The notes beneath the pieces were generated by a model that worked only from the letters and a program-made list of their open reading frames with translations, had not been told where the DNA came from and did no database searches. Source: Pirellulales bacterium (GTDB taxonomy: Bacteria > Planctomycetota > Planctomycetia > Pirellulales > PALSA-1355). From it: DNA of 64,000 nucleotides. Position numbers and translations under genes: made by a program. Positions 1-64,000 of this stretch are shown here, in pieces; the stretch's first letter is position 1, and each line of letters starts with the position of its first letter. The DNA lies in assembly GCA_963733035.1 (NCBI GenBank), contig CAVTBU010000004.1, positions 256,001 to 320,000 on the forward strand, written 5' to 3'.

Positions 1-419
1 TCAACGTGGCTGCCTTCATCTACACGCCCCGCCACATGCGCGCCGCGGCCGTGGGACTCTTCGCCTTACTTCGCAACGAGGGGGGGAGCTTTGGCACGTC
101 GATGGCCCGGACCGTGCAAGTGCGCCGCGATCAGTTCCATACGTGGCGCGTGGGGGAATTCCTCGATCAGTTCAACTCCACAGCAAGTTCCTACCTGGAG
201 CGGGCCCAGGCATTCTTCTTCCAGACAACAGGGGATGCGCCCCGATCGCAGCGGATGGCATTGCAAACGCTAGCGGATCTGCGGGAACGACAAGCATTGT
301 CGATGGCGTACTTTGATGTCTTCTTCGTGGCAGCGGTTTTGGCACTGCTGCTCGCGCTGCTGGTGCTGCTGATGAAACGCTCGGTGGCCGAAAAAGGCAC
401 CCACATCGGGGCAGAATAA
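1..419 (+). CDS. DHA2/EmrB-QacA family MFS efflux permease, C-terminal part (5' truncated by window edge)
   Basis: GLFALLRNEGGSFGTS (motif-like RNxGG), periplasmic loop, then QALSMAYFDVF plus a final TM helix, typical of EmrB C-termini. Confidence 0.8.
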   Translation, partial: NVAAFIYTPRHMRAAAVGLFALLRNEGGSFGTSMARTVQVRRDQFHTWRVGEFLDQFNSTASSYLERAQAFFFQTTGDAPRSQRMALQTLADLRERQALSMAYFDVFFVAAVLALLLALLVLLMKRSVAEKGTHIGAE

Positions 420-458
420 GCTGAGAGGTCAGGCTGTCGATGCGCTTCGGAAAAGGTT

Positions 459-812
459 TTGTTTATGACTCGTGATCTTGCCGAACTGCGTGCCGTACGC
501 GGTGTGCTGTTCGACTTGGACGGGGTGATTTACCACGCCAAGGGACCGCTGCCCGGTGTTCGAGACGCGATTGATTATCTGAAGTCAACCGGCCGTGCGT
601 TTCCGGCTGTCACGAACAATCCCACTTTGACTTCCGAACAGTTTGTTGCGCGGTTGGCCCAGATGGAGATTCACGACGTTTGCCATACCTGCAAATGTGG
701 ATTGATCTCCGGGGCGGTGGAATATGATCCCGGGCCGTTCGGTCCGCCCGCGGCCGGAAACGTGCTTATTTGTTGCTCGCGCCCGCAAGGAGAGCTGGTA
801 ATCGATAGCTAG
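459..812 (+). pseudogene. Chimeric remnant: N-terminus of a HAD-IIA (NagD-like) hydrolase joined to the C-terminal half of a 2Fe-2S ferredoxin domain
   Basis: VLFDLDGVIY...VTNN HAD-IIA motifs, then an abrupt switch to CHTCKCGLISGAVEY...VLICCSRPQGELVID; both parts are incomplete. Confidence 0.7.
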
Positions 813-842
813 CTCTTCCAACGTACCGTGTCCGGCAGCGAA

Positions 843-1496
843 CTAGGCGTGCGATAAATCAATTGGCTGACTGTTTGGCGCGGTCGCTAAGCGCAGTCTT
901 TCGGCCATCTTCACCAAATTGGCGATTGACTCCGCTCTCATCTTTTCCATGACTTTACCGCGGTGGGCTTTCACCGTGATTTCGCTGATGCCCAATTTGG
1001 CGCCGACCTGCTTGTTCAGCAGACCGGAAACGACCAGGTCCATGACTTCGCGTTCGCGTGGTGTGAGGTTCCCGAGGCGCTGCCGGAGTTGTCGTATTTC
1101 GCTTTGCTCGGCGAGCGTCGCCCGGCTGCGTTCAATGGCCTGGCGGATGGCACCCAGAAGTTCATTGTCGTTCAACGGCTTGGTGAGAAACTCGACCGCG
1201 CCGGCTTTCATGGCGCGCACCGTCTTCGGCACATCGCCGTAGCCGGAGATAAAGATAATCGGCATGTCGCTGCGGTCACCAGCGATGCGCTCCTGAAGTT
1301 CAAAGCCGTTCAGTCCCGGCAGAGTCAGGTCGAGTACGAGGCAGCTCGGAGTCGCCTCGGGAGGACGAGCGAGGAATTCATCCGCGGTTGGAAAGGCTTC
1401 CGACCGCCAGCCTTCGCATTGGATCAGCGACTCCAAGGATTCTCGCACCGAGACATCGTCGTCAACCACAAACACGATCGGCGTTGCATTGGACAT
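843..1496 (-). CDS. FixJ/NodW/TodT-type response regulator (REC + LuxR HTH)
   Basis: [28 protein letters not shown]...[17 protein letters not shown]; start taken at ATG 1496. Confidence 0.92.
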
Positions 1497-1524
1497 GGCC
1501 CACCTCGATTGCACTTGTTTCCGT

Positions 1525-1896
1525 CTAATTCGTTCCCAGGGCGGCCTGCATCGCCTGAAGCAAAGCCGTGTCGCTGAACGGTTTGAGCAGACAGGCGACC
1601 GCGCCCTCTTCCAGTATGTTTGGCCGAGTAGTCTCATCCTTGTGCGCGGTGATGAACACGATTGGAATCGGCTGCTTGCGATGTCTCAATTCGCGCTGAA
1701 CGTCGAACCCGCTCATCCCCGGCATGGCGATGTCCAGAATGAGGCACTTTGTCTTCTCCACGTACTCGGAAGCAAGGAACTCTTCGCCCGATTTGAACGG
1801 CTGCACCGCGAAGCCAAATTCTTTCAGCAGGTCAGGCAGCGATTCGCGTACCGACTCGTCATCATCAACCACTGAAACCAATGCACGTGTGTCCAT
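1525..1896 (-). CDS. Single-domain response regulator (receiver only)
   Basis: [34 protein letters not shown]; start at ATG 1896. Confidence 0.9.
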
Positions 1897-1906
1897 CAGA
1901 GATTCC

Positions 1907-4060
1907 TCACGACCCCGCGGGCTGGTTAGCGGCAGGTTTTCGAACCGAGCTCGGCAGGCGCCCGCCAAACGCGCTACCGGGACTCCGAGGAATGGAGAAT
2001 GAAAATGCTGCTCCGGGGCCGTCGTTTGACTCGGCCCAGAGGCGGCCCTGATGGTTTTCGATAATGGATTGGCTGACCGCCAGACCAATTCCCATACCGC
2101 CAGTTTTGGTGGTGTAAAACGCGTTGAAGAGTCGACCTATAGCATGCGGATCGAGACCAACCCCACTGTCTTGCACGGTCATGCATACGTGGTCGGTTCC
2201 ATCGAGCCCGGTTTGAATGAGTAAATGTCGCGAGCGGTCGTACACTTCCCCCATCGCTTCCGATGCGTTTTGCAGCAGATTCATAATTACCTGTTGAAGC
2301 TGCACGCGATCACCTGTGATCAGCGGTAAATTGTCGGCAAGATCGGCCCGCAGAATCACACGGTTTCTTTGCAGCTTGTTGGAGAGCAGCTCGATTACTT
2401 CTCGCGCGGCTTCGTTTAGATCAACCGACTCGGTGGTGGCCTGCCGATTGCTGAACAAAGCTCGTAATCGTGCGATGACTTCCGATGCGCGGTTGCCGTC
2501 GCGGATCGTGCGGCGGGCGGTTTCACGTGCGCCTTCGACGTTCGGAGGGGCGGCATCGAGCATCCGCAAGCAAGTGCTGGCGTTGGTGATGATGCCCGAA
2601 AGCGGCTGATTGACTTCGTGCGCGATCGAGGCAGTGAGCTGGCTCATCGTCATCACTCGCATCATGTTGGCCAGTTCTGCCTGCGTGTTGCGCAAAGTGA
2701 GCTCACTCTGGCGGAGTTTTTCTTTCGCTTGCTTGGCATCAGTAATATCTCGAACGAAAGCGTTGAATACCCATTCCTCGCCGAGTTTGAGAGGCATCAC
2801 CTCCAATTCGACGGGAAACTCCGTGCCGTCGCGGCGGAGCGCGGTGACTTCAATGCACCGCCGCAGCAGCGGGCCTTCGCCCGTGGCCAGGAAATGCCGA
2901 ATACCGCGCTGGTGTGCCATGCGGTCTGTCGTCGGGATAATCAATTCCGCCATGCGTTGTCCAATCGCTTCGCCGCTGCTCCAGCCAAACACGATTTCGG
3001 CCTGCTTGTTCCAACTGGTAATTGTTCCGGAAGCGTCCATCGTGACTACCGCATCCAGCGCGGTGTCGATGATCAAGCGTGTTCGCTCCTCGGTCTTGCG
3101 CAATTCCTGCTGAGACTGTTTGAGGTCTTCGATGTCCGTGGATGTGCCGACAAACCTGACGATTGTTCCTTCCGGATCGCGGAGCGCGATGCCCCGATTG
3201 AGATGCCAGCGATAGACTCCGTCCCGCGCCCGGCGAAAGCGCGTCTCCATCGCAAAGTCCTGTTCGGAGCGTATCCCTTCCCAAAAGACCGCGGCGGCCA
3301 TTTCGCGATCGTCGGGATGCACCGCGGTCATCCACGCGTCGGGCTGCGACATAACATAATCGAGTGCCTGGCCGGTATACTCCAGCCACTTCTGATTGAC
3401 GAAATCGGGCGTTCCATCCGGACGAAGCGTCCACGCCGCCACGGGAAGCAGTTGCAGCACGCCGACCTGCAGTTGCAACTGCTGATTGGCGGCGGCGAGC
3501 TCCCTCGTTCGCTGCGCGACTCGCTGATCGAGCTCATTGGCAAGCCGCTGCTGCTCGCTGCGCAGTCGAGCTTCGTGCAGCGCGACCACCGCCTGGTTGG
3601 CCGCCACTCTTAAGAGCAGCTCCTCAGTTTGCCCGGGGAAATCCGAACGCCCCGTCCCGGCGACGAGCATGCCGATTTCGCCATACAATCCAAGTCGTAA
3701 GGGTGCGAACGACAGATTATTGCCTCCGACGCAGCCTTCAATCCGCGTGGGCCACTTCTGAGAATCGCCTCCCAATAGCCGACCGAGCCGCGCCCCGATC
3801 TCATCCGTCTGGGCCGCCAAGCTGAGCGATTGGGTCGTTCGTGATAGTTCCACGGCATCTTCCCCCGGCATGCCCGACAATCGCACGTAGATCAAATCCA
3901 GATGGAGCATGCGGTGCAGGACGTCGATCAGTGTGCGAGCGATCTGGGATGGAGCGCCACCACTCCAGAGCGCAGGAAGAGCCATCATGCTGATCAGGTC
4001 GTTGATGCAACGTTCCAGATGCTTGACCTGTTCGCCTGGATGTTTCGGTTGCGCGTCCAT
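1907..4060 (-). CDS. PAS-PAS sensor histidine kinase (FixL/NodV-like) with N-terminal GAF-like region
   Basis: Two PAS/PAC domains (WMTAVHPDD...GTSTDIED; VFNAFVRDIT), H-box SIAHEVNQPL, N-box QVIMNLLQNA, G-boxes DSGVG, FYTTK, GMGIGL. Confidence 0.92.
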   Translation of the reverse strand: MDAQPKHPGEQVKHLERCINDLISMMALPALWSGGAPSQIARTLIDVLHRMLHLDLIYVRLSGMPGEDAVELSRTTQSLSLAAQTDEIGARLGRLLGGDSQKWPTRIEGCVGGNNLSFAPLRLGLYGEIGMLVAGTGRSDFPGQTEELLLRVAANQAVVALHEARLRSEQQRLANELDQRVAQRTRELAAANQQLQLQVGVLQLLPVAAWTLRPDGTPDFVNQKWLEYTGQALDYVMSQPDAWMTAVHPDDREMAAAVFWEGIRSEQDFAMETRFRRARDGVYRWHLNRGIALRDPEGTIVRFVGTSTDIEDLKQSQQELRKTEERTRLIIDTALDAVVTMDASGTITSWNKQAEIVFGWSSGEAIGQRMAELIIPTTDRMAHQRGIRHFLATGEGPLLRRCIEVTALRRDGTEFPVELEVMPLKLGEEWVFNAFVRDITDAKQAKEKLRQSELTLRNTQAELANMMRVMTMSQLTASIAHEVNQPLSGIITNASTCLRMLDAAPPNVEGARETARRTIRDGNRASEVIARLRALFSNRQATTESVDLNEAAREVIELLSNKLQRNRVILRADLADNLPLITGDRVQLQQVIMNLLQNASEAMGEVYDRSRHLLIQTGLDGTDHVCMTVQDSGVGLDPHAIGRLFNAFYTTKTGGMGIGLAVSQSIIENHQGRLWAESNDGPGAAFSFSIPRSPGSAFGGRLPSSVRKPAANQPAGS

Positions 4061-4064
4061 TTTG

Positions 4065-4688
4065 TCATGCTCGCCGCTCGCGCAACTCGCGCAAAAACTC
4101 TTCCGGGGGCACATAGAACGGATTGGACTGAAGAGTGCCGCCGATGATGACCATCGGGTGTGTCCGCATGATGTCGATGACCGTGTCACCTCCGAACTTC
4201 GCCAGATCGTAGACGCAAATGACTGCATCTTCGCGGCGGTTCCAAAGCTCGTTCACGCGCGATTCGAATTCGACGAGATTATCAATGTGCGATCGTCCCC
4301 TCGCCGCCCAGTCCATCTGGCAGACAATCCGGCTGAGCGGAAACCCCGCCTTGTCGTTGCTGTTGGACAGTTGTTCAAACACTTCGAGCATGAGGTCTTG
4401 GTCGAACCGCCCGTCTCGCAGGTAGGCTTCGACGTTGGTTCGAAGCTCGAATTGTCCGCTCCGCTGGGCCGCCGTCGCGTCGATTCCCGCGGCGGCTAAT
4501 CTCTGGAGATGATCGTGGCGTCTGTCCGGGTTAACGACATGAACCGCCTTGTGGCCGCATTCGAATCCGTCCTTAATGAATGGCAGCAAGACCCGATACT
4601 CTTCATCAGCACTGTTGAAGAACGCGCAGACATGGCGTACCTCGCCAAGCTCGGAACCGGCAAAAGGGATCGGGGCCGTTGCCTTCAT
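4065..4688 (-). CDS. Stand-alone MEDS (DcmR-like sensory) domain protein
   Basis: RHVCAFF, FESRVN, ICVYDL..F.G....DIMRTHP.VI..G....NPFY signature. Confidence 0.85.
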   Translation of the reverse strand: MKATAPIPFAGSELGEVRHVCAFFNSADEEYRVLLPFIKDGFECGHKAVHVVNPDRRHDHLQRLAAAGIDATAAQRSGQFELRTNVEAYLRDGRFDQDLMLEVFEQLSNSNDKAGFPLSRIVCQMDWAARGRSHIDNLVEFESRVNELWNRREDAVICVYDLAKFGGDTVIDIMRTHPMVIIGGTLQSNPFYVPPEEFLRELRERRA

Positions 4689-4727
4689 GTCGTTCTCCCT
4701 CTTCGTGTGGTCTGGCGCAGCTTAAGA

Positions 4728-4767
4728 ATACGTAAGGTATGCCGAACGCTCCATCATACTTTGGTAT
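4728..4767. promoter_or_regulatory. Candidate response-regulator boxes ATAC-N4/5-GTAT in the divergent MEDS / aldo-keto reductase promoter
   Basis: ATACGTAAGGTAT (4728-4740) and ATACTTTGGTAT (4756-4767) inverted repeats. Confidence 0.4.
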
Positions 4768-4972
4768 TGGTTTGATCCGGCGATTTCGTATCGGTGATAC
4801 TTTCGTCCAATAGGATGATTCTAGCCACTTACCTAACTTCGAAGGAGCATCTTTTGTCGGAGCTTCAGTGAAATCCGTCGTGGTTTCTACTGAAGAGTCG
4901 TGTGGATGGCTGATGCGCGGCAGTTTCGCCTCGGCGACGCGTGTCGCGGGAACTCACGCAAGGAGCAAACCA

Positions 4973-5914
4973 ATCTTAAATCCCGACGACCTTCGCTATA
5001 CGACGTTGCCCCTCAATAATGGATCCGGCACGATCCCCGCGCTCGGCTTCGGCACGCTCATTCCCGACCCCATTGCAACGAAAAACGCGACGAAGGCGGC
5101 GCTAGAGGCAGGATTCCGCCTGCTCGACACGGCAGAACGCTACCAAACCGAAAGGGAGGTCGGCGAAGCATTGCAGGAGGTGTTCAAGAGCGGGAGGATC
5201 AAGCGGGAGGATGTTTTTGTCATCACGAAGCTTTGGAACACGAATCATCGTCCTGAACGCGTCAAACCTGCTTTCGAGGCCAGCCTCAAGAGGCTCCAGC
5301 TTGACGTCATTGATCTCTATCTCATTCATACCCCCTTTGCGTTCCGACCTGGTGAGGCGCCAGATCCCAGGGACGCAAACGGCAACGTGATTTATGACTC
5401 GGGTGTGACGCTCTTGGACACATGGAGAGCGTTGGAGCGCCTGGTGGATGAGGGGAAGTGCAAGGCGATTGGATTGTCCGACGTTGGCCTGAAGCAGGCG
5501 CAAGACATTTACGACGCCGCAAGGATCAAACCAGCGGTGGTCCATGTCGAATCCCATCCGTACCTTCCCGAATGGGATCTCGTGAACTACTGCCGATCGA
5601 ACGGCATCGTGCTGCAAGCGTTCGCAGCCCTGGGCCATAGTAGTGAGCCCAAGTTGCTGGCAGATCCTGTCATCATCGATATCGCCAAGCGAGTCAACAA
5701 GACACCTGCGCAGGTCCTGCTCGCCTGGGCGATCCAACGTGGGACGGCATGCCTGACCACCTCCAAGACCCCCAGCCGCATTCAGGAGAACTTTGAATTA
5801 TCCGGCATTCCGGAAGACGCGATGCGAGAGATCAGCGATGGAATCAAGTCGCGAGTCAGGTTCAACGCGGTTGTGGAGACCGGCATACCCGGGTTCATTC
5901 CGAGAGGGACGTGA
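4973..5914 (+). CDS. Aldo/keto reductase (start codon uncertain)
   Basis: IPALGFGT, DTAERY, FVITKLW, DLYLIH, IGLS, AQVLLAW, SKTPSRIQEN; AGGAG RBS near 4961 precedes an in-frame ATC. Confidence 0.9.
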   Translation: MLNPDDLRYTTLPLNNGSGTIPALGFGTLIPDPIATKNATKAALEAGFRLLDTAERYQTEREVGEALQEVFKSGRIKREDVFVITKLWNTNHRPERVKPAFEASLKRLQLDVIDLYLIHTPFAFRPGEAPDPRDANGNVIYDSGVTLLDTWRALERLVDEGKCKAIGLSDVGLKQAQDIYDAARIKPAVVHVESHPYLPEWDLVNYCRSNGIVLQAFAALGHSSEPKLLADPVIIDIAKRVNKTPAQVLLAWAIQRGTACLTTSKTPSRIQENFELSGIPEDAMREISDGIKSRVRFNAVVETGIPGFIPRGT

Positions 5915-6037
5915 TAGGAATCGGTACGGGCGTCAGGCGATCCAATTGTGGCTTGAATTCAGTCCGAGATTATTTTGTGGCGACATGGTGCATCCGACAG
6001 TCCGTGAACAGGCAACCCCTGGCTTTGGGAGGACCCC

Positions 6038-7573
6038 ATGAACACCGTTGCTGCTCCTGATCGGTTGACCGCAGCATCGTCGCGCTCGGCTTCCGCGCTG
6101 AACCTGATCGACGGCACCTGGGTCGACGGCCGTGGAAATACGCACCGTGACATCTGCAATCCAGCGGACGCAGCCGAGGTGTTGGCATCGGTAAGTGAGG
6201 CGGCACCGGAGCAGGTCGACGCAGTCTGCGCTGCCGCCTCCCGTGCCTTCCCTGGCTGGCGGGCCACGCCGGCGCCGGATCGAGCTCGCGTCCTGTTCAA
6301 GTTCCGGGGTCTGCTGGAAAACAACCTCTCCGAGTTGGCACACGGTATCGTCCGCGAAAACGGCAAGCTGCTCAGCGAGGCGCACGGTTCTTTGCGGCGC
6401 GGGCTGGACGTCGTCGAATTTGCCTGTGGCGTTCCCTCCCAGTTGATGGGGCAGACGCTGACCGACATTTCGCGTGACATTGACTGCCATGCCATTCGCG
6501 AACCGGTGGGCGTGGTAGTCGGCATACCGCCTTTCAATTTCCCGGCTTTGATCCCGCTGTGGATGATGTCGATTGCCGTGGCCTGCGGGAACACGTTCGT
6601 CCTCAAGCCCGCCCAAAAGGCACCGCTCACCGGTACCCGACTGGTCGAGCTGTTAGCTGATGCCGGCTTGCCGCCAGGTGTCGTCGGCGTGGTGCAGGGC
6701 GGCCAGGCGATAAGCGAACGGCTCATCACCAATCCGCACGTCCAGGCAGTTTCTTTTGTCGGCACGTCGGCAGTGGCCGAGTCGGTCTACCGTATTGCGG
6801 CGGCGCACGGAAAGCGCGTTCAGGCACACGGCGGAGCGAAGAACCATCTGATCGTCCTGCCCGATGCCGACCTGGAGCGCAGCCTGCCTGCCCTGATCGG
6901 ATCTTGCTTCGGCTCTGCCGGACAGCGCTGTCTTGCCGGCAGCGTGCTAGTGGTAGTCGGCGATCGAGTGCGACAGGACGCGGTTATCGATGCTTTCATC
7001 CGCTCGGCGGGTGAACTCAAACTGGGAGACGGCCTGGACGATGTCGCGACGCTCTGTCCCGTGGTGAACGCAGTGGAGGAAAAGCGGATCCGGGCTGCGA
7101 TCGAGCGCGGAGTGTCGGAAGGAGCGCGACTTCGCCTTGACGGCCGTTGCCAAACCGTCCCCCACAGGCCGCGAGGCTGTTTCATCGGGCCGACGGTCTT
7201 CGACGATGTGACACCGGAGATGTTTGTCGGCCGGGAGGAGATTTTTGGCCCGGTGGTGAGCGTGATGCGCGCCCCGGACCTGGATGCGGCGATCACGTTG
7301 ACGAACCGCAGCCAATACGGCAACACGGTCTCACTCTTCACGCAATCCGGCGCAGCGGCTCGCATCTTCCGCGAGCGGATCCAGGTCGGGATGCTCGGCA
7401 TCAATCTGGGCGTGCCGGCACCGATGGCGTTCTTTCCGTTCGGCGGCTGGAAGAAGTCGCTTTACGGTGATCTCGATGCGCAGGGTGCTGACGCCGTCGC
7501 CTTCTATACGCGAAAGAAAATAATCACCGAACACTGGTTCGGCGCCGAGGCGCCGAAGGACGGATGGATGTGA
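6038..7573 (+). CDS. mmsA: CoA-acylating (methyl)malonate-semialdehyde dehydrogenase
   Basis: PFNFPA.IPLW, SFVGTS, RVQA.GGAKNH, FGSAGQRC catalytic Cys, EEIFGPV, PAPMAFFPFGGWKKS. Confidence 0.88.
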   Translation: MNTVAAPDRLTAASSRSASALNLIDGTWVDGRGNTHRDICNPADAAEVLASVSEAAPEQVDAVCAAASRAFPGWRATPAPDRARVLFKFRGLLENNLSELAHGIVRENGKLLSEAHGSLRRGLDVVEFACGVPSQLMGQTLTDISRDIDCHAIREPVGVVVGIPPFNFPALIPLWMMSIAVACGNTFVLKPAQKAPLTGTRLVELLADAGLPPGVVGVVQGGQAISERLITNPHVQAVSFVGTSAVAESVYRIAAAHGKRVQAHGGAKNHLIVLPDADLERSLPALIGSCFGSAGQRCLAGSVLVVVGDRVRQDAVIDAFIRSAGELKLGDGLDDVATLCPVVNAVEEKRIRAAIERGVSEGARLRLDGRCQTVPHRPRGCFIGPTVFDDVTPEMFVGREEIFGPVVSVMRAPDLDAAITLTNRSQYGNTVSLFTQSGAAARIFRERIQVGMLGINLGVPAPMAFFPFGGWKKSLYGDLDAQGADAVAFYTRKKIITEHWFGAEAPKDGWM

Positions 7574-7643
7574 TCGATCAGAAAAGACGGGAGCACCGGC
7601 CACCGGAGTTCATTCAACTAACGCCGACGAGGAGGTACGGACC

Positions 7644-8387
7644 ATGGCACGAGTCGCCCTAATCACAGGAGCCAGCCGGGGAATCGGCGCAGCAACCGCA
7701 CTGACACTGGTCAAACAGGGGTATCGGGTGGTCGTCAACTATCGCGCCAGTGCAACGCAGGCCGAGGACGTGGTGGCGACCATCACCGCGGCCGGCGGCG
7801 AAGCCGTGGCAATAAAAGCCGACGTCACCGTGCCCGACGATGTCACCGCCATGGCAGATGAAATCGCTCAGCGGTGGGGTGGGACGGACGTGCTCGTGCA
7901 CAACGCGATGACGCCGTTTACGGTCACCTCGTTCGCCGAGTTGAGCTGGGACCAGCTCGGCGGGAAGCTGGACAGCGAGCTGCATGCCGCATTCCTGACA
8001 ACGAAGGCCGTTGTGCCCGGAATGATTTCGCGCGGATTTGGTCGGCTGATCTATATGAGTACGGGGCTGTCGCGACGACCGCGCGAGGGAATGATCACGC
8101 TGGGCACCGCCAAGGCGGCCCTGGACCAGTTCGTGCGGTATGTCGCTTTGGAGCTGGCACCGCATGGGATCACCGCGAACCTCGTCGCACCGTCCACTGT
8201 GGAGGGGACCAGAGTGACTCAGCAATTCACCGCGGAGCGGATGCGCGAGCTCGCCGCGGCCACGCCGATGGGACGGCTGCCCCATCCCGACGATGTCGCC
8301 CAGACGGTGGCCTTCCTGGCAAGTGAAGGCTCCGGTTTGACTACCGGCCACTACCTTCCCGTCAACGGGGGCTTGGCCATGGACTGA
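7644..8387 (+). CDS. SDR family oxidoreductase (FabG-like)
   Basis: TGASRGIG, ADV, VHNA, ITAN.VAP, TPMGR...DDVA, VNGG; the YxxxK tyrosine position is Leu (LGTAK). Confidence 0.88.
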   Translation: MARVALITGASRGIGAATALTLVKQGYRVVVNYRASATQAEDVVATITAAGGEAVAIKADVTVPDDVTAMADEIAQRWGGTDVLVHNAMTPFTVTSFAELSWDQLGGKLDSELHAAFLTTKAVVPGMISRGFGRLIYMSTGLSRRPREGMITLGTAKAALDQFVRYVALELAPHGITANLVAPSTVEGTRVTQQFTAERMRELAAATPMGRLPHPDDVAQTVAFLASEGSGLTTGHYLPVNGGLAMD

Positions 8388-8439
8388 ACGCATCGAGCGA
8401 GAACGCACTTTCCGAGATTCCGAGAGAAGGAGAAAGGCT

Positions 8440-9339
8440 ATGCCGCCGATGCAATCGATCGATCTGGCCTACGTCGGGCGTGGCATCCACGAAGAACTAG
8501 TGGCGTATGTCGCCGATCAGGAGGGGTACTTCGAGGATGAAGGCATCCACGTCGCCGTCCGCGACGGAATCAAGTGGAAGACCGAGCGACTGCGCGGCGG
8601 TGCAACCATCGGTTTAGGGCGCACCTTGTTGTCACGGCTGACCGAAGGCATCCAATGGAAGATGCTGGCCGTCAACACGCATCGTCCGCTGTTCTGGTTC
8701 CTCGGGCGTGGCGATGTGAAATCCATGGGTGATCTTCGCGGGCGCCGACTGGCGGTCCACCCACCTAGCACCGCACCCGGCTGTTTCGCGCGGATCGTGC
8801 TGCGCAAGCACGGTCTCGACCCCGATCGCGACCTGCAGTGCATCGCACGATTCCCGGGTGACTACCAGATGGATCTACGACATCTTCGCGACGGTTCGAT
8901 CGATGCGGCGTACGTGGGCAGCACCTTAGCGCCCGAACAGATTGCCGCCGAGGAGGGCTTTTCGGTCCTGTCCTGGGTTGGCGACCACTTCCAGATTCCC
9001 ACCGTGGGAATCGCCGTAGACCCCACTCGTATCCCGCTCGACAACCCAGCGCTTCAGGCACTGGTACGGGCCAACCAGCGAGCCCTGCGCACGATCGCCG
9101 AACAACCCCAGTTGGCCGTCGACTACATCGCCTTGTTCCTCAACCGGCTGACCCGCAATGAAGTTCAGCAATACTACGAGCGCTACATCAGCCCGTACTT
9201 TACCTCCGATGGCCAAGTAGACCTCGACGTGGCGCAACATGCGGTCGATGCGGTCGCCGCCGAACTCGGCGCCGCTACGGCGTCCGCTGACCAAGTCTAT
9301 CTGAACGCCGCCGCGGCATCCCGAAACTCGAGCGCGTAA
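8440..9339 (+). CDS. NitT/TauT/SsuA-like ABC substrate-binding protein (no permease or ATPase beside it)
   Basis: YVADQEGYFEDEGI, KSMGDLRGRRLAV, LRKHGLDPDRD, LRDGSIDAA. Confidence 0.75.
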   Translation: MPPMQSIDLAYVGRGIHEELVAYVADQEGYFEDEGIHVAVRDGIKWKTERLRGGATIGLGRTLLSRLTEGIQWKMLAVNTHRPLFWFLGRGDVKSMGDLRGRRLAVHPPSTAPGCFARIVLRKHGLDPDRDLQCIARFPGDYQMDLRHLRDGSIDAAYVGSTLAPEQIAAEEGFSVLSWVGDHFQIPTVGIAVDPTRIPLDNPALQALVRANQRALRTIAEQPQLAVDYIALFLNRLTRNEVQQYYERYISPYFTSDGQVDLDVAQHAVDAVAAELGAATASADQVYLNAAAASRNSSA

Positions 9340-9398
9340 TTGTAAAGCTCTCGGGCAAGAATGCAGAAGGCCCTCAACCTACCGCTAGTTGCTTAGTT

Positions 9399-9419
9399 TG
9401 GAGCGACAGGATTTCAACC
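9399..9419 (-). repeat. Degenerate inverted copy of the tRNA-Pro T-arm/acceptor 3' end (att-like relic)
   Basis: Reverse complement GGTTGAAATCCTGTCGCTCCA versus GGTTCAAATCCTGTCGCCCCGA. Confidence 0.55.
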
Positions 9420-9593
9420 GCCTCTTACCCCGCACAGAGTGCCTGCCGACTATCGGATGCTAAAGGTCGAACCGACTCTGGGTCATTGGGTAAACTGGCC
9501 AAAGCGTTTGTGCCCTCGGCACTACACTGAACCCTTCGAATTAACCGATACCGTCATTCTCGCAGACCACTGGTGAATCCGATGCCGGGACAA

Positions 9594-9762
9594 CTTGCAC
9601 TCACTTGCACTAGACTCCATGAAATCGTCGAATTCCATGCACTTGACGCGTCTGGTATGATTCAGTCGCGCATTGAATCGCAACGACTTACGTCAATCGA
9701 TCTGCGTTGACGACGAAGCTGGGGGTCAAGCGGTCGCAGGTTCAAATCCAGTCGCCCCGATT
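9594..9762 (+). repeat. 169-bp att-like repeat, copy 1 (TTGCACT arm repeats, IHF-like site, tRNA-Pro 3' half)
   Basis: Gap-free alignment with 20989-21157; about 25 mismatches counted by eye (about 85% identity). Confidence 0.92.
9719..9760 (+). pseudogene. 3' half of tRNA-Pro(GGG), anticodon loop to acceptor stem; att core remnant, not a complete tRNA
   Basis: CTGGGGGTCAAGCGGTCGCAGGTTCAAATCCAGTCGCCCCGA; no D-arm or 5' acceptor strand upstream. Confidence 0.85.
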
Positions 9763-10540
9763 AGACTTACGACGATTGCCGACGGGTTGCTAGTTGCACT
9801 AACTTGTCACTGTGTGGCTGATTTCTTCTTCAAGGGCTCTGCGGTGCGCGAGGCCGTGCACGTCACTTGGCGCCTTTCCGCGAGTCCGAAGCACATCGCA
9901 ACTGGCCACTTAGCGTCTCACGTCGATGACGCTATCTCGACGCTGTTGGCCGGTAAAAACCTGCCGCTTGACACGGAGTCAACCGGTCTTCGGCCGCCAA
10001 GCGGAACTAGGCCATGCATTCCGATTGCATTCAAGCGATCGCAGTTCAACGAATCGCGATCGGGTGCTCCAACAGCATCACTAGGTCAGTATGGCTCGCC
10101 AATATTCGAGCGTCAGATGGGTTGTGGGTCGAGAGCACGCAGGATTTTGGCGTTCGAGTGTCGGAGCGGCCGCCTACCCGAAACCTTTCTCGAATCGGGT
10201 TCGGATGTACCATTCGTGTACCCGTTGAGCATTCTCATAGACCGATATTCCTCGCTACGTACCAGTAACCTCGCCGACGACGGCTCCAAAGAGTGGGTGC
10301 CGCCCATTTCGCCGGATTCTGCGAGGCCCATCTCGGCACGTTTCCCGCAGAGTCGAACTGTGAGCGTGCTGCTTTCCCTGTTGACGGCCGGTGTCGCGTC
10401 TAGGCGGCAGCAACAGGAACTCGACGGGTTTTGTATTGCGAAGTGGCGCTGGTATGTTGGGGGGCTCGTACCCATCGGCCCCGCGATCAGTTCGACCATT
10501 CCTAGCCAATCTACTCGACATCAGGAGCGTATTACCCGTC

Positions 10541-11839
10541 ATGGCCGTTCCGAACCAACATGCTAAAACGATCATGGAACGGCTCCTCGGTGGTATGCCA
10601 CCCGAAGAGTTGACCAGCCGCTACGGCCCCCAGAGCCCGAAGGCGCACCGCCTTCCGCCCCGTGTTCCCGGCTCGGCAGACTACAGCACGGCGGCGCTGC
10701 AGCGCCGCCGTGAGATGCTCAATAAACGGGGCATTGAGCTGCACGAGTTGGCCGGGGAGGGAAATGGGATCGAGCCTGAGGGGTTGGCCGGCAATATCGA
10801 GAATCTGGTCGGAATGGCCCGTGTGCCGATCGGAGTCATCGGCCCCCTGCGAGTTCGCGGCACGGCGGCCAATGGAGATTTCTACATTCCGCTGGCCACC
10901 ACCGAAGGTGCGTTGGTCGCGTCGTGCCAGCGGGGTTCCCAGGCGATCAGCCGATCTGGGGGTGCATCCGCGTGTTGCTTCACCGAATCCGTGTCCCGCG
11001 CCCCCTGCTTCGCCTTCGAGCGGCTGACCGAGGCGGGCCAATTCCTGGCTTGGGTACTTCCCCAGTACGACCGACTACAGGAGGTCGTAGCAAGCACTTC
11101 GCGACATTGCCAGCTACTCGACTTGCGCACGACCGTGATCGGCAAGGAGGTTTATTTAGCGTTTGAATTCACGACCGGTGATGCGGCCGGTCAGAACATG
11201 GTGACAATCGCCACCGAAGCGATCTGCAAGTCGATCCTGACCGGCGCGCCCGTGCAGCCCAGTCGCTGGTTTCTCGATGGAAACCTTTCGGGCGACAAGA
11301 AAGCGACGATGCTCGGCTTTACCTACGCACGTGGAAAGAAAGTGGTCGCAGACGTGGTAGTCCAGCGTGAAGTGGTCCGGCGTTTCTTGCACACAGAACC
11401 GGACGAGATGTTTCGCTATTGGCAGGTTTCCATGCTGGGAGGCGTGCAAAGCGGATCGATCGGCGTGCAAGGTCATTTCTCGAACTCGCTGGCCGCGATG
11501 TTCATCGCCTGCGGCCAGGATGCGGCCTGCGTGTCCGAGGCTTCGGTGGGAGTTACTCGCATGGACGTGACACCCGACGGCGACCTCTACGTCGCCGTCA
11601 GCCTGCCGAACTTGATCGTCGGCACGGTAGGCGGAGGGACGCGATTGCCAACGCAACGCGAATGCCTGGAGATGATGGATTGCTATGGTAGCGGCAAGGC
11701 CCGCAAGCTGGCCGAAATCTGTGCCGTCACGGTGATGGCAGGCGAGATCTCGATCATCGCCGCCCTGACCGCCGGTCATTTCGGTCAAGCGCATGCGACG
11801 TACGGGCGACAGCACGCCGCTCCCGATGATTCCGAGTAG
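10541..11839 (+). CDS. Class I HMG-CoA reductase-like protein
   Basis: ENLVG...VPIGVIGPL, PLATTEGALVAS, TGDAAGQNM, GNLSGDKK, ACGQD.A, VGTVGGGT, C-terminal His (GQAH). Confidence 0.9.
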   Translation: MAVPNQHAKTIMERLLGGMPPEELTSRYGPQSPKAHRLPPRVPGSADYSTAALQRRREMLNKRGIELHELAGEGNGIEPEGLAGNIENLVGMARVPIGVIGPLRVRGTAANGDFYIPLATTEGALVASCQRGSQAISRSGGASACCFTESVSRAPCFAFERLTEAGQFLAWVLPQYDRLQEVVASTSRHCQLLDLRTTVIGKEVYLAFEFTTGDAAGQNMVTIATEAICKSILTGAPVQPSRWFLDGNLSGDKKATMLGFTYARGKKVVADVVVQREVVRRFLHTEPDEMFRYWQVSMLGGVQSGSIGVQGHFSNSLAAMFIACGQDAACVSEASVGVTRMDVTPDGDLYVAVSLPNLIVGTVGGGTRLPTQRECLEMMDCYGSGKARKLAEICAVTVMAGEISIIAALTAGHFGQAHATYGRQHAAPDDSE

Positions 11840-11859
11840 TGGCACCGGCTAAAGCATTC

Positions 11860-12951
11860 ATGGGTCACTATATCGATGAACGAGCCGATTTTGGCATTAT
11901 CCGTTATGCCAATTGCTGGGAAGACGCCGACGTACTCTGCGCAGCACTCGAGCCCGCGCCTGACAAGCGCATCCTGTCGATTGCGTCAGCCGGTGACAAC
12001 GCGTTGGCGTTGTTGGCTGGCGGATGCGAGGTCGTAGCGGCCGATTTGAGCCCGGCGCAGCTCGCCTGCGTCGAGCTACGAGCCGCTGCCTTTGGAGAGC
12101 TGGACTACCAAGATACACTTGCCTTCTTGGGTGTGGCCAGTTCCTCAGAGCGGCTGGCCACCTATCGCCTGCTGGCCCACCGCTTATCTGTTGGCGCTCG
12201 GGCCTACTGGGATAGCCACGAGAACTTGATCGCCGCGGGCGTCATCCATGCGGGAAAATTCGAAGACTACTTTCGCCGGTTTCGCCGGTTCGTGCTGCCG
12301 CTGGTGCACGGACCCGGTCGCGTGCGTGAGTTGCTCGCCGATAAGCCGCCGGAATCTCGTCTCGAGTTCTACGACCGCCGCTGGAACAGTCGACGGTGGA
12401 GGCTGTTGTTTCGGGTCTTCTTCAGCCGCCTAGTGATGGGCCGTTTGGGTCGCGATCCAGAATTCTTCCGCTATGTCGAAGGTTCGGTCGCGGACCGAAT
12501 TCTCGCACGCACGCAATATGCGCTGACGACGTTGCCCACGCATGAAAACCCCTACCTGCAGTACGTTCTGCACGGCAATTTCGGACCCGCGCTTCCTCGC
12601 TATCTGCGGCCCGAGCACTATCTGAAGATCCGCGCGGGGCTCGAGCGGCTGACGCTTGTCGAAGGCACCATCGAAAGCGTGGCAGCACGTGACGGACAGA
12701 AGTTCGACGGCTACAACCTATCTGACGTCTTCGAGTATCTAGATCCGGCCACCTGTCGTACGGTTTTCGAAAAGTTGCTGGCAACGGCGAATCAGGGTGC
12801 GCGGCTCGCGTATTGGAACATGCTGGTACCCAGGGAATGCCCTCAGGAACTGGCGGCACGCATGCGGCCGCTGCGTGATCTGGCCGAGAAACAATTTGCC
12901 AAGGATCTGGCCTTCTTTTACAGCCGGTTCGTGGTGGAGGAAGTCTGTTGA
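11860..12951 (+). CDS. DUF3419 / BtaA-like SAM-dependent (3-amino-3-carboxypropyl) transferase
   Basis: IRYANCWEDAD, ILSIASAGDNAL, ADLSPAQL, GKFE.YF, NPYL, FDGYNLSDVFEY; alternative GTG start at 11839. Confidence 0.85.
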   Translation: MGHYIDERADFGIIRYANCWEDADVLCAALEPAPDKRILSIASAGDNALALLAGGCEVVAADLSPAQLACVELRAAAFGELDYQDTLAFLGVASSSERLATYRLLAHRLSVGARAYWDSHENLIAAGVIHAGKFEDYFRRFRRFVLPLVHGPGRVRELLADKPPESRLEFYDRRWNSRRWRLLFRVFFSRLVMGRLGRDPEFFRYVEGSVADRILARTQYALTTLPTHENPYLQYVLHGNFGPALPRYLRPEHYLKIRAGLERLTLVEGTIESVAARDGQKFDGYNLSDVFEYLDPATCRTVFEKLLATANQGARLAYWNMLVPRECPQELAARMRPLRDLAEKQFAKDLAFFYSRFVVEEVC

Positions 12952-14339
12952 ATCCCTTGGCAGCGGATCTCTTAGGTGGTGCTGTGGTAACGGTGCTTTT
13001 CTTGAGCATCGTAGCGGCCGCCGAGGCGTGGCGAAGATGGGGCCGTCCCGATCCGGAGTCGACTCGCAAGCTGGTTCACATCGCCGGTGGCTTGGTCGCT
13101 TTGTGCCTGCCTTTCGTGGTTCGCTCGCACTGGATCGTGGGAGCGATGGCCCTGGGCATGGCAGTCTTGTTTCTCGCCGGGAAGTGGACCGGCCAGTTGC
13201 AAAGCCTGCATGGCGTCAGTCGCCGCAGCAGTGGCACGGAATACTATCCGCTAGTCATCTATCTATTGTTTTATTTCACGCAAGGCGCACCCGTAAAATA
13301 CATCATTTCCGTGCTTGTTCTTACTACGGCCGACAGCCTGGCCGCACTGATTGGCAGCCGCTATGGGCGCCTGCGGTACGAAGTCGACAACAACTTCAAG
13401 AGCGTGGAAGGATCTCTGGTCTTCTTTCTCGCCACGTTTCTGGCGGTTCTGGTTCCACTGCTTGCCTGGCCGATGCTGATCGGTCCGCTGGAAGCCTCGC
13501 CGACTTTGGTGGCGTGCGTTTTCACTGCGTTGCTGGTAGCCTTCCCGACCACGGGGATCGAAGCCATCGCCCAGCATGGCCGCGACAATCTGTGGGTGCC
13601 TCTAGGGACGCTGCTAATTCTCAACAACACCCTTCATCTACCCATTGATTCGCTTGCCAGGTGGACTTTAGTCCTGTTGACTATTTGCGCCATCACCGGA
13701 CTGGCGGTATGGCGAATTGCAACGTTCAACGTTGGGGCCACGGTGGTGCTGATCTTGGCGGCGTACGCCTGCTGGACTCTCACTTCGATTGACTGGGCGA
13801 TCCCATTCTTTCTGGCATTCGGATACTACCTGATTGCCGTTCTCGCGAGTCCGCAGCCCATGAAGATTGCTTCTCGGGCGGTCGTGAGAGCCTTGCTGCC
13901 ACCCTTCGTCGTGATGATGGCCGCGGCGCTGCTGCGGCACGAGGGCGCGACTCAAGTGTACGGGTTCCTCTATGGACCGTTCGTAGCTGGGTGCGCGTCG
14001 ATCGCAGGCCAATCCGCATGGGACCAGCTTACACACGGTTATAGCGCGGGTCGCGCGTTCAAGTTCCTTGGGTCAATTGCGAACACATGCCTGGCGTGTA
14101 TCGCGGCCATCTTGCCCGCGCAGCTGCTGCAACCAGGTATGACGTGGATCGCGCCGCTTTGGATCGCGGCCGCAGCGCTCGCCGTTGGTATACCCTCGGG
14201 AATGCTCGTCGACCATCCCGCGATTGTGCGTTCCACACGTTTGTGGGCGCTAGCCCGCATGGGCTTCATCACAGCGGCGTTGGGGCTGGTGGCGCTCGTC
14301 CAGGCTGCGGGGCTCAGTCCGCTCTGGCATCCGCGCTAG
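12948..14339 (+). CDS. Phytol/dolichol kinase-like (SEC59/VTE5, CTP-dependent) polytopic membrane protein with an extra C-terminal TM region
   Basis: ESTRKLVHIAGG, ADSLAALIGSRYG, KSVEGS, GRDNLWVP motifs; many TM helices. Confidence 0.82.
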   Translation: MNPLAADLLGGAVVTVLFLSIVAAAEAWRRWGRPDPESTRKLVHIAGGLVALCLPFVVRSHWIVGAMALGMAVLFLAGKWTGQLQSLHGVSRRSSGTEYYPLVIYLLFYFTQGAPVKYIISVLVLTTADSLAALIGSRYGRLRYEVDNNFKSVEGSLVFFLATFLAVLVPLLAWPMLIGPLEASPTLVACVFTALLVAFPTTGIEAIAQHGRDNLWVPLGTLLILNNTLHLPIDSLARWTLVLLTICAITGLAVWRIATFNVGATVVLILAAYACWTLTSIDWAIPFFLAFGYYLIAVLASPQPMKIASRAVVRALLPPFVVMMAAALLRHEGATQVYGFLYGPFVAGCASIAGQSAWDQLTHGYSAGRAFKFLGSIANTCLACIAAILPAQLLQPGMTWIAPLWIAAAALAVGIPSGMLVDHPAIVRSTRLWALARMGFITAALGLVALVQAAGLSPLWHPR

Positions 14340-17079
14340 GGGCGACATCGAGCCTGACCGTGCCGGCCGATCCGTCCATTGTGACATGCTGGCCGCTGTT
14401 GAGCGTGGCAGTCAAGCCCCTGATGCCGACAATCGTGGGAATGCCCATCTCTCTCGCAACGACGGCGGAGTGCGAAAGGATGCTCCCCCTTTCGATTAAC
14501 AAGCCCGAGACCGCCGGATAGAGAGGCACCCAGCCTGGGTCGGTCCGTTCGGCCACGAGAATCTCGCCGTTCAACTGCACGTCGTCGCGAGGGTCGGTGA
14601 TGACAATCACTTCTCCGCTGACGATGCCCGGCGAGCATCCCACACCGTGCAACACCCCGTCTTCGCCGACTGGCGCGTGTTGCTTATTGTTGACGAACCG
14701 ATTTCGATGATAAGCCATGCCGAACGTCTCGAAGCGTTCGTCCGGGGCGGCGCACTGTGCCGAGCGGTAACCTTCGAACTCGTTTTGCCGTAGCGAGGCC
14801 AGATCCCGCAGATTCGTGGTCACCGCCGTACCTTTGACGAAGTCCCAGACTTCGTCGATGGTAAGATAGAAGACCTGTTCGGGCTCGGAAAGAATCCCTT
14901 CCTCGGCCAATCGACGCCCCAATGCCCGCAACAGTTCGCGCAGCAGGCCGTAGATCCGAGTGCGGGCGAAGCGCATGTTTTCGCGATTTTTCACGCCCTG
15001 TCGTGCCCGTTTGAGCACCGCATGAAAGACGGCCCGCTTGAGGCCGGCGGTCGGTCCTCGCAACTCCTGCCGGACTTTTGCTTCGGCATCGTGGCGCACC
15101 TTTTGCTCGCGAGACTGCATGGTGGCCACGTCCAGTGCCGTCGGATCATTTAGCGCCAGGTAGTTCCGCAGCACTTGATAAACTAAGTGTGGGCGGTCGC
15201 GCAACGAGTACTCCTCCAACTTTAATTCGTCCATGCAACGAAAGCCGTAGAGTTCCAGGTAGTGATCGAACTCCGCTTGGAACTGGTGGAAACGTTCGTC
15301 GCCGGCCACACGTTGAGGGAGTTCGACTGGCGGTACCGTCGTGATCAGATCGCGCAGCGTCGGGTTCTGCTGTGCGCCGCCCGCCAGCCGGAGGAGCATG
15401 CGGGCAGGTTCTGCACTCTCTACGCCACCTTCGCCGCAGATCAGGTCGTTTTGCAGCGATCCCGATTCATCGTGACACCACGAACCACAAAGTTTCTTCA
15501 ACAATCCATAGTAGATCATTACATAGAAATCATTGACGATCGGCGCTTTCCAATTCCAAAGCAGCGATTCCTCCATCTCGTAGTAGAGCTGCATCAGCTC
15601 GTGGGGCCGCTGGCGATCGAGGTCGAGAGCCGACCACCGATCGTAATGCTCGCGAAAGTTCGCTTCGAAGCGGGACACGATCCCTCGAATCCGTACAAAG
15701 TTGAGAGCCGAACGACACAGTAGGCGTACCAGCGCTGGCAACTCGACGAACCAACGCCGCCAGAAGCCGCGCGGCGGCTCGTCATCACAATCGAGCTGCT
15801 CCCTCAGCCCCATCATGGATTCCATGAACTGCGCGTTGTATTGAAAGCCGGGAAAGAGTCGTACCAGCCGATACCAGTTCTGCAGGTTGTAGTAGACGCG
15901 GCCGCGAAAAAGCCCCAGCATGTTTTCGAACGTCCGCTCGTTTGCCCGTACCTTGGCCTGCGAAATACCCATTACCTGGGCGAAGCAATAATAGACGATC
16001 GTATATGCTCGGCGGATAAAGCTGAACGTCATCGGCGTGGTGACGCCGGAGTAGCTTTCGATAATGTTGGAATTGTCCCACACCAGGCGATGGCCCGCGG
16101 CCGGACCACATTCCCGCAAGTTGGTGACCGGCCGCGACTGCAGCATAAACAGGCTTCCCTGGCGATCGAAGCAGAACTCGATGTCCTGTGGTCGGCCGAA
16201 ATCTCGCTCGATTTCGATTGCCGCCCGTACCGCTTGGCGAACCTGTTCGTCGGACAGACTGCTCGCGGATTGCAGGTCGAGCGGCACTTCGTCGTGCCTC
16301 AGCCCGCCCCGCTGTTCGTCGAGCACCAGTTGCCGTTGCTTAGGTACAATCGCCGCCGAGAACTCCAGCGAGTCCTTGTCAACGGTATAGGTATCGGCGT
16401 CCAGGCCGGCGCTGACAAGCCCCTCGCCGAGACCATACAGGCTGCTGACGACCACTTGGTGCACACTTTCAGTGCCAGGATTGCAGGTGAACATGACGCC
16501 GCTTTGGGTCGCATCGATCATCTTCTGTACTATCACCGCCACCGCGACGTCTGCCAGTGGCACGCCCGAGCGCAGGCGGTAGACGATCGCCCGCTCATTA
16601 AAGGCCGACGCCCATACGCCACGAATGGCGCGCAGCGTTTCATGCGGACCGCGCACAAAAAGAAAGCTGTCGTGCATGCCGGCGAAGGATTGCTGGGCTG
16701 AATCCTCATCTAGCGCAGAGGACCGAACGGCGACATAGCCTTCGGCTCGGAATGATCCGCTGTATTGCCGACAGATGAGCTGCTCCAGCTCGTCGGGAAC
16801 GGGGCAGTTGGCAATGGCCGCTCGAAGCGCCGCGGCCGCTTCAACCACGGCCGTTTCACCCTGGACGGCGCCGAGGGCCTGAATACGGGATGCGAACCCG
16901 CCGAACTGCATCGCGTGCTCGAAGGCCGCGGCCGTGACGGTAAAGAATTCCGGCACCCGCTGTCCGGTTTGCCGAAGCCGCAGCAGGTTTGCGGCCTTGC
17001 CACCCACACGCTCAGCCAGCGCATTTGACGGTGCCGACTCGTCCGTCACAAGCCAATCGTTCTCGCTCATCCGACTCAA
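14314..17079 (-). CDS. PEP-utilising / dikinase-type enzyme with RPH/PigC domain order (ATP-grasp, substrate domain, C-terminal phospho-His swivel)
   Basis: VGGKAANL, VAVRSSALDEDS...SFAG, PQDIEF, LQSRPVT, TDPGW, GSILSHSAVVAREMGIP; start at TTG 17079 or ATG 17070. Confidence 0.88.
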   Translation of the reverse strand: MSRMSENDWLVTDESAPSNALAERVGGKAANLLRLRQTGQRVPEFFTVTAAAFEHAMQFGGFASRIQALGAVQGETAVVEAAAALRAAIANCPVPDELEQLICRQYSGSFRAEGYVAVRSSALDEDSAQQSFAGMHDSFLFVRGPHETLRAIRGVWASAFNERAIVYRLRSGVPLADVAVAVIVQKMIDATQSGVMFTCNPGTESVHQVVVSSLYGLGEGLVSAGLDADTYTVDKDSLEFSAAIVPKQRQLVLDEQRGGLRHDEVPLDLQSASSLSDEQVRQAVRAAIEIERDFGRPQDIEFCFDRQGSLFMLQSRPVTNLRECGPAAGHRLVWDNSNIIESYSGVTTPMTFSFIRRAYTIVYYCFAQVMGISQAKVRANERTFENMLGLFRGRVYYNLQNWYRLVRLFPGFQYNAQFMESMMGLREQLDCDDEPPRGFWRRWFVELPALVRLLCRSALNFVRIRGIVSRFEANFREHYDRWSALDLDRQRPHELMQLYYEMEESLLWNWKAPIVNDFYVMIYYGLLKKLCGSWCHDESGSLQNDLICGEGGVESAEPARMLLRLAGGAQQNPTLRDLITTVPPVELPQRVAGDERFHQFQAEFDHYLELYGFRCMDELKLEEYSLRDRPHLVYQVLRNYLALNDPTALDVATMQSREQKVRHDAEAKVRQELRGPTAGLKRAVFHAVLKRARQGVKNRENMRFARTRIYGLLRELLRALGRRLAEEGILSEPEQVFYLTIDEVWDFVKGTAVTTNLRDLASLRQNEFEGYRSAQCAAPDERFETFGMAYHRNRFVNNKQHAPVGEDGVLHGVGCSPGIVSGEVIVITDPRDDVQLNGEILVAERTDPGWVPLYPAVSGLLIERGSILSHSAVVAREMGIPTIVGIRGLTATLNSGQHVTMDGSAGTVRLDVAPSADARAD

Positions 17080-18036
17080 GAGACAATGACTCCGTTGCGA
17101 GATCCTAATGCGAGCGCCATCGTGAGATCAAATGCGATGATGTACATGCCGGCATACGTCTCCATACGATGGGCGGTCTTCGTCGAGGTGTGGAAACGGA
17201 ATTGAAAGAACCCCAGCAGACACACTCCGTATAGTGCGACTAGCACGGCGTAGAACCACCAGGGAAGACCCAGGTGGTATCCGACCGCGGCAACCATTCC
17301 GGTATCGATCACGCGCACCAGCAGTACTGCGTAAGCCGCGCCGTAGGTGCCAAAGATCTTTGTATAGGTGTCGACTCCGTCGCGTTCGTCTTCCGGCGCG
17401 AATCTTTCGAGAAATCTCCCAGTTGAAGGTAACAAAGAAGCCGACAAACGCATAGAACCAATACCACTGCGATGCTTCCCAGAGATAGCGATTCGTAGTG
17501 TAACTGTAAACAACCATTGCGAGTAGCGGCATAATCAGCATGTGCGACGTTGCGTACAGGAGAAAGTGCTTGCGAAGCCACGAGCCGACAAAGAACTCTT
17601 TGAGCATCAGTAGCGAGAAGATGAGCACCGCGGCAACCGCCACTAGCGCGGCCGGTGAAACGAAGATGGCCCACACTAGCGCCGCGCTCAGTTCCCAGCC
17701 AATGGCCACGCCACCGAGAACTTTCAGGTCGCGGAGCGTGATCAGTCCACTTTGCAAGACGCGATCGGGATAGTGGCGGCAATCTTCGGCGTAGTCTTTG
17801 TGTTCGTCGAAGACTCGCAGGTGGAAAAAGATCGCCAATAGCGTGGCGGCCCCTACGAGCGAACTCAGCGAATAGCGCATCTGCTCGCCGGGGTGGGTCA
17901 GCGCTTGCGCGAGAAACTGATTACACGAGTAGTAGCTAACGATCAACACCCCATGCCCAACCGGCGGAAACCGTTCTTGGAGGTAGGCCCACAGCCGAAC
18001 TGGAAACGGTGAATTGACAGTCAGGTTATTCGCCAT
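17076..18036 (-). CDS. UbiA-superfamily prenyltransferase-like membrane protein, one frameshift near 17400
   Basis: ERFP, LRVFDEHKDYAED...PDRVL.SG Asp-rich motif; frame 1 ...EISRKIR continues in another frame as APEDERDGVDTYTKIFG plus TM helices. Confidence 0.75.
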
Positions 18037-18067
18037 GCGCGAGCCCGGGTGGACCACTCCTGGAATG

Positions 18068-19714
18068 CTAGGATCGCCGAGCCGCGTCCGACGAGGCCGT
18101 TAGAAGCCGTCGCAACGCCCGATAATCGACTTTCGAGCGGTGCCGCGGGTCGAGCGGCAAGGGATGCTCGGCACGGCGGACGTCATCCACCGGAAGCCCA
18201 ACCTGTTCAATCCTCTGCCGCACCCGCGTAAGTATATCGCCTCCGCATGTCGTTTCGACAACCACTACGACCCGTTCCCCCATTTTGTCATCCGGCAAGC
18301 CGATCGCGGCGATTCTCAAATTGGCGTCGCCACCGGCGCCGGCCTGTTCGACAAGTTGAGGATGCACCGCCTCACCGTCGCGGTGGATGGTTGAGTGAAC
18401 GCGGCCGACCAACCAAACGTAGCCCTGCGCGTCGACGTACCCCGTGTCGCCCATCCGATGCCAGACGGTTCCGTCGACGTCGACGATCTTGTTTTCCGCA
18501 ACTGCCGTTGCATCGCGAAAATAGCCGCGCGCGACGTGGTCTCCACAAACGATCAACTCGCCCGATTCGCCGCGGGGGACTTCCCAGGGGGCCCAGCCGG
18601 CTCCGTCCAAAGAGATCGGTCCGCCGTGAATTCGCACGACGCGCAATCGCACCAGGGGGCTCGGCCTGCCAACGCAATAGCCGGCCGCTTCGCGCGTGGC
18701 CGACGTTGCCAGGGCAATCCGTCGATCCGCCTCGATGTGGGCAACCGGTTCGGCCTCAGTCGAGCCATAGACAACCAGCAGTTGCGCGTCGGGCCAGGCG
18801 TTCCGCCAGGTGGCAAGCTGCCGATCGCTCACCGGGGCACCCCCTGTGAGAATTCGTCGCAACGAATAGTGCGCGCCTGAACGCCGGTCTTGGTATTCGG
18901 CAAGGCGGTCGATGAACGGAGGCGAGGCCGTGCAGGTCGTCACCCGATTGCGGCGCATTTGGTCCACGATGCTCGAGGCGTCCACCTGATCTACGCGCCG
19001 AAAATCGATTGACGGAATAATCGACGAAATGCCACGGGCGAGGTTATTCAATGCGAACACCGGAAACAGTGGCATATCGACGTCGTCGTCCGATTGCGGA
19101 AACTCTTGCTGCAGCGCCGCATGTTGTGCTTGCAGAAATCCATGCGTCCGCTCGACGCCCTTGGGCAGGCCGCTGGAACCGCTGGTAAATGTGATCATGG
19201 CCGCGTCGGTGGCGGCGGTCGCGGTGATGTGACCGTCGCCCGCCTGGCGCTGCAACTCGTGCAGCGAGTACCGAGCTGGCAAGCGCAACCAACAGCGGCC
19301 CGTGGTTACGGTGATCGGGACCTGCCGTAGCGAACGATCAACAAGCCGCAGCAAGTGACTCTTCGGAACGCCGATCCAAGCCGAGGTTTGTGCGAACGAC
19401 ACGAAGGCCGAGATCTGCCGACGACCGACCCAGGGATCGACGAACACGGCAGTGGCTCCGCATTTGAGCGTGGCGAGCAACAGCGTGTAGAGATCGATCG
19501 ACATCGGGATCATTAATAGGGCCCGCTCGCCCGGTCGCAGCCCCGCGGCGCGCAATCCCACACTGGTTCGATCGACACGTTCCCATAGATCGGCGAAGGT
19601 GACTCGCTCATCTCGCCCGCGCTGATCCTGCATCACCAGGGCTGTACGCGAGCCGTACTGTGCCGCAACGCGAGCCAGCAGCGCCACGACATTTCTATCG
19701 GCTTGGGCTGTCAT
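18068..19714 (-). CDS. AMP-binding adenylate-forming enzyme (OleC-like / acyl-CoA ligase)
   Basis: FTSGSSGLPKG, YGSTEAEP, WHRMGDTGY, LPLDPRHRSKVDY. Confidence 0.88.
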   Translation of the reverse strand: MTAQADRNVVALLARVAAQYGSRTALVMQDQRGRDERVTFADLWERVDRTSVGLRAAGLRPGERALLMIPMSIDLYTLLLATLKCGATAVFVDPWVGRRQISAFVSFAQTSAWIGVPKSHLLRLVDRSLRQVPITVTTGRCWLRLPARYSLHELQRQAGDGHITATAATDAAMITFTSGSSGLPKGVERTHGFLQAQHAALQQEFPQSDDDVDMPLFPVFALNNLARGISSIIPSIDFRRVDQVDASSIVDQMRRNRVTTCTASPPFIDRLAEYQDRRSGAHYSLRRILTGGAPVSDRQLATWRNAWPDAQLLVVYGSTEAEPVAHIEADRRIALATSATREAAGYCVGRPSPLVRLRVVRIHGGPISLDGAGWAPWEVPRGESGELIVCGDHVARGYFRDATAVAENKIVDVDGTVWHRMGDTGYVDAQGYVWLVGRVHSTIHRDGEAVHPQLVEQAGAGGDANLRIAAIGLPDDKMGERVVVVVETTCGGDILTRVRQRIEQVGLPVDDVRRAEHPLPLDPRHRSKVDYRALRRLLTASSDAARRS

Positions 19715-20847
19715 CTGGGCTCGCCTGCGTATTGATAGAGAACATAGCGTCGGCTCACAGTTCCTTTGTTGCTGTCGAGGCGACCGGATGGGTTTCCTTC
19801 ACGAATTAAACACAGGTTCGCCCGGCGAATCCCCCTTTGCAGGATCGCGTGGTAACATCGCCACGTCAGGGCACCCGCCACGCCAAAGCGACGATGATCG
19901 GCCAAGACGCCGACTGTTTTCATGTTCACTGCGTCGGCGGTTCGCCGGTTCAGCATAAAACGCAGCTTAGCCAGCGGTCCGTCTTTGCCGCGCATGGCCG
20001 AAACCGCGCGGTGATAGTCGACCATCGCGAACAAAAAGCCCACGGCCTCTCCCGCCGACGTCTCGGCGATCAACACGAGTGTCGGATCGATGAGCGAACG
20101 GACCGGTCGGTATAGCGCGAGAAAATCGGCCAGGCTGATTTCTTCGTAGAGAAAGTTGCCGGCAAAGATCTGTGTCGAAATCCGATAGATGATTTCAATC
20201 TCCTCCTCAAACCGGTCCATCACCAGGGGACGCAGGCGATACCCTCGGTCCAACACATCATCGTGGATCCTGGCCAGTCCGGCCGCGGCGGCCTCGATAT
20301 CTTCGATCCGAGTTGAATAATAGTTCTCTAGTGGTTCGAATCCGGCCCGTTGCCACAGGTCGCCGTAGTAGGGCCTGTTGTACGGCTCCATTAGAAAAGG
20401 AGGTTGACGGAACTGTCCGAGGTTAAATCGATACCGATGCCATGTGTCGCCGTCCATCGGTCCGACAATCGTTCGCACACCTCGCTTCATGAGCCAATCA
20501 ACGCCGGTTGTCAGTAGCTGACCAACCTCATTGGGAGCTTCGACCGCTTCGAAAAACCCCAACATGCCAACCGGCGCGTGATTCTCGTCAACCAGCACGG
20601 GTGAGATTCGGACAACCGTCCGAGCTAGCGTCCGCTTGCCGCTTCGCCACAGCAAAGCTCTTTGCCGTTCCGCAAAACGCTCGCGCAAGAGGCTTGCTCG
20701 CGTCTTGGCAAGCGGCTCGGCAATGTAATAGGGGTCATCCCGATAAATCGAACGCGGTAGCTCCAGAAAGGACTGCAAATCCTCCTCGGTGGCTAACGCG
20801 TCAATGATCACCGGTGACGACTCTTGAGACGCACGGCTCCAGAACAA
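19711..20847 (-). CDS. YghO-like tandem GNAT N-acyltransferase
   Basis: FLELPRSIYRDDP, GMLGFFEA, WL..RG...IVGP, PFLMEPYN.PYY, VGVLADHRRFGVAGAL acyl-CoA motif A; start uncertain. Confidence 0.78.
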   Translation of the reverse strand: MFWSRASQESSPVIIDALATEEDLQSFLELPRSIYRDDPYYIAEPLAKTRASLLRERFAERQRALLWRSGKRTLARTVVRISPVLVDENHAPVGMLGFFEAVEAPNEVGQLLTTGVDWLMKRGVRTIVGPMDGDTWHRYRFNLGQFRQPPFLMEPYNRPYYGDLWQRAGFEPLENYYSTRIEDIEAAAAGLARIHDDVLDRGYRLRPLVMDRFEEEIEIIYRISTQIFAGNFLYEEISLADFLALYRPVRSLIDPTLVLIAETSAGEAVGFLFAMVDYHRAVSAMRGKDGPLAKLRFMLNRRTADAVNMKTVGVLADHRRFGVAGALTWRCYHAILQRGIRRANLCLIREGNPSGRLDSNKGTVSRRYVLYQYAGEPR

Positions 20848-20988
20848 ACGGCAGCGATCATTCTAGTCTTGGATCCTCGTACTGGTAGGACATTTACTTC
20901 ACGACCCTATGCCAGATAGCCTTGGGTCGCCAGAGACTCTGGGTGTCATCGAAGATGGCGCCGGTACTGGTAGCCCATCTCCCGCCGC

Positions 20989-21157
20989 CTTGCACTCGCT
21001 TGCACTCGACTCACCGAATTCAACGAAATCGATACACTTGACGCGTTTGGTATGATTCAGTCGCGCGTTGAAAGGCAAGGACTTACGTCAGTTTCTCTGC
21101 GTTGATCACGTAGCTGGGGGTCAAGAGGTCGCAGGTTCAAATCCTGTCGCCCCGATT
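20989..21157 (+). repeat. 169-bp att-like repeat, copy 2
   Basis: Colinear with 9594-9762 at offset 11,395. Confidence 0.92.
21114..21155 (+). pseudogene. 3' half of tRNA-Pro(GGG); att core remnant
   Basis: CTGGGGGTCAAGAGGTCGCAGGTTCAAATCCTGTCGCCCCGA; 5' half absent. Confidence 0.88.
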
Positions 21158-21337
21158 TCATATTTCTTAAGTGATTATTATTAAATGACTTACGATGATG
21201 CGAGCTTCGGGCGGTTTTCCTGTCGCCCTTACGTTCTTGATGCCCGCTGTGCCGGCCGAAAACGATTGTTGGGCTGAGTTTACGCGATGCGCTGCGCGCT
21301 CACTCACGCAGCACAACGATTCTCTAGCCGCGAAAAA

Positions 21338-21357
21338 TGCAGCGCATTTGCAGCGCG
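21338..21357 (+). repeat. 20-bp direct repeat (arm-type-like), copy 1
   Basis: TGCAGCGCATTTGCAGCGCG, identical to 25578-25597. Confidence 0.85.
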
Positions 21358-21448
21358 ACAATCGGACGTAAGCGTTTCTGCAACGACGCCCTAGTCACTG
21401 CCCTACGTCCGGATTCGGAATTCCCTGAGAGATCACAAGCTTCCTCTC

Positions 21449-21476
21449 TTGACAAACTGTTAGTTGCATATACAAT
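21449..21476 (+). promoter_or_regulatory. Sigma70-type promoter of marR overlapped by a palindromic operator
   Basis: TTGACA(21449)-16 nt-TACAAT(21471); GTTGCATATACAA near-palindrome overlaps the -10. Confidence 0.7.
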
Positions 21477-21518
21477 CAAACCAGGGGGCATGAAGTGGGA
21501 GCCGACCATATCCAAGCG

Positions 21519-21950
21519 ATGATTGACAAGGTCGCCAGCGAGTGCGTTGCCGTTCGGCTGCGCATGCTGAATCGCGTCGTCACGAACATCTACGATGACG
21601 CGCTGCGGTCGCTTGACCTTAAGGTGAGCCAGATGAACATTCTGGTCGCCGCCGCCAAGATGGGAACGGCTCGCCCCGTTGAAGTTTGCGAGCATCTCCA
21701 TCTCGATGTTTCGACTCTCAGCCGCAACGTCGAACGAATGAAGGCACGTGGCTGGCTGGAAGTGGTGCCCGACGAGGACGGCCGCTCGCAGCCTTTCCGT
21801 CTGACACCGCAGGGGCGCAAGCTGCTGGAAAAGGCGCTCCCGGCCTGGAGCGCGGCGCAACAGCAGGTCAAGAAGGTTTTAGGAGACGGGTTCGTAGAGC
21901 AGTTGGACCAAGCCATGAAGCGGTTCAACAAGAGTGCCGCAGCGAGCTGA
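21519..21950 (+). CDS. MarR family winged-helix regulator
   Basis: ECVAVRLR...VTNIYDDAL, SQMNILV, LHLDVSTLSRNVERM...GWL, LTPQG; start at ATG 21519 or GTG 21495. Confidence 0.9.
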   Translation: MIDKVASECVAVRLRMLNRVVTNIYDDALRSLDLKVSQMNILVAAAKMGTARPVEVCEHLHLDVSTLSRNVERMKARGWLEVVPDEDGRSQPFRLTPQGRKLLEKALPAWSAAQQQVKKVLGDGFVEQLDQAMKRFNKSAAAS

Positions 21951-21965
21951 TTTTTTTTCGCGATG

Positions 21966-21981
21966 TAGTTGTATGTACAAC
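21966..21981. promoter_or_regulatory. Second putative MarR operator, immediately before the RBS of the fusion enzyme
   Basis: TAGTTGTATGTACAAC versus TAGTTGCATATACAA at 21461-21475. Confidence 0.65.
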
Positions 21982-21992
21982 AAGGAGCGGCC

Positions 21993-24455
21993 ATGAAGCT
22001 CGAAGATCATCCGACAGTGCAGCGGATTCGCCTCAAGACCGCACCTTCCGTTCCGCCCACCAAGGAGTCGCTGGATGCCGGATGGCTCAAGCAACTCGTC
22101 CTCGATGCCGGCGCTGTTGACGTGGGGTTTGTCGAAATTGGTAGACCCGCCTTGGACGATCAGCGGGAAGACATACTCAAGGCGTTCCCCCACACCAAGA
22201 CCCTAATCAGCTTCGTGGTTCGCATGAACCGAGAGGCGATTCGGACACCGGCTCGCTCGGTTTCCAACCTCGAATTCCACCATAGCGGAGAGGAGGTCAA
22301 TCACATTGCGCGGAGCGTGGTTCAGACTCTGGAAGACCGGGGAATTCGCGCCATGAACCCCGCGATGGGCTTCCCGATGGAAATGGGGCGGTTCCCCGGC
22401 AAGGTTTGGATCGTATCCCACAAGCCAGTCGCGGTGGCAGCGGGGCTTGGCATGATGGGCATTCACCGCAACGTGATCCATGAAAAGTTCGGCAATTTCA
22501 TTCTGCTTGGGACGATCCTGTTGGAAGCCGAGGTTTCAGAGTTCAGCCGGCCGATCGACTACAACCCATGCCTGGAATGCAAACTGTGCGTGGCCGCATG
22601 TCCTGTAGGGGCCATCTCGCCGGAAGGCAATTTCAACTTCTCGGCCTGCTATACCCACAACTACCGCGAGTTCATGGGCGGCTTCACCGATTGGGTCGAG
22701 CAAGTGGCTGACAGCAAGAACTCCCGCGACTACCGTAGCCGGGTCAGCGATGCGGAGTCGGCATCGATGTGGCAGAGTCTTTCCTACGGGGCGAACTACA
22801 AGGCCGCGTATTGCCTGGCGGTCTGCCCGGCTGGAGAAGATGTGATTGGGCCGTTCCTTGCTGATCGGAAGGCCTATCTCAATGAAATCGTACGGCCCCT
22901 TCAAGAGAAGGAGGAGACGATTTACGTCACTAAAAACTCCGACGCCGAGGATCATGTCGCCAAACGGTTTCCCCACAAAACAATCAAGCATGTCGGCAAT
23001 AGCCTGCGGCCAAACTCCATCGAGGTTTTTCTTAACAGAATGCCGAACGCATTCCAGCCAGGCAAGTCGACCGGATTGAACGCTACGTACCACTTCACCT
23101 TCACGGGCCATGAACAGCGGCAGGCAACGGTCGTGATTCGGGACCAGAAACTCAGCGTGTACGAGGCGCATGTCGGACAGCCCGATCTGCACGTGACCGC
23201 TGACTCACAAACGTGGATCGGCTTTTTGAGGAACGAACGAAACGTCGTATGGGCCATTCTCCGGCGGAAGATTCGGCTCGCTGGCCCACTCAAACTGCTG
23301 GTCGCGTTCGGAAAGTGCTTCCCGAGCGCAGGTGGCCGACAGGAGCTGGTCGAGTTCGTACCGCAACCCTCCAAACTCAGGGGCGGGCCTGCGCCCTACG
23401 TGAAAAATGACCCAGTTACCCGAGAAACCCGCTGGCGTGGCAAGTTCACGCTCTCGGAGGTTGTTGACGAGACTCCCGAGGTGAAGACCTTCCGCTTCGT
23501 TCCTCCTAGTGGCGGGGCAATCCCCTTCGAGTACCTGCCTGGCCAGTTCGTGACGCTCCACGTTGCGCCTCGGGGCATACCGACCAAACGTTCCTATACG
23601 ATCGCGTCGTCGCCCACATGGCGCGACCGGATCGAGATCACGGTGAAACGCGAAGGTCAGGGACTAGTCTCGCGGTGGTTGCACGACGAACTGAAGATCG
23701 GGGACGAGGTCGAGATCGAAGCGCCGAATGGGACCTTCACCTTCAACGGCAATGAGGCGGACCGAGTGGTACTGATCGGCGGCGGCGTAGGAATTACGCC
23801 TCTGATGAGCGTAGTGCGTTATCTCACCGCGACGAACTGGCCGGGCAAGATGCACTTAATTCTCGGCTTTCGGTCGCCGCGAGACTTCATTTTTCGAGAG
23901 GAACTGGCCGAACTCCAGGCACGCAACTCCAATCTCAGCGTCACGATCACCATGAGCGGTCCGGAAGACGAGCCGTGGTCGGGGCGCGTCAGGCGAATCG
24001 ATGCGACCCTGCTCACTTCGACCGTGCCTGAACTCGCGACACATCGCGTGCATGTATGCGGGCCACCGCCAATGATGGACGCAGTCAAGACTGCGCTCGT
24101 TTCGCTCGGCGTCCCCCATGCTCAAGTCAACACCGAGGCGTTCGGAACGATCAAACGCGATCCCTCCGCAAAGGATGCCGGATCAACGGAGATCGCGGGC
24201 AAGGCTTTCTTCCGGGCTTCCGGCGTGACCGCACCGGTTCCGGTCGATGCAACGATACTCGACGCGGCCGATACGGCCGGCGTCGTCATCGACAACGCCT
24301 GCCGTTCCGGCACATGCGCATCCTGCCGCGTCAAGCTGGTCTCGGGCCAGGTGACGATGGCCGTCGAGGATGCGCTGACCGATCAAGACAGAGTCGAGGG
24401 TTACATCTTGGCCTGCCAGGCCAAGATCCAGGGCGATATTGAAGTCGACGCTTGA
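21993..24455 (+). CDS. QueG/reductive-dehalogenase-like 4Fe-4S domain + SCP2 + FAD/NAD(P)H FNR + 2Fe-2S ferredoxin fusion
   Basis: SHKPVAVAAGLG..G, CLECKLCVAACP, YCLAVCP; SCP2-like YHFTFTG...PDLHVTADS; RSYTIAS, GGGVGITP, VCGP, TEAF; CRSGTCASC...LACQ; AAGGAG RBS. Confidence 0.85.
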   Translation: MKLEDHPTVQRIRLKTAPSVPPTKESLDAGWLKQLVLDAGAVDVGFVEIGRPALDDQREDILKAFPHTKTLISFVVRMNREAIRTPARSVSNLEFHHSGEEVNHIARSVVQTLEDRGIRAMNPAMGFPMEMGRFPGKVWIVSHKPVAVAAGLGMMGIHRNVIHEKFGNFILLGTILLEAEVSEFSRPIDYNPCLECKLCVAACPVGAISPEGNFNFSACYTHNYREFMGGFTDWVEQVADSKNSRDYRSRVSDAESASMWQSLSYGANYKAAYCLAVCPAGEDVIGPFLADRKAYLNEIVRPLQEKEETIYVTKNSDAEDHVAKRFPHKTIKHVGNSLRPNSIEVFLNRMPNAFQPGKSTGLNATYHFTFTGHEQRQATVVIRDQKLSVYEAHVGQPDLHVTADSQTWIGFLRNERNVVWAILRRKIRLAGPLKLLVAFGKCFPSAGGRQELVEFVPQPSKLRGGPAPYVKNDPVTRETRWRGKFTLSEVVDETPEVKTFRFVPPSGGAIPFEYLPGQFVTLHVAPRGIPTKRSYTIASSPTWRDRIEITVKREGQGLVSRWLHDELKIGDEVEIEAPNGTFTFNGNEADRVVLIGGGVGITPLMSVVRYLTATNWPGKMHLILGFRSPRDFIFREELAELQARNSNLSVTITMSGPEDEPWSGRVRRIDATLLTSTVPELATHRVHVCGPPPMMDAVKTALVSLGVPHAQVNTEAFGTIKRDPSAKDAGSTEIAGKAFFRASGVTAPVPVDATILDAADTAGVVIDNACRSGTCASCRVKLVSGQVTMAVEDALTDQDRVEGYILACQAKIQGDIEVDA

Positions 24456-24466
24456 GGGGGTAGTTC

Positions 24467-25451
24467 ATGGGGTTCGGATTATTCGCCCTTGCGTTCGTTG
24501 GCTCAGCCGTCGGACTGTGGCTCGTATCCCAGGTCACGGAAGCGCTGCGCCCCGTCCCGCAAACACCCGAGACCCTGCGCTGGGCTCCGAATATCCCGAT
24601 CGGCTACCTTGATATCGGCGGCTGCAAACTTCGTTACATCAAGGCCGGCCGGGGGCCGAATCTCGTGCTCCTCCACACCCTGCGCACCCAACTCGATCTC
24701 TTCGAGAAGGTCGTGCCGGAACTGGCTCGCCAGTTCACAGTCTACGCGCTCGATTATCCCGGCCACGGTTATTCGGACATTCCCGAAGCGCAGTACGATG
24801 CCGAATTCTTCGCCCAGTCCGTCGCGAAGTTCCTCGATGTCCTCGATCTTCACGACGTGACGCTCAGCGGTGTGTCCATCGGCGGCGCAGTCGCCCTGAT
24901 TTTGGCCGGCCAGCGAAACCCGCGAATTGCCCGGGTGGTGGCGATCAACCCGTACGACTACGCCAAGGGTCGCGGGATGGCGCGCAGCTCGCCATTGGGG
25001 TGGCTGATCACAGCAGCCTCGGACATTCCCCTAGTCGGTGAAACGATCATGCGCTTGAGAAATTTCGCGATCATGCGGGCCGTTCTCCAGGGTGGCGTCG
25101 CGAATCGCGAGAGCATCCCGCGCGCTTCTCAAGGAAATGTACCTCGTTGGCAATCGGCGCGGCCATTACCGAGCCTTTATCCGCTTGCTGCGTCAGTCGG
25201 CGAGCTGGGAAAAAGCCACCGAATCGTACAAAAACATCAGTCTCCCGGTGCATCTCGTCTGGGGCAACAAAGATTGGGCCAGGCCCGACGAGCGCGAGCA
25301 CGATCGCAGCCTGATTCCGAGGGCCGAGATGCACACCGTGGAAAATGGCGGGCACTTCTTACCGCTCGATCGGCCGGATGCCGTGGTCGATCTTCACAAA
25401 CGCATCGGGGCTGGTTCCGACGGATGTTCCGGCGGCAAAATCATCGACTAA
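24467..25451 (+). CDS. Alpha/beta fold hydrolase with N-terminal TM/signal segment, one frameshift near 25125
   Basis: LVLLHT, YALDYPGHGYS, GVSIGG nucleophile elbow; second frame LVWGNKDW...GGHFLPLDRP. Confidence 0.82.
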
Positions 25452-25577
25452 CTCTGAGAGTGCACTAATGCAACTACGGCGTTGCGAATTGCATCCGGCA
25501 AGCGGTTCCAGCCGCTAATCACGCCCTGCAGATCAGCGTCATTCAATGCCGATTCGAGCCATTTGAGGCGACCCGTT

Positions 25578-25597
25578 TGCAGCGCATTTGCAGCGCG
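25578..25597 (+). repeat. 20-bp direct repeat (arm-type-like), copy 2
   Basis: Identical to 21338-21357. Confidence 0.85.
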
Positions 25598-25654
25598 GCA
25601 CATATCGCAATCGGTGTAACCGCAAGCGCCACAATCGGTTGACAAAAAATCAGG

Positions 25655-25680
25655 CGCAGGTTCAAATCCAGTCGCCCCGA
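25655..25680 (+). pseudogene. Short tRNA-Pro 3' end (T-arm plus acceptor strand); att remnant
   Basis: CGCAGGTTCAAATCCAGTCGCCCCGA, identical to the last 26 nt of the 9719 copy. Confidence 0.8.
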
Positions 25681-25847
25681 TTTTGACAATACCCGACAAC
25701 TACTGACAAACTGCGTCGAAACCCATGCAACCGCGATGGTTTTGTCGTTTCTGGTTCGAGACAACGTTGCCATTCAGAGACACCGAATAGCCCGATGGGC
25801 AACCTGCGTAGCGAGAATCGCGTTTGTCGACGCGCTCCCGCGAATGT

Positions 25848-27200
25848 CTAGGGCGTGGCCGGTTCGTACTGGGAGTTTTCCTCGCTTGCGAGCTTGAGCA
25901 TACCGAGCAAGGTTTCCTCGTCGTGGGCCGACTGGCGGAGCGGTAGATCGAACTCCTGCTGTATCAAAAGTCGTAGGCTGGGCACCGACCGCGCCAACGA
26001 ACCGGAGAGCACGATCTGGCTCCAGGAACGAACGGGGTCAAGTCGCGCCGCACAGCGGGCATAGTTTTCGGCCATCGAGCGAAAGGCCGCACAGAATAGC
26101 CGTCCCACTGTCAAGTTCTCGGTGGTGATGCCGGTAATGCTCCCGGTCGAACCCTGTGGCACGGCAAAGAAGGATAGATCCACGGCGAGTTCAGCCGTCG
26201 AACCTTCATTCGACGATTGTTCGGCGGCGTCCGTTAGCCGCGAAATCGTGTTCCACGCGCCTTGGACTTTGACGCCTTCTTCGAGCGCGATTTCCGTCAG
26301 CAGTTGAACAAGCACGTTCAACGAGCGTCCGGCTGGCAGATGTGAAATCGTTTGTAGCAAATCACCGCAGAAATAGGGGCGCGTTTGAAAATCCCCGTAC
26401 CGCAGGCTGTCCGTACGGCGACTGACCTGTGATCCCGTTGATATATTGATGGAAAGCTGACCGCGCTGAAGCCCCACGCCAAACAGTGCACACTGCTGAT
26501 CACCATAGGAACCGTAAACGCTCAGCTTTCGATTGCCAATTGTGCTCCATCCAATCGGTTCGATCGAGCGCACAAGTTGGGGCCAGGCCAGTTGGTCTAT
26601 GCCGAGTCGTTCAAATGCCTCACGATGCCAGTTGAGCGACGTCAGGTCGAGCAGACCGACCGCCTGGGTCGGGTGCATATGACCGGGTGTCGAACACAAG
26701 CGGCTGATGAAGTAGTCGGCTACCGTGACTGGCGTGGCATGCCGCGGTAGCACATCGTGCTCGCTGAGCCAATGCAGCAGCGCCAGGGTTGAGCCGGCTT
26801 GAAGTTCACGGCCAAGCGACTGGAACACACCCTCGTCCAACCGCTCGCGCAGCCGCTCTAAGAACGTATGCGATTGGTCTCCGCCAGCTTGTGTCCGCTG
26901 ATCTTGCCACGAAAGGTAGTTCGTAAGTGGCTGGCCGCGCCGGTCGAGAAGTATCAGGCCGCCCATCTGCCCAGCGACAAATAGCCGCTCGGCATCCGGG
27001 GCAAAGGCCAAGAGCGATTCGACGACGCCGCGCGCTACGCCTTCAATCTCGTGGGGATCGACTTCGAAGTGCAGTGCAGGCAGCCCGGCGCGTCGCGCGG
27101 GAAACGGAGCGGTCGAAATATGGCTGATATCGCGCTTGGCGACATCGAGGACGGCTCCTTTGATTGTTGACGAGCCAATGTCGAGTGCAACGCATTGCAT
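25848..27200 (-). CDS. FGGY family carbohydrate kinase (sedoheptulokinase-like)
   Basis: ALDIGSSTIK, GQMGG, SWQDQR, GDQQCA, NISTGSQVS, GRSLN. Confidence 0.82.
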   Translation of the reverse strand: MQCVALDIGSSTIKGAVLDVAKRDISHISTAPFPARRAGLPALHFEVDPHEIEGVARGVVESLLAFAPDAERLFVAGQMGGLILLDRRGQPLTNYLSWQDQRTQAGGDQSHTFLERLRERLDEGVFQSLGRELQAGSTLALLHWLSEHDVLPRHATPVTVADYFISRLCSTPGHMHPTQAVGLLDLTSLNWHREAFERLGIDQLAWPQLVRSIEPIGWSTIGNRKLSVYGSYGDQQCALFGVGLQRGQLSINISTGSQVSRRTDSLRYGDFQTRPYFCGDLLQTISHLPAGRSLNVLVQLLTEIALEEGVKVQGAWNTISRLTDAAEQSSNEGSTAELAVDLSFFAVPQGSTGSITGITTENLTVGRLFCAAFRSMAENYARCAARLDPVRSWSQIVLSGSLARSVPSLRLLIQQEFDLPLRQSAHDEETLLGMLKLASEENSQYEPATP

Positions 27201-27459
27201 CGCGATTCCGCCAGCAGAGTACGCACGCTTGAAGCGAGCAGACGACGATCGCTGAATTCAGGCGAACGCCCCTTCGCCGAGCCGACGACGCGACCGATTG
27301 ACGCCCGTCAGATTATCAGATAATTTACTGCTCCCAGGCTATCGACGCAAGCGACGACTGCCGATGGCCCAGTTCGGTGCAGTTGGGCGTCATGCACCTT
27401 CGTAGGAGTCGTAGCGAAACGAACGCGAACTTTGATTCTCTGTTGTTTGGATTTACGCA

Positions 27460-28421
27460 ATGCGGATAGTTGCCGTCACGGATTACACATTCGACGCGCT
27501 TGATATCGAAACCGATATTCTGCGACCGATCGGCGTCGAACTGCGCAGCGGGCAGTGCAAAACGCCTGAAGCGCTGATCGCGCTGGTCGCCGACGCGGAT
27601 GCAGTAATCACCCAGTTCGCACCGATTTCCGCAGAGGTCATCGGAGCGATGAAGAAAGCACGCGTCATCGTGCGTTATGGCGTTGGCGTTGACAATGTCG
27701 ATCTCGAAGCCGCGCGTGCGTGCAAAATACCAGTCTGCAACGTGCCGGCATTTTGTGTTGACGAGGTTGCGGATCACACGTTGGCGCTGCATGCTTGCCG
27801 CCACTCGATCACTGCTGTCAAATGTCATTCACGTCCGCACCGGGAAGTGGGGATTGGCGGTGCCGCTCTCCGAGATGCGAACCTTAAAAGACATGACCGT
27901 CGGCATCGTTGGATTCGGCAGAATCGGCGCAGCGGTGGCTACGCGCTTCAGCGCCGTTCAGGTGCCGGCGATTGGTCTTCGATCCGGCGGTGCCTGAGTC
28001 CGCGATTGTATCCTCGGGCTGTCAGTCCGTTTCATTGGAATCGCTGCTGGCGGATTCGGATATTGTGACGTTACACTGCCCATCAAACGCGCATACTCGT
28101 GGGCTTCTGAACCCCAACACGACCTCGCGATTAAAGCGAGGGGCGATTGTGGTCAATGTGGCGCGGGGAGACGTCATTGATACCGCATCGTTGATCAGCG
28201 CATTGCGCTCGGGCCAAATTGGCGCTGCGGCTCTTGATGTCTGCGACCCCGAACCGATACCCGCCGATAGCCCGCTACGATCGCTGCCGAACGTTCTGGT
28301 AACTTCGCACATCGCATCGGCGAGCGTGACGGCGGTCCGCAATCTGCGCGAGACGGCCGCGAGACTCGCAGTTGCGGCGCTGCAGGGTGAAGCAATTCCG
28401 AACATTGTTAATGGACTCTAG
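27460..28421 (+). CDS. D-isomer-specific 2-hydroxyacid dehydrogenase (SerA/CtBP-like), two +1 frameshifts near 27790 and 27950
   Basis: RYGVGVDNVD, EVADHT in frame 1; VGIVGFGRIG in frame 2; TLHCP, VNVARG, ALDV..PEP, TSHIA in frame 3. Confidence 0.85.
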
Positions 28422-28513
28422 ATCGTGGCGATGCACAGTGACAGAACGCAGACGGTGCGCGTCGACATAGGGGCTGCTCCGCCAGAAGAATGCAAGCGGG
28501 GGGCCCAACCAGG

Positions 28514-29572
28514 ATGAACGTTCGCGTCAGCGTTGCGGAACTCCGCAATTTCGTTGTCGAAGCACTCCTTGTCGTTGGGATGCGGAAGCACGACGCGCAG
28601 ACCGTCGCAGAGGCGTTGGTTTCGACCGACGGAATGGGGGTGTTCACCCATGGCACAAAGCTGTTGACGGGTTACATCAAGAAGTTACAGGGCGGCGGCT
28701 ATCGGACGCAGGCGGCACCGTCCATCGAACGTGAAGGAGCGGGCTGGGCCGTCGTCGATGGCGACTCCGGGCTGGGACAAATCGGCGCGGACTTCGCACT
28801 TCGCCTGGCCACGAAGAAGGCGCGCGCCGTGGGTATCGGGTTTGTCGGGCTGCGCAACACGGGCCATATTGGCGCGGCCGGCTACTTCGCCGCACTTGGT
28901 GCGCGCGAGCGATTTGTGACCATGATTACGGGCAATGACATTCCGTCGGTTGCCGCACCAGGTTCACGAGGCCCAGTGCTTGGCAGCAACCCGCTAGCAT
29001 ACGCGGTGCCCGTGCCGAATGGTGAACCCATCTTACTGGACATCGCGACAGCCGCCGTCGCCGGCGGCAAAGTCTACGCTGCGCACCAAAGAGGCGAGGC
29101 GATCCCTCCCAATTGGCTCGTTGGGCAAGATGGTCAACCCACATGTGATGGAAGCCTTTATCCCTCCGAAGCTTGCTTGGCGCCGATGGCCGGCCACAAA
29201 GGTTACGGCCTGGGACTGTGGTGCGAGATCCACTCGGGCGTTCTTCCAGGTGGCCACACAACATGGCAGATCGGCAGTTGGATGTTTGATCCCCCTTCAA
29301 AACCGTCATGGCACAACGCCTCGTTCATCGCCATCGATGTCGATGCGATAACACCACCGGCGGAGTTTAATGAACGCATTGGCCGGCTCATCGACGAGAT
29401 TCACGCCACACCCCCTGCGGTAGACACCGAACGGGTCATGCTGCCAGGAGAGAGGGAGTGGACGAATCTTCGACGCGCGAATCTCGATGGCATTTTATTG
29501 CCCGCGGATGTCGCGGAAAAGGCGCGAGAAGCTGCTCATCTGACAGGCTTGTCGGTTGCCTGGCTGAACTAG
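28514..29572 (+). CDS. Ldh_2 family oxidoreductase (malate/L-lactate/sulfolactate/ureidoglycolate dehydrogenase-like)
   Basis: GVFTHG, VDGDSGLGQ, HIGAAGYF, GSNPLAYA, LDIAT, GHKGYGL, MLPGERE. Confidence 0.88.
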   Translation: MNVRVSVAELRNFVVEALLVVGMRKHDAQTVAEALVSTDGMGVFTHGTKLLTGYIKKLQGGGYRTQAAPSIEREGAGWAVVDGDSGLGQIGADFALRLATKKARAVGIGFVGLRNTGHIGAAGYFAALGARERFVTMITGNDIPSVAAPGSRGPVLGSNPLAYAVPVPNGEPILLDIATAAVAGGKVYAAHQRGEAIPPNWLVGQDGQPTCDGSLYPSEACLAPMAGHKGYGLGLWCEIHSGVLPGGHTTWQIGSWMFDPPSKPSWHNASFIAIDVDAITPPAEFNERIGRLIDEIHATPPAVDTERVMLPGEREWTNLRRANLDGILLPADVAEKAREAAHLTGLSVAWLN

Positions 29573-29719
29573 CTATTGAGAGACTCCAGGTACCTTGAGA
29601 CACTACGAAGTTCGACCGCTTTCGCGATTCAGATTACGCGGCACTTCCAACTTGCTTACATCAGATTCCGTGAGATTGGCGAATTTCCAGTGTCTTGACG
29701 TTTTTGCACCAACAAAATT

Positions 29720-31528
29720 TTAGCGGTCACCTGACTCAGTGACCGATTCAGTTTGCGACAGCTGCACTGGCCAACCGAGCACTCGTTGCAAGCGGAACTG
29801 CGCGGTGTTGTAGTCGACTAGTGCTCGGAGGTACTCGCGACGGGCCTGGTCGAGTGCCTGGATGGATTGCAGGGTTTCGATCGGCAATCCTTGCAAATCA
29901 TGGACGCGACGCAAGTTTCGCTGAAAGGAAGCAACCGCACGCTCGACGGCTTGCTGAGAGATCCCGATTTGCCGATGTCGGGCTTGAACTTGGGCGTGGG
30001 CTTCGACAATCTCACGAGCGACCTTGTTCAGCACTCGGGTTTGCTCGAATTGCATCTGGTCGTAGCGGGCGCGAGCTTCGCGCCGTGCCGCATATTCACC
30101 GATCCCCATGCTGCGTACCTGCCAGTACGCAATGGCATCCAAATCGAACCGGCCCGAGGTGTTGTTGATCTGGCTGCCGCGGCCGCCGCCAAAACCCGCG
30201 TAGCTCGACCCCATGAGCACGTTCGGAAGCCAAGGCGACGTCTTTTCTAGTCGGTATCGGTGAACCGTTTCAGCCACGAGGTGTTGCACTTCAGCCAATT
30301 CAGGTCGATTCGTCAGTCCAGTCGGCACCAGGCTCTCAAGGGACGTCTCGAGAGGCACTAAATCAATCGGAGCGATGGCTGGCTCCAACGGCCGCAGTAT
30401 GAGGTAAGGACTGTCATTGAATAGCTCGACGACTCGAGCCGACGCAACTTGAATTTCTTCCTCGGCTCGGACGACTTCATTCTGGCGAATTGACAGCTCG
30501 GTCGCGGCTCGGTCAGCATCAGCTTCAGTTCCTTCTCCGGCGCGGGCAAAGTCGTCCGTGGCCTTGGCCAACTCTTCGGCGTGGAGTCGCGTGTTCAAGG
30601 CAATCGCGCGCAACTGGTGAGCACGCAACAGGTCCAAATACGCTAGCGCCGTTTCCAATAGGAGATCGTTGATTCTTGTCCGCACGGCCGCGTCGCGCAC
30701 GGCTGCCGCGCGGTTGGCGATCTTCGGCTGAAAGATCGCGTCTGCCGCATGAAAATTGGCAAACAGACCAGGCACAACCGGTGAACCTGCACCAATTGTC
30801 TGCACGCCGAGACCAGCCGTCAGCGAGCTGCGACTGACGTTGCTTACTAGTCCGTCGGTGGCCTGTATCGGGCCCGCATGGTTGTTCCAGCCCACGCCCG
30901 CATTGATGGCCGGCAACCACAACACGCGGGCGGCAATTAGACGCGCGTAGGCCTCGGCGTAGCGTTGGCTGGCAAAGCCAACCTCTGGATTACGGCCAGC
31001 CACTGATGCCAGAATATTGGCCATCGTCACGTCGCGAACATTGGCATCCATCGTTGGAGCGTCAGGAGTTGTCCACACGGCCTCTGGTGAAACAATTGCA
31101 TCGTCCGACGGAACGACTTCACTTGAAGCGTGAGAGTCTCGCCGCGATGATTGTCCTGGCTGCGGAAGCGGCTCTTGCGCAGACGCCAACTTGACGACGT
31201 GCCTAAGCGGCCCGCCAGCAATTGCTGTGGACGAATGTCCGGCAGCGTTGTGCGGCGCGACGTCCGCACTTGTCGCCGGACCAACGCCTGATGACGTCAG
31301 GGGCAACAAAACGGGCGGAAGCCGCATGAGCTTTGGCGAAGTGTTGTCGCAGACAGACACCTCGGTTGGTTTGGCGCGTGGCGGCATACCCAACGCGCAC
31401 GCGGTGACCAAACCCGCATTGCGGCTTGCCGCGCAACCGCCGCCGCAGGCAATTGCGGTGATGACCAAGACCAAAAGATATCGTGATGGACCCTGGGCGA
31501 TCACCCGCAGCCCCCCAAGAAACGACAT
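29720..31528 (-). CDS. TolC/OEP family outer-membrane efflux protein
   Basis: Lipoprotein-like N-terminus, NPEV, ALAYLDL, NRPEL, YNTAQFRLQRVLG; divergent from the RND genes; start uncertain. Confidence 0.82.
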   Translation of the reverse strand: MSFLGGLRVIAQGPSRYLLVLVITAIACGGGCAASRNAGLVTACALGMPPRAKPTEVSVCDNTSPKLMRLPPVLLPLTSSGVGPATSADVAPHNAAGHSSTAIAGGPLRHVVKLASAQEPLPQPGQSSRRDSHASSEVVPSDDAIVSPEAVWTTPDAPTMDANVRDVTMANILASVAGRNPEVGFASQRYAEAYARLIAARVLWLPAINAGVGWNNHAGPIQATDGLVSNVSRSSLTAGLGVQTIGAGSPVVPGLFANFHAADAIFQPKIANRAAAVRDAAVRTRINDLLLETALAYLDLLRAHQLRAIALNTRLHAEELAKATDDFARAGEGTEADADRAATELSIRQNEVVRAEEEIQVASARVVELFNDSPYLILRPLEPAIAPIDLVPLETSLESLVPTGLTNRPELAEVQHLVAETVHRYRLEKTSPWLPNVLMGSSYAGFGGGRGSQINNTSGRFDLDAIAYWQVRSMGIGEYAARREARARYDQMQFEQTRVLNKVAREIVEAHAQVQARHRQIGISQQAVERAVASFQRNLRRVHDLQGLPIETLQSIQALDQARREYLRALVDYNTAQFRLQRVLGWPVQLSQTESVTESGDR

Positions 31529-31870
31529 GCTAGCACCCAAGCGGACGCGATCGAGATTGCTTTGTTGAGCATCGGCGGGCGGGTTTACACGGATGTAACG
31601 ATTTTGCCGGACACAAAACGCTACAAAGTTGCGGGCCTTGTACCGGCCACCACTGACGAATGGTGAGAATGATGCGTAAACAGCTTGCTCGACACCGCTT
31701 AAGGCGTCCAAGTTGGCAATGACAAGATGCCGCATACATGCAGCTAGCACTGCACTATTAGCGACTTCTAATTTTCGGCTAATTGCGGCAACTCAGGCGT
31801 CAGACAAGGATTGCGGGTGGGAATCGGATCGCTCGTCGCCGGCCACTTCTTCCTTGTCGAGGTTACAAGC

Positions 31871-34800
31871 GTGCAGTTCGTCATTACCACCGCCCTGCGC
31901 CGCCCCTTTACCGTGATGGTGCTGGTGTTGGCGATCGTCTTGGGCAGCTTTATGGCTGTGGGCGGGTCGGTGTTCGAACATTTCGGGCTGCCCTATCCAA
32001 AGGGCCTGCCTCGCGGCATGGAGGTCGATATTTTTCCCAGCCTGAACCTGCCGGTGATCTATGTCTGCCAGCCATATGGCGGCATGGACCCGGCACAGAT
32101 GGAAGGGTTTCTGACCAACTACTATGAGTACCACTTCCTCTATATCAGCGGCATCCACCACGTCGAATCGCGAAACGTGCAAGGCACTGCCTTGATGAAG
32201 GTCTATTTTCATCCAGGCACCGACATGGCGCAGGCGATGGCCGAGACGATCAACTACGTCAACCGCTCGCAAGCGTTCATGCCGCCGGGAACGGTCTCGC
32301 CCTTTGTAATGCGATTCGATACCGGCAGCGTCCCAGTCGGCTACCTGGTGCTTTCGAGCGACACGCGGAGCATTGCCGAGATTCAAGACCTGGCTTTGTT
32401 TCGGGTGCGTCCCATGTTCGCGGCATTGCCCGGAGTATCCGCACCGCCTCCGTTCGGCGGCAGTGCACGGACGATTGTCGTCATGGTCGATCCGCAACGG
32501 TTGCAGTCTTACGGGATGTCCCCGGAAGAAGTGGTCACGGCGCTGACCAACGGCAATACGATCAGCCCCTCGGGCAACCTGTTGGTAGGCGACAAGTACC
32601 CGGTTGTCGCCGTGAACAGTGCTGTCAAGGACCCAGCTACGCTCCTGACCATTCCGATCCGTACTGGCCAGGACCCGGTTTACATTCGAGACGTCGGCTA
32701 CGTGAACGATTCCGCCGATGCGCCAGCCGGCTACGCGCTGGCCAACGGCCGGCGAGCCGTGTATATCCTGGCGACGAAACGTGCGGATGCGTCGACGATG
32801 AGCGTCATCAGCAATATCAAGCGGGCATTGCCGGAAATGCAGTCGGTTCTGCCTGACGACATCAAGGTGAGCTTCGAGTTTGACCAGTCTCCCTATGTCA
32901 CGCGCGCCGTGAGTTCCGTGGTTCTTGAAGGGGCAATGGGCGCTCTCCTCGTGGGACTTGCAGTGCTGGTCTTCCTACGCGATTGGCGCAGCGCGCTGGT
33001 GGTCGTACTAAACATTCCTTTGGCCTTGTGCTGCGCTGTCATGGCTCTCTGGTTGTCGGGCGAGACGATCAACGTGATGACGCTTGGCGGCCTGGCACTT
33101 GCGATCGGCATCCTCGTGGACGAAGCCACGGTGGAAGTTGAGAACATCCACACGCAAATGATGCGTACCGACTCGATTGCGCTGGCCGTCCGCTTGGGCA
33201 ACGCCCAAACTGCCGTGCCTCGATTGCTGGCAATGCTTTGCATTCTGGCGGTCTTCATTCCGGCATTCTTCATGCACGGTGCCGCCCAACGACTATTCAC
33301 GCCACTGGCACTGGCTGTCGGGTTCGCCATGATCGGCTCGTATTTACTGTCAAGCACCTTCGTGCCGGTCGTCAGCGTCTGGCTGCTGCGGCATGCACAC
33401 GTTGCAGAAGACGAAGACACGTCGATCCTCGCTCGGCTGCGGAAGCGATACGAAGTGCTTTTATCGAAACTTGTCGCTGCGCGGTGGCTCATATTGTCGG
33501 CATACGCCGTGACTGCGCTCGTGATCATCGGGTGGCGCGGTCCGCGGATGGGACAAGAAATCTTTCCCGTAGTGGATGCGGGACAGTTTCGCTTGCGTAT
33601 TCGCGCGCCCGACGGCACGCAGATTGCTCGGTCAGAACAATATGCTCGTGACGTGCTGGATCTGGTCACCCAGGAGGTCGGAGCAGACAACGTCAAATTG
33701 ACGCTCGGCTATGTCGGGATGATTCACTCGAATTTTCCGGTGAACGCCGTCTATCAATGGTCGCGCGGGCCGGAGGAAGCCATCCTGTACGTCGAGCTCG
33801 ACGACGAAGGTGGCGTCAACGTCGAGGAACTTAAGGAAGCACTCCGGACGCGCGTTGCAGAGACCATGCCAGAATTGCGAGTATCCTTCGAGCCATCGGA
33901 CATCGTCAATGAGGTGATGAGTTTTGGCTCACCCACTCCGATCGAAATCGCCGTGAGCGGACCGGATCTGGCCGATAGCCGCGACTTTGCCGGGAAACTC
34001 CGCGGTGAGTTGTCAAAGATCTCATCGCTCCGCGACGTGCAGTTTGGACAGTCGATGGATTACCCCACGATCGAGGTTGAAGTCGATCGCGAAAAAGCCG
34101 GCCTAGCGGGATTAACTCCGCTCGATGTGTCGCGCGCCTTGACGATGGCAACGTCTTCAAGCCGCTTCGTCGTGCCCAATTATTGGGCTGACCCGAAGTC
34201 GGGCATCGCCTACCAGGTGCAAGTCGAAGTCCCGCGGCCGGTGCTTCGCTCGCCGGACGACCGAGTACAAACCGTCAACTCCGCCGACGACCTGGCCCTG
34301 CTTCCCGTGGGCAATTCGCAAGGTGAGCAGGTCCTGGTGCGCGACGTGTCGCGCATCGAGTCGGGCACCATGCCCGGACAGTTCGACCGGTACAACATGC
34401 GGCGCCAAGTGAGCATCACAGCCAACATCTTTGACCAAGACCTGGGAAGCGTGGCCGACGAAGTTCAAGCTGCCATCCAACGTGCGGGCGAACCTCCCGG
34501 CGGCGCCAAGATCGAAGTTCGAGGCCAGATCGTTCCAATGGACGAGATGATGAGCGGGCTGTTGGTCGGATTTGTAGTCGCCATCCTGGTGGTCTTTCTG
34601 GTTTTGACGGCCAACTTTCAATCCGTGCGACTGGCTTTGACGGCAATATCCACCGTACCGGCGGTCATCGTCGGCGTGCTGGTTATGTTGTCGCTGACCG
34701 GCACGACCCTGAACATTCAATCTTTTATTGGGGCCATCATGGCCATCGGCGTCGCCATGGCGAACGCGATATTGTTGATCACGTTCGCCGAGCACACGCG

Positions 34801-35137
34801 TCGCGAAGGGCACAGCGGAGCAGATGCTGCTGTCGTTGGAGCGTCGAGCCGAATGCGGGCGGTACTTATGACCAGTTGCGCGATGATCGGTGGGATGCTA
34901 CCGATGGCGCTCGGCTTGGGCGAGGCCGGTCAGCAGAATGCTCCTTTAGGTCGGGCCGTGGTCGGCGGTTTGTTGGCCGCCACGGTGGCCACGCTCCTGA
35001 TTCTGCCAAGCATTTTCGCGATCATACAAGGTCGGGCCCAAACCGCTTCCGCCTCGCTGGACCCAACCGATCCGCACAGTCCGCAATTCACGCCTCAGGC
35101 AGCCAACCTGTTGGCTGGCGTCGGAGACCAGGCATGA
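31871..35137 (+). CDS. RND efflux permease (AcrB/CusA superfamily)
   Basis: VDIFPSLNLP, FDQS, IPL, GGLALAIGILVDEATVEVEN, SRMRAVLMTS..MI.GMLPMAL, APLGRAVVGG. Confidence 0.93.
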   Translation: MQFVITTALRRPFTVMVLVLAIVLGSFMAVGGSVFEHFGLPYPKGLPRGMEVDIFPSLNLPVIYVCQPYGGMDPAQMEGFLTNYYEYHFLYISGIHHVESRNVQGTALMKVYFHPGTDMAQAMAETINYVNRSQAFMPPGTVSPFVMRFDTGSVPVGYLVLSSDTRSIAEIQDLALFRVRPMFAALPGVSAPPPFGGSARTIVVMVDPQRLQSYGMSPEEVVTALTNGNTISPSGNLLVGDKYPVVAVNSAVKDPATLLTIPIRTGQDPVYIRDVGYVNDSADAPAGYALANGRRAVYILATKRADASTMSVISNIKRALPEMQSVLPDDIKVSFEFDQSPYVTRAVSSVVLEGAMGALLVGLAVLVFLRDWRSALVVVLNIPLALCCAVMALWLSGETINVMTLGGLALAIGILVDEATVEVENIHTQMMRTDSIALAVRLGNAQTAVPRLLAMLCILAVFIPAFFMHGAAQRLFTPLALAVGFAMIGSYLLSSTFVPVVSVWLLRHAHVAEDEDTSILARLRKRYEVLLSKLVAARWLILSAYAVTALVIIGWRGPRMGQEIFPVVDAGQFRLRIRAPDGTQIARSEQYARDVLDLVTQEVGADNVKLTLGYVGMIHSNFPVNAVYQWSRGPEEAILYVELDDEGGVNVEELKEALRTRVAETMPELRVSFEPSDIVNEVMSFGSPTPIEIAVSGPDLADSRDFAGKLRGELSKISSLRDVQFGQSMDYPTIEVEVDREKAGLAGLTPLDVSRALTMATSSSRFVVPNYWADPKSGIAYQVQVEVPRPVLRSPDDRVQTVNSADDLALLPVGNSQGEQVLVRDVSRIESGTMPGQFDRYNMRRQVSITANIFDQDLGSVADEVQAAIQRAGEPPGGAKIEVRGQIVPMDEMMSGLLVGFVVAILVVFLVLTANFQSVRLALTAISTVPAVIVGVLVMLSLTGTTLNIQSFIGAIMAIGVAMANAILLITFAEHTRREGHSGADAAVVGASSRMRAVLMTSCAMIGGMLPMALGLGEAGQQNAPLGRAVVGGLLAATVATLLILPSIFAIIQGRAQTASASLDPTDPHSPQFTPQAANLLAGVGDQA

Positions 35138-36462
35138 ACAACATTTACGTCACAGTCAGCGCCTATTTGTCGCTGTCAGTACTGTTCGCCGCGACAACAG
35201 GCTGCGGTCAAGGCCCACCCGCGGCGAGGCAGGATAACGGCACTGCCGCCTTGGAACGTGTCGTCGTGGGCAAACCAGTGCGCAAGATTCTCACGCTTTC
35301 CACAACGCAGCCCGGCCGGATCGAGGCATTTGAAGAAACGCCGCTCTTTGCGAAAGTGGCAGGCTACGTTGACAATGTCTTGGTGGATATCGGCGACACC
35401 GTGAGGAAGGACCAAACGCTGGTCAAGCTTTCGATTCCCGAACTGGTGGACGAACTGGCACAAAAGGAAGCACTCGTCGCTCAAGCAGAGGCTGAACTCG
35501 AACAGTCCAAATCGGCTATCTCCGCCACAATCGCAGCTGCCGAAACAGCGGAGTCTAGAATTGAAGAGGCCGACGCCGGGACAGCCCGCGCCCAGGCGGA
35601 TCACAAACGCTGGGAATCCGAGCACGCGCGGATCCAGGAACTCGCGGCCAAAGGGTCGGTGAGCAAGAAATTGGAAGAGGAAACGCTGAATCAACTGCGA
35701 TCCGCAGAGGCCGCAATCCGAGAGGCCACGGCTAGGGTGCGATCCGCCAGAGCAGCTCACTTCGAAGCGCAGGCCAATGTGCGAAAGGCTCGCGCCGATC
35801 AAGGTGCCGCCGAGGCTCGGCTGCGAGTTGCCAATGCCGAGTTGGCCCTCGCGAATACCATGCTGGCCTACACCGAAATTAGAGCTCCTTACGATGGCGT
35901 TGTCACGAGCCGCGACGTGGTTACGGGCCATTTTGTCCACCCGGCCAGCGCGGGCGAAAGCAGACCGCTCATGGCCGTCGCGCGGACGGACAAAGTGCGT
36001 ATTTTCGTAGACGTGCCGGAAATGGAATCGCCTTACGTCGACGCCGACGATCCGGTCCAGGTAAAGGTCCAGGCTCTGCCCGCAAGGGAGTTTGACGCGA
36101 CCGTAGTCCGCACCAGTTGGTCGCTGCTGGAGGTCAATCACTCGCTCAGGGCCGAGGTCGACGTGCTGAACTCCCACGGATTGCTGCGGCCGGGCATGTA
36201 TGCCGCGGTGACGATCCGTCTCGATGAACGGCCCGACGTCCTTACATTGCCGGCAGTTTCGATCGTGCGGAGCGGCCAGGAAACATACTGCATTGGCGTC
36301 GTCTCAGGTAAGATTGAAAAGAGACCCGTTCAACTGGGGCTTCGTAGCGGCAGCGACGTGGAGGTACTTTCCGGTCTCGATGCCGAATCCGAAGTTGTAC
36401 TGAAAGAACCTGAGAGACTGCGAGCAGGACAACACGTACTTCGCACTCCGGCGGCGAAATGA
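35134..36462 (+). CDS. RND periplasmic adaptor (membrane fusion protein)
   Basis: KVAGYV..V.VDIGD.V, long coiled coil, IRAPYDGVVT, LRPGMYA; ATGA overlap with the permease. Confidence 0.9.
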   Translation: MNNIYVTVSAYLSLSVLFAATTGCGQGPPAARQDNGTAALERVVVGKPVRKILTLSTTQPGRIEAFEETPLFAKVAGYVDNVLVDIGDTVRKDQTLVKLSIPELVDELAQKEALVAQAEAELEQSKSAISATIAAAETAESRIEEADAGTARAQADHKRWESEHARIQELAAKGSVSKKLEEETLNQLRSAEAAIREATARVRSARAAHFEAQANVRKARADQGAAEARLRVANAELALANTMLAYTEIRAPYDGVVTSRDVVTGHFVHPASAGESRPLMAVARTDKVRIFVDVPEMESPYVDADDPVQVKVQALPAREFDATVVRTSWSLLEVNHSLRAEVDVLNSHGLLRPGMYAAVTIRLDERPDVLTLPAVSIVRSGQETYCIGVVSGKIEKRPVQLGLRSGSDVEVLSGLDAESEVVLKEPERLRAGQHVLRTPAAK

Positions 36463-36491
36463 TCGTTGTTGCGTCACAAGAGAATTGCCAA

Positions 36492-37169
36492 ATGGTCCGG
36501 TTACTCGTCATTGAAGATCAGCCAAAGCTGCGGCGCAATCTGCAAGAAATGCTTCAGAACGATGGCCATCACGCGGTCACTGCCAGTACTGGCGAAGAGG
36601 GGTTCTACCTGGCGACGACGCAGTCATTCGACGGAATGATTCTCGACTTGTCGCTGCCGGGCCGCGATGGAATGGAAGTCCTAACGGATTTACGCAGCGC
36701 CGGTTTCGATAAGCCGATTCTCATCGTTACGGCCCGGGATGGCGTCAATGACCGGGTTTCAGGCCTCGACGGCGGCGGCGACGACTATCTGGTTAAGCCC
36801 TTCGCCCAGGCTGAGTTGTTGGCCCGCGTTCGAGCACTGTTGCGGCGCAGTACAAGCGATGCCGCAGTGACCTTGCGGTGTGCCGACGTCGAAGTTGACC
36901 TCTTGCGCCGCCGCGTCGTCCGCAACGGTACGGAACTTGAGCTAAGCCAGCGAGAGTTCGAATTGTTGGAATACCTGCTGCGCCATAAGAATAGCAATGT
37001 TACCCGCGACATGTTGGCTCGCGACGTGTGGAAGGAACCCCACGGCGTATTGAGCAATGCAATTGAAGTGTGCGTCAATGGACTGCGGAGAAAAGTCGAA
37101 TTCTCCGACAGTGGACCACTGATTCAGACGATTCGCGGCGTCGGTTATACCGTGAGGGACCAGACTTGA
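36492..37169 (+). CDS. OmpR family response regulator (CusR/CzcR-like)
   Basis: LLVIED, ILDLSLPGRDG, GDDYLVKPF, LSQREFELL, IQTIRGVGY. Confidence 0.92.
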   Translation: MVRLLVIEDQPKLRRNLQEMLQNDGHHAVTASTGEEGFYLATTQSFDGMILDLSLPGRDGMEVLTDLRSAGFDKPILIVTARDGVNDRVSGLDGGGDDYLVKPFAQAELLARVRALLRRSTSDAAVTLRCADVEVDLLRRRVVRNGTELELSQREFELLEYLLRHKNSNVTRDMLARDVWKEPHGVLSNAIEVCVNGLRRKVEFSDSGPLIQTIRGVGYTVRDQT

Positions 37170-38587
37170 GTCGCTTGAGCATTCGCTGGCGAATCGCACT
37201 TTGGAACACGGCGGCCTTCGCCGTCATCCTGCTTGCCTTCGGGCTGGCAGTTTATTGTCTGCTTCGCAAAACGCACTACGATCAAGTCGACCGCCGCCTG
37301 CAGGCCCAATACAATAAAGTGGCCCAGCGCGATCGCGGCGGCTCCCAGTCAGGCGGCGAATTGCTGAGTTCCGGTAACAACCTGGCTTTTGTCATTGATG
37401 ACGGCGGTCAGGTTGTCGAGCACACGCCAACTTTGTCAAAGGCGGACATGGCTGTGGCCGCCTCGCCACGTGACTCCGCGCCTCGGTTTGACACCGCATA
37501 TTTGCCTACCGCCGGACATGTTCGTCGGCTGATCGGCAGGGTACCATCGTCGGCTTCACAAGGCACGATTGTGCTGATGGCACGGTTGGAACACGTCCAC
37601 GAAGAGCTCTGGGAAGTGATTCGTGCGCTCTTGATCACCGCTCCAATCACGCTGGGGGCTGCCGCGTCGCTCGCGTACTTCCTGGCGTACAAGGCGCTGT
37701 CGCCGGTCGATCATTTGCGGCAGATGACCGACGAAATCACCGCAGAACGGCTCGACCGCCGACTTCCGACACGAAATCCGGCCGACGAGCTCGGCCTGCT
37801 CGCGCAAACGATTAACTCGATGATCGCCCGGCTCGAACAATCGTTCAGCGAAATCCGACGTTTCACTTCTGACGCCTCGCACGAACTACGTACGCCATTG
37901 TCAATCATCCGCAGCGAGGCCGAGCTGGGAATGGCCACCAGCGACTGTCCGGACACGGCTCGAACGCGATTCGAGAGCATCGTCGAAGAATGCAATCGCC
38001 TGGCTAAGATGACAACGCAGCTATTGGTGCTCTGCCGCGAGGAAGCGGGCGTTGCGCAAATAGATCAACTACCCGTTCAATTGGGCGCGATCGTTTCTGA
38101 CTCGGTCGACGCGCGTCGAGGTCTTGCCGAAGCGAAGCGACAATCCTTGTCTGTCAATATTGAAGCCGACGTAATAGTGATCGGAAATGCTGACCGTTTA
38201 CGGCAAGTCGTGGACAACGTGCTGGAGAATGCGATCAAGTACACGCCTGAGGGCGGTCGCGTGAAAGTGACCCTGACCCGACAAAACGCGGACGCCGTGC
38301 TTTGCGTGCAGGACACTGGAATCGGCATCGATGCCGAGGACGTGCCGTCCATCTTTGATCGCTTTTTTCAAGCCGCCCAGGGAAGGCAGGACGCTGACGG
38401 CGCCGGCCTCGGCCTCAGCATCGTTAAGAGCATCGTGACTGCGCACCATGGTCGAATCGAGGTTCGAAGTGAACTCGACACGGGTTCGGTGTTTCGCGTT
38501 CTATTGCCTGCCTTCGACGTTGGCGCTTTGTCGCCCGACGATCGCAATACCATGGCAAACGGCAATCGAGCCCTGCCGAAGGAATAG
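37166..38587 (+). CDS. HAMP sensor histidine kinase (CusS-like)
   Basis: Two TM helices, HAMP (DELGLLA..IN.M), DASHELRTPL, NVLENAIKY, DTGIG, GAGLGL. Confidence 0.9.
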   Translation: MSRLSIRWRIALWNTAAFAVILLAFGLAVYCLLRKTHYDQVDRRLQAQYNKVAQRDRGGSQSGGELLSSGNNLAFVIDDGGQVVEHTPTLSKADMAVAASPRDSAPRFDTAYLPTAGHVRRLIGRVPSSASQGTIVLMARLEHVHEELWEVIRALLITAPITLGAAASLAYFLAYKALSPVDHLRQMTDEITAERLDRRLPTRNPADELGLLAQTINSMIARLEQSFSEIRRFTSDASHELRTPLSIIRSEAELGMATSDCPDTARTRFESIVEECNRLAKMTTQLLVLCREEAGVAQIDQLPVQLGAIVSDSVDARRGLAEAKRQSLSVNIEADVIVIGNADRLRQVVDNVLENAIKYTPEGGRVKVTLTRQNADAVLCVQDTGIGIDAEDVPSIFDRFFQAAQGRQDADGAGLGLSIVKSIVTAHHGRIEVRSELDTGSVFRVLLPAFDVGALSPDDRNTMANGNRALPKE

Positions 38588-38742
38588 CTAGTATTTCCCT
38601 ATTGGCCAGTATGAATTTGACACGGTGGGGACTGCGACGAAGGTGACTGGAAGTCCCCTACAGACGGCGCGAGAAGCCTTTTCTGCGGCAGGTTCCCATA
38701 CGACGTAGGCTTGGGGAAAGGGCGAGCAAAGTAGCGTGCGGC

Positions 38743-39408
38743 CTAGACGCGCAGCCAGGAACTACTGCGGGTCTGGCGGATTTCGCCGAGAATGCGATGG
38801 GTGATGGCCATCTCCACCAACTCTGCCAGCGACCGGGTTTGCAGCTTTTGCATAATGGCGGCACGACGCATCTCGACCGCCCGTTCTGAGATTTTCAACT
38901 TCGACGCGATCACCTTGTTCGGAGTGCCGGCCAAAAGCAACTGCAACGTTTCCTGTTCGCGTATCGTAAGTCGCCTGATCCGCTCGTCGATCGTCCCATA
39001 CTCCGATTGCTGCCGACGCCATTTGGCGTCCAGCGCGAGGGCTTTCTGAACGCGGTCGAGCAACAGCTCGCGCTCGAATGGCTTTTCCAGAAACTCGATA
39101 GCTCCGGTTTTCATGGCAGCCACGGCCATCGAGACGTCCGCGTGAGCCGTGATGAAAATCACCGGCAGTCGCTTGCCCTCGCGAATGAGTTGCTCATACA
39201 GCTCAAGACCATTCTGTTGGGGCATCTTGACATCGAGCACCAAGCACCCCGGCATGGAGGGATCATAGTACCGATGAAAGCTTTCCGCCGACGGAAACCC
39301 GCTCGCGACAAACTTCATTGCCCTAAGAAGCGCCGTCAGGGAGTCCAGCATTTGGCAGTCGTCGTCAACGACAAATACAGTCGGTCGATTGGTTGGCTTG
39401 GGAAACAT
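38743..39408 (-). CDS. FixJ/TtrR-type response regulator
   Basis: VFVVDDD, CLVLDVKMP, AIEFLEKP, LT.RE...NKVIA..L.ISERAVE.RR. Confidence 0.9.
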   Translation of the reverse strand: MFPKPTNRPTVFVVDDDCQMLDSLTALLRAMKFVASGFPSAESFHRYYDPSMPGCLVLDVKMPQQNGLELYEQLIREGKRLPVIFITAHADVSMAVAAMKTGAIEFLEKPFERELLLDRVQKALALDAKWRRQQSEYGTIDERIRRLTIREQETLQLLLAGTPNKVIASKLKISERAVEMRRAAIMQKLQTRSLAELVEMAITHRILGEIRQTRSSSWLRV

Positions 39409-41050
39409 GGATTGCAGATCGTGGTAGACAGAAGCTGACGACAGCACCGCCGATGTTGCGATTGTCGCCCCACAATCGGCCATGATATCGATCGAGTATG
39501 GTACGACTGATGGCCAGGCCCATGCCTAGACCTTCCTGTTTGGTTGAGAAAAACGGAGCAAATGATTCTTCCGCGGAACCGGTTGGGAAACCAGGTCCCG
39601 TATCCGCGACTTCCACAAACACATTTCCGGCCGCGGCGTAGGTACGGATGTCGATCCGACGTTGCTTGCGCGGGTATTCCGTCAACGCCTGTGCCGAGTT
39701 CTGCACTAGATTGACCAACACCTGTTGGATCTCAAGTGGCTCGGCCATGACCGATGTCGCGTTGATACACAAGCGTACCGTTAGCTGGACATCGGCCTGT
39801 TCGAGTTGGGGGCGGCAAAGTTCGCACACCTCGCGAACCAAACCGTTGAGTTCGACGAGGGTCCCCCCGCCCGCTCCGGTTCGCACGAAGTTCCGCATAC
39901 GCCGTACGATCTGGCCGGCCCGCAACGCAGCCCGTTTCAACTGCGCGAGGGTCACACGTGTCTCGGCAACGTCGAGCGTGCCGTTTTCCGCCGACAGTTC
40001 GAGCACGTCGGCGTAGTTGGTGATCGACGCGAGCGGCTGATTGATCTCGTGCGCTAACCCGGTGGCCAGTTGTCCCAGCGCCGTGACGCGCGAAGCGTGC
40101 GCGAGCCCTGCCGAAAGCTCGCGCATCCGCTTCTCGGCAGCTTCGCGTTCGGCGATTTCGTGTTCCAATGCGCGATTCGCCTCGACAAGCTCGCCGGTGC
40201 GCTCGATCACTCGCGTCTCCAACGCGTCACGCGCCTCGCTCAACAGCTCTGCGGTCACGCGGTGTTGCGACTCGCTCTCGGAAAGCTTAGCGATTTGTTG
40301 TCGGATCAGGTTTAGCGCCGGCTGCAGAACGACGAAATAAACACCAATCAACAATCCGAGTACGGCCAGCATCGCGGCCACACCACACCAGCGCAGAAAG
40401 TCGACTTGCCGACGCGACGACGCTTCAAGCATGTCCACGACGCGTTCCATCCGCTCAAGATACAGCGGCTCTGCGGCAAGAACTGTATCCAAATCCGCCT
40501 GTGTCGCGGGGTCCCTCGGCGCGTCGATGGGCGACGCCGAGGCGGCGATCCGGCCGGCCGCTAGTCGAATGGCCTGCAACTTCGGTTCAAGCGCTAGCAA
40601 AGCCGACTCAATTTGGTCATCGGCGACGGGCTCCAAACCCAGTGTCGCGCTACCTTCGAGCAGCCCTTGATGGGCCGCGCTCCACTCGTCAATCGCGATC
40701 GTGAGCTGTTCGCACCGCGTCTCTCGTTCGTCTGCATCCGAATGAGTCGCCAGGGCAATTGCGTTCTTCGCGATCTTCTGACTAAGCATCCGCTGCCGAC
40801 CGGCCACGTTGATCGCCGGCGCATAGAAATTCAGACGGACTAGCTGCGGCTGAATAATTGCTTCGTCGACGACCACCAAGAGTGCCACCGCCAGCAGAGC
40901 CAACAGATAGCGACGCGAAAGCAAACGCACCAGTGCGAGCGGATCGGTTGGCGACGCGACTACTTTCAGGCAGCGGACGGTCGTCGAACGTGGGGTTTCG
41001 GTGCTCTGCGATGTGCGCATCCCCAAGGCATGTAGAAAACCGCGTTCCAT
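39365..41050 (-). CDS. Sensor histidine kinase with a NarX/NarQ-type (P-box) periplasmic domain and a FixL-type transmitter
   Basis: APAINVAGRQRMLSQK P-box after TM1; LAHEINQPL, QQVLVNLVQNS, DTGPG, FFSTK, GLGMGL; start uncertain. Confidence 0.87.
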   Translation of the reverse strand: MERGFLHALGMRTSQSTETPRSTTVRCLKVVASPTDPLALVRLLSRRYLLALLAVALLVVVDEAIIQPQLVRLNFYAPAINVAGRQRMLSQKIAKNAIALATHSDADERETRCEQLTIAIDEWSAAHQGLLEGSATLGLEPVADDQIESALLALEPKLQAIRLAAGRIAASASPIDAPRDPATQADLDTVLAAEPLYLERMERVVDMLEASSRRQVDFLRWCGVAAMLAVLGLLIGVYFVVLQPALNLIRQQIAKLSESESQHRVTAELLSEARDALETRVIERTGELVEANRALEHEIAEREAAEKRMRELSAGLAHASRVTALGQLATGLAHEINQPLASITNYADVLELSAENGTLDVAETRVTLAQLKRAALRAGQIVRRMRNFVRTGAGGGTLVELNGLVREVCELCRPQLEQADVQLTVRLCINATSVMAEPLEIQQVLVNLVQNSAQALTEYPRKQRRIDIRTYAAAGNVFVEVADTGPGFPTGSAEESFAPFFSTKQEGLGMGLAISRTILDRYHGRLWGDNRNIGGAVVSFCLPRSAIHVSQANQSTDCICR

Positions 41051-41226
41051 TGGCGTAGCGGCATTGTTCGTACGTTGGTCTGAAGTAGACGAACTTGTTT
41101 CCTGGAAAGCAGATGCGCTCGACGGACAAAACGCGGCCGGAGATGGCCGTGCCCACCGACGCGGCAGCGGTTGCCTTGAAGGACAGCAAGCCCGCGGCCG
41201 CCGAGCTGCCCTGCCGGCCCATGGCG

Positions 41227-41263
41227 CTTCGGATCTCCGAAAACCTCCTTCGGGTTTCCGAAG
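41227..41263. promoter_or_regulatory. Two tandem palindromes TTCGG-N4-CCGAA upstream of narK
   Basis: CTTCGGATCTCCGAA (41227) and CTTCGGGTTTCCGAAG (41248), 21 bp apart. Confidence 0.6.
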
Positions 41264-41356
41264 AATCGCACGGGTCGCGAGGAGGTGGGTACGGCGCTTG
41301 CTTCCCGCCGCCAGAACAACTTCCCGTCACCGAATAGCGTCGGAGCGATTCTGGAC

Positions 41357-42730
41357 ATGCAAACTAGCGGCAAGGCCACGCGAATCAGATTGTGCAACTT
41401 TTCTACCCCGCAGATGCGCGCGTTCCACATGTCGTGGTTGGCGTTCTTTCTATGTTTCTTCGCTTGGTTCGGCATTGCACCGTTGATGCCAATCGTGCGC
41501 GAGGAGATGGGGCTGACGAAGTCGCAGGTCGGTTGGTGCGTGATCGGATCCGTGGCGATTACTGTGCTGGCCCGGCTGTTCGTCGGCTGGCTGTGCGACA
41601 AGATCGGCCCGCGCCGAGCCTATGCTGGCCTGCTTGTGGCCGGATCGCTGCCCGTGATGGGCATCGCGCTCTCCAGTGACTTTCAGACGTTCCTCTTGTT
41701 TCGCGTGCTAATTGGCGCGATCGGCGCATCTTTTGTCATTACGCAGTACCACACTTCGCTAATGTTCGCCGGCAACTGCGTCGGTACGGCCAACGCCACG
41801 ACCGCCGGTTGGGGAAATCTCGGCGGCGGCGTGACGCAGTTCGTGATGCCGCTCGTTCTCGCCATGTTCGTCGGCGTGCTGGGATTCTCTTCGGCGGCCG
41901 GCTGGCGACTGTCGATGGTCGTAGCTGGCGTAGCCTGTGCTTTGACCGGCGCGGCGTATTTTATGCTCACGCAGGACACACCCGAGGGCGACCTGAAGCA
42001 GCTACGCGCCGCCGGTAAACTGGCCCCGTCGAAGGATGCCCATGGCGCGTTTCTGGAAGCTTGCCGCGACAAGCGCGTGTGGGCGTTGGCAATTATGTAC
42101 GGCGCCTGCTTCGGCATCGAGTTGACCGTGAACAACGTGGCCGCACTATACTTCGTCGACTACTTCGCCGCCTTTCAGGAAATGGAGACCATTCAGGCCG
42201 CCAAGTACGCCGGCCTGATCGCCGCCTCGTTCGGACTGATGAACCTGTTTGCCCGCACGCTTGGAGGCTTCTTCGGCGACAAATGCGGCGGCGTCTGGGG
42301 ACTCTCGGGCCGCGTCAAATGGCTGTTTGTCACCCTCTTCTTCGAAGGCCTGCTATTGATGCTGTTTTCGCAGATGAACGTCCTGGCGCTGGCAATCCCG
42401 GCGCTAGTCGTCTTCAGCCTCTTCGTACAGATGTCCGAAGGCGCGACGTTTTCCATCGTGCCCTTCGTGAATCGCAGGGCCTTGGGATCGGTGTCGGGAA
42501 TGGTGGGGGCCGGCGGCAATGCGGGGGCGGTAGCGGCCGGCTTTCTGTTCAAGGCCGAAGGGATTTCCTGGCCAACGGCATTCCTGGTCATCGGCGCGGC
42601 CGTGACCACGATTTCATTTCTGAGCTTCGCCGTCCGATTTGGCGAGGGAGCCGAGGCCGCGTTTGACCACCCATTCGAACCGTCCCGACGTCCCACCATC
42701 GCGTATCAGCCCGTCCTTCAGGAGTCCTGA
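41357..42730 (+). CDS. narK: NarK/NRT2 nitrate/nitrite MFS transporter
   Basis: MRAFH.SW..FF.CF..WF, GTANATTAGWGNLGGG nitrate signature, YGACFGIELT, NLFAR.LGG, GAGGNAG. Confidence 0.92.
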   Translation: MQTSGKATRIRLCNFSTPQMRAFHMSWLAFFLCFFAWFGIAPLMPIVREEMGLTKSQVGWCVIGSVAITVLARLFVGWLCDKIGPRRAYAGLLVAGSLPVMGIALSSDFQTFLLFRVLIGAIGASFVITQYHTSLMFAGNCVGTANATTAGWGNLGGGVTQFVMPLVLAMFVGVLGFSSAAGWRLSMVVAGVACALTGAAYFMLTQDTPEGDLKQLRAAGKLAPSKDAHGAFLEACRDKRVWALAIMYGACFGIELTVNNVAALYFVDYFAAFQEMETIQAAKYAGLIAASFGLMNLFARTLGGFFGDKCGGVWGLSGRVKWLFVTLFFEGLLLMLFSQMNVLALAIPALVVFSLFVQMSEGATFSIVPFVNRRALGSVSGMVGAGGNAGAVAAGFLFKAEGISWPTAFLVIGAAVTTISFLSFAVRFGEGAEAAFDHPFEPSRRPTIAYQPVLQES

Positions 42731-42748
42731 GCGAAGGAAGTCCCCGTT

Positions 42749-45584
42749 ATGGCTAACCCGGTCGAAGTCTGGAAGGCCGAAAAGCACGGGCTAGACGTGT
42801 GGACCGACGTGGAGCGCCACGCGGTCGCCGGCACGCCGATGAAGCAAATCGATACGGCCGACCTGGAGCGCATGAAATGGTACGGCTTCTTCTACCGCAA
42901 GCGCGACGAGCCTGGTCGGTATATGAACCGCATCCGTATCACGGCTAATGAAATGACCGCCGCGCAGGCCAAGGAGATCGCCCGGCTGGCCTATGAGTTC
43001 GGCCACGGCATTGTCGACGTCACCACCCGCGCCAACGTGCAGATTCAAGGGATTTCGATCGAGCGCCTGCCCGAAGTGCGCGAGCGGCTCGAGGCAGTCA
43101 AGCTGACGTCCAAGCAAACGGGCCACGACAACATCCGCAATGTCTTCGGCCACCCGTTCAGCGGACTCATGCCTGAGGAGCTGATCGACACTCGCGACTT
43201 GTGCCACCAGTTGACGGCGTTGTTTGTCGACAGCCGAGAGTACTCCGACCTGCCGCGCAAAATGAACATCTGCATGAACGGCACGAATGAGCACTCGGCG
43301 CATTTCTGGACGCAGGACATTAGCTATCTGGCCACGAGAACGGACAACGCCGAAGTGTTGTTTCGCGTGCTAATTGGCGGGACGCAGGGGCAGAACCCAC
43401 ATCTGGCGTGGCACTTGCCGGTGTTGGTGGCTCCGCATCAAGTTGTGGACGTGACTCGATCGATTCTCGATTTGTATCGAGCGAAGGGTACCCGGGACAA
43501 GCGCAGCGTGGCCAGGTTCTGTTTCTTGATGGATGCCATCGGCGTCCAGGGCGTTCTCGCCTGGCTGGCGCAAGATCTCGACTTTCCGCTGGTACCATGT
43601 CACCGCTCTCCCGCGCCCTCGCTGGCGCACGATGAGCTAGTCGGCTGGTTTCCGCAGGCCGATCGTCAAATGTGGACGATGGGATTGTGCGTTCCCTTGG
43701 GACGCATGACCTGGCAACAACTTGAGGGATTGGGAGTGTTGGCCGAGCGTTGGGGCGACGGTGGGCTGCGAACCACGCACGAACAAGGTATGGCGGTCGT
43801 CAACATACCGACCCGGCACAAACAAGCGGCGCTGACTGACGCCGCCGCATTAGGGCTGAGCATCCATGCCGATGCGCTGGATCGCAACACGATGGCCTGC
43901 ACGGGCAGCCAGTTCTGCAATATCGCGGTCACGGAAACCAAGGGGCACATGTTCCAGTTGCTGGAGAAGCTCCGCAAGAAGCAAGTTCGCCTGGAAGGCA
44001 TTCGCATTCACATGAGTGGCTGCCCTTCGAGTTGCGCAGCACTTCACGGCGGATATCGGATTGAAGGGCGTGCGGGTTCGGCGTTTGCTGGGCACGCGTG
44101 AAGGGTTCGACGTCTACCTCGGCGGCGGTATCGGAGACGGCGTACAGATGGGCCGTACGTTTCGACTCGGCGTTGACATCGATCAACTCCCCACCTTGAT
44201 CGAAGAAGTCGTCACGCAGTACTACCTGTCTCACAAGCCGGGCCAGACATTCAGCGCTTATTGGCGCGAACAACTTCCCGCGGACAGCTCCGTCAAAGTC
44301 TCGGACGACGATTTCAATCCGCCAATTTGGACCTGCGAGAAGTGCCGTCACGAGCATGTCGGCGTCGACCCGCCCGTCTTTTGTCCCTCGTGTGCTGGCC
44401 TGCGACGGTATTTCGCTCGGCTCGAAGATGCAGCTGACCGGAACGGGTCGTCCACCGAGGGGGAAGCTGCGGCTGCGGAAGGCCCTGCCCGCAGTGATGG
44501 ATTCGTGTTCGCCGCCGAGGAATCGTCGATACCAGAGGGTGCGGGATTGGATGTCAAGGTTGGCGGAAAAGAGCTGGCACTGTTTCGTGTCGGTGGCAAT
44601 ATCCACGCGATCGACGCGATCTGTCCCCATGAGGGCGCCCCGCTGTCGCAGGGTGCGCTACAAGAAGGAGTCGTCACTTGCCCGTGGCACGGTTGGACGT
44701 TCAACGCCTGCTCCGGTTGCAGCATCGATCCGCCCAACAACGATGTCGGCCACTACGATACGCTCGTCGAGGAGACAGGCGTGTACGTGAAAGTAACGTC
44801 CGAACGACTCGCGTCCAGGGCCGCGATGTCGGTACGCCGCGCCGTGAAGCCGGTCGAAGCGCTGCTGCGTCTCTCCCAGATCATCGACGAAGCGCCCGAC
44901 GTGCGGACGTTTCGATTTGACAATCGCGCCGGCGTGCTGCCGCTGGACTATCCCGGCAGATTCGTCAAAATTTGCGTGTGCGCCGAATCGCAGGAGGTCC
45001 GGCGCAGCTTCACCATTAGTTCGTCGCCCCATGAACGAGCGTTTGTCGACCTCACAATCAAGCGGAACCCGAGCGGCGTGGCATCGCAGTGGCTGTTCGA
45101 GCACGCTCGAACCGGCGACGAGTTCAAACTAAGCGGGCCGTACGGCGGGTTCTATTTCGACGGCGAACAGCATTGCGAGCCGCTGGTGCTCGTGTCGGCC
45201 GGCAGCGGCATCACGCCGATGATGAGCATCGCTCGTTGGTGGCGAGCCCAAGATCTTGAAAACCCGTGTGCGTTCTTCCATGGCGCGCGGACGGCCGACG
45301 ACATTTTGTTTCACGCCGAATGTACACAACTGGCCAGTGAGTCGGTCAACTTCGCATACCATGTGTCGTTGTCTTGTCCCAACGAATTCTGGCAGGGATT
45401 GAACGGTCGGCTTACCCCAGAAACCTTGATACGGCAAGTCCGTGAACCGATGCTATGCCGCTACTTCCTTTGCGGTCCCAATGATTTCATGGATTGCCTC
45501 CGCAATGGGCTGTCCGCGGCCGGCGTGCCAGCCCATCGAATCCACACGGAACAGTTCCACAATTCCGCCGCGGTCAAGGCATGA
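42749..45584 (+). CDS. nirA: Siroheme nitrite reductase (NirA-like) fused to rubredoxin-like, Rieske and FNR domains; one frameshift near 44035
   Basis: DVTTRANVQ, DNIRN, LPRK, ACTGSQFC...SGCPSSC/AQHFTADIG; CEKC...CPSC; CPHEG...CPWHG; RRSFTISS, SAGSGITP, LCGP, TEQF. Confidence 0.83.
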
Positions 45585-47317
45585 CTTCGCTTCCCATCAT
45601 CAATGTCGCGATCACTTCAGCGAGCACCTCCGGCGGCCACAAGGCCGAGCTCAGCGGCGAATTCTCGTTGGTTGAACTCTTGCTTCGCGAGCAGCAGGAC
45701 CTAACGGCCGTCGAGCGGTTCGCACGCCACCACGACACGGGCGCCTTTCCAGCAGCCGAGAAACAGTATCGTTCCTTGATGCCAGCCACTTCACCTGGGC
45801 CGGGCCAGCAATACGGGTTTGACGTTGCGCTTGACCGTTGCAGTGGCTGCAAGGCATGCGTCACGGGCTGCCACGTGTTGAACGGCCTTGACGAAGACGA
45901 GACCTGGCGCGACATCGGCTTGCTGGTAGGCGGAACGCGCTCGTCGCCGGTCGCGCAGCACGTAACCACGGCCTGTCATCATTGCCTAAGCCCGGCGTGC
46001 ATGACTGCCTGCCCGGTAAACGCGTACGAAAAAGACGCCCACACCGGCATCGTCAAGCATCTCGATGACCAGTGTTTCGGCTGTCAATACTGCACGATGG
46101 CTTGCCCTTACGAGGTTCCCAAGTATCACGCGGCCAAGGGCATTGTGCGCAAGTGCGACATGTGTGCCACGCGTTTGGCCGCCGGCGAGGCCCCGGCTTG
46201 CGTGCAGGCTTGCCCGCACGAGGCTATCTCCATCCGCTTGGTGGACGTGCGGGAGGTGATTGAGGACGCCGAGGCCGCGAACTTCCTGCCGGCGGCGCCG
46301 GATCCGCAAATCACGTATCCGACGACCACCTATCGAACGCGACTCGTATTTCCCCGCAATATGCTGCCGGTCGACTATTTCCAGGTGAATCCGCAACATC
46401 CGCATTGGCCGCTGGTCGTGATGCTCGTGCTAACGCAACTCTCGGTGGGTGCCTTTGCCGTGGGTATGGTGCTCGACGAAATTCTCCACGGCAGCCTGTC
46501 TGCCACAATGAGGCAGTTCCATGGTCTGACCGCGCTAGTATTCGGGCTCGTGGCAATGGCGGCCAGCACGTTTCACCTTGGCCGGCCTCAATATGCCTAC
46601 CGGGCGATTCTCGGATTGCGGCATTCGTGGATGAGTCGCGAGATCCTGGCGTTTGGACTCTTTGCCGCCTTGGCATGTACCTACGCCGGCGCGTTGATGC
46701 TGCCGGTGCCATGGATGCTGGGCCGTCGAGTGCTGCCGTGGCTCGGCATTGGCGTCGTGGCCGCGGGCGGCGCCGGGATCGTCGGATCGGTGATGATCTA
46801 TGCCACTCTCGGACGCGACTATTGGAGCTACACGCGCACCTCCCTGCGCTTTTTGCTCACGGCGGGCCTCCTGGGCACGGCCACGGCGTGGCTTACTGCC
46901 GCGTTGCTTTCCCTGGTGAATCCCTTAGTAGGAACGGAGGCAATCCTCGCGTCCGTGGGAAGGATACTCTGTCCAACGCTGTTGGTGCTGGCCTCGGTAA
47001 AGCTGCTCTGGGAGGCCTCGCTGCTCCGGCACCGGATGTCGCGCTCCATGACCCAGTTGAGACGCTCTGCGACGCTGATGACGGGAGAGCTGTCGAACTA
47101 TACTTTGGCCCGATTTGCCACAGGCCTGGCAGGCGGCATCGTGATTCCGGCAATCCTGCTCTGGAGAATGCGATCGGGAGACGCACCTGCCGATCCGGTC
47201 GCACTGGCGGCGCTAACGGCAGTCCTCTTTTCGGCCTGCCTGACCGGCGAGCTTCTGGAACGCTATCTCTTTTTCGCCGCGGTGGCCGCGCCGCGGATGC
47301 CGGGAGCCGTTCGCTGA
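45581..47317 (+). CDS. 4x[4Fe-4S] DmsB-like domain fused to a DmsC-like membrane anchor
   Basis: CSGCKAC..GC, CHHC..PAC..ACP, CFGCQYC..ACP, KCDMC...[13 protein letters not shown]...LTQLSVG, HLGRP, SWMSREI, ERYLFF. Confidence 0.87.
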
Positions 47318-49530
47318 TGGGATCAAATGATGCCAAACCGGGCTCTGGGCTCCTCGGCGTGGCCCGCACGGGACCGCTGACACGAGAGCTGCTGCTCGTG
47401 CCGGGCGACTTCGGACTGGGCCATGTTCCCGCTAAGGCGCAGCCAGATGCGACAACGCGCACAGTGTGCGGCTATTGCTCGACGGGCTGCAGTCTAGACG
47501 TGCACTTGAAGGATAATGCGGCGGTCGCGCTTTCGCCGACGGTCGACCATCCGGTGAACCTCGGCATGGCCTGTCCCAAGGGATGGGAAGCGCTTAGCGT
47601 CTTGCAGTCGCCAGACCGAGCCGGAACGCCGCTGTTGCGCACCGATGACGGGCCGCTGTCGCCAGTAAACTGGGAGCAGGCGGCAAACGCGTTCGTCGTG
47701 CAAATGAAGCGCATTCAGGCAGCCCATGGCAACGAGGCCATCGCTTTTCTCAGCACTGGCCAAATCGCCACCGAGGAGATGGCCCTGCTCGGGGCAGTGG
47801 CCAAGTTTGGCATGGGCATGGTGCACGGCGACGGCAACACGCGGCAGTGCATGGCCACTGCGGTGGTCGCCTATCAGGAATCGTTTGGCTTCGACGCGCC
47901 GCCATTTACGTATGAAGATTTCGAGTTGTCAGACGTCTTGGTCTTCGTGGGCAGCAACGTCTGCATCGCGCACCCGATCATGTGGGAGCGTGTGATGCGC
48001 AATCCGCACAATCCCGAAATCGTGGTGATTGATCCCCGCGCGACGGAAACCGCGATGGCGGCCACGCAACACCTTCCGGTGCGACCCAAATCGGACTTGA
48101 CGTTGCTTTACGGCGTCGCCAGGCTGCTCGTCGAGCGGGGCTGGATTCACGCGGAGTACATCGCCGCACACACCCACGAATTCGAGGCATTTCGAGAATT
48201 CCTGATTGCATTTCCGCTGGAGCGCGTCGCCGCGGAAACCGGGATCGCCGCCGGCAAGCTCGAGTGGCTGGCCCGCACGATCCACGAAGGGCAGCGTGTT
48301 TCATTCTGGTGGACGATGGGCGTCAATCAAAGCCACCAAGGAGTGCGCACCGCGCAGGCGCTGATCAATCTTGCGCTGATGACCGGCAATATCGGCCGGC
48401 CAGGCACGGGCGCCAATTCGATTACCGGGCAGTGCAATGCCATGGGGTCGCGACTGTTTAGCAATACGACGAATCTGCTGGGCGGTCGCGCGTTCGACGA
48501 TCGTGTACACCGCCGTGAAGTCGCCGACATCCTCGAAATCGACGAACGACGCATTCCGCGCAACAAGGGCTGGTCGTACGACCGCATCATGGAAGGAATT
48601 CTCGCTGGCAAGATCCGCGGCCTCTGGGTCATCTGCACGAACCCGGCCCATTCGTGGATCAACCAGTCGCAAGCCCGCGACATTCTCGACCGGCTTGATT
48701 TCCTCGTCGTGCAAGACATGTACACCACGACCGAAACCGCCGAAATGGCCGATCTAGTCCTACCCGCCGCAGGCTGGGGAGAAAAGGAAGGCACATTTAT
48801 CAACTCAGAGAGGCGAATTGGCTTGCACAAGAAAGTCGCGCATGCTCCAGGTGCTGCCCTTTCCGACTTCGCGATTTTCCAATTGTTGGCGGAGTATTGG
48901 GGATGTGGTGAGATGTTTCGCAAGTGGCAGTCACCCGAGGCCGTTTTCCAGATCCTCAAGCGCCTGTCGGCCGGCCGGCCGTGCGACTTCAGCGGGATCG
49001 ATGATTATCAGATGCTCGACGGCGCGGGCGGGATTCAATGGCCGTACCCAACTCAAGACCCGGACGATCGGCCGCAGCGCCGGCTGTTCAGCGACGGGCG
49101 ATTCTACCATCCGGACGGCAAGGCCCGGTTCGTGTTCGAAGAAACGCATGCGATGCCCGAGCAACCAAACGAACATTACCCATTCTTGCTGCTCACCGGG
49201 CGCGGTTCGGCCTCGCAGTGGCATACCCAAACCCGCACGGCGAAGTCCGCCGTGCTGCAAAAGCTCTACTGCCGCGACGCGTATGTTGAAATCGCGCCTG
49301 CCGACGCTTCGGAGCTCTCGATCGTGCGCGGTCAATGGGTGCGCATCTCCTCCCAGCGAGGAAGCATTCTCGCCAAGGCCGTGATCATGCCGACCGTGCA
49401 GCCCAAGCAACTCTTCGTGCCGATGCACTACACTCAGACCAACCTGCTGACCGACGCCGTATTCGACCCCTACTCTCGGCAGCCGGCATACAAAGCCTGC
49501 GCGGTAAGGATCGATGCCCTGGCGCACTGA
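47317..49530 (+). CDS. nasA: Cytoplasmic molybdo-bis-PGD nitrate reductase catalytic subunit (NasA/NarB-like)
   Basis: CGYCSTGC...[62 protein letters not shown]; no Tat motif. Confidence 0.9.
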
Positions 49531-49879
49531 CCACCTGGACCAGATTCTTAGACGCGGTTCGTCTTCCGTCGCCACGACTCATAAAGCCCTGCCGCAACGA
49601 GCCTTGCAGCATGGACGCTTTCAAGCATGGGGCAGCCGGTGATCCTGGTGCTGCGCAATTACAATCTGGGGCGATTGCGACCGGCGACTTCCGCTATAAC
49701 TACGAGAAGTGGTGGCTGCCATCGAAGCCGATCGTGATGCGGCTATGGGGTCCCTGGTCCTAAGTAACAAGCGTTCGGTTCGCGCATCGGATTTGATCGG
49801 AATTGAATTTCGACAGGCTGATCCTCGACGGCTAGCCATGCCATAGTTTCCGCAACCCCAATTCGCAGGAGTCGCCAAA

Positions 49880-50311
49880 ATGCAAACAGATCGACGACAC
49901 ATGCTTGCGTTCGTTTTGTCGCTAGTTGTGGTGGCAAGTCCATTGACCGTGGTTGCGGGCGACCCCGCCGAGGCCCCCCTCGCTGATCGTCTTATTGGAA
50001 CCTGGGTCCTGGTCGGCACACCGGAAAAGGTGGGCGAAGTCCCCAAGGCCGGCGGCCGACTCAAGTTCTTCACCGGCAAATGTTGGTGCATCACCCAAGC
50101 CGATCCAGCGACCGGTAAGGTGCGGTTCCATCATGGCGGAACCTACAGCCTGGATGGCAACAAGATGACGTCGGTCGTCGACTACGCCGGCGAGTCGACC
50201 GAATTCCGCTTAAACACGACCAGCAACTTTGAAATCAAAGTCGACGGCGACACCTACACGCAAATCGGCCTCGACAATCCCTACACCGAAGTCTGGAAAC
50301 GCGTAAAGTAA
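49880..50311 (+). CDS. Small exported protein, lipocalin-like beta-barrel
   Basis: Signal peptide, LIGTWVLV, GGTYSLDG, terminal EVWKRVK; AGGAG RBS. Confidence 0.7.
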   Translation: MQTDRRHMLAFVLSLVVVASPLTVVAGDPAEAPLADRLIGTWVLVGTPEKVGEVPKAGGRLKFFTGKCWCITQADPATGKVRFHHGGTYSLDGNKMTSVVDYAGESTEFRLNTTSNFEIKVDGDTYTQIGLDNPYTEVWKRVK

Positions 50312-51249
50312 CTCGTCAAGAGACTAACGCCCTTTACCCCCTTGGAATTTACAGCGCTGCGACAATCGGCTGTCCGTGCCACTCTGCGCCTACGCTGCCA
50401 GTGCGCAACGCGCGGCCGGCGAGTCTTGGTCCGCGGCCGCCAGGCCAGCGTCGTGGGTCTTGCCAATCTGCAGGCGAGTATGCCGCGGCGGCTGGCCCGA
50501 TTGCAAGCGTGCGAGCGCGCGCGAATTCTTCGGCGTCTTGACCAACCTCCAAGTCGGTCGACGACTTGCTCAATCTGTCGTTACTTGGCCCGGTTCGGAA
50601 TTCGCAAAGTTTTCGAGTGGCCTTTTTTCGGGCTGAAAGTTGCGCGCACTTTTCTTTTCGCCTTTTGTAACCTGAAAAATGACATATGTCGTAGCCCGCA
50701 GCTTTCGCATTTTGCCCGAAATGAAACATGACGGTCCTCCGCGCGTCCCCTGTGCAGAATTTGCCGACCGTAGGCTAGCCCAACGGCTGGCTCGATTGAT
50801 AGAGGCAAAGTTTTGGAGGGGCCTACAACACGCGGCACGGCAGGAAGAATACGAGCAAGACGCCGCAATGCAGAGTCGCTACCAGTTGCAGCCGTGAAGA
50901 TCCACTGCCGCCATCGACGTTGCGGCCGAACTGCGCCGAGCGGGCTCGGCGCCACGCAAGCCCGTAGCGCGCGATGCGCAACGACCGCCGCTTCCCGCGG
51001 CTCGACCCTTTCGGGCGACCAACTTTTTTGCCCGGAATTCTCTGGACAAAGCTAGCGGGTTCCTTTACTCTGACGGGTGGCGTGTGGGCCGCCTCCTTTT
51101 GGATCGTTTATTTTTCGCGTGGCCCACGCGGACGAAAATCGGGTCGACAGTTGGCAGGACGAAGAGGCTCGCGAGGGCAACGCGAGAGTCCGGCCGAGCG
51201 AAGTGCGTCTTATTTTCGTTATCGCGTTCCTACGGACAGAGGAAGAGCC

Positions 51250-54200
51250 ATGTCGACCTATCGAACGGTCCTGCGCGGACCAAGCGCGGTTGCGCGCCCC
51301 CAGCGTTTTGCACGTTCCCGCAATTTCGCTTCCAGCCGGTTTTCCAGCCTCAGGCTCGAAGCCCTCGAACAGCGTCACCTGCTGACGGCCACCGTGGTCG
51401 AAGTGACCACCACCCAGGACGTCATCGATCCGAACGACGGCCTCGTCTCCTTGCGCGAAGCCGTGCTCGAAGCGAACGCCTCGCCGAATGACTACCAGAT
51501 CGTGCTCCCCGCCGGCACCTATACCTTGACAATCCAAGGGGCGAACGAAGACGCCGCGCTCACCGGCGACTTGGACATTCTCAACAGCGGCAGCGTCACG
51601 ATCGTCGGCGCCGGCGCCGACACGACGACGATCGACGCCTCGGGGCTGTTCGATGCCGGGCTTGGCTACGGCGACCGGATCTTTGACGTCCAAACCAGCG
51701 CGGCTCTCGATCTGACGGGCCTTACGCTGACAGGCGGGAGTGCTCCAACGGCTAGTACTTCGTCCGGCGCAAGCGGCGGAGCTATCCGAAACGCTGGCGG
51801 CCAATTGACGGTAATCGATTGCACGCTTTCGAACAACGACGCTCCCCTTGGCCTAGGCGGCGTGATCTACAACCTCGGCCAACTGACAGTCACGGGCAGC
51901 ACTTTCAGCGGCAACACCGCGCACTCCGCCGGCAGCGCCGTATACACGAATTCTTCACAATCCAGCTCGATCGGCAGTAGTGAATTCCTGGGCAATTCGA
52001 CAACGGTCGGGAGCGGTGCCCCCATCTACCAAGATGGAGGCCAACTGTCCATCACGGGCTGCTCAGTCTCCGGTACTGATGGCGACGGGATCGCCAATTA
52101 TTATGGTCAGCTGACGATCGTTGACAGCGACGTGACAGGCAATAGTGGGAGTGGACTTCACAACGGCGGCGGAGGCGTCCTAACTGTCGTTGACAGCCTG
52201 ATCTCCGAAAACGCCGCTTCAGGAATCTTCAACGATATGAGCTCGCAACTGGAGGTGGTGGGTTGCACGATTTCCAACAACACCGGCGGCGCCTATGGCG
52301 GCGGAATCTACACGACGGGCCCAACGACCATTACCGCCAGCACCATCACTGGCAATACGGCCCGGGCGGGAGGGGGAATCGCTGCAAACAACGAGTTCCT
52401 TCCCGGAAATGTAGTTTCGATTGTGAACAGCGTGATCTCCGACAACGTGGCGACCGGACATGGCGCCGGGGGAATCTTAAGCGAAGGGGAAATGACGATT
52501 TCCGGCAGCACGATTTCCGGCAACCACGCCGCCGGTGAAGGAGGCGGAATTGTCAAGTTCGTCATAGGGAATCCCACCACCTTGACGATCAGCAACAGCA
52601 CGGTCCAGGGCAACTCGGCCACCACCGGCGGAGGAATCAAAAACGATGGCTCTCCGCTGACCATCACGGAAAGCACCATCTCAGACAACACCGCCACGCT
52701 TGACGGAGGGGGAATTCTCAATAGCGGCGTGTGGTTACTCGAGACGAAAATCATCAACAGTACCGTCTCGAACAATAGTGCGAACCGCGATGGCGGTGGC
52801 GTGTATAGTGGGAGACGGTTGACGGTCTCCAATAGCACCATCACCGGCAATCGTGCGGATGCCGATGGTATCGACGGCGGCCTGGGTGGCGGATTTGCCC
52901 TGACGCCTAACGCCGTTGCCTTGCTGCAAAATACGATTGTGGCCGGCAACCTTCGCGGTGCCGACCCCGGCGCGGCCGACAGCGATATCGAGCTGTCCGG
53001 CGGCCAGGTCGATCCGGCCAGTTCCTATAACCTCATCGGCGACCCCAATACGGCCGGTGGCCTGGTGAATGGCACCAACGGCAACATCGTCGGCGACGCG
53101 ACTGGGAATGCGCTCGACATCAATGCGATTCTCGATCCAAATCTGGCCGACAATGGTGGGCCGACGCTGACGCACAAGCTTGTCGATGGCAGCCCGGCCA
53201 TCAACGCGGGGGATCCGGCGTTCGATCCGAACGCCACCGACCCGCCGACGTTCTTCGACCAGCGGGGCGTGGGCTTCCCGCGGGTCAAGAACGGCCGCTT
53301 GGACATCGGCGCTTACGAGGCCGACGCCAACCTGATTGGGCCGGGCAATGTGATCACGGTGGGCACGTTCGACGACTCGTTGGCCGTCGACGGAGTGTGG
53401 TCGCTGCGCGAGGCGGTGATGTACGCCAACAGCCATCCCGGCGACTTCACCATCCAGCTCCCCGCCGGCACGTACACGCTCACCCGCCAGGGAGCGAATG
53501 AAGACGCGGCGCTGACCGGCGACCTCGACATTCTCAACAACGGCAGCGTCCAGATCGTCGGCGCCGGCGCCGACACAACGACGATCGATGCCTCGGGATT
53601 GTTCGACGCCGGACTCGGCTACGGCGACCGGCTGTTTGATGTACACGGCGCCACGCTAAGCCTCGACGGCCTTACGCTCACTGGCGGTAGCACGCCGACG
53701 TCTGGTGACGACGCGGACACGAGCGGTGGGGCCATCCGTAATTCCGGTGGTGAACTGTTCGTCACCGGCAGCACGCTCTCGAACAACACGGCCAAGGGCA
53801 GCGGCGGTGGAATCTATAGTAGCGAAGCGGTTGTCACCATCGACGGCACGACTATCTCAAGCAACGCCGCCGGAAGTGGCGGTGGAATCTATTGCAATCA
53901 GAGCCAGCTAACGGTTCGTAATTCCACACTTTCTGGAAACTCTGGAGAAGGCGGAGCAATCAGTAGCCACTTAGGCGAAACGTCGATCATTGACAGCACG
54001 CTGTCGGACAACAATGCGCCCTACGATGGCGGCGGCATCCTGAATTTCAGCAGTGATCTTCGTGTCGTCCACACGATGTTCGCCGGCAACACCTCGCAGT
54101 TCGTCGGCGGAGCGATCTACAGCCGTTCAGTTCTGCGACAAGACGTTTCGGTGGTCGATAGCACTTTCGTTGATAACTCCGCTGCCGGCAGTGGTGGTGG

Positions 54201-57200
54201 GATCTGGATCGACAACGGTTCAATATTATTTACAAACACCACTTTTTCGGGAAACTCCGCCGTCCTCGGTGGCGCAGTCTACAACAACGAAGGGCAAATT
54301 ACGCTAACGAACAGCACGGTTTCCGGCAATTCTGCTGGGGGCGGCGGCGGTATCTACAATTTCTCGCGCGGCAACATGACGATCACCGGCAGCACCATCT
54401 CCGACAATATGGCAAACGGCAGCGGAGGCGGAATCTATAGCGGCGGGCAGTTGCTGCTGCAGAATAGCACGGTCTCTGGGAACACCGCGTCTGACGGCGG
54501 CGGAATCTCTGGCTTTGCTTCGGTCATCGCTTGCACGATTTCGGGAAACTCGGCAGTCGCCAGCGCGACCTCGGGAGACTCACTATATGCCGGCGATGGT
54601 GGTGGGATTAGCGGTAGTGTCACACTCATAGACAGTACCGTCTCGGGGAACTCCGCCACGAACGACGGCGGCGGAATCTTTGAAGGTGGAACCATCCGCA
54701 ACAGTACCATCGTCGGCAACCGCGCCGACTCGGATGACGACGGTGCGGGAATCGGCGGCGGAATTTGCGCAGGGTATGGGAGCTTGCAAAACACTATCGT
54801 CGCCGGGAACGTTCGCGGCGCCGCGGCGGCAGAAGAGGCCAGTGACGTAGAACTTGAATCGGCGACCCACTTCACCGGAGGTTCCTATAACCTGATCGGC
54901 GACCCCCACACGGCCGGCGGCCTGGTCGATGGTACCAACGGCAACATCGTCGGTGACGCCAGCGGCCGTGCGCTTGACATCAATGCGATTCTCGATCCAA
55001 ATCTGGCCGACAATGGCGGGCCGACGCTGACGCATAAGCTCCTCGACGGCAGCCCGGCCATCAACGCGGGGGATCCTGCGTTTGATCCGAATGCCACCGA
55101 CCCGCCGACGCTCTTCGACCAGCGGGGCGTGGGCTTCCCGCGGGTCAAGAACGGCCGCTTGGACATCGGCGCTTACGAGGCCGACGCCAACCTGATTGGG
55201 CCGGGCAATGTGATCACGGTGGGCACGTTCGACGACTCGTTGGCCGTCGACGGAGTGTGGTCGCTGCGCGAGGCGGTGATGTACGCCAACAGCCATCCCG
55301 GCGACTTCACCATCCAGCTCCCCGCCGGCACCTACACGCTCACCCGCCAGGGGGCGAATGAAGACGCGGCGCTGACCGGCGACCTCGACATCCTCAACAA
55401 CGGCAGCGTCACGATCGTCGGCGCCGGCGCCGACACAACGACGATCGATGCCTCGGGATTGTTCGACGCCGGACTCGGCTACGGCGACCGGCTGTTTGAT
55501 GTACACGGCGCCACGCTAAGCCTCGACGGCCTCACGCTCACCGGCGGTAGCACGCCGACGTCTGGTGACGACGCGGACACGAGCGGTGGCGCCATCCGTA
55601 ATACTGGCGGTGAACTGTTCGTCACAAACGACACGCTTTCGAACAACACGGCCAAACACAACGGTGGCGGAATCTATGGCATCCAGGCGGTGATCAACGT
55701 CACCGGCACCACGCTTACCACACTCAGCGCAGACCTCGGCGCTCTTTACGCCGACGACCATTCTACCGTCACCGTCACCGACAGCACTATTTCGGACGTC
55801 ACCGGGTTTGGGATCATTTGCAAGCAGTGTCAATTAACTGTCCGCAATAGCACGCTATCTGGAAACTTGGGCGGAGCAATCCGGCTCTTCTCGAGCGAAA
55901 CGTCGATCATTGACAGCACGATTTCTGAAAACAGAGGAAATCTAGGCGCCATTAACAATCAGGACGGCGATCTTAGCATCGTCCATTCAATATTCGCCGG
56001 CAACACCAGCTTTGCGGACGTCGGCGGAGCGATCACTAACTATAATTCCCAGAACGTCAATTCCAAGAAACTCTCGGTAGTAGATAGCACGTTCCTCAAT
56101 AACAACGCCTATTCTAATGGCGGCGGCGCGATAGGTAGCTACGATGGGACGGTTCTCATTGCGAACAGCACCTTCTCGGGCAACTCCGCCTACAATGGCG
56201 GCGGTGCGATCTTCGTGAGCGGCGGGTCCTTTACGCTCACCAGTAGCGTGGTTTCCGGCAATTCCGCCCAACTGGAAGGCGGTGGAATCGAGAGTTGGGG
56301 TTGCCGCATGACCATCACCGGTAGCACCATCTCCGACAATACCGCAGCCAGAGGAGGTGGAATCGTGGAAACCAGAGGCCGCGGGCAATTACTGCTGCAG
56401 AATAGCACCGTCTCTGGGAACACCGCGCTCAATGATAGCGGCGGCGGAATCTGGTCCTCTGGCTCTTCGGCAATCATCAACAGTACGCTCTCGAACAATA
56501 GTACGAAACTTGGTGGCGGTGGCGTGTATAGTACGGGACCGTTGACGATCAGTAATAGCACCATCACCGGCAATCGTGCGGATGCCAATGGTATCGACGG
56601 CGGCCTGGGCGGCGGATTTGCCCTGATCAATAACGCCGTTGCCTTGCTGCAAAACTCCATCATCGCCGGCAACGTCCGCGGAGCCGGTCCCGGCGCGGCC
56701 GACAGCGATATCGAGCTGTCCGGCGGCCAGGTCGACCCAGCCAGTTCCTACAATCTCATCGGCGACCCCCACACGGCTGGTGGCCTGGTCGATGGCGTGA
56801 ACGGCAACATCGTCGGCGATGGAAACGGCAATTCCCTCGACATTCACACGGTTCTCGACACCACGCTGGCCGACAACGGCGGCCCGACTTTGACGCACGC
56901 CCTGGTGCCGGGAAGCCCGGCGGTCAACGCGGGCGATCCGGCGTTCGATCCCAACGCGACCGATCCGCCGACGCTCTTCGATCAACGCGGCGCGGGTTAC
57001 AGCCGCGTCGTTGGACGGCACGTGGACATCGGGGCATATGAATCTGGTGCCACGTTCCAGACGGTCGTGACCGGCCGGCAAATCTTTTACGACAACTCGA
57101 CCTTCAATGGTAACGTTTCCGGCGTTGGTCCCTTCGATGCGTTCGCCATCGCCACCGACAAACAGGCCCTGCTGCCTGGTGGCAGCCTGGCGGGGCCGCA

Positions 57201-58014
57201 AAACGTCACGAGCTACTCGCGTGGCATTAACGGCATCATGGTCGACATCGCCGGTTCGCATCCGGATATCACGGCCGCCGACTTCATCTTCCGCGTGGGC
57301 AGCAACAACGCGCCCGATACCTGGGCGGCGGCGCCCGCGCCCTCGGCCGTGGTGGTGCTGCCGGGCCAGGGAGACGGCGGATCCGACCGCGTGGAAATCG
57401 TCTGGCCCGACGGCGCGATCAAGAACACGTATCTCGAAGTGATCGTCGCGGCCGACGCCCACACCGGCCTTTCGTCGCCCGATGAATTCTTCTTCGGCAA
57501 CCGCGTTGGCGACACGCTGGCAGGCACGCCGGCGAGCTATTTTGTCACCAACGCGGCCGACGAGATCGCAGCCCGCCAGTCGACGGGCGTTGCTTATCAG
57601 ATAAGCAACGCTTTGGATTTCGATCGCAACGGCGTGGTCAACGCCGCCGATCAGATCATCGCCCGCACCAATGGCGGCGTCCTGTCGCGCATTCAGATTT
57701 CGCCCCCGCCCGCCCCGCTCGCGCAGCCGTCAGGCACAAGCGACGCGCTGGCCAGTAAACCAAGCGACGACCTGCGAAACGCCGTGACCGCGTCGCTGAC
57801 AGTGCCGACCGAAAGTGTCCCCGCCACCGCGGAGTCACCTGCTCCGGCCGTCGTCCTGGCGAAAGCCGCTCCACTGAGCGCCGCCCAGGTCGACTGGGCA
57901 CTGGCTGCCGATTGGTCGTACGCCGCCGACAGTCTCGACGAGTTGTTTTCAACTGGCAATGCGAACGAAGTCGACGAACTGGCGCTCGAACTTCTCATCG
58001 GTGCTCTGACGTAG
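51250..58014 (+). CDS. Giant planctomycete surface protein: three (CSLREA-like + Pmp-like beta-helix + choice-of-anchor-Q-like) modules plus a C-terminal dockerin/EF-hand-like domain
   Basis: LRLEALEQRHLL motif; SLREAV three times; GGAI/GGGI repeats; LADNGGPTLTH...GSPA.NAG...DQRG...DIGAYE three times; DFDRNGVVNAAD. Confidence 0.88.
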   Translation: MSTYRTVLRGPSAVARPQRFARSRNFASSRFSSLRLEALEQRHLLTATVVEVTTTQDVIDPNDGLVSLREAVLEANASPNDYQIVLPAGTYTLTIQGANEDAALTGDLDILNSGSVTIVGAGADTTTIDASGLFDAGLGYGDRIFDVQTSAALDLTGLTLTGGSAPTASTSSGASGGAIRNAGGQLTVIDCTLSNNDAPLGLGGVIYNLGQLTVTGSTFSGNTAHSAGSAVYTNSSQSSSIGSSEFLGNSTTVGSGAPIYQDGGQLSITGCSVSGTDGDGIANYYGQLTIVDSDVTGNSGSGLHNGGGGVLTVVDSLISENAASGIFNDMSSQLEVVGCTISNNTGGAYGGGIYTTGPTTITASTITGNTARAGGGIAANNEFLPGNVVSIVNSVISDNVATGHGAGGILSEGEMTISGSTISGNHAAGEGGGIVKFVIGNPTTLTISNSTVQGNSATTGGGIKNDGSPLTITESTISDNTATLDGGGILNSGVWLLETKIINSTVSNNSANRDGGGVYSGRRLTVSNSTITGNRADADGIDGGLGGGFALTPNAVALLQNTIVAGNLRGADPGAADSDIELSGGQVDPASSYNLIGDPNTAGGLVNGTNGNIVGDATGNALDINAILDPNLADNGGPTLTHKLVDGSPAINAGDPAFDPNATDPPTFFDQRGVGFPRVKNGRLDIGAYEADANLIGPGNVITVGTFDDSLAVDGVWSLREAVMYANSHPGDFTIQLPAGTYTLTRQGANEDAALTGDLDILNNGSVQIVGAGADTTTIDASGLFDAGLGYGDRLFDVHGATLSLDGLTLTGGSTPTSGDDADTSGGAIRNSGGELFVTGSTLSNNTAKGSGGGIYSSEAVVTIDGTTISSNAAGSGGGIYCNQSQLTVRNSTLSGNSGEGGAISSHLGETSIIDSTLSDNNAPYDGGGILNFSSDLRVVHTMFAGNTSQFVGGAIYSRSVLRQDVSVVDSTFVDNSAAGSGGGIWIDNGSILFTNTTFSGNSAVLGGAVYNNEGQITLTNSTVSGNSAGGGGGIYNFSRGNMTITGSTISDNMANGSGGGIYSGGQLLLQNSTVSGNTASDGGGISGFASVIACTISGNSAVASATSGDSLYAGDGGGISGSVTLIDSTVSGNSATNDGGGIFEGGTIRNSTIVGNRADSDDDGAGIGGGICAGYGSLQNTIVAGNVRGAAAAEEASDVELESATHFTGGSYNLIGDPHTAGGLVDGTNGNIVGDASGRALDINAILDPNLADNGGPTLTHKLLDGSPAINAGDPAFDPNATDPPTLFDQRGVGFPRVKNGRLDIGAYEADANLIGPGNVITVGTFDDSLAVDGVWSLREAVMYANSHPGDFTIQLPAGTYTLTRQGANEDAALTGDLDILNNGSVTIVGAGADTTTIDASGLFDAGLGYGDRLFDVHGATLSLDGLTLTGGSTPTSGDDADTSGGAIRNTGGELFVTNDTLSNNTAKHNGGGIYGIQAVINVTGTTLTTLSADLGALYADDHSTVTVTDSTISDVTGFGIICKQCQLTVRNSTLSGNLGGAIRLFSSETSIIDSTISENRGNLGAINNQDGDLSIVHSIFAGNTSFADVGGAITNYNSQNVNSKKLSVVDSTFLNNNAYSNGGGAIGSYDGTVLIANSTFSGNSAYNGGGAIFVSGGSFTLTSSVVSGNSAQLEGGGIESWGCRMTITGSTISDNTAARGGGIVETRGRGQLLLQNSTVSGNTALNDSGGGIWSSGSSAIINSTLSNNSTKLGGGGVYSTGPLTISNSTITGNRADANGIDGGLGGGFALINNAVALLQNSIIAGNVRGAGPGAADSDIELSGGQVDPASSYNLIGDPHTAGGLVDGVNGNIVGDGNGNSLDIHTVLDTTLADNGGPTLTHALVPGSPAVNAGDPAFDPNATDPPTLFDQRGAGYSRVVGRHVDIGAYESGATFQTVVTGRQIFYDNSTFNGNVSGVGPFDAFAIATDKQALLPGGSLAGPQNVTSYSRGINGIMVDIAGSHPDITAADFIFRVGSNNAPDTWAAAPAPSAVVVLPGQGDGGSDRVEIVWPDGAIKNTYLEVIVAADAHTGLSSPDEFFFGNRVGDTLAGTPASYFVTNAADEIAARQSTGVAYQISNALDFDRNGVVNAADQIIARTNGGVLSRIQISPPPAPLAQPSGTSDALASKPSDDLRNAVTASLTVPTESVPATAESPAPAVVLAKAAPLSAAQVDWALAADWSYAADSLDELFSTGNANEVDELALELLIGALT
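53021..55655 (+). repeat. Intragenic near-identical repeat of about 770 bp (53021-53795 versus 54881-55655, offset 1860)
   Basis: Line-by-line identity with scattered mismatches; for example the lines at 53281 and 55141 are identical. Confidence 0.92.
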
Positions 58015-58064
58015 TCGTCCCGGTGCCCAGCTAAGTTGGACGAGGAAGCGCCGCGCACCGAACG

Positions 58065-58709
58065 TTACGATTTGCTCACTTTGTCTTCGATGCCAAATCT
58101 CGCCGTTCGTAACATCAGGTCCACGACCAATCGCGGAAACATGTCGCCGTCTCGGCAGCGGTCCTGCAGCCCGGGAGCCAGGATCTCGATCGCGCGGCGA
58201 TAGGCGAATAGCGACGAGATGATGCCGTACATGACCACGGTGGAGAGTTGGACGCTGTCTCCATCTGGCACGCGAGCGGCGCGGGCAATCAGCTCTCTGA
58301 GCCATTGCAATTCCGGACGCAGCTTTCGATTCAGCAGTTCCTCGAATGCCGGAGAGGGATCGAGGTACTCGCGCTCGATTAGCAAGACTCGCCAATCGGG
58401 CCCTCCGGGCGCCAAGAGATTGGAGGTGTGCTGCTGGACCAGTTGCAAAAGTGCTTTGCGCGGTGGGAGAGACTCCAAAACCGCCAACTGTTCCTGCGGC
58501 AGCGTTTCGCACTGGATGGCCGACTCGAGCACCTCGCGGTACAGGCCGTCCTTGTCTCGAAAATGGTAGTTGAGCGCGCTGAGGCTGGCATCGGCCCTCG
58601 CGCAAATGTCGCGGACGGTTACCCCGTGAAATCCATGCTGGGCAAACAGCTGGCCTGCCGCCTCGATCATGTTGGTGCGGGTGCGGTCGGTGTCGGTTTT
58701 TGTACCCAT
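58065..58709 (-). CDS. TetR family regulator (CecR-like)
   Basis: IEAAGQLFAQHGF.GVTVRDIC..A.......NYHFRDKDGLY. Confidence 0.9.
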   Translation of the reverse strand: MGTKTDTDRTRTNMIEAAGQLFAQHGFHGVTVRDICARADASLSALNYHFRDKDGLYREVLESAIQCETLPQEQLAVLESLPPRKALLQLVQQHTSNLLAPGGPDWRVLLIEREYLDPSPAFEELLNRKLRPELQWLRELIARAARVPDGDSVQLSTVVMYGIISSLFAYRRAIEILAPGLQDRCRDGDMFPRLVVDLMLRTARFGIEDKVSKS

Positions 58710-58739
58710 CGCTTGATTCCCTGGAAGACCTGTAGTACA

Positions 58740-58768
58740 ACTGTATGGTACGTTTGTACCACAGTCAA
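58740..58768 (-). promoter_or_regulatory. tetR promoter with an operator palindrome in its spacer
   Basis: Minus strand TTGACT-17 nt-TACAGT; spacer contains TGGTAC-N4-GTACCA (58746-58761). Confidence 0.7.
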
Positions 58769-58867
58769 GATGGCACTGCGAGAGCGTGAAAAACTGGCCC
58801 GGAAGCGGCCTTTCTTGCGAAGCGGCAGAGGCGATCTCGACCTTCTCCGATATGAGGAGTTCTTGCC

Positions 58868-60235
58868 ATGGCACGCGCCACGCTACCCCCGGGTCCCAAG
58901 GGTCTTGCCAAGATCCGGACCTGCGTTGATTTCTTTCGCGATCCGCTGGACCTCTTGCCGCGGCTGGCCGAGCGCTATGGCGACACGGTGTATTTAGGGC
59001 TGCCCGGGATGCGGATGTTCATCCTGAATCACCCGCGAGATATCGAGACCGTGCTGCGGCACCATGCCGAGTCGTTCATGAAGGATCGCTTTCTGCAGGC
59101 GAGCCGAACGCTGTTTGGCCAAGGCTTGCTAACCAGCGAAGGCCCGCTGTGGCGTCGTCAGCGAAAGCTCGCGCAGCCGGCATTCCAATTGCAGCGCATT
59201 CAGAGCTATGGCGATGCCATGACGGCGGCGACCCGCAAGATGCTGGAAGTCTGGCGGGTGGGAGAAGAGCGGAATGTTCATGCGGACCTAATGCGTCTGA
59301 CGCTGGACATAGTGGGCCAGACACTGTTCGGCACCGACATGGACCAATATGGCGAAGAGATAGCGACGTCATTCCTGACATTGACGGACTTCTTTGCCAG
59401 TCCGGCGGCGTTGTCCGCAACCTGGCAGCGGGTGCCGACACCCTTCAACTTGCGGTACCGCGGCGCGGTCCGTCGTATCGAGGCAATCATCGCTCAACTG
59501 ATCGAAAGCAGGCGTGCCGGCGGTACCGAGGGAAATGACTTTCTATCGCGGCTAATGGCGGCAACAGACGAAGCTGGCCAGCGGATGACGGATCGGCAAC
59601 TCCGCGACGAAGCAATTACCTTCGTCTTGGCGGGGCACGAAACCACGGCGCTGGCCTTGACCTTTACGTTCCTCTTGCTGGGCCAGCACCCGGAGGTAGA
59701 ACGCCGTTTGGCCGACGAGGTGACCAATGTTTTGGGCGGACGGGTGCCCACGGCCGCGGATGTCCCGCGACTTGAATATGCCAACTGGGTTGTGAAGGAG
59801 TCGATGCGGCTCTATCCGCCGGTCTGGACGATCGGACGCGAGGCGCTCACCGACGTGGAGATCGAAGGTTATACGCTTCCCAAGAAGGCCCAGGTCCTGC
59901 TCGGGCAGTGGGTCGTGCATCGCGACCAACGTTTCTTTGCCGACCCGCTCAAGTTTCGTCCCGAGCGTTGGGGCGAGCCCCAGATGGAGTCGCTGCCGCG
60001 GTGCGCGTATTTTCCTTTTGGCGATGGACCACGGATTTGCATTGGCAATCAATTCGCGATGATGGAAGCGGTGCTGATCCTGGCGACGATGGTCGCCCGC
60101 CACCGGCTCGAACTCGTGCCGGAGCAGCAAATCGATCTGTTGCCGTCGATTACACTGCGGCCAAAAAACGGAGTCCGCATCGTCGTCCGCCGCCCAACGA
60201 AGTCGGCAGCGGCCGCCGTCGGTGTCGGCTCCTGA
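58868..60235 (+). CDS. Cytochrome P450
   Basis: PPGP, AGHETT, ESMRLYPP, FRPERW, FPFGDGPRICIG heme-ligand motif. Confidence 0.96.
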   Translation: MARATLPPGPKGLAKIRTCVDFFRDPLDLLPRLAERYGDTVYLGLPGMRMFILNHPRDIETVLRHHAESFMKDRFLQASRTLFGQGLLTSEGPLWRRQRKLAQPAFQLQRIQSYGDAMTAATRKMLEVWRVGEERNVHADLMRLTLDIVGQTLFGTDMDQYGEEIATSFLTLTDFFASPAALSATWQRVPTPFNLRYRGAVRRIEAIIAQLIESRRAGGTEGNDFLSRLMAATDEAGQRMTDRQLRDEAITFVLAGHETTALALTFTFLLLGQHPEVERRLADEVTNVLGGRVPTAADVPRLEYANWVVKESMRLYPPVWTIGREALTDVEIEGYTLPKKAQVLLGQWVVHRDQRFFADPLKFRPERWGEPQMESLPRCAYFPFGDGPRICIGNQFAMMEAVLILATMVARHRLELVPEQQIDLLPSITLRPKNGVRIVVRRPTKSAAAAVGVGS

Positions 60236-60298
60236 AGCACCACCAAGTTTGTCCCACACAAGAAAACCCTTGCCTTTCCGGCCGGCCAACGCTAATAT

Positions 60299-60314
60299 GC
60301 AACCGTTTGGTTGC
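60299..60314. promoter_or_regulatory. Putative ArsR-family operator upstream of SRPBCC-arsR
   Basis: GCAACC-GTTT-GGTTGC perfect inverted repeat. Confidence 0.6.
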
Positions 60315-60343
60315 CTATTAATTCGAACCCGGGAGAACTTCAG

Positions 60344-60808
60344 ATGAGCAAGTCGAGCACGGACCGCATCGAAAAGAGCGTTGAATTAAAGGCGCCCGTT
60401 TCTCGAGTCTGGCGAGCGATCACGGATTACAGGGAGTTCGGAACATGGTTTCGGGTGGACCTCGAATCGCCGTTTGTTCCCGGAAAAGTCACGCGAGGCA
60501 GAATCACGCACCCCGGCTACGAACACCTGGTGATGGAAGTGACCGTCCAGAAAACGGAGCCCGAGCAGCTGTTCTCTTTCCATTGGCACCCGTATGCGGT
60601 AGACCCCAGTGTGGACTACACCCACGAGCCTCCCACGCTCGTGGAATTCAAACTCGAGCCAGCGGCTGGTGGAACTTTGTTGGTGGTCACGGAGTCCGGA
60701 TTCGATGCGCTCCCGGCCGCGCGACGGGACGAGGCCTTCCGAATGAACGACGGCGGCTGGGCCGCGCAGCTAAAGAACATCGAGAAACATGTCCACGACA
60801 ACACATAG
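60344..60808 (+). CDS. SRPBCC/AHSA1 (CalC-like) ligand-binding protein
   Basis: APVSRVWRAITD..EFGTWF, FSFHWHP, TLVEFKL, VTESGF, GGW..QL. Confidence 0.88.
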   Translation: MSKSSTDRIEKSVELKAPVSRVWRAITDYREFGTWFRVDLESPFVPGKVTRGRITHPGYEHLVMEVTVQKTEPEQLFSFHWHPYAVDPSVDYTHEPPTLVEFKLEPAAGGTLLVVTESGFDALPAARRDEAFRMNDGGWAAQLKNIEKHVHDNT

Positions 60809-61136
60809 AAAGCTAGTTGGCAGACTCCACAAGAGCGCACCCCTGTTTGCTGCCTTGGGCGACGAGGTCCGGCTCTCGCTGCTGGTAAAGCTTAGCGATG
60901 GGGCGTATCTCTCGATCAAGCAGCTTTCCGAGCACTCGCCAATTACTCGCCAGGCGATCACCAAGCACCTGAGAGTGCTGGAAGATGCCGGGCTCGTGCG
61001 GGGGCTGCGGCGCGGGAGGGAGAACCTGTTTCAGATTGAAGCGAAGCCGCTCAAGGAGGCAAGGGATTCGCTCGACGTCATCTCGCAGCAATGGAATGAC
61101 GCGCTCGCGCGGCTGAAAGAATTTGTCGAGGACTGA
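60789..61136 (+). CDS. ArsR/SmtB family regulator
   Basis: FAALGD..RL, ITRQAITKHLRVLEDAGLV...RRGRE. Confidence 0.9.
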   Translation: MSTTTHRKLVGRLHKSAPLFAALGDEVRLSLLVKLSDGAYLSIKQLSEHSPITRQAITKHLRVLEDAGLVRGLRRGRENLFQIEAKPLKEARDSLDVISQQWNDALARLKEFVED

Positions 61137-61285
61137 TTCTGGCGATTCCTTTTGATCGACGACCTCGCGCCTTATTGCCTAGGATGTCCTTTTACGAACC
61201 GAGGCTTCATCGAAACGCAACATAGGCTACGAATTGCTGGATATCGCGGTGCACTTCTCCCTCAATCTTCTGGTTGGAGGTTGTC

Positions 61286-61648
61286 ATGCTAAAGATTTCC
61301 AATGAAAGCGGTGGGAACGTTTTGGTCCTCGAAGCTGAACACAAGCTAACGGACGAGGACTACAAGCAGCTGCTGATACCACGGTTGGAAGCGATGCTCC
61401 AAGAGCACGGCAAAGTTCGGCTGCTGCTAGACATGGGTGATAATTTCGAAGGCTGGGAGCCCAAGGCCGCTTGGGACGACGCGCGATTTGGACTCGCGCA
61501 TCGGCAGGATTTTGAAAAGATGGCCGTGATCGCCGACCGCCGCTGGGTGGACTGGGCCCTGAAAGTTGGCTCGCTTTTCATCCATGGCGATATACGATCC
61601 TTCCTCCCAGGCCAACGAGAAGAAGCGCTTCGCTGGATCAAATCATAG
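61286..61648 (+). CDS. SpoIIAA-like (STAS/SEC14) domain protein
   Basis: KLT.EDY, GKVRLL, FEGW...AAWDD, FEKMAV, EALRW. Confidence 0.82.
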   Translation: MLKISNESGGNVLVLEAEHKLTDEDYKQLLIPRLEAMLQEHGKVRLLLDMGDNFEGWEPKAAWDDARFGLAHRQDFEKMAVIADRRWVDWALKVGSLFIHGDIRSFLPGQREEALRWIKS

Positions 61649-61675
61649 CCAATTATTACCAAGGGTGGGAAACAC

Positions 61676-62551
61676 GTGAGTCGAGCGCTCGTCGCCGGGG
61701 CAACCGGTTATCTTGGCAAATACGTCGTCCGAGAGTTTAAGAAACAAGGCTACCGGGTGCGGGCGCTGGCACGCAACCCAGAAAAGCTCAAGACCGAGGG
61801 ACCTTCGCTGGAACCCGCGGTCTTCAATCTCGTGGACGACGTCTTCGTGGGCGAGGCGACCAAACCGGATACGCTACGCGGGCTCTGCGACGGGATCGAC
61901 GTCGTTTTCTCCTCGCTCGGGATTACGCGGCAGAAGGACCGAGTCAGCTACATGGATGTGGACTATCAGGCCAATAAAAACATTCTGCAGCTTGCGGCGC
62001 GAGCGTCCGTACGAAAATTCATCTTTATCTACGGATTCAATGCTCACCTCATGCAGCATCTTGAACCGATGCGGGCCCGTGGCAAGTTCGTCGACGACCT
62101 CAAGCAGACTGATCTGGACTACACGGTGGTTTCGCCGAACGGCTTTTTCGATGATATGTCGGAGTTCCTACGGATGGCCAAGCGGGGAACGTGCTACTTG
62201 ATTGGCAACGGAACCAGTAAGATCAATCCGATTCACGGGGCCGACTTGGCCGAAGCGTGCGTCAAGGCCGCCGATTCCCAGGATCAGGAAATCCCGATCG
62301 GGGGACCAGCCATTTACTCCTATCGTGAAATCGCGGAACTCGCCTTCGACGTACTGAGCAAGCCGCCAAAGATTCGACGAATCCCGGCGTGGCTGATCGA
62401 GTGCGCTGCACCCCTAATGCGTCCCTTTAGTGCAAAGTACTATGCCGTTGCCGCAGGAATGGCAACAATCATGCAGCGGGACTTCATCGCCCCGCGGTAC
62501 GGTACGCACACGTTGAAGGATTTCTATGAGCAACTCGCGCCTCGACTTTGA
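61676..62551 (+). CDS. Atypical SDR / NAD(P)-binding oxidoreductase (divinyl-reductase/NmrA-like)
   Basis: VAGATGYLG, SSLGIT, VDYQAN, NPIHGADLA, GGP. Confidence 0.85.
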   Translation: MSRALVAGATGYLGKYVVREFKKQGYRVRALARNPEKLKTEGPSLEPAVFNLVDDVFVGEATKPDTLRGLCDGIDVVFSSLGITRQKDRVSYMDVDYQANKNILQLAARASVRKFIFIYGFNAHLMQHLEPMRARGKFVDDLKQTDLDYTVVSPNGFFDDMSEFLRMAKRGTCYLIGNGTSKINPIHGADLAEACVKAADSQDQEIPIGGPAIYSYREIAELAFDVLSKPPKIRRIPAWLIECAAPLMRPFSAKYYAVAAGMATIMQRDFIAPRYGTHTLKDFYEQLAPRL

Positions 62552-62582
62552 GCGGAGCTGCCCGAAACAGGAGTTCAACCCA

Positions 62583-63191
62583 ATGACCAACATTCCCGAC
62601 AAGTCCACTTTTGCCAAAGCCTATGCGGACAAGGCGCCCTGGGACATTGCGGGCCCCCAACCTGCATTCTTGGACGTTGCCGACCAAATCAGGGGCTCCA
62701 TTCTGGATGCTGGCTGCGGCACCGGCGAGAATGCGCTCTTCTTCGCCGAGCGGGGCAACCAGGTGACCGGGATCGACTTCCTGGAGGAACCGATCCGACG
62801 GGCACGACAAAAGGCGGCCGCTCGTGGTCTTTCAATCGACTTCATGACCATGGATGCCCTCGCGCTGGACCAACTGCCGCAAATCTTTGACAACGTGATC
62901 GATAGCGGACTGTTTCATGTTTTTAGCGACACCGATCGGCGGAAGTATGTTGCCGGACTCGCAGGATCCCTTGCGCCGGGTGGCCGCCTCTACTTGCTGT
63001 GCTTCAGCGATGAAGAACCAGGTGAAGCAGGACCGCGACGCGTTTCCAAGTCGGAGCTAACGACGGCATTTGCCAACGGTTGGAAAATCGAGTCCATTGC
63101 ACCGCAACGTTTTCAAGCCATTCCAGAATTCAAGAACATGTTTTCCGACGGTGGTCCCAAGGCTTGGTTTGTCATTGTCCAGCGACAATAA
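62583..63191 (+). CDS. Class I SAM-dependent methyltransferase
   Basis: PWDI..PQP, ILDAGCGTG, GIDF, DSGLFHVF, LAPGG. Confidence 0.9.
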   Translation: MTNIPDKSTFAKAYADKAPWDIAGPQPAFLDVADQIRGSILDAGCGTGENALFFAERGNQVTGIDFLEEPIRRARQKAAARGLSIDFMTMDALALDQLPQIFDNVIDSGLFHVFSDTDRRKYVAGLAGSLAPGGRLYLLCFSDEEPGEAGPRRVSKSELTTAFANGWKIESIAPQRFQAIPEFKNMFSDGGPKAWFVIVQRQ

Positions 63192-63294
63192 GAATCCCGA
63201 CGGCCAGGTTTCTTGGGCCCGTCCCAACAGCCGGCATACGTACGGGGCACAGGGCCGTGCATATTTGCCGCATCCACCCAGACCGAGGGAAACG

Positions 63295-63780
63295 ATGCAA
63301 CTTCATTCCCTGAAGATCGACAAGCCCCAGGACGTCAACTTTATTCTCGGCCAAACGCATTTCATCAAGTCGGTCGAGGATATTCACGAGGCCCTGGTCG
63401 GGGCCGCCGCGGGCATCAAGTTTGGATTGGCGTTTTGCGAAGCCTCGGGAAAATGCCTCGTGCGCTGGTCGGGCACGGATCCCCAGATGGTTGACCTGGC
63501 AAAGCGGAATGCGATTGCGATTTCGGCCGGCCACTCGTTTATCGTCTTCCTGGGCGAGGGCTTCTTCCCGCTCAACGTGTTGAACGCCCTGAAGATGGTA
63601 CCTGAGGTGTGCCGCATCTTCTGCGCCACGGCAAATCCGACGGAGGTAATTCTTGCCGAAACGGAATTGGGCCGAGGGATTCTGGGCGTGGTCGACGGTT
63701 TCACTTCCCAGGGGATTGAAGACGAGGACGGAATCCAATGGCGGAGAGACTTTTTACGTCAGATTGGCTACAAGCTCTGA
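63295..63780 (+). CDS. Adenosine-specific kinase (DUF355)
   Basis: ILGQTHFIKSVED, FGLAFCEASG, AGHSF, EVCRIFCATANP, GRGILGVVDG, IGYK. Confidence 0.85.
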   Translation: MQLHSLKIDKPQDVNFILGQTHFIKSVEDIHEALVGAAAGIKFGLAFCEASGKCLVRWSGTDPQMVDLAKRNAIAISAGHSFIVFLGEGFFPLNVLNALKMVPEVCRIFCATANPTEVILAETELGRGILGVVDGFTSQGIEDEDGIQWRRDFLRQIGYKL

Positions 63781-63933
63781 CCGGCTCATCCGCCGCTCGA
63801 TGCCGTGGCGAACGAAAACGGATTGGCGATGCTATATTGCGCGTTCGAAAGCGATTCAACCGGCGTCGCTAATGCGCCGACGAAGCGGCTAGGCTCGACA
63901 ATCGTTGCCCTGTAGACCGGAGGCATGCCCATC

Positions 63934-64000
63934 ATGTCGGAACTGCGATTTGACATGGCCACCAACGATTGGGTCGTATTTGCGCCGTCCCGCGCTCTAC
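63934..64000 (+). CDS. galT: Galactose-1-phosphate uridylyltransferase-like protein, N-terminus (runs off the window)
   Basis: MSELRFDMATNDWVVFAPSRA resembles the GalT start (ELR....T..WV..A..RA); GGAGG upstream. Confidence 0.6.
   Translation, partial: MSELRFDMATNDWVVFAPSRAL

Follow-up and report, generated by a model that had tools for sequence, protein, structure and literature searches.

A putative self-contained NAD(P)H-dependent nitrite reductase gene in a Pirellulales bacterium, very probably split by an assembly error

A 64,000-nucleotide stretch of Pirellulales DNA (here called the window) holds two overlapping open reading frames that together resemble a nitrite reductase carrying its own electron-transfer modules. 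Are these two genes, one gene broken in the living cell, or one gene misread by the assembly, and would its product reduce nitrite on NAD(P)H without a free ferredoxin?

Two reading frames and the modules they encode

The features on which the argument depends are these:

42749..44101, + strand: ORF1, 450 aa, frame 2
44016..45584, + strand: ORF2, 522 aa, frame 0
42749..45584, + strand: NirA-rubredoxin-Rieske-FNR nitrite reductase gene, 945 aa, very probably split into these two ORFs by assembly (Pfam, homologue alignment)
44033..44038, + strand: break site TGCGCA, lacking 2 nt (GC) from a (GC)3 run; relatives have TGCGCGCA, read as C-A-Q-H of the second siroheme/4Fe-4S motif
42749..44285, + strand: NirA core with two NIR_SIR_ferr/NIR_SIR repeats and the nitrite-type motif LPRKMN (K-x-N) (Pfam, alignment)
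43898, 43916, 44021 and 44033, + strand: codons of the cluster cysteines (C384, C390, C425 and C429 in the numbering of homologue P0001)
44334..44393, + strand: rubredoxin-like knuckle CEKC-x12-CPSC, ORF2 Cys107, 110, 123 and 126 (sequence, conserved Cys)
44505..44792, + strand: Rieske [2Fe-2S] domain with ligands CPH...CPWH, ORF2 C203, H205, C222 and H225 (Pfam, invariant ligands)
44868..45503, + strand: FNR-type module (Pfam, motifs)
44868-45152, + strand: FAD_binding_6 within that module, motif RSFT (50.2 bits)
45189-45503, + strand: NAD_binding_1 within that module, motifs GSGITP and CGP (47.7 bits)

The two ORFs overlap by 86 nt, and alignment to full-length homologues makes them colinear with single proteins of 939-1116 aa. 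ORF1 occupies columns 1-431 of that alignment, with 87% identity to P0001, and ORF2 continues from ...AQHFTADIGLKG to the end at 75% identity; the junction falls inside the cluster motif, MSGCPSSCA|QHF. All 120 of the longer homologues listed (939-1116 aa) combine PF01077, PF03460, PF00355, PF00970 and PF00175, and intact start-to-stop ORFs of 948-971 aa occur in six genomes (G016, G028, G083, G158, G325 and G340). Among the listed homologues are proteins attributed to two cultured species, Maioricimonas rarisocia (P0017) and Thalassoroseus pseudoceratinae (P0054). The homologues are thus single genes, and not the separate ones that the preliminary description had named as grounds for abandoning its proposal. 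Its estimate of about 945 aa once a GC is restored also agrees with the coordinates, (45581-42749+1+2)/3 being 945. From these alignments, positions 42749-45584 are one gene.

Pfam assigns NIR_SIR_ferr and NIR_SIR to ORF1, and Rieske, Rieske_2, FAD_binding_6, NAD_binding_1 and a weak RUBY_RBDX to ORF2. The order originally proposed (NirA, CxxC..CPxC, Rieske, FNR) is borne out by these matches together with the ligand motifs, and the cofactor ligands are invariant in the 120 homologues. At the C-terminal end, the invariant F756, T757, GSGxTP (G820, S821, G822, T824, P825) and C910-G911-P912 place the module in the FNR superfamily. The four Rieske ligands (C626, H628, C645, H648) are likewise invariant, and PF00355 scores 73.4 bits against a cut-off of 20.3. 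That this domain is 'NirD-like' holds only in part: the NirD-type model Rieske_2 passes its cut-off of 27 at 37.2 bits, but the general Rieske model scores higher, and P0001 stays below the cut-off of the NirD model TIGR02378 (53.9 versus 74.65).

Model scores for the rubredoxin-like knuckle fall on both sides of the cut-off. All four of its cysteines (C530/533/546/549) are invariant in the 120 sequences, and a precomputed rubredoxin-model match is present in 32 of the 120 homologues listed. RUBY_RBDX (PF21349) exceeds its cut-off of 26.5 bits in P0122 (27.0), P0136 (28.3), P0137 and P0182; it remains below it in G028 (25.5) and in the window (16.9 bits, E 0.0044), so that the knuckle may be a structural zinc site. 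We infer that it holds iron instead.

The gene is embedded in what appears to be a nitrate assimilation cassette, whose other members, with a neighbouring kinase, are:

39365..41050, - strand: sensor histidine kinase oriented divergently to the cassette (G001 has a kinase of 51% identity in this position)
41285..42730, + strand: NarK-family nitrate/nitrite MFS transporter, first cassette gene (TIGR00886 at 285.5 bits, cut-off 311.7)
45581..47317, + strand: 4Fe-4S dicluster (DmsB-like) protein and DmsC-type membrane anchor in one fusion; the start ATG overlaps the nitrite reductase stop as ATGA (Pfam, NCBIfam)
47317..49530, + strand: NasA/NasC-like molybdopterin nitrate reductase, N-terminus without a twin-arginine motif (Pfam, NCBIfam)

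The order narK, nitrite reductase, FeS-DmsC, nasA recurs in six loci besides the window. Among 22 loci that pair FeS-DmsC with NasA, the gene just upstream is the present NirA fusion in five and a NirB-NirD fusion in another five, one of the latter belonging to same-genus G001, where the flanking genes are 51-69% identical to those of the window. Occupation of the same slot by NirB-NirD at five related loci argues that the NirA fusion does the same NAD(P)H-dependent job.

We propose that the gene product is the assimilatory nitrite reductase of the cell. NAD(P)H would deliver two electrons to FAD, which would pass them singly to the Rieske cluster and on to the rubredoxin-like centre; this in turn would feed the [4Fe-4S]-siroheme pair, where nitrite would take up six electrons to become ammonium. 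Such an internal path would make free ferredoxin unnecessary. We infer the order of the centres, any choice between NADH and NADPH, and the activity itself; the literature searched yielded no biochemistry on family members, and we know of no assayed member of the NirA-rubredoxin-Rieske-FNR family. A plant-type [2Fe-2S] domain is usual in FNR-type reductases that supply Rieske ferredoxins, and its absence from the fusion counts against the proposed chain. Overall, we assign a probability of about 0.7 to the reading that this is one gene for an assimilatory nitrite reductase with its own NAD(P)H chain, interrupted by a 2-nt deletion made in assembly.

Might the Rieske-FNR tail mainly serve the neighboring nitrate reductase, or both enzymes, rather than form a private chain to the siroheme? 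The gene always adjoins nasA, and the Rieske domain has NirD/NasG-type similarity (Rieske_2 37 bits; NirD 53.9 bits); NasG, a Rieske protein of Paracoccus, is said to serve nitrate reductase there, as reported by Gates and colleagues in 2011. Against this, NasA has a conserved FeS-DmsC partner of its own beside it in all 22 loci, the tail is fused to NirA and not to NasA, and the algal NIRFU-like proteins (see below) and other NirA fusions are single polypeptides with flavoprotein tails. We regard a tail devoted mainly to NasA, or shared with it, as unlikely, though it is compatible with the preferred reading and does not exclude it.

Frame breaks at GCGC throughout the genome

The break itself is small. 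Compared with AGCTGCGCGCAACAC in the DNA of relative G016, the window has AGTTGCGCAGCAC and is short by 2 nt of the (GC)3 run; the unbroken reading is TGCGCGCAG and the broken one TGCGCAG. The only contigs that bridge the site are two metagenome contigs of related strains (X2 record 13, and X3 record 17 with 55 differences over 888 nt), and in both the alignment to the window has 'GC put in behind 44033'. Two further contigs start at 44034 and 44037, and their loose ends also yield an in-frame C-A-Q-H. The copies in G007 and G024 are broken as well, but at other places, at or near GCGC.

This last sequence recurs at frame breaks across the genome from which the window comes. That genome was searched with the intact ORFs, 300 aa or longer, that 400 kb of the same-genus genome G003 contain; of 162 with a match of at least 55% identity, 110 were whole, 27 frame-changed and 25 partial. 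The reciprocal search gave frame changes in only 4 of 118, all mirrors of the same events. Among 23 frame junctions in 223 kb of aligned coding sequence, 20 have GCGC within 9 nt, compared with a mean of 4.66 and a maximum of 12 when junctions are placed at random (2000 trials). Where junctions could be aligned as DNA, the sole gap in seven of ten is a loss of 1-2 nt from the window's genome, at or beside GCGC or CGCG.

A frame-switch test that uses no reference genome gives the same picture: 944 of 16915 GCGC sites are flagged genome-wide versus 6034 of 162315 control sites (chi-square p 1e-32), and 75 of 1450 versus 478 of 13491 on contig C4 (p 0.003). Its background is high, about 37 per 1000 (over the control 4-mers it ranges from 34 to 41 per 1000), and some flagged sites, 7542, 47288 and 62537 among them, are true gene boundaries, so that we use it only as a measure of genome-wide enrichment. 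The nirA site itself goes unflagged because the frame call downstream of it is ambiguous. The nirA break, a 2-nt loss within TGCGC(GC)AG, is nevertheless of the same type as the deletions found genome-wide.

A real 2-nt deletion, whether a recent pseudogene or a strain polymorphism, would leave a truncated 450-aa NirA fragment incapable of assimilating nitrite. The sequence as given does show the break, slippage in vivo is possible at short GC repeats, and a screen of 16 window ORFs drawn from overlapping same-strand pairs revealed no further broken gene, each ORF having complete Pfam domains or no match to any family; the local error rate may therefore be below that of C7 and C8. Genome-wide, however, the frame is broken in about one gene out of six; GCGC marks 20 of the 23 breaks, and every clean case is a deletion. 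Biology does not credibly account for this in genes that are otherwise well conserved. The break in nirA belongs to this same kind, both halves of the gene are intact apart from the junction with no second defect in 2.8 kb, the remainder of the cassette is intact, and a true deletion would strike the only NiR-type enzyme found in the genome. We consider a real deletion distinctly improbable.

The possibility of a genuine frameshift, on which the preliminary description had made its proposal depend, most likely falls away given GCGC-linked deletions throughout the genome and relatives that read in frame. The break in nirA is very probably an artefact of assembly and not biology, most likely one of hundreds of GCGC-linked deletions of 1-2 nt introduced in the same way. 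As to a cause, a search of the genome for a PF00145 C5 cytosine methylase, a candidate source of errors at GCGC, found none. Among public sequencing runs searched for the strain, the best contained 0.15 of the sampled words, and no RNA run containing them was listed; in a comparison of synteny with G003, the HMG-CoA reductase and NasA of the window had no match at 1e-50. Frameshifts, split genes and pseudogenes reported from this assembly should be distrusted until reads are checked.

The siroheme core and its substrate

The intact homologues have two stretches each of NIR_SIR_ferr and NIR_SIR by Pfam, which places them in the siroheme reductase superfamily. ORF1 of the window has two NIR_SIR_ferr stretches and one of NIR_SIR, because the break cuts the second repeat. 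The cluster cysteines C384, C390, C425 and C429 (CxxxxxC...CxxxC) are invariant in all 120 sequences and present in the window. R170, K171 and N173 are likewise invariant in the homologues.

Three observations suggest that the core is built for nitrite. First, its best match is to plant ferredoxin-dependent nitrite reductase (Fd-NiR; E 1e-78, residues 3-490), far above maize sulfite reductase (E about 4e-21) and the E. coli sulfite reductase hemoprotein (E 3e-14), although P0001, at 377.3 bits, lies under the cut-off of 594 for the NCBIfam Fd-NiR equivalog NF007125. Second, LPRKMN aligns to LPRKWN of tobacco nitrite reductase, a nitrite-type K-x-N whose position in the substrate pocket we take to be that of K224/N226 in the plant enzyme, sulfite reductases having K-x-K. 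Third, the genome yielded just one NIR_SIR protein besides the fusion, bearing LPRKFK of the sulfite reductase type, and no NirB was found there, leaving the fusion as the only NiR-type siroheme enzyme detected. By motif and similarity, the core is of nitrite type.

Could the enzyme be a sulfite reductase all the same? One source names the Maioricimonas homologue 'Sulfite reductase [ferredoxin]', the M. tuberculosis protein called 'NirA', in fact a sulfite reductase, is a fairly close match (E 8e-48), and sulfite had been put forward in the preliminary description as an alternative substrate. These points are outweighed by K-x-N in place of K-x-K, by similarity to plant nitrite reductase far above that to sulfite reductase, by a NarK transporter and a nitrate reductase flanking the gene in all seven loci, by its interchange with NirBD in the cassette slot, and by the separate K-x-K sulfite reductase of the genome, all of which make sulfite as the substrate very improbable. 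Motif and context (K-x-N, the sole NiR-type enzyme, the cassette and the slot exchange with NirBD) support the role first suggested, nitrite reduction without an external donor.

To a programmed frameshift, or two polypeptides that assemble, we give almost no credence: ORF2 does offer a GTG in frame at 44016, ahead of the break, and ORF1 retains all four cluster cysteines, but every relative examined is in frame here (the G007 and G024 copies being broken elsewhere), and the cut falls inside CxxxC-A-Q-H and splits the second NIR_SIR repeat.

Relation to known nitrite reductases

The preliminary description saw in this protein a third design beside ferredoxin-dependent NirA and NADH-dependent NirBD. 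That claim is too broad, as NirB already works with NAD(P)H as a self-contained siroheme enzyme and a NirA-rubredoxin-FNR protein has been described as NIRFU. With the NirA of plants and cyanobacteria (PDB 3b0g, 2akj) the fusion shares the monomeric core, two repeats, CxxxxxC...CxxxC and K-x-N; it differs in about 440 extra C-terminal residues forming three redox modules and in a donor that would be NAD(P)H and not free ferredoxin. With NirBD, as in the NirB-NirD fusion of G001, it shares the sequence of pyridine nucleotide, FAD, Fe-S and siroheme in one enzyme, a Rieske-fold part and the operon slot at five related loci. The NirB flavoprotein, in contrast, is N-terminal and of the Pyr_redox_2 (glutathione-reductase) type, and the NIR_SIR repeat, present once in NirB, is accompanied there by a BFD-like [2Fe-2S] domain; Pfam finds neither Pyr_redox_2 nor the BFD-like domain in ORF1, ORF2 or the intact homologues, which separates them from NirB. 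BLASTP at E 1e-5 matches the G001 protein to the fusion in the Rieske part only (28% over 123 aa).

A closer relative in layout comes from algae. The Ostreococcus fusion is said to have been noted first by Derelle et al. in 2006. A paper of 2017 (PMC5344333) describes, as NIRFU, a NirA core joined to rubredoxin and FNR-type domains in Micromonas, Ostreococcus and Bathycoccus; within the literature searched, the name occurs as that of a protein in this paper only. NIRFU of Mamiellophyceae (Micromonas commoda XP_002507511) has the NirA core, a rubredoxin knuckle placed as in the bacterial fusion and an FNR or cytochrome b5 reductase-like domain; it differs in having no Rieske domain and an N-terminal extension resembling a transit peptide. 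P0182, which has this layout and is presumably algal from its Atlas match, aligns with P0001 at 28% identity over core plus knuckle, and the FNR parts align at 24%. The NIRFU core falls in another clade of the NirA tree (local support 100 by FastTree, which provides local support only; midpoint rooting for drawing), so the algal fusion is an independent one. What is particular to the bacterial family is the Rieske domain between rubredoxin and FNR, together with a bacterial clade of its own; the openly available literature searched contained no description of a NirA-Rieske-FNR fusion from bacteria.

A representative search also turned up several further proteins in which NirA is joined to flavoprotein modules, and in other clades NirA cores are fused independently to FNR-type or rubredoxin-reductase-type flavoproteins. 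The metagenome proteins P0125, P0136 and P0137 likewise join a NirA core to a rubredoxin knuckle and/or Rieske domain and an NAD(P)H flavoprotein in one chain, the flavoprotein being Pyr_redox_2 with Rubredoxin_C and not FNR, and the domain order being different. P0125 is sister to the NirA-rubredoxin-Rieske-FNR family (45% identity, clade support 100). A more distant parallel is E. coli CysJI, in which a siroheme/[4Fe-4S] hemoprotein is fed from NADPH through a reductase with an FNR-type module (PDB matches 1aop, 6c3x); CysJI, however, consists of separate subunits, uses FMN plus FAD, has no Rieske or rubredoxin domain and reduces sulfite (K-x-K).

As judged from these architectures, NirA cores have become pyridine-nucleotide dependent several times, by different add-ons, which should help to interpret the many Planctomycetes genes whose annotation goes no further than 'Rieske domain-containing protein' or 'ferredoxin-nitrite reductase'. 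The present protein would hold five redox centres (FAD, Rieske [2Fe-2S], Fe(Cys)4, [4Fe-4S] and siroheme) in a single chain and would convert nitrite into ammonium with NAD(P)H as sole electron donor, which would make it a compact object for the study of six-electron catalysis and for engineering ferredoxin-free nitrate assimilation. NirA with its own predicted NAD(P)H-driven chain is a design common to many Planctomycetes. It is possible, and we suggest it tentatively, that these bacteria hold a clade of self-sufficient NirA with rubredoxin-like and Rieske modules and a swappable flavoprotein (FNR-type here, rubredoxin-reductase-type in the sister P0125), independent of NIRFU and displacing NirBD in one operon, beside a cytoplasmic NasA wired to a DmsBC-type anchor. 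If this is true, nitrate would be reduced with electrons from the quinol pool and nitrite with electrons from NAD(P)H, a division that is to our knowledge undescribed for assimilatory pathways.

A gene split across two reading frames

Two open reading frames (ORFs) overlap on the same strand, with frames that differ by one base:

42749..44101, + strand: ORF1, 450 aa
44016..45584, + strand: ORF2, 522 aa

ORF1 contains two stretches matching the Pfam family NIR_SIR_ferr and one matching NIR_SIR. ORF2 contains Rieske (73 bits), Rieske_2 (37 bits), FAD_binding_6 and NAD_binding_1 domains, together with a rubrerythrin-type rubredoxin match that is sub-threshold in Pfam. A homologue search with ORF2, restricted to longer proteins, yielded 164 matches, and we examined the best 120. 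All 120 are single proteins (939-1116 aa) that combine NIR_SIR, NIR_SIR_ferr, Rieske, FAD_binding_6 and NAD_binding_1. Within this set, source-named homologues belong to Pirellulales, Planctomycetaceae, Maioricimonas, Thalassoroseus or Thalassoglobus, and the labels they bear range from ‘Rieske 2Fe-2S domain-containing protein’ and ‘ferredoxin-nitrite reductase’ to ‘sulfite reductase [ferredoxin]’ and ‘precorrin-3B synthase’.

ORF1 and ORF2 are 87% and 75% identical, respectively, to the homologue P0001, and in alignment they together span a P0001-like protein end to end. Their junction lies between MSGCPSSCA and QHFTADIGLKG, inside the second of the Cys motifs that build the siroheme/[4Fe-4S] site. 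The DNA here is AGTTGCGCAGCAC in the window and AGCTGCGCGCAACAC in a family member from another genome (G016). Both related-strain contigs that bridge the break have a GC put in behind 44033, and the loose ends of two further related-strain contigs that start at the break also yield an in-frame C-A-Q-H. The alignment, the G016 DNA and these contigs confirm the preliminary description, which proposed a single split gene encoding 945 aa once a GC is restored. The break is a loss of 2 nt within TGCGC(GC)AG, and the rest of the 2.8 kb is without other defect.

Origin of the frameshift

The break was judged from assembly comparisons, as no public read run contains this strain (the best run has a share of 0.15 of the sampled words). 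For a reference-based test, we searched the whole window genome with 277 intact ORFs, each 300 aa or longer, from a 400-kb portion of G003, a genome of the same genus. A frame change was scored where a match ran on in a different frame and the two query segments abutted. Among the 162 ORFs with a match of at least 55% identity, 110 were whole in one piece, 27 were frame-changed and 25 were partial. The reverse search (475 ORFs of the window genome against 400 kb of G003) gave frame changes in 4 of 118, which are the same events viewed from the other side. These comparisons define 23 distinct junctions in 223 kb of aligned coding sequence, or about 1 per 10 kb, on five contigs of the window genome:

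C5, C6, C7, C8 and C10: frame junctions relative to G003, for example C7:47527-47542 and C8:275069-275071

GCGC lies within 9 nt of 20 of the 23 junctions, as compared with 4.66 ± 1.96 for random placement (maximum 12 in 2000 trials); by the same count, CGCG reaches 10, CCGG 7 and GGCC 5. Ten junctions can be aligned at the DNA level. In seven, the alignment has a single gap, where the window genome lacks 1 or 2 nt at GCGC or CGCG or right next to it; none of the seven gaps is an insertion, and the other three junctions show several gaps. A reference-free test based on codon usage agrees: frame switches occur at 944 of 16915 GCGC sites (55.8 per 1000) versus 6034 of 162315 control sites (37.2 per 1000; p 1e-32), an excess of about 315 genome-wide. 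For the contig that holds the window, the numbers are 75 of 1450 versus 478 of 13491 (p 0.003). The nirA site itself was not flagged by this test, and no second broken gene was found among the 16 window ORFs tested.

The copies of nirA in two other genomes, G007 and G024, are also broken, at different places but again at or beside GCGC:

L006, ~2440 (G007:C45): broken nirA copy
L004, ~2820 (G024:C46): broken nirA copy

Genes adjoining these copies are likewise in pieces, with the FeS-DmsC genes spread over several frames, and errors of this type seem to be present in both assemblies as well. Within the family, marker completeness is low for assemblies of few contigs (91% and 82% for two single-contig assemblies, 61% for one of 6 contigs, 84% for one of 9 contigs and 92% for the window's own, of 10 contigs); it is 95-100% for the fragmented assemblies. 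We infer that the few-contig assemblies are long-read assemblies with uncorrected indels. A C5-methylase (PF00145), as a possible source of the GCGC errors, was not found in the genome.

The window genome assembly has systematic deletions of 1-2 nt at or beside GCGC. The nirA break, a 2-nt loss in TGCGC(GC)AG within an otherwise undamaged 2.8 kb, is an exact match to this class of error, and we conclude that the frameshift is very probably (about 90%) an assembly artefact. Other ‘frameshifts’ and ‘split genes’ from this genome are also suspect.

Cofactor sites and relatives of the fusion protein

Residues 1 to ~510 form the NirA core, which matches tobacco and spinach ferredoxin-nitrite reductases at E values of 1e-78 to 1e-70, and more weakly Mycobacterium tuberculosis NirA (8e-48), maize sulfite reductase (4e-21) and Escherichia coli SiRHP (3e-14). 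Nitrite reductases (NiR) carry Lys-x-Asn and sulfite reductases Lys-x-Lys. The nirA product has LPRKMN aligned to LPRKWN of plant NiR; the only other NIR_SIR protein of the genome has LPRKFK. Next after the core is a rubredoxin-like knuckle, W-x-CEKC-x12-CPSC, spaced as in the rubrerythrin Fe(Cys)4 domain, then a Rieske domain with the ligand motifs CPH...CPWH and an FNR-type module that, among proteins of solved structure, comes closest to NADH-cytochrome b5 reductase, MmoC, NqrF and flavohemoglobin. Residues that do not vary among the 120 homologues (P0001 numbering) comprise four cysteines each in the siroheme/[4Fe-4S] site and in the knuckle, R170-K171-x-N173, the Rieske ligands (two Cys, two His), and F756-T757, G820, S821, G822, T824, P825 and C910-G911-P912 of the FNR module, and therefore all five cofactor sites are under selection.

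In this family, in the fusion variants P0125 and P0137 and in P0182, which resembles the algal protein NIRFU, the knuckle comes straight after the NirA core; in P0125, P0136 and P0137 a rubredoxin-reductase-like flavoprotein comes straight after the knuckle. Because of these positions, we think that the putative Fe(Cys)4 knuckle is a true redox centre in the position that a docking ferredoxin would take. NAD(P)H would reduce the FAD, from which single electrons would travel by way of the Rieske cluster and then Fe(Cys)4 to the paired [4Fe-4S] cluster and siroheme, where nitrite would be converted to ammonium. The parts, the ligands and the genomic context of this path are observed.

The window holds another FAD_binding_6 protein, followed by a hydrolase gene:

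21969-24455, + strand: 828-aa protein with 4Fe-4S ferredoxin motifs, SCP2, FAD_binding_6, NAD_binding_1 and a C-terminal plant-type 2Fe-2S domain
24467-25468: alpha/beta hydrolase

Cuvelier et al. 2017 (PMC5344333) describe NIRFU of Micromonas commoda as a NiR of the plant type that is extended at the C-terminus by a rubredoxin and an FNR/cytochrome b5 reductase-like domain, and in the Atlas a Chlorophyta cluster with NIR_SIR and FAD_binding_6 ranks second after the query's own cluster. Among 1.84 billion representatives searched, two (P0121 and P0122) are full-length members of this family. Other layouts are NirA-Rub-Rieske without FNR, Rieske-NirA-Rub-Pyr_redox_2, NirA-Rieske-Rub-Pyr_redox_2, NirA-Rub-FNR, NirA-FNR, Pyr_redox_2-BFD-NirA, NasA-NirA, formate/nitrite transporter-NirA and rhodanese fusions. 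Individual variants (P0167, P0191, P0140, P0169 and P0257) include NasA-NirA (1272 aa), formate/nitrite transporter-NirA (769 aa), cNMP-binding-FAD_binding_6-NirA (1253 aa) and NirA with rhodanese domains.

In a FastTree phylogeny of 115 NirA cores with local support values, the family groups with P0124, P0126 and P0125 in a single clade on a long stem (support 100), whereas the NIRFU-like P0174 and P0182 fall in another (support 100). Algae and planctomycetes therefore acquired their fusions independently; besides this separate origin, an extra Rieske domain sets the planctomycete protein apart from NIRFU. No paper on a bacterial NirA-Rieske-FNR form was found in the openly accessible literature searched.

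A putative nitrate assimilation cassette and replacement by NirBD

The fusion, intact or broken, is present in 4 of 40 relatives within the order and in 4 of 400 further genomes sampled across the phylum, which all belong to one family (4 of 20); it is patchy among genomes and common in metagenomes. In the window it is flanked by a NarK-family transporter on one side and, on the other, by FeS-DmsC (a fusion of a 4Fe-4S dicluster protein with a membrane anchor of the DmsC type, whose ATG overlaps the stop codon of the NiR gene) and a molybdoenzyme resembling NasA/NasC. This four-gene order is identical in six other genomes, with Pfam confirmation in three. Neighbouring genes include:

39365-41050, - strand: sensor histidine kinase divergent from narK
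45581-49530: cytoplasmic NasA-like nitrate reductase (twin-arginine motif absent), always paired with a DmsB-like 4Fe-4S-DmsC fusion

The latter pair hints at an assimilatory nitrate reductase that is anchored in the membrane and perhaps fed by quinol. The kinase could serve the cassette as its nitrate/nitrite sensor; its counterpart in the same-genus genome G001 occupies the same place and has a PilJ-type N-terminal sensor domain.

Of 41 genomes in the order, 21 encode FeS-DmsC, at 22 loci in all, and NasA lies directly downstream at every one of these loci. The gene directly upstream is the NirA fusion at five loci and a same-strand NirB-NirD fusion at five; NirBD is divergent at one, and neither lies within 1.5 kb at 11. 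G001 shares the flanking genes with the window (kinase 51% identity, NarK 62%, FeS-DmsC 64%, NasA 69%) and carries in the slot of the NirA fusion:

L051 5492-8590 (G001:C56): NirB-NirD fusion, one polypeptide of 1032 aa

This protein has the domains Pyr_redox_2, Rubredoxin_C, BFD, NIR_SIR and Rieske_2, and its likeness to the NirA fusion is limited to the Rieske part. The NirA fusion differs from NirBD in every module but the Rieske fold. Planctomycetes have been proposed as donors of eukaryotic NAD(P)H-NIR (PMC6400420).

Because the classical NAD(P)H enzyme replaces the fusion non-orthologously, and because neither NirB nor a second NiR-type protein was found in the window genome, the NirA fusion is predicted to do the same job as NirBD with the same kind of donor, the replacement and this absence being the strongest evidence. 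The fusion is a genuine and conserved protein, a bacterial form of NirA-type nitrite reductase that is as yet uncharacterised and probably self-sufficient.
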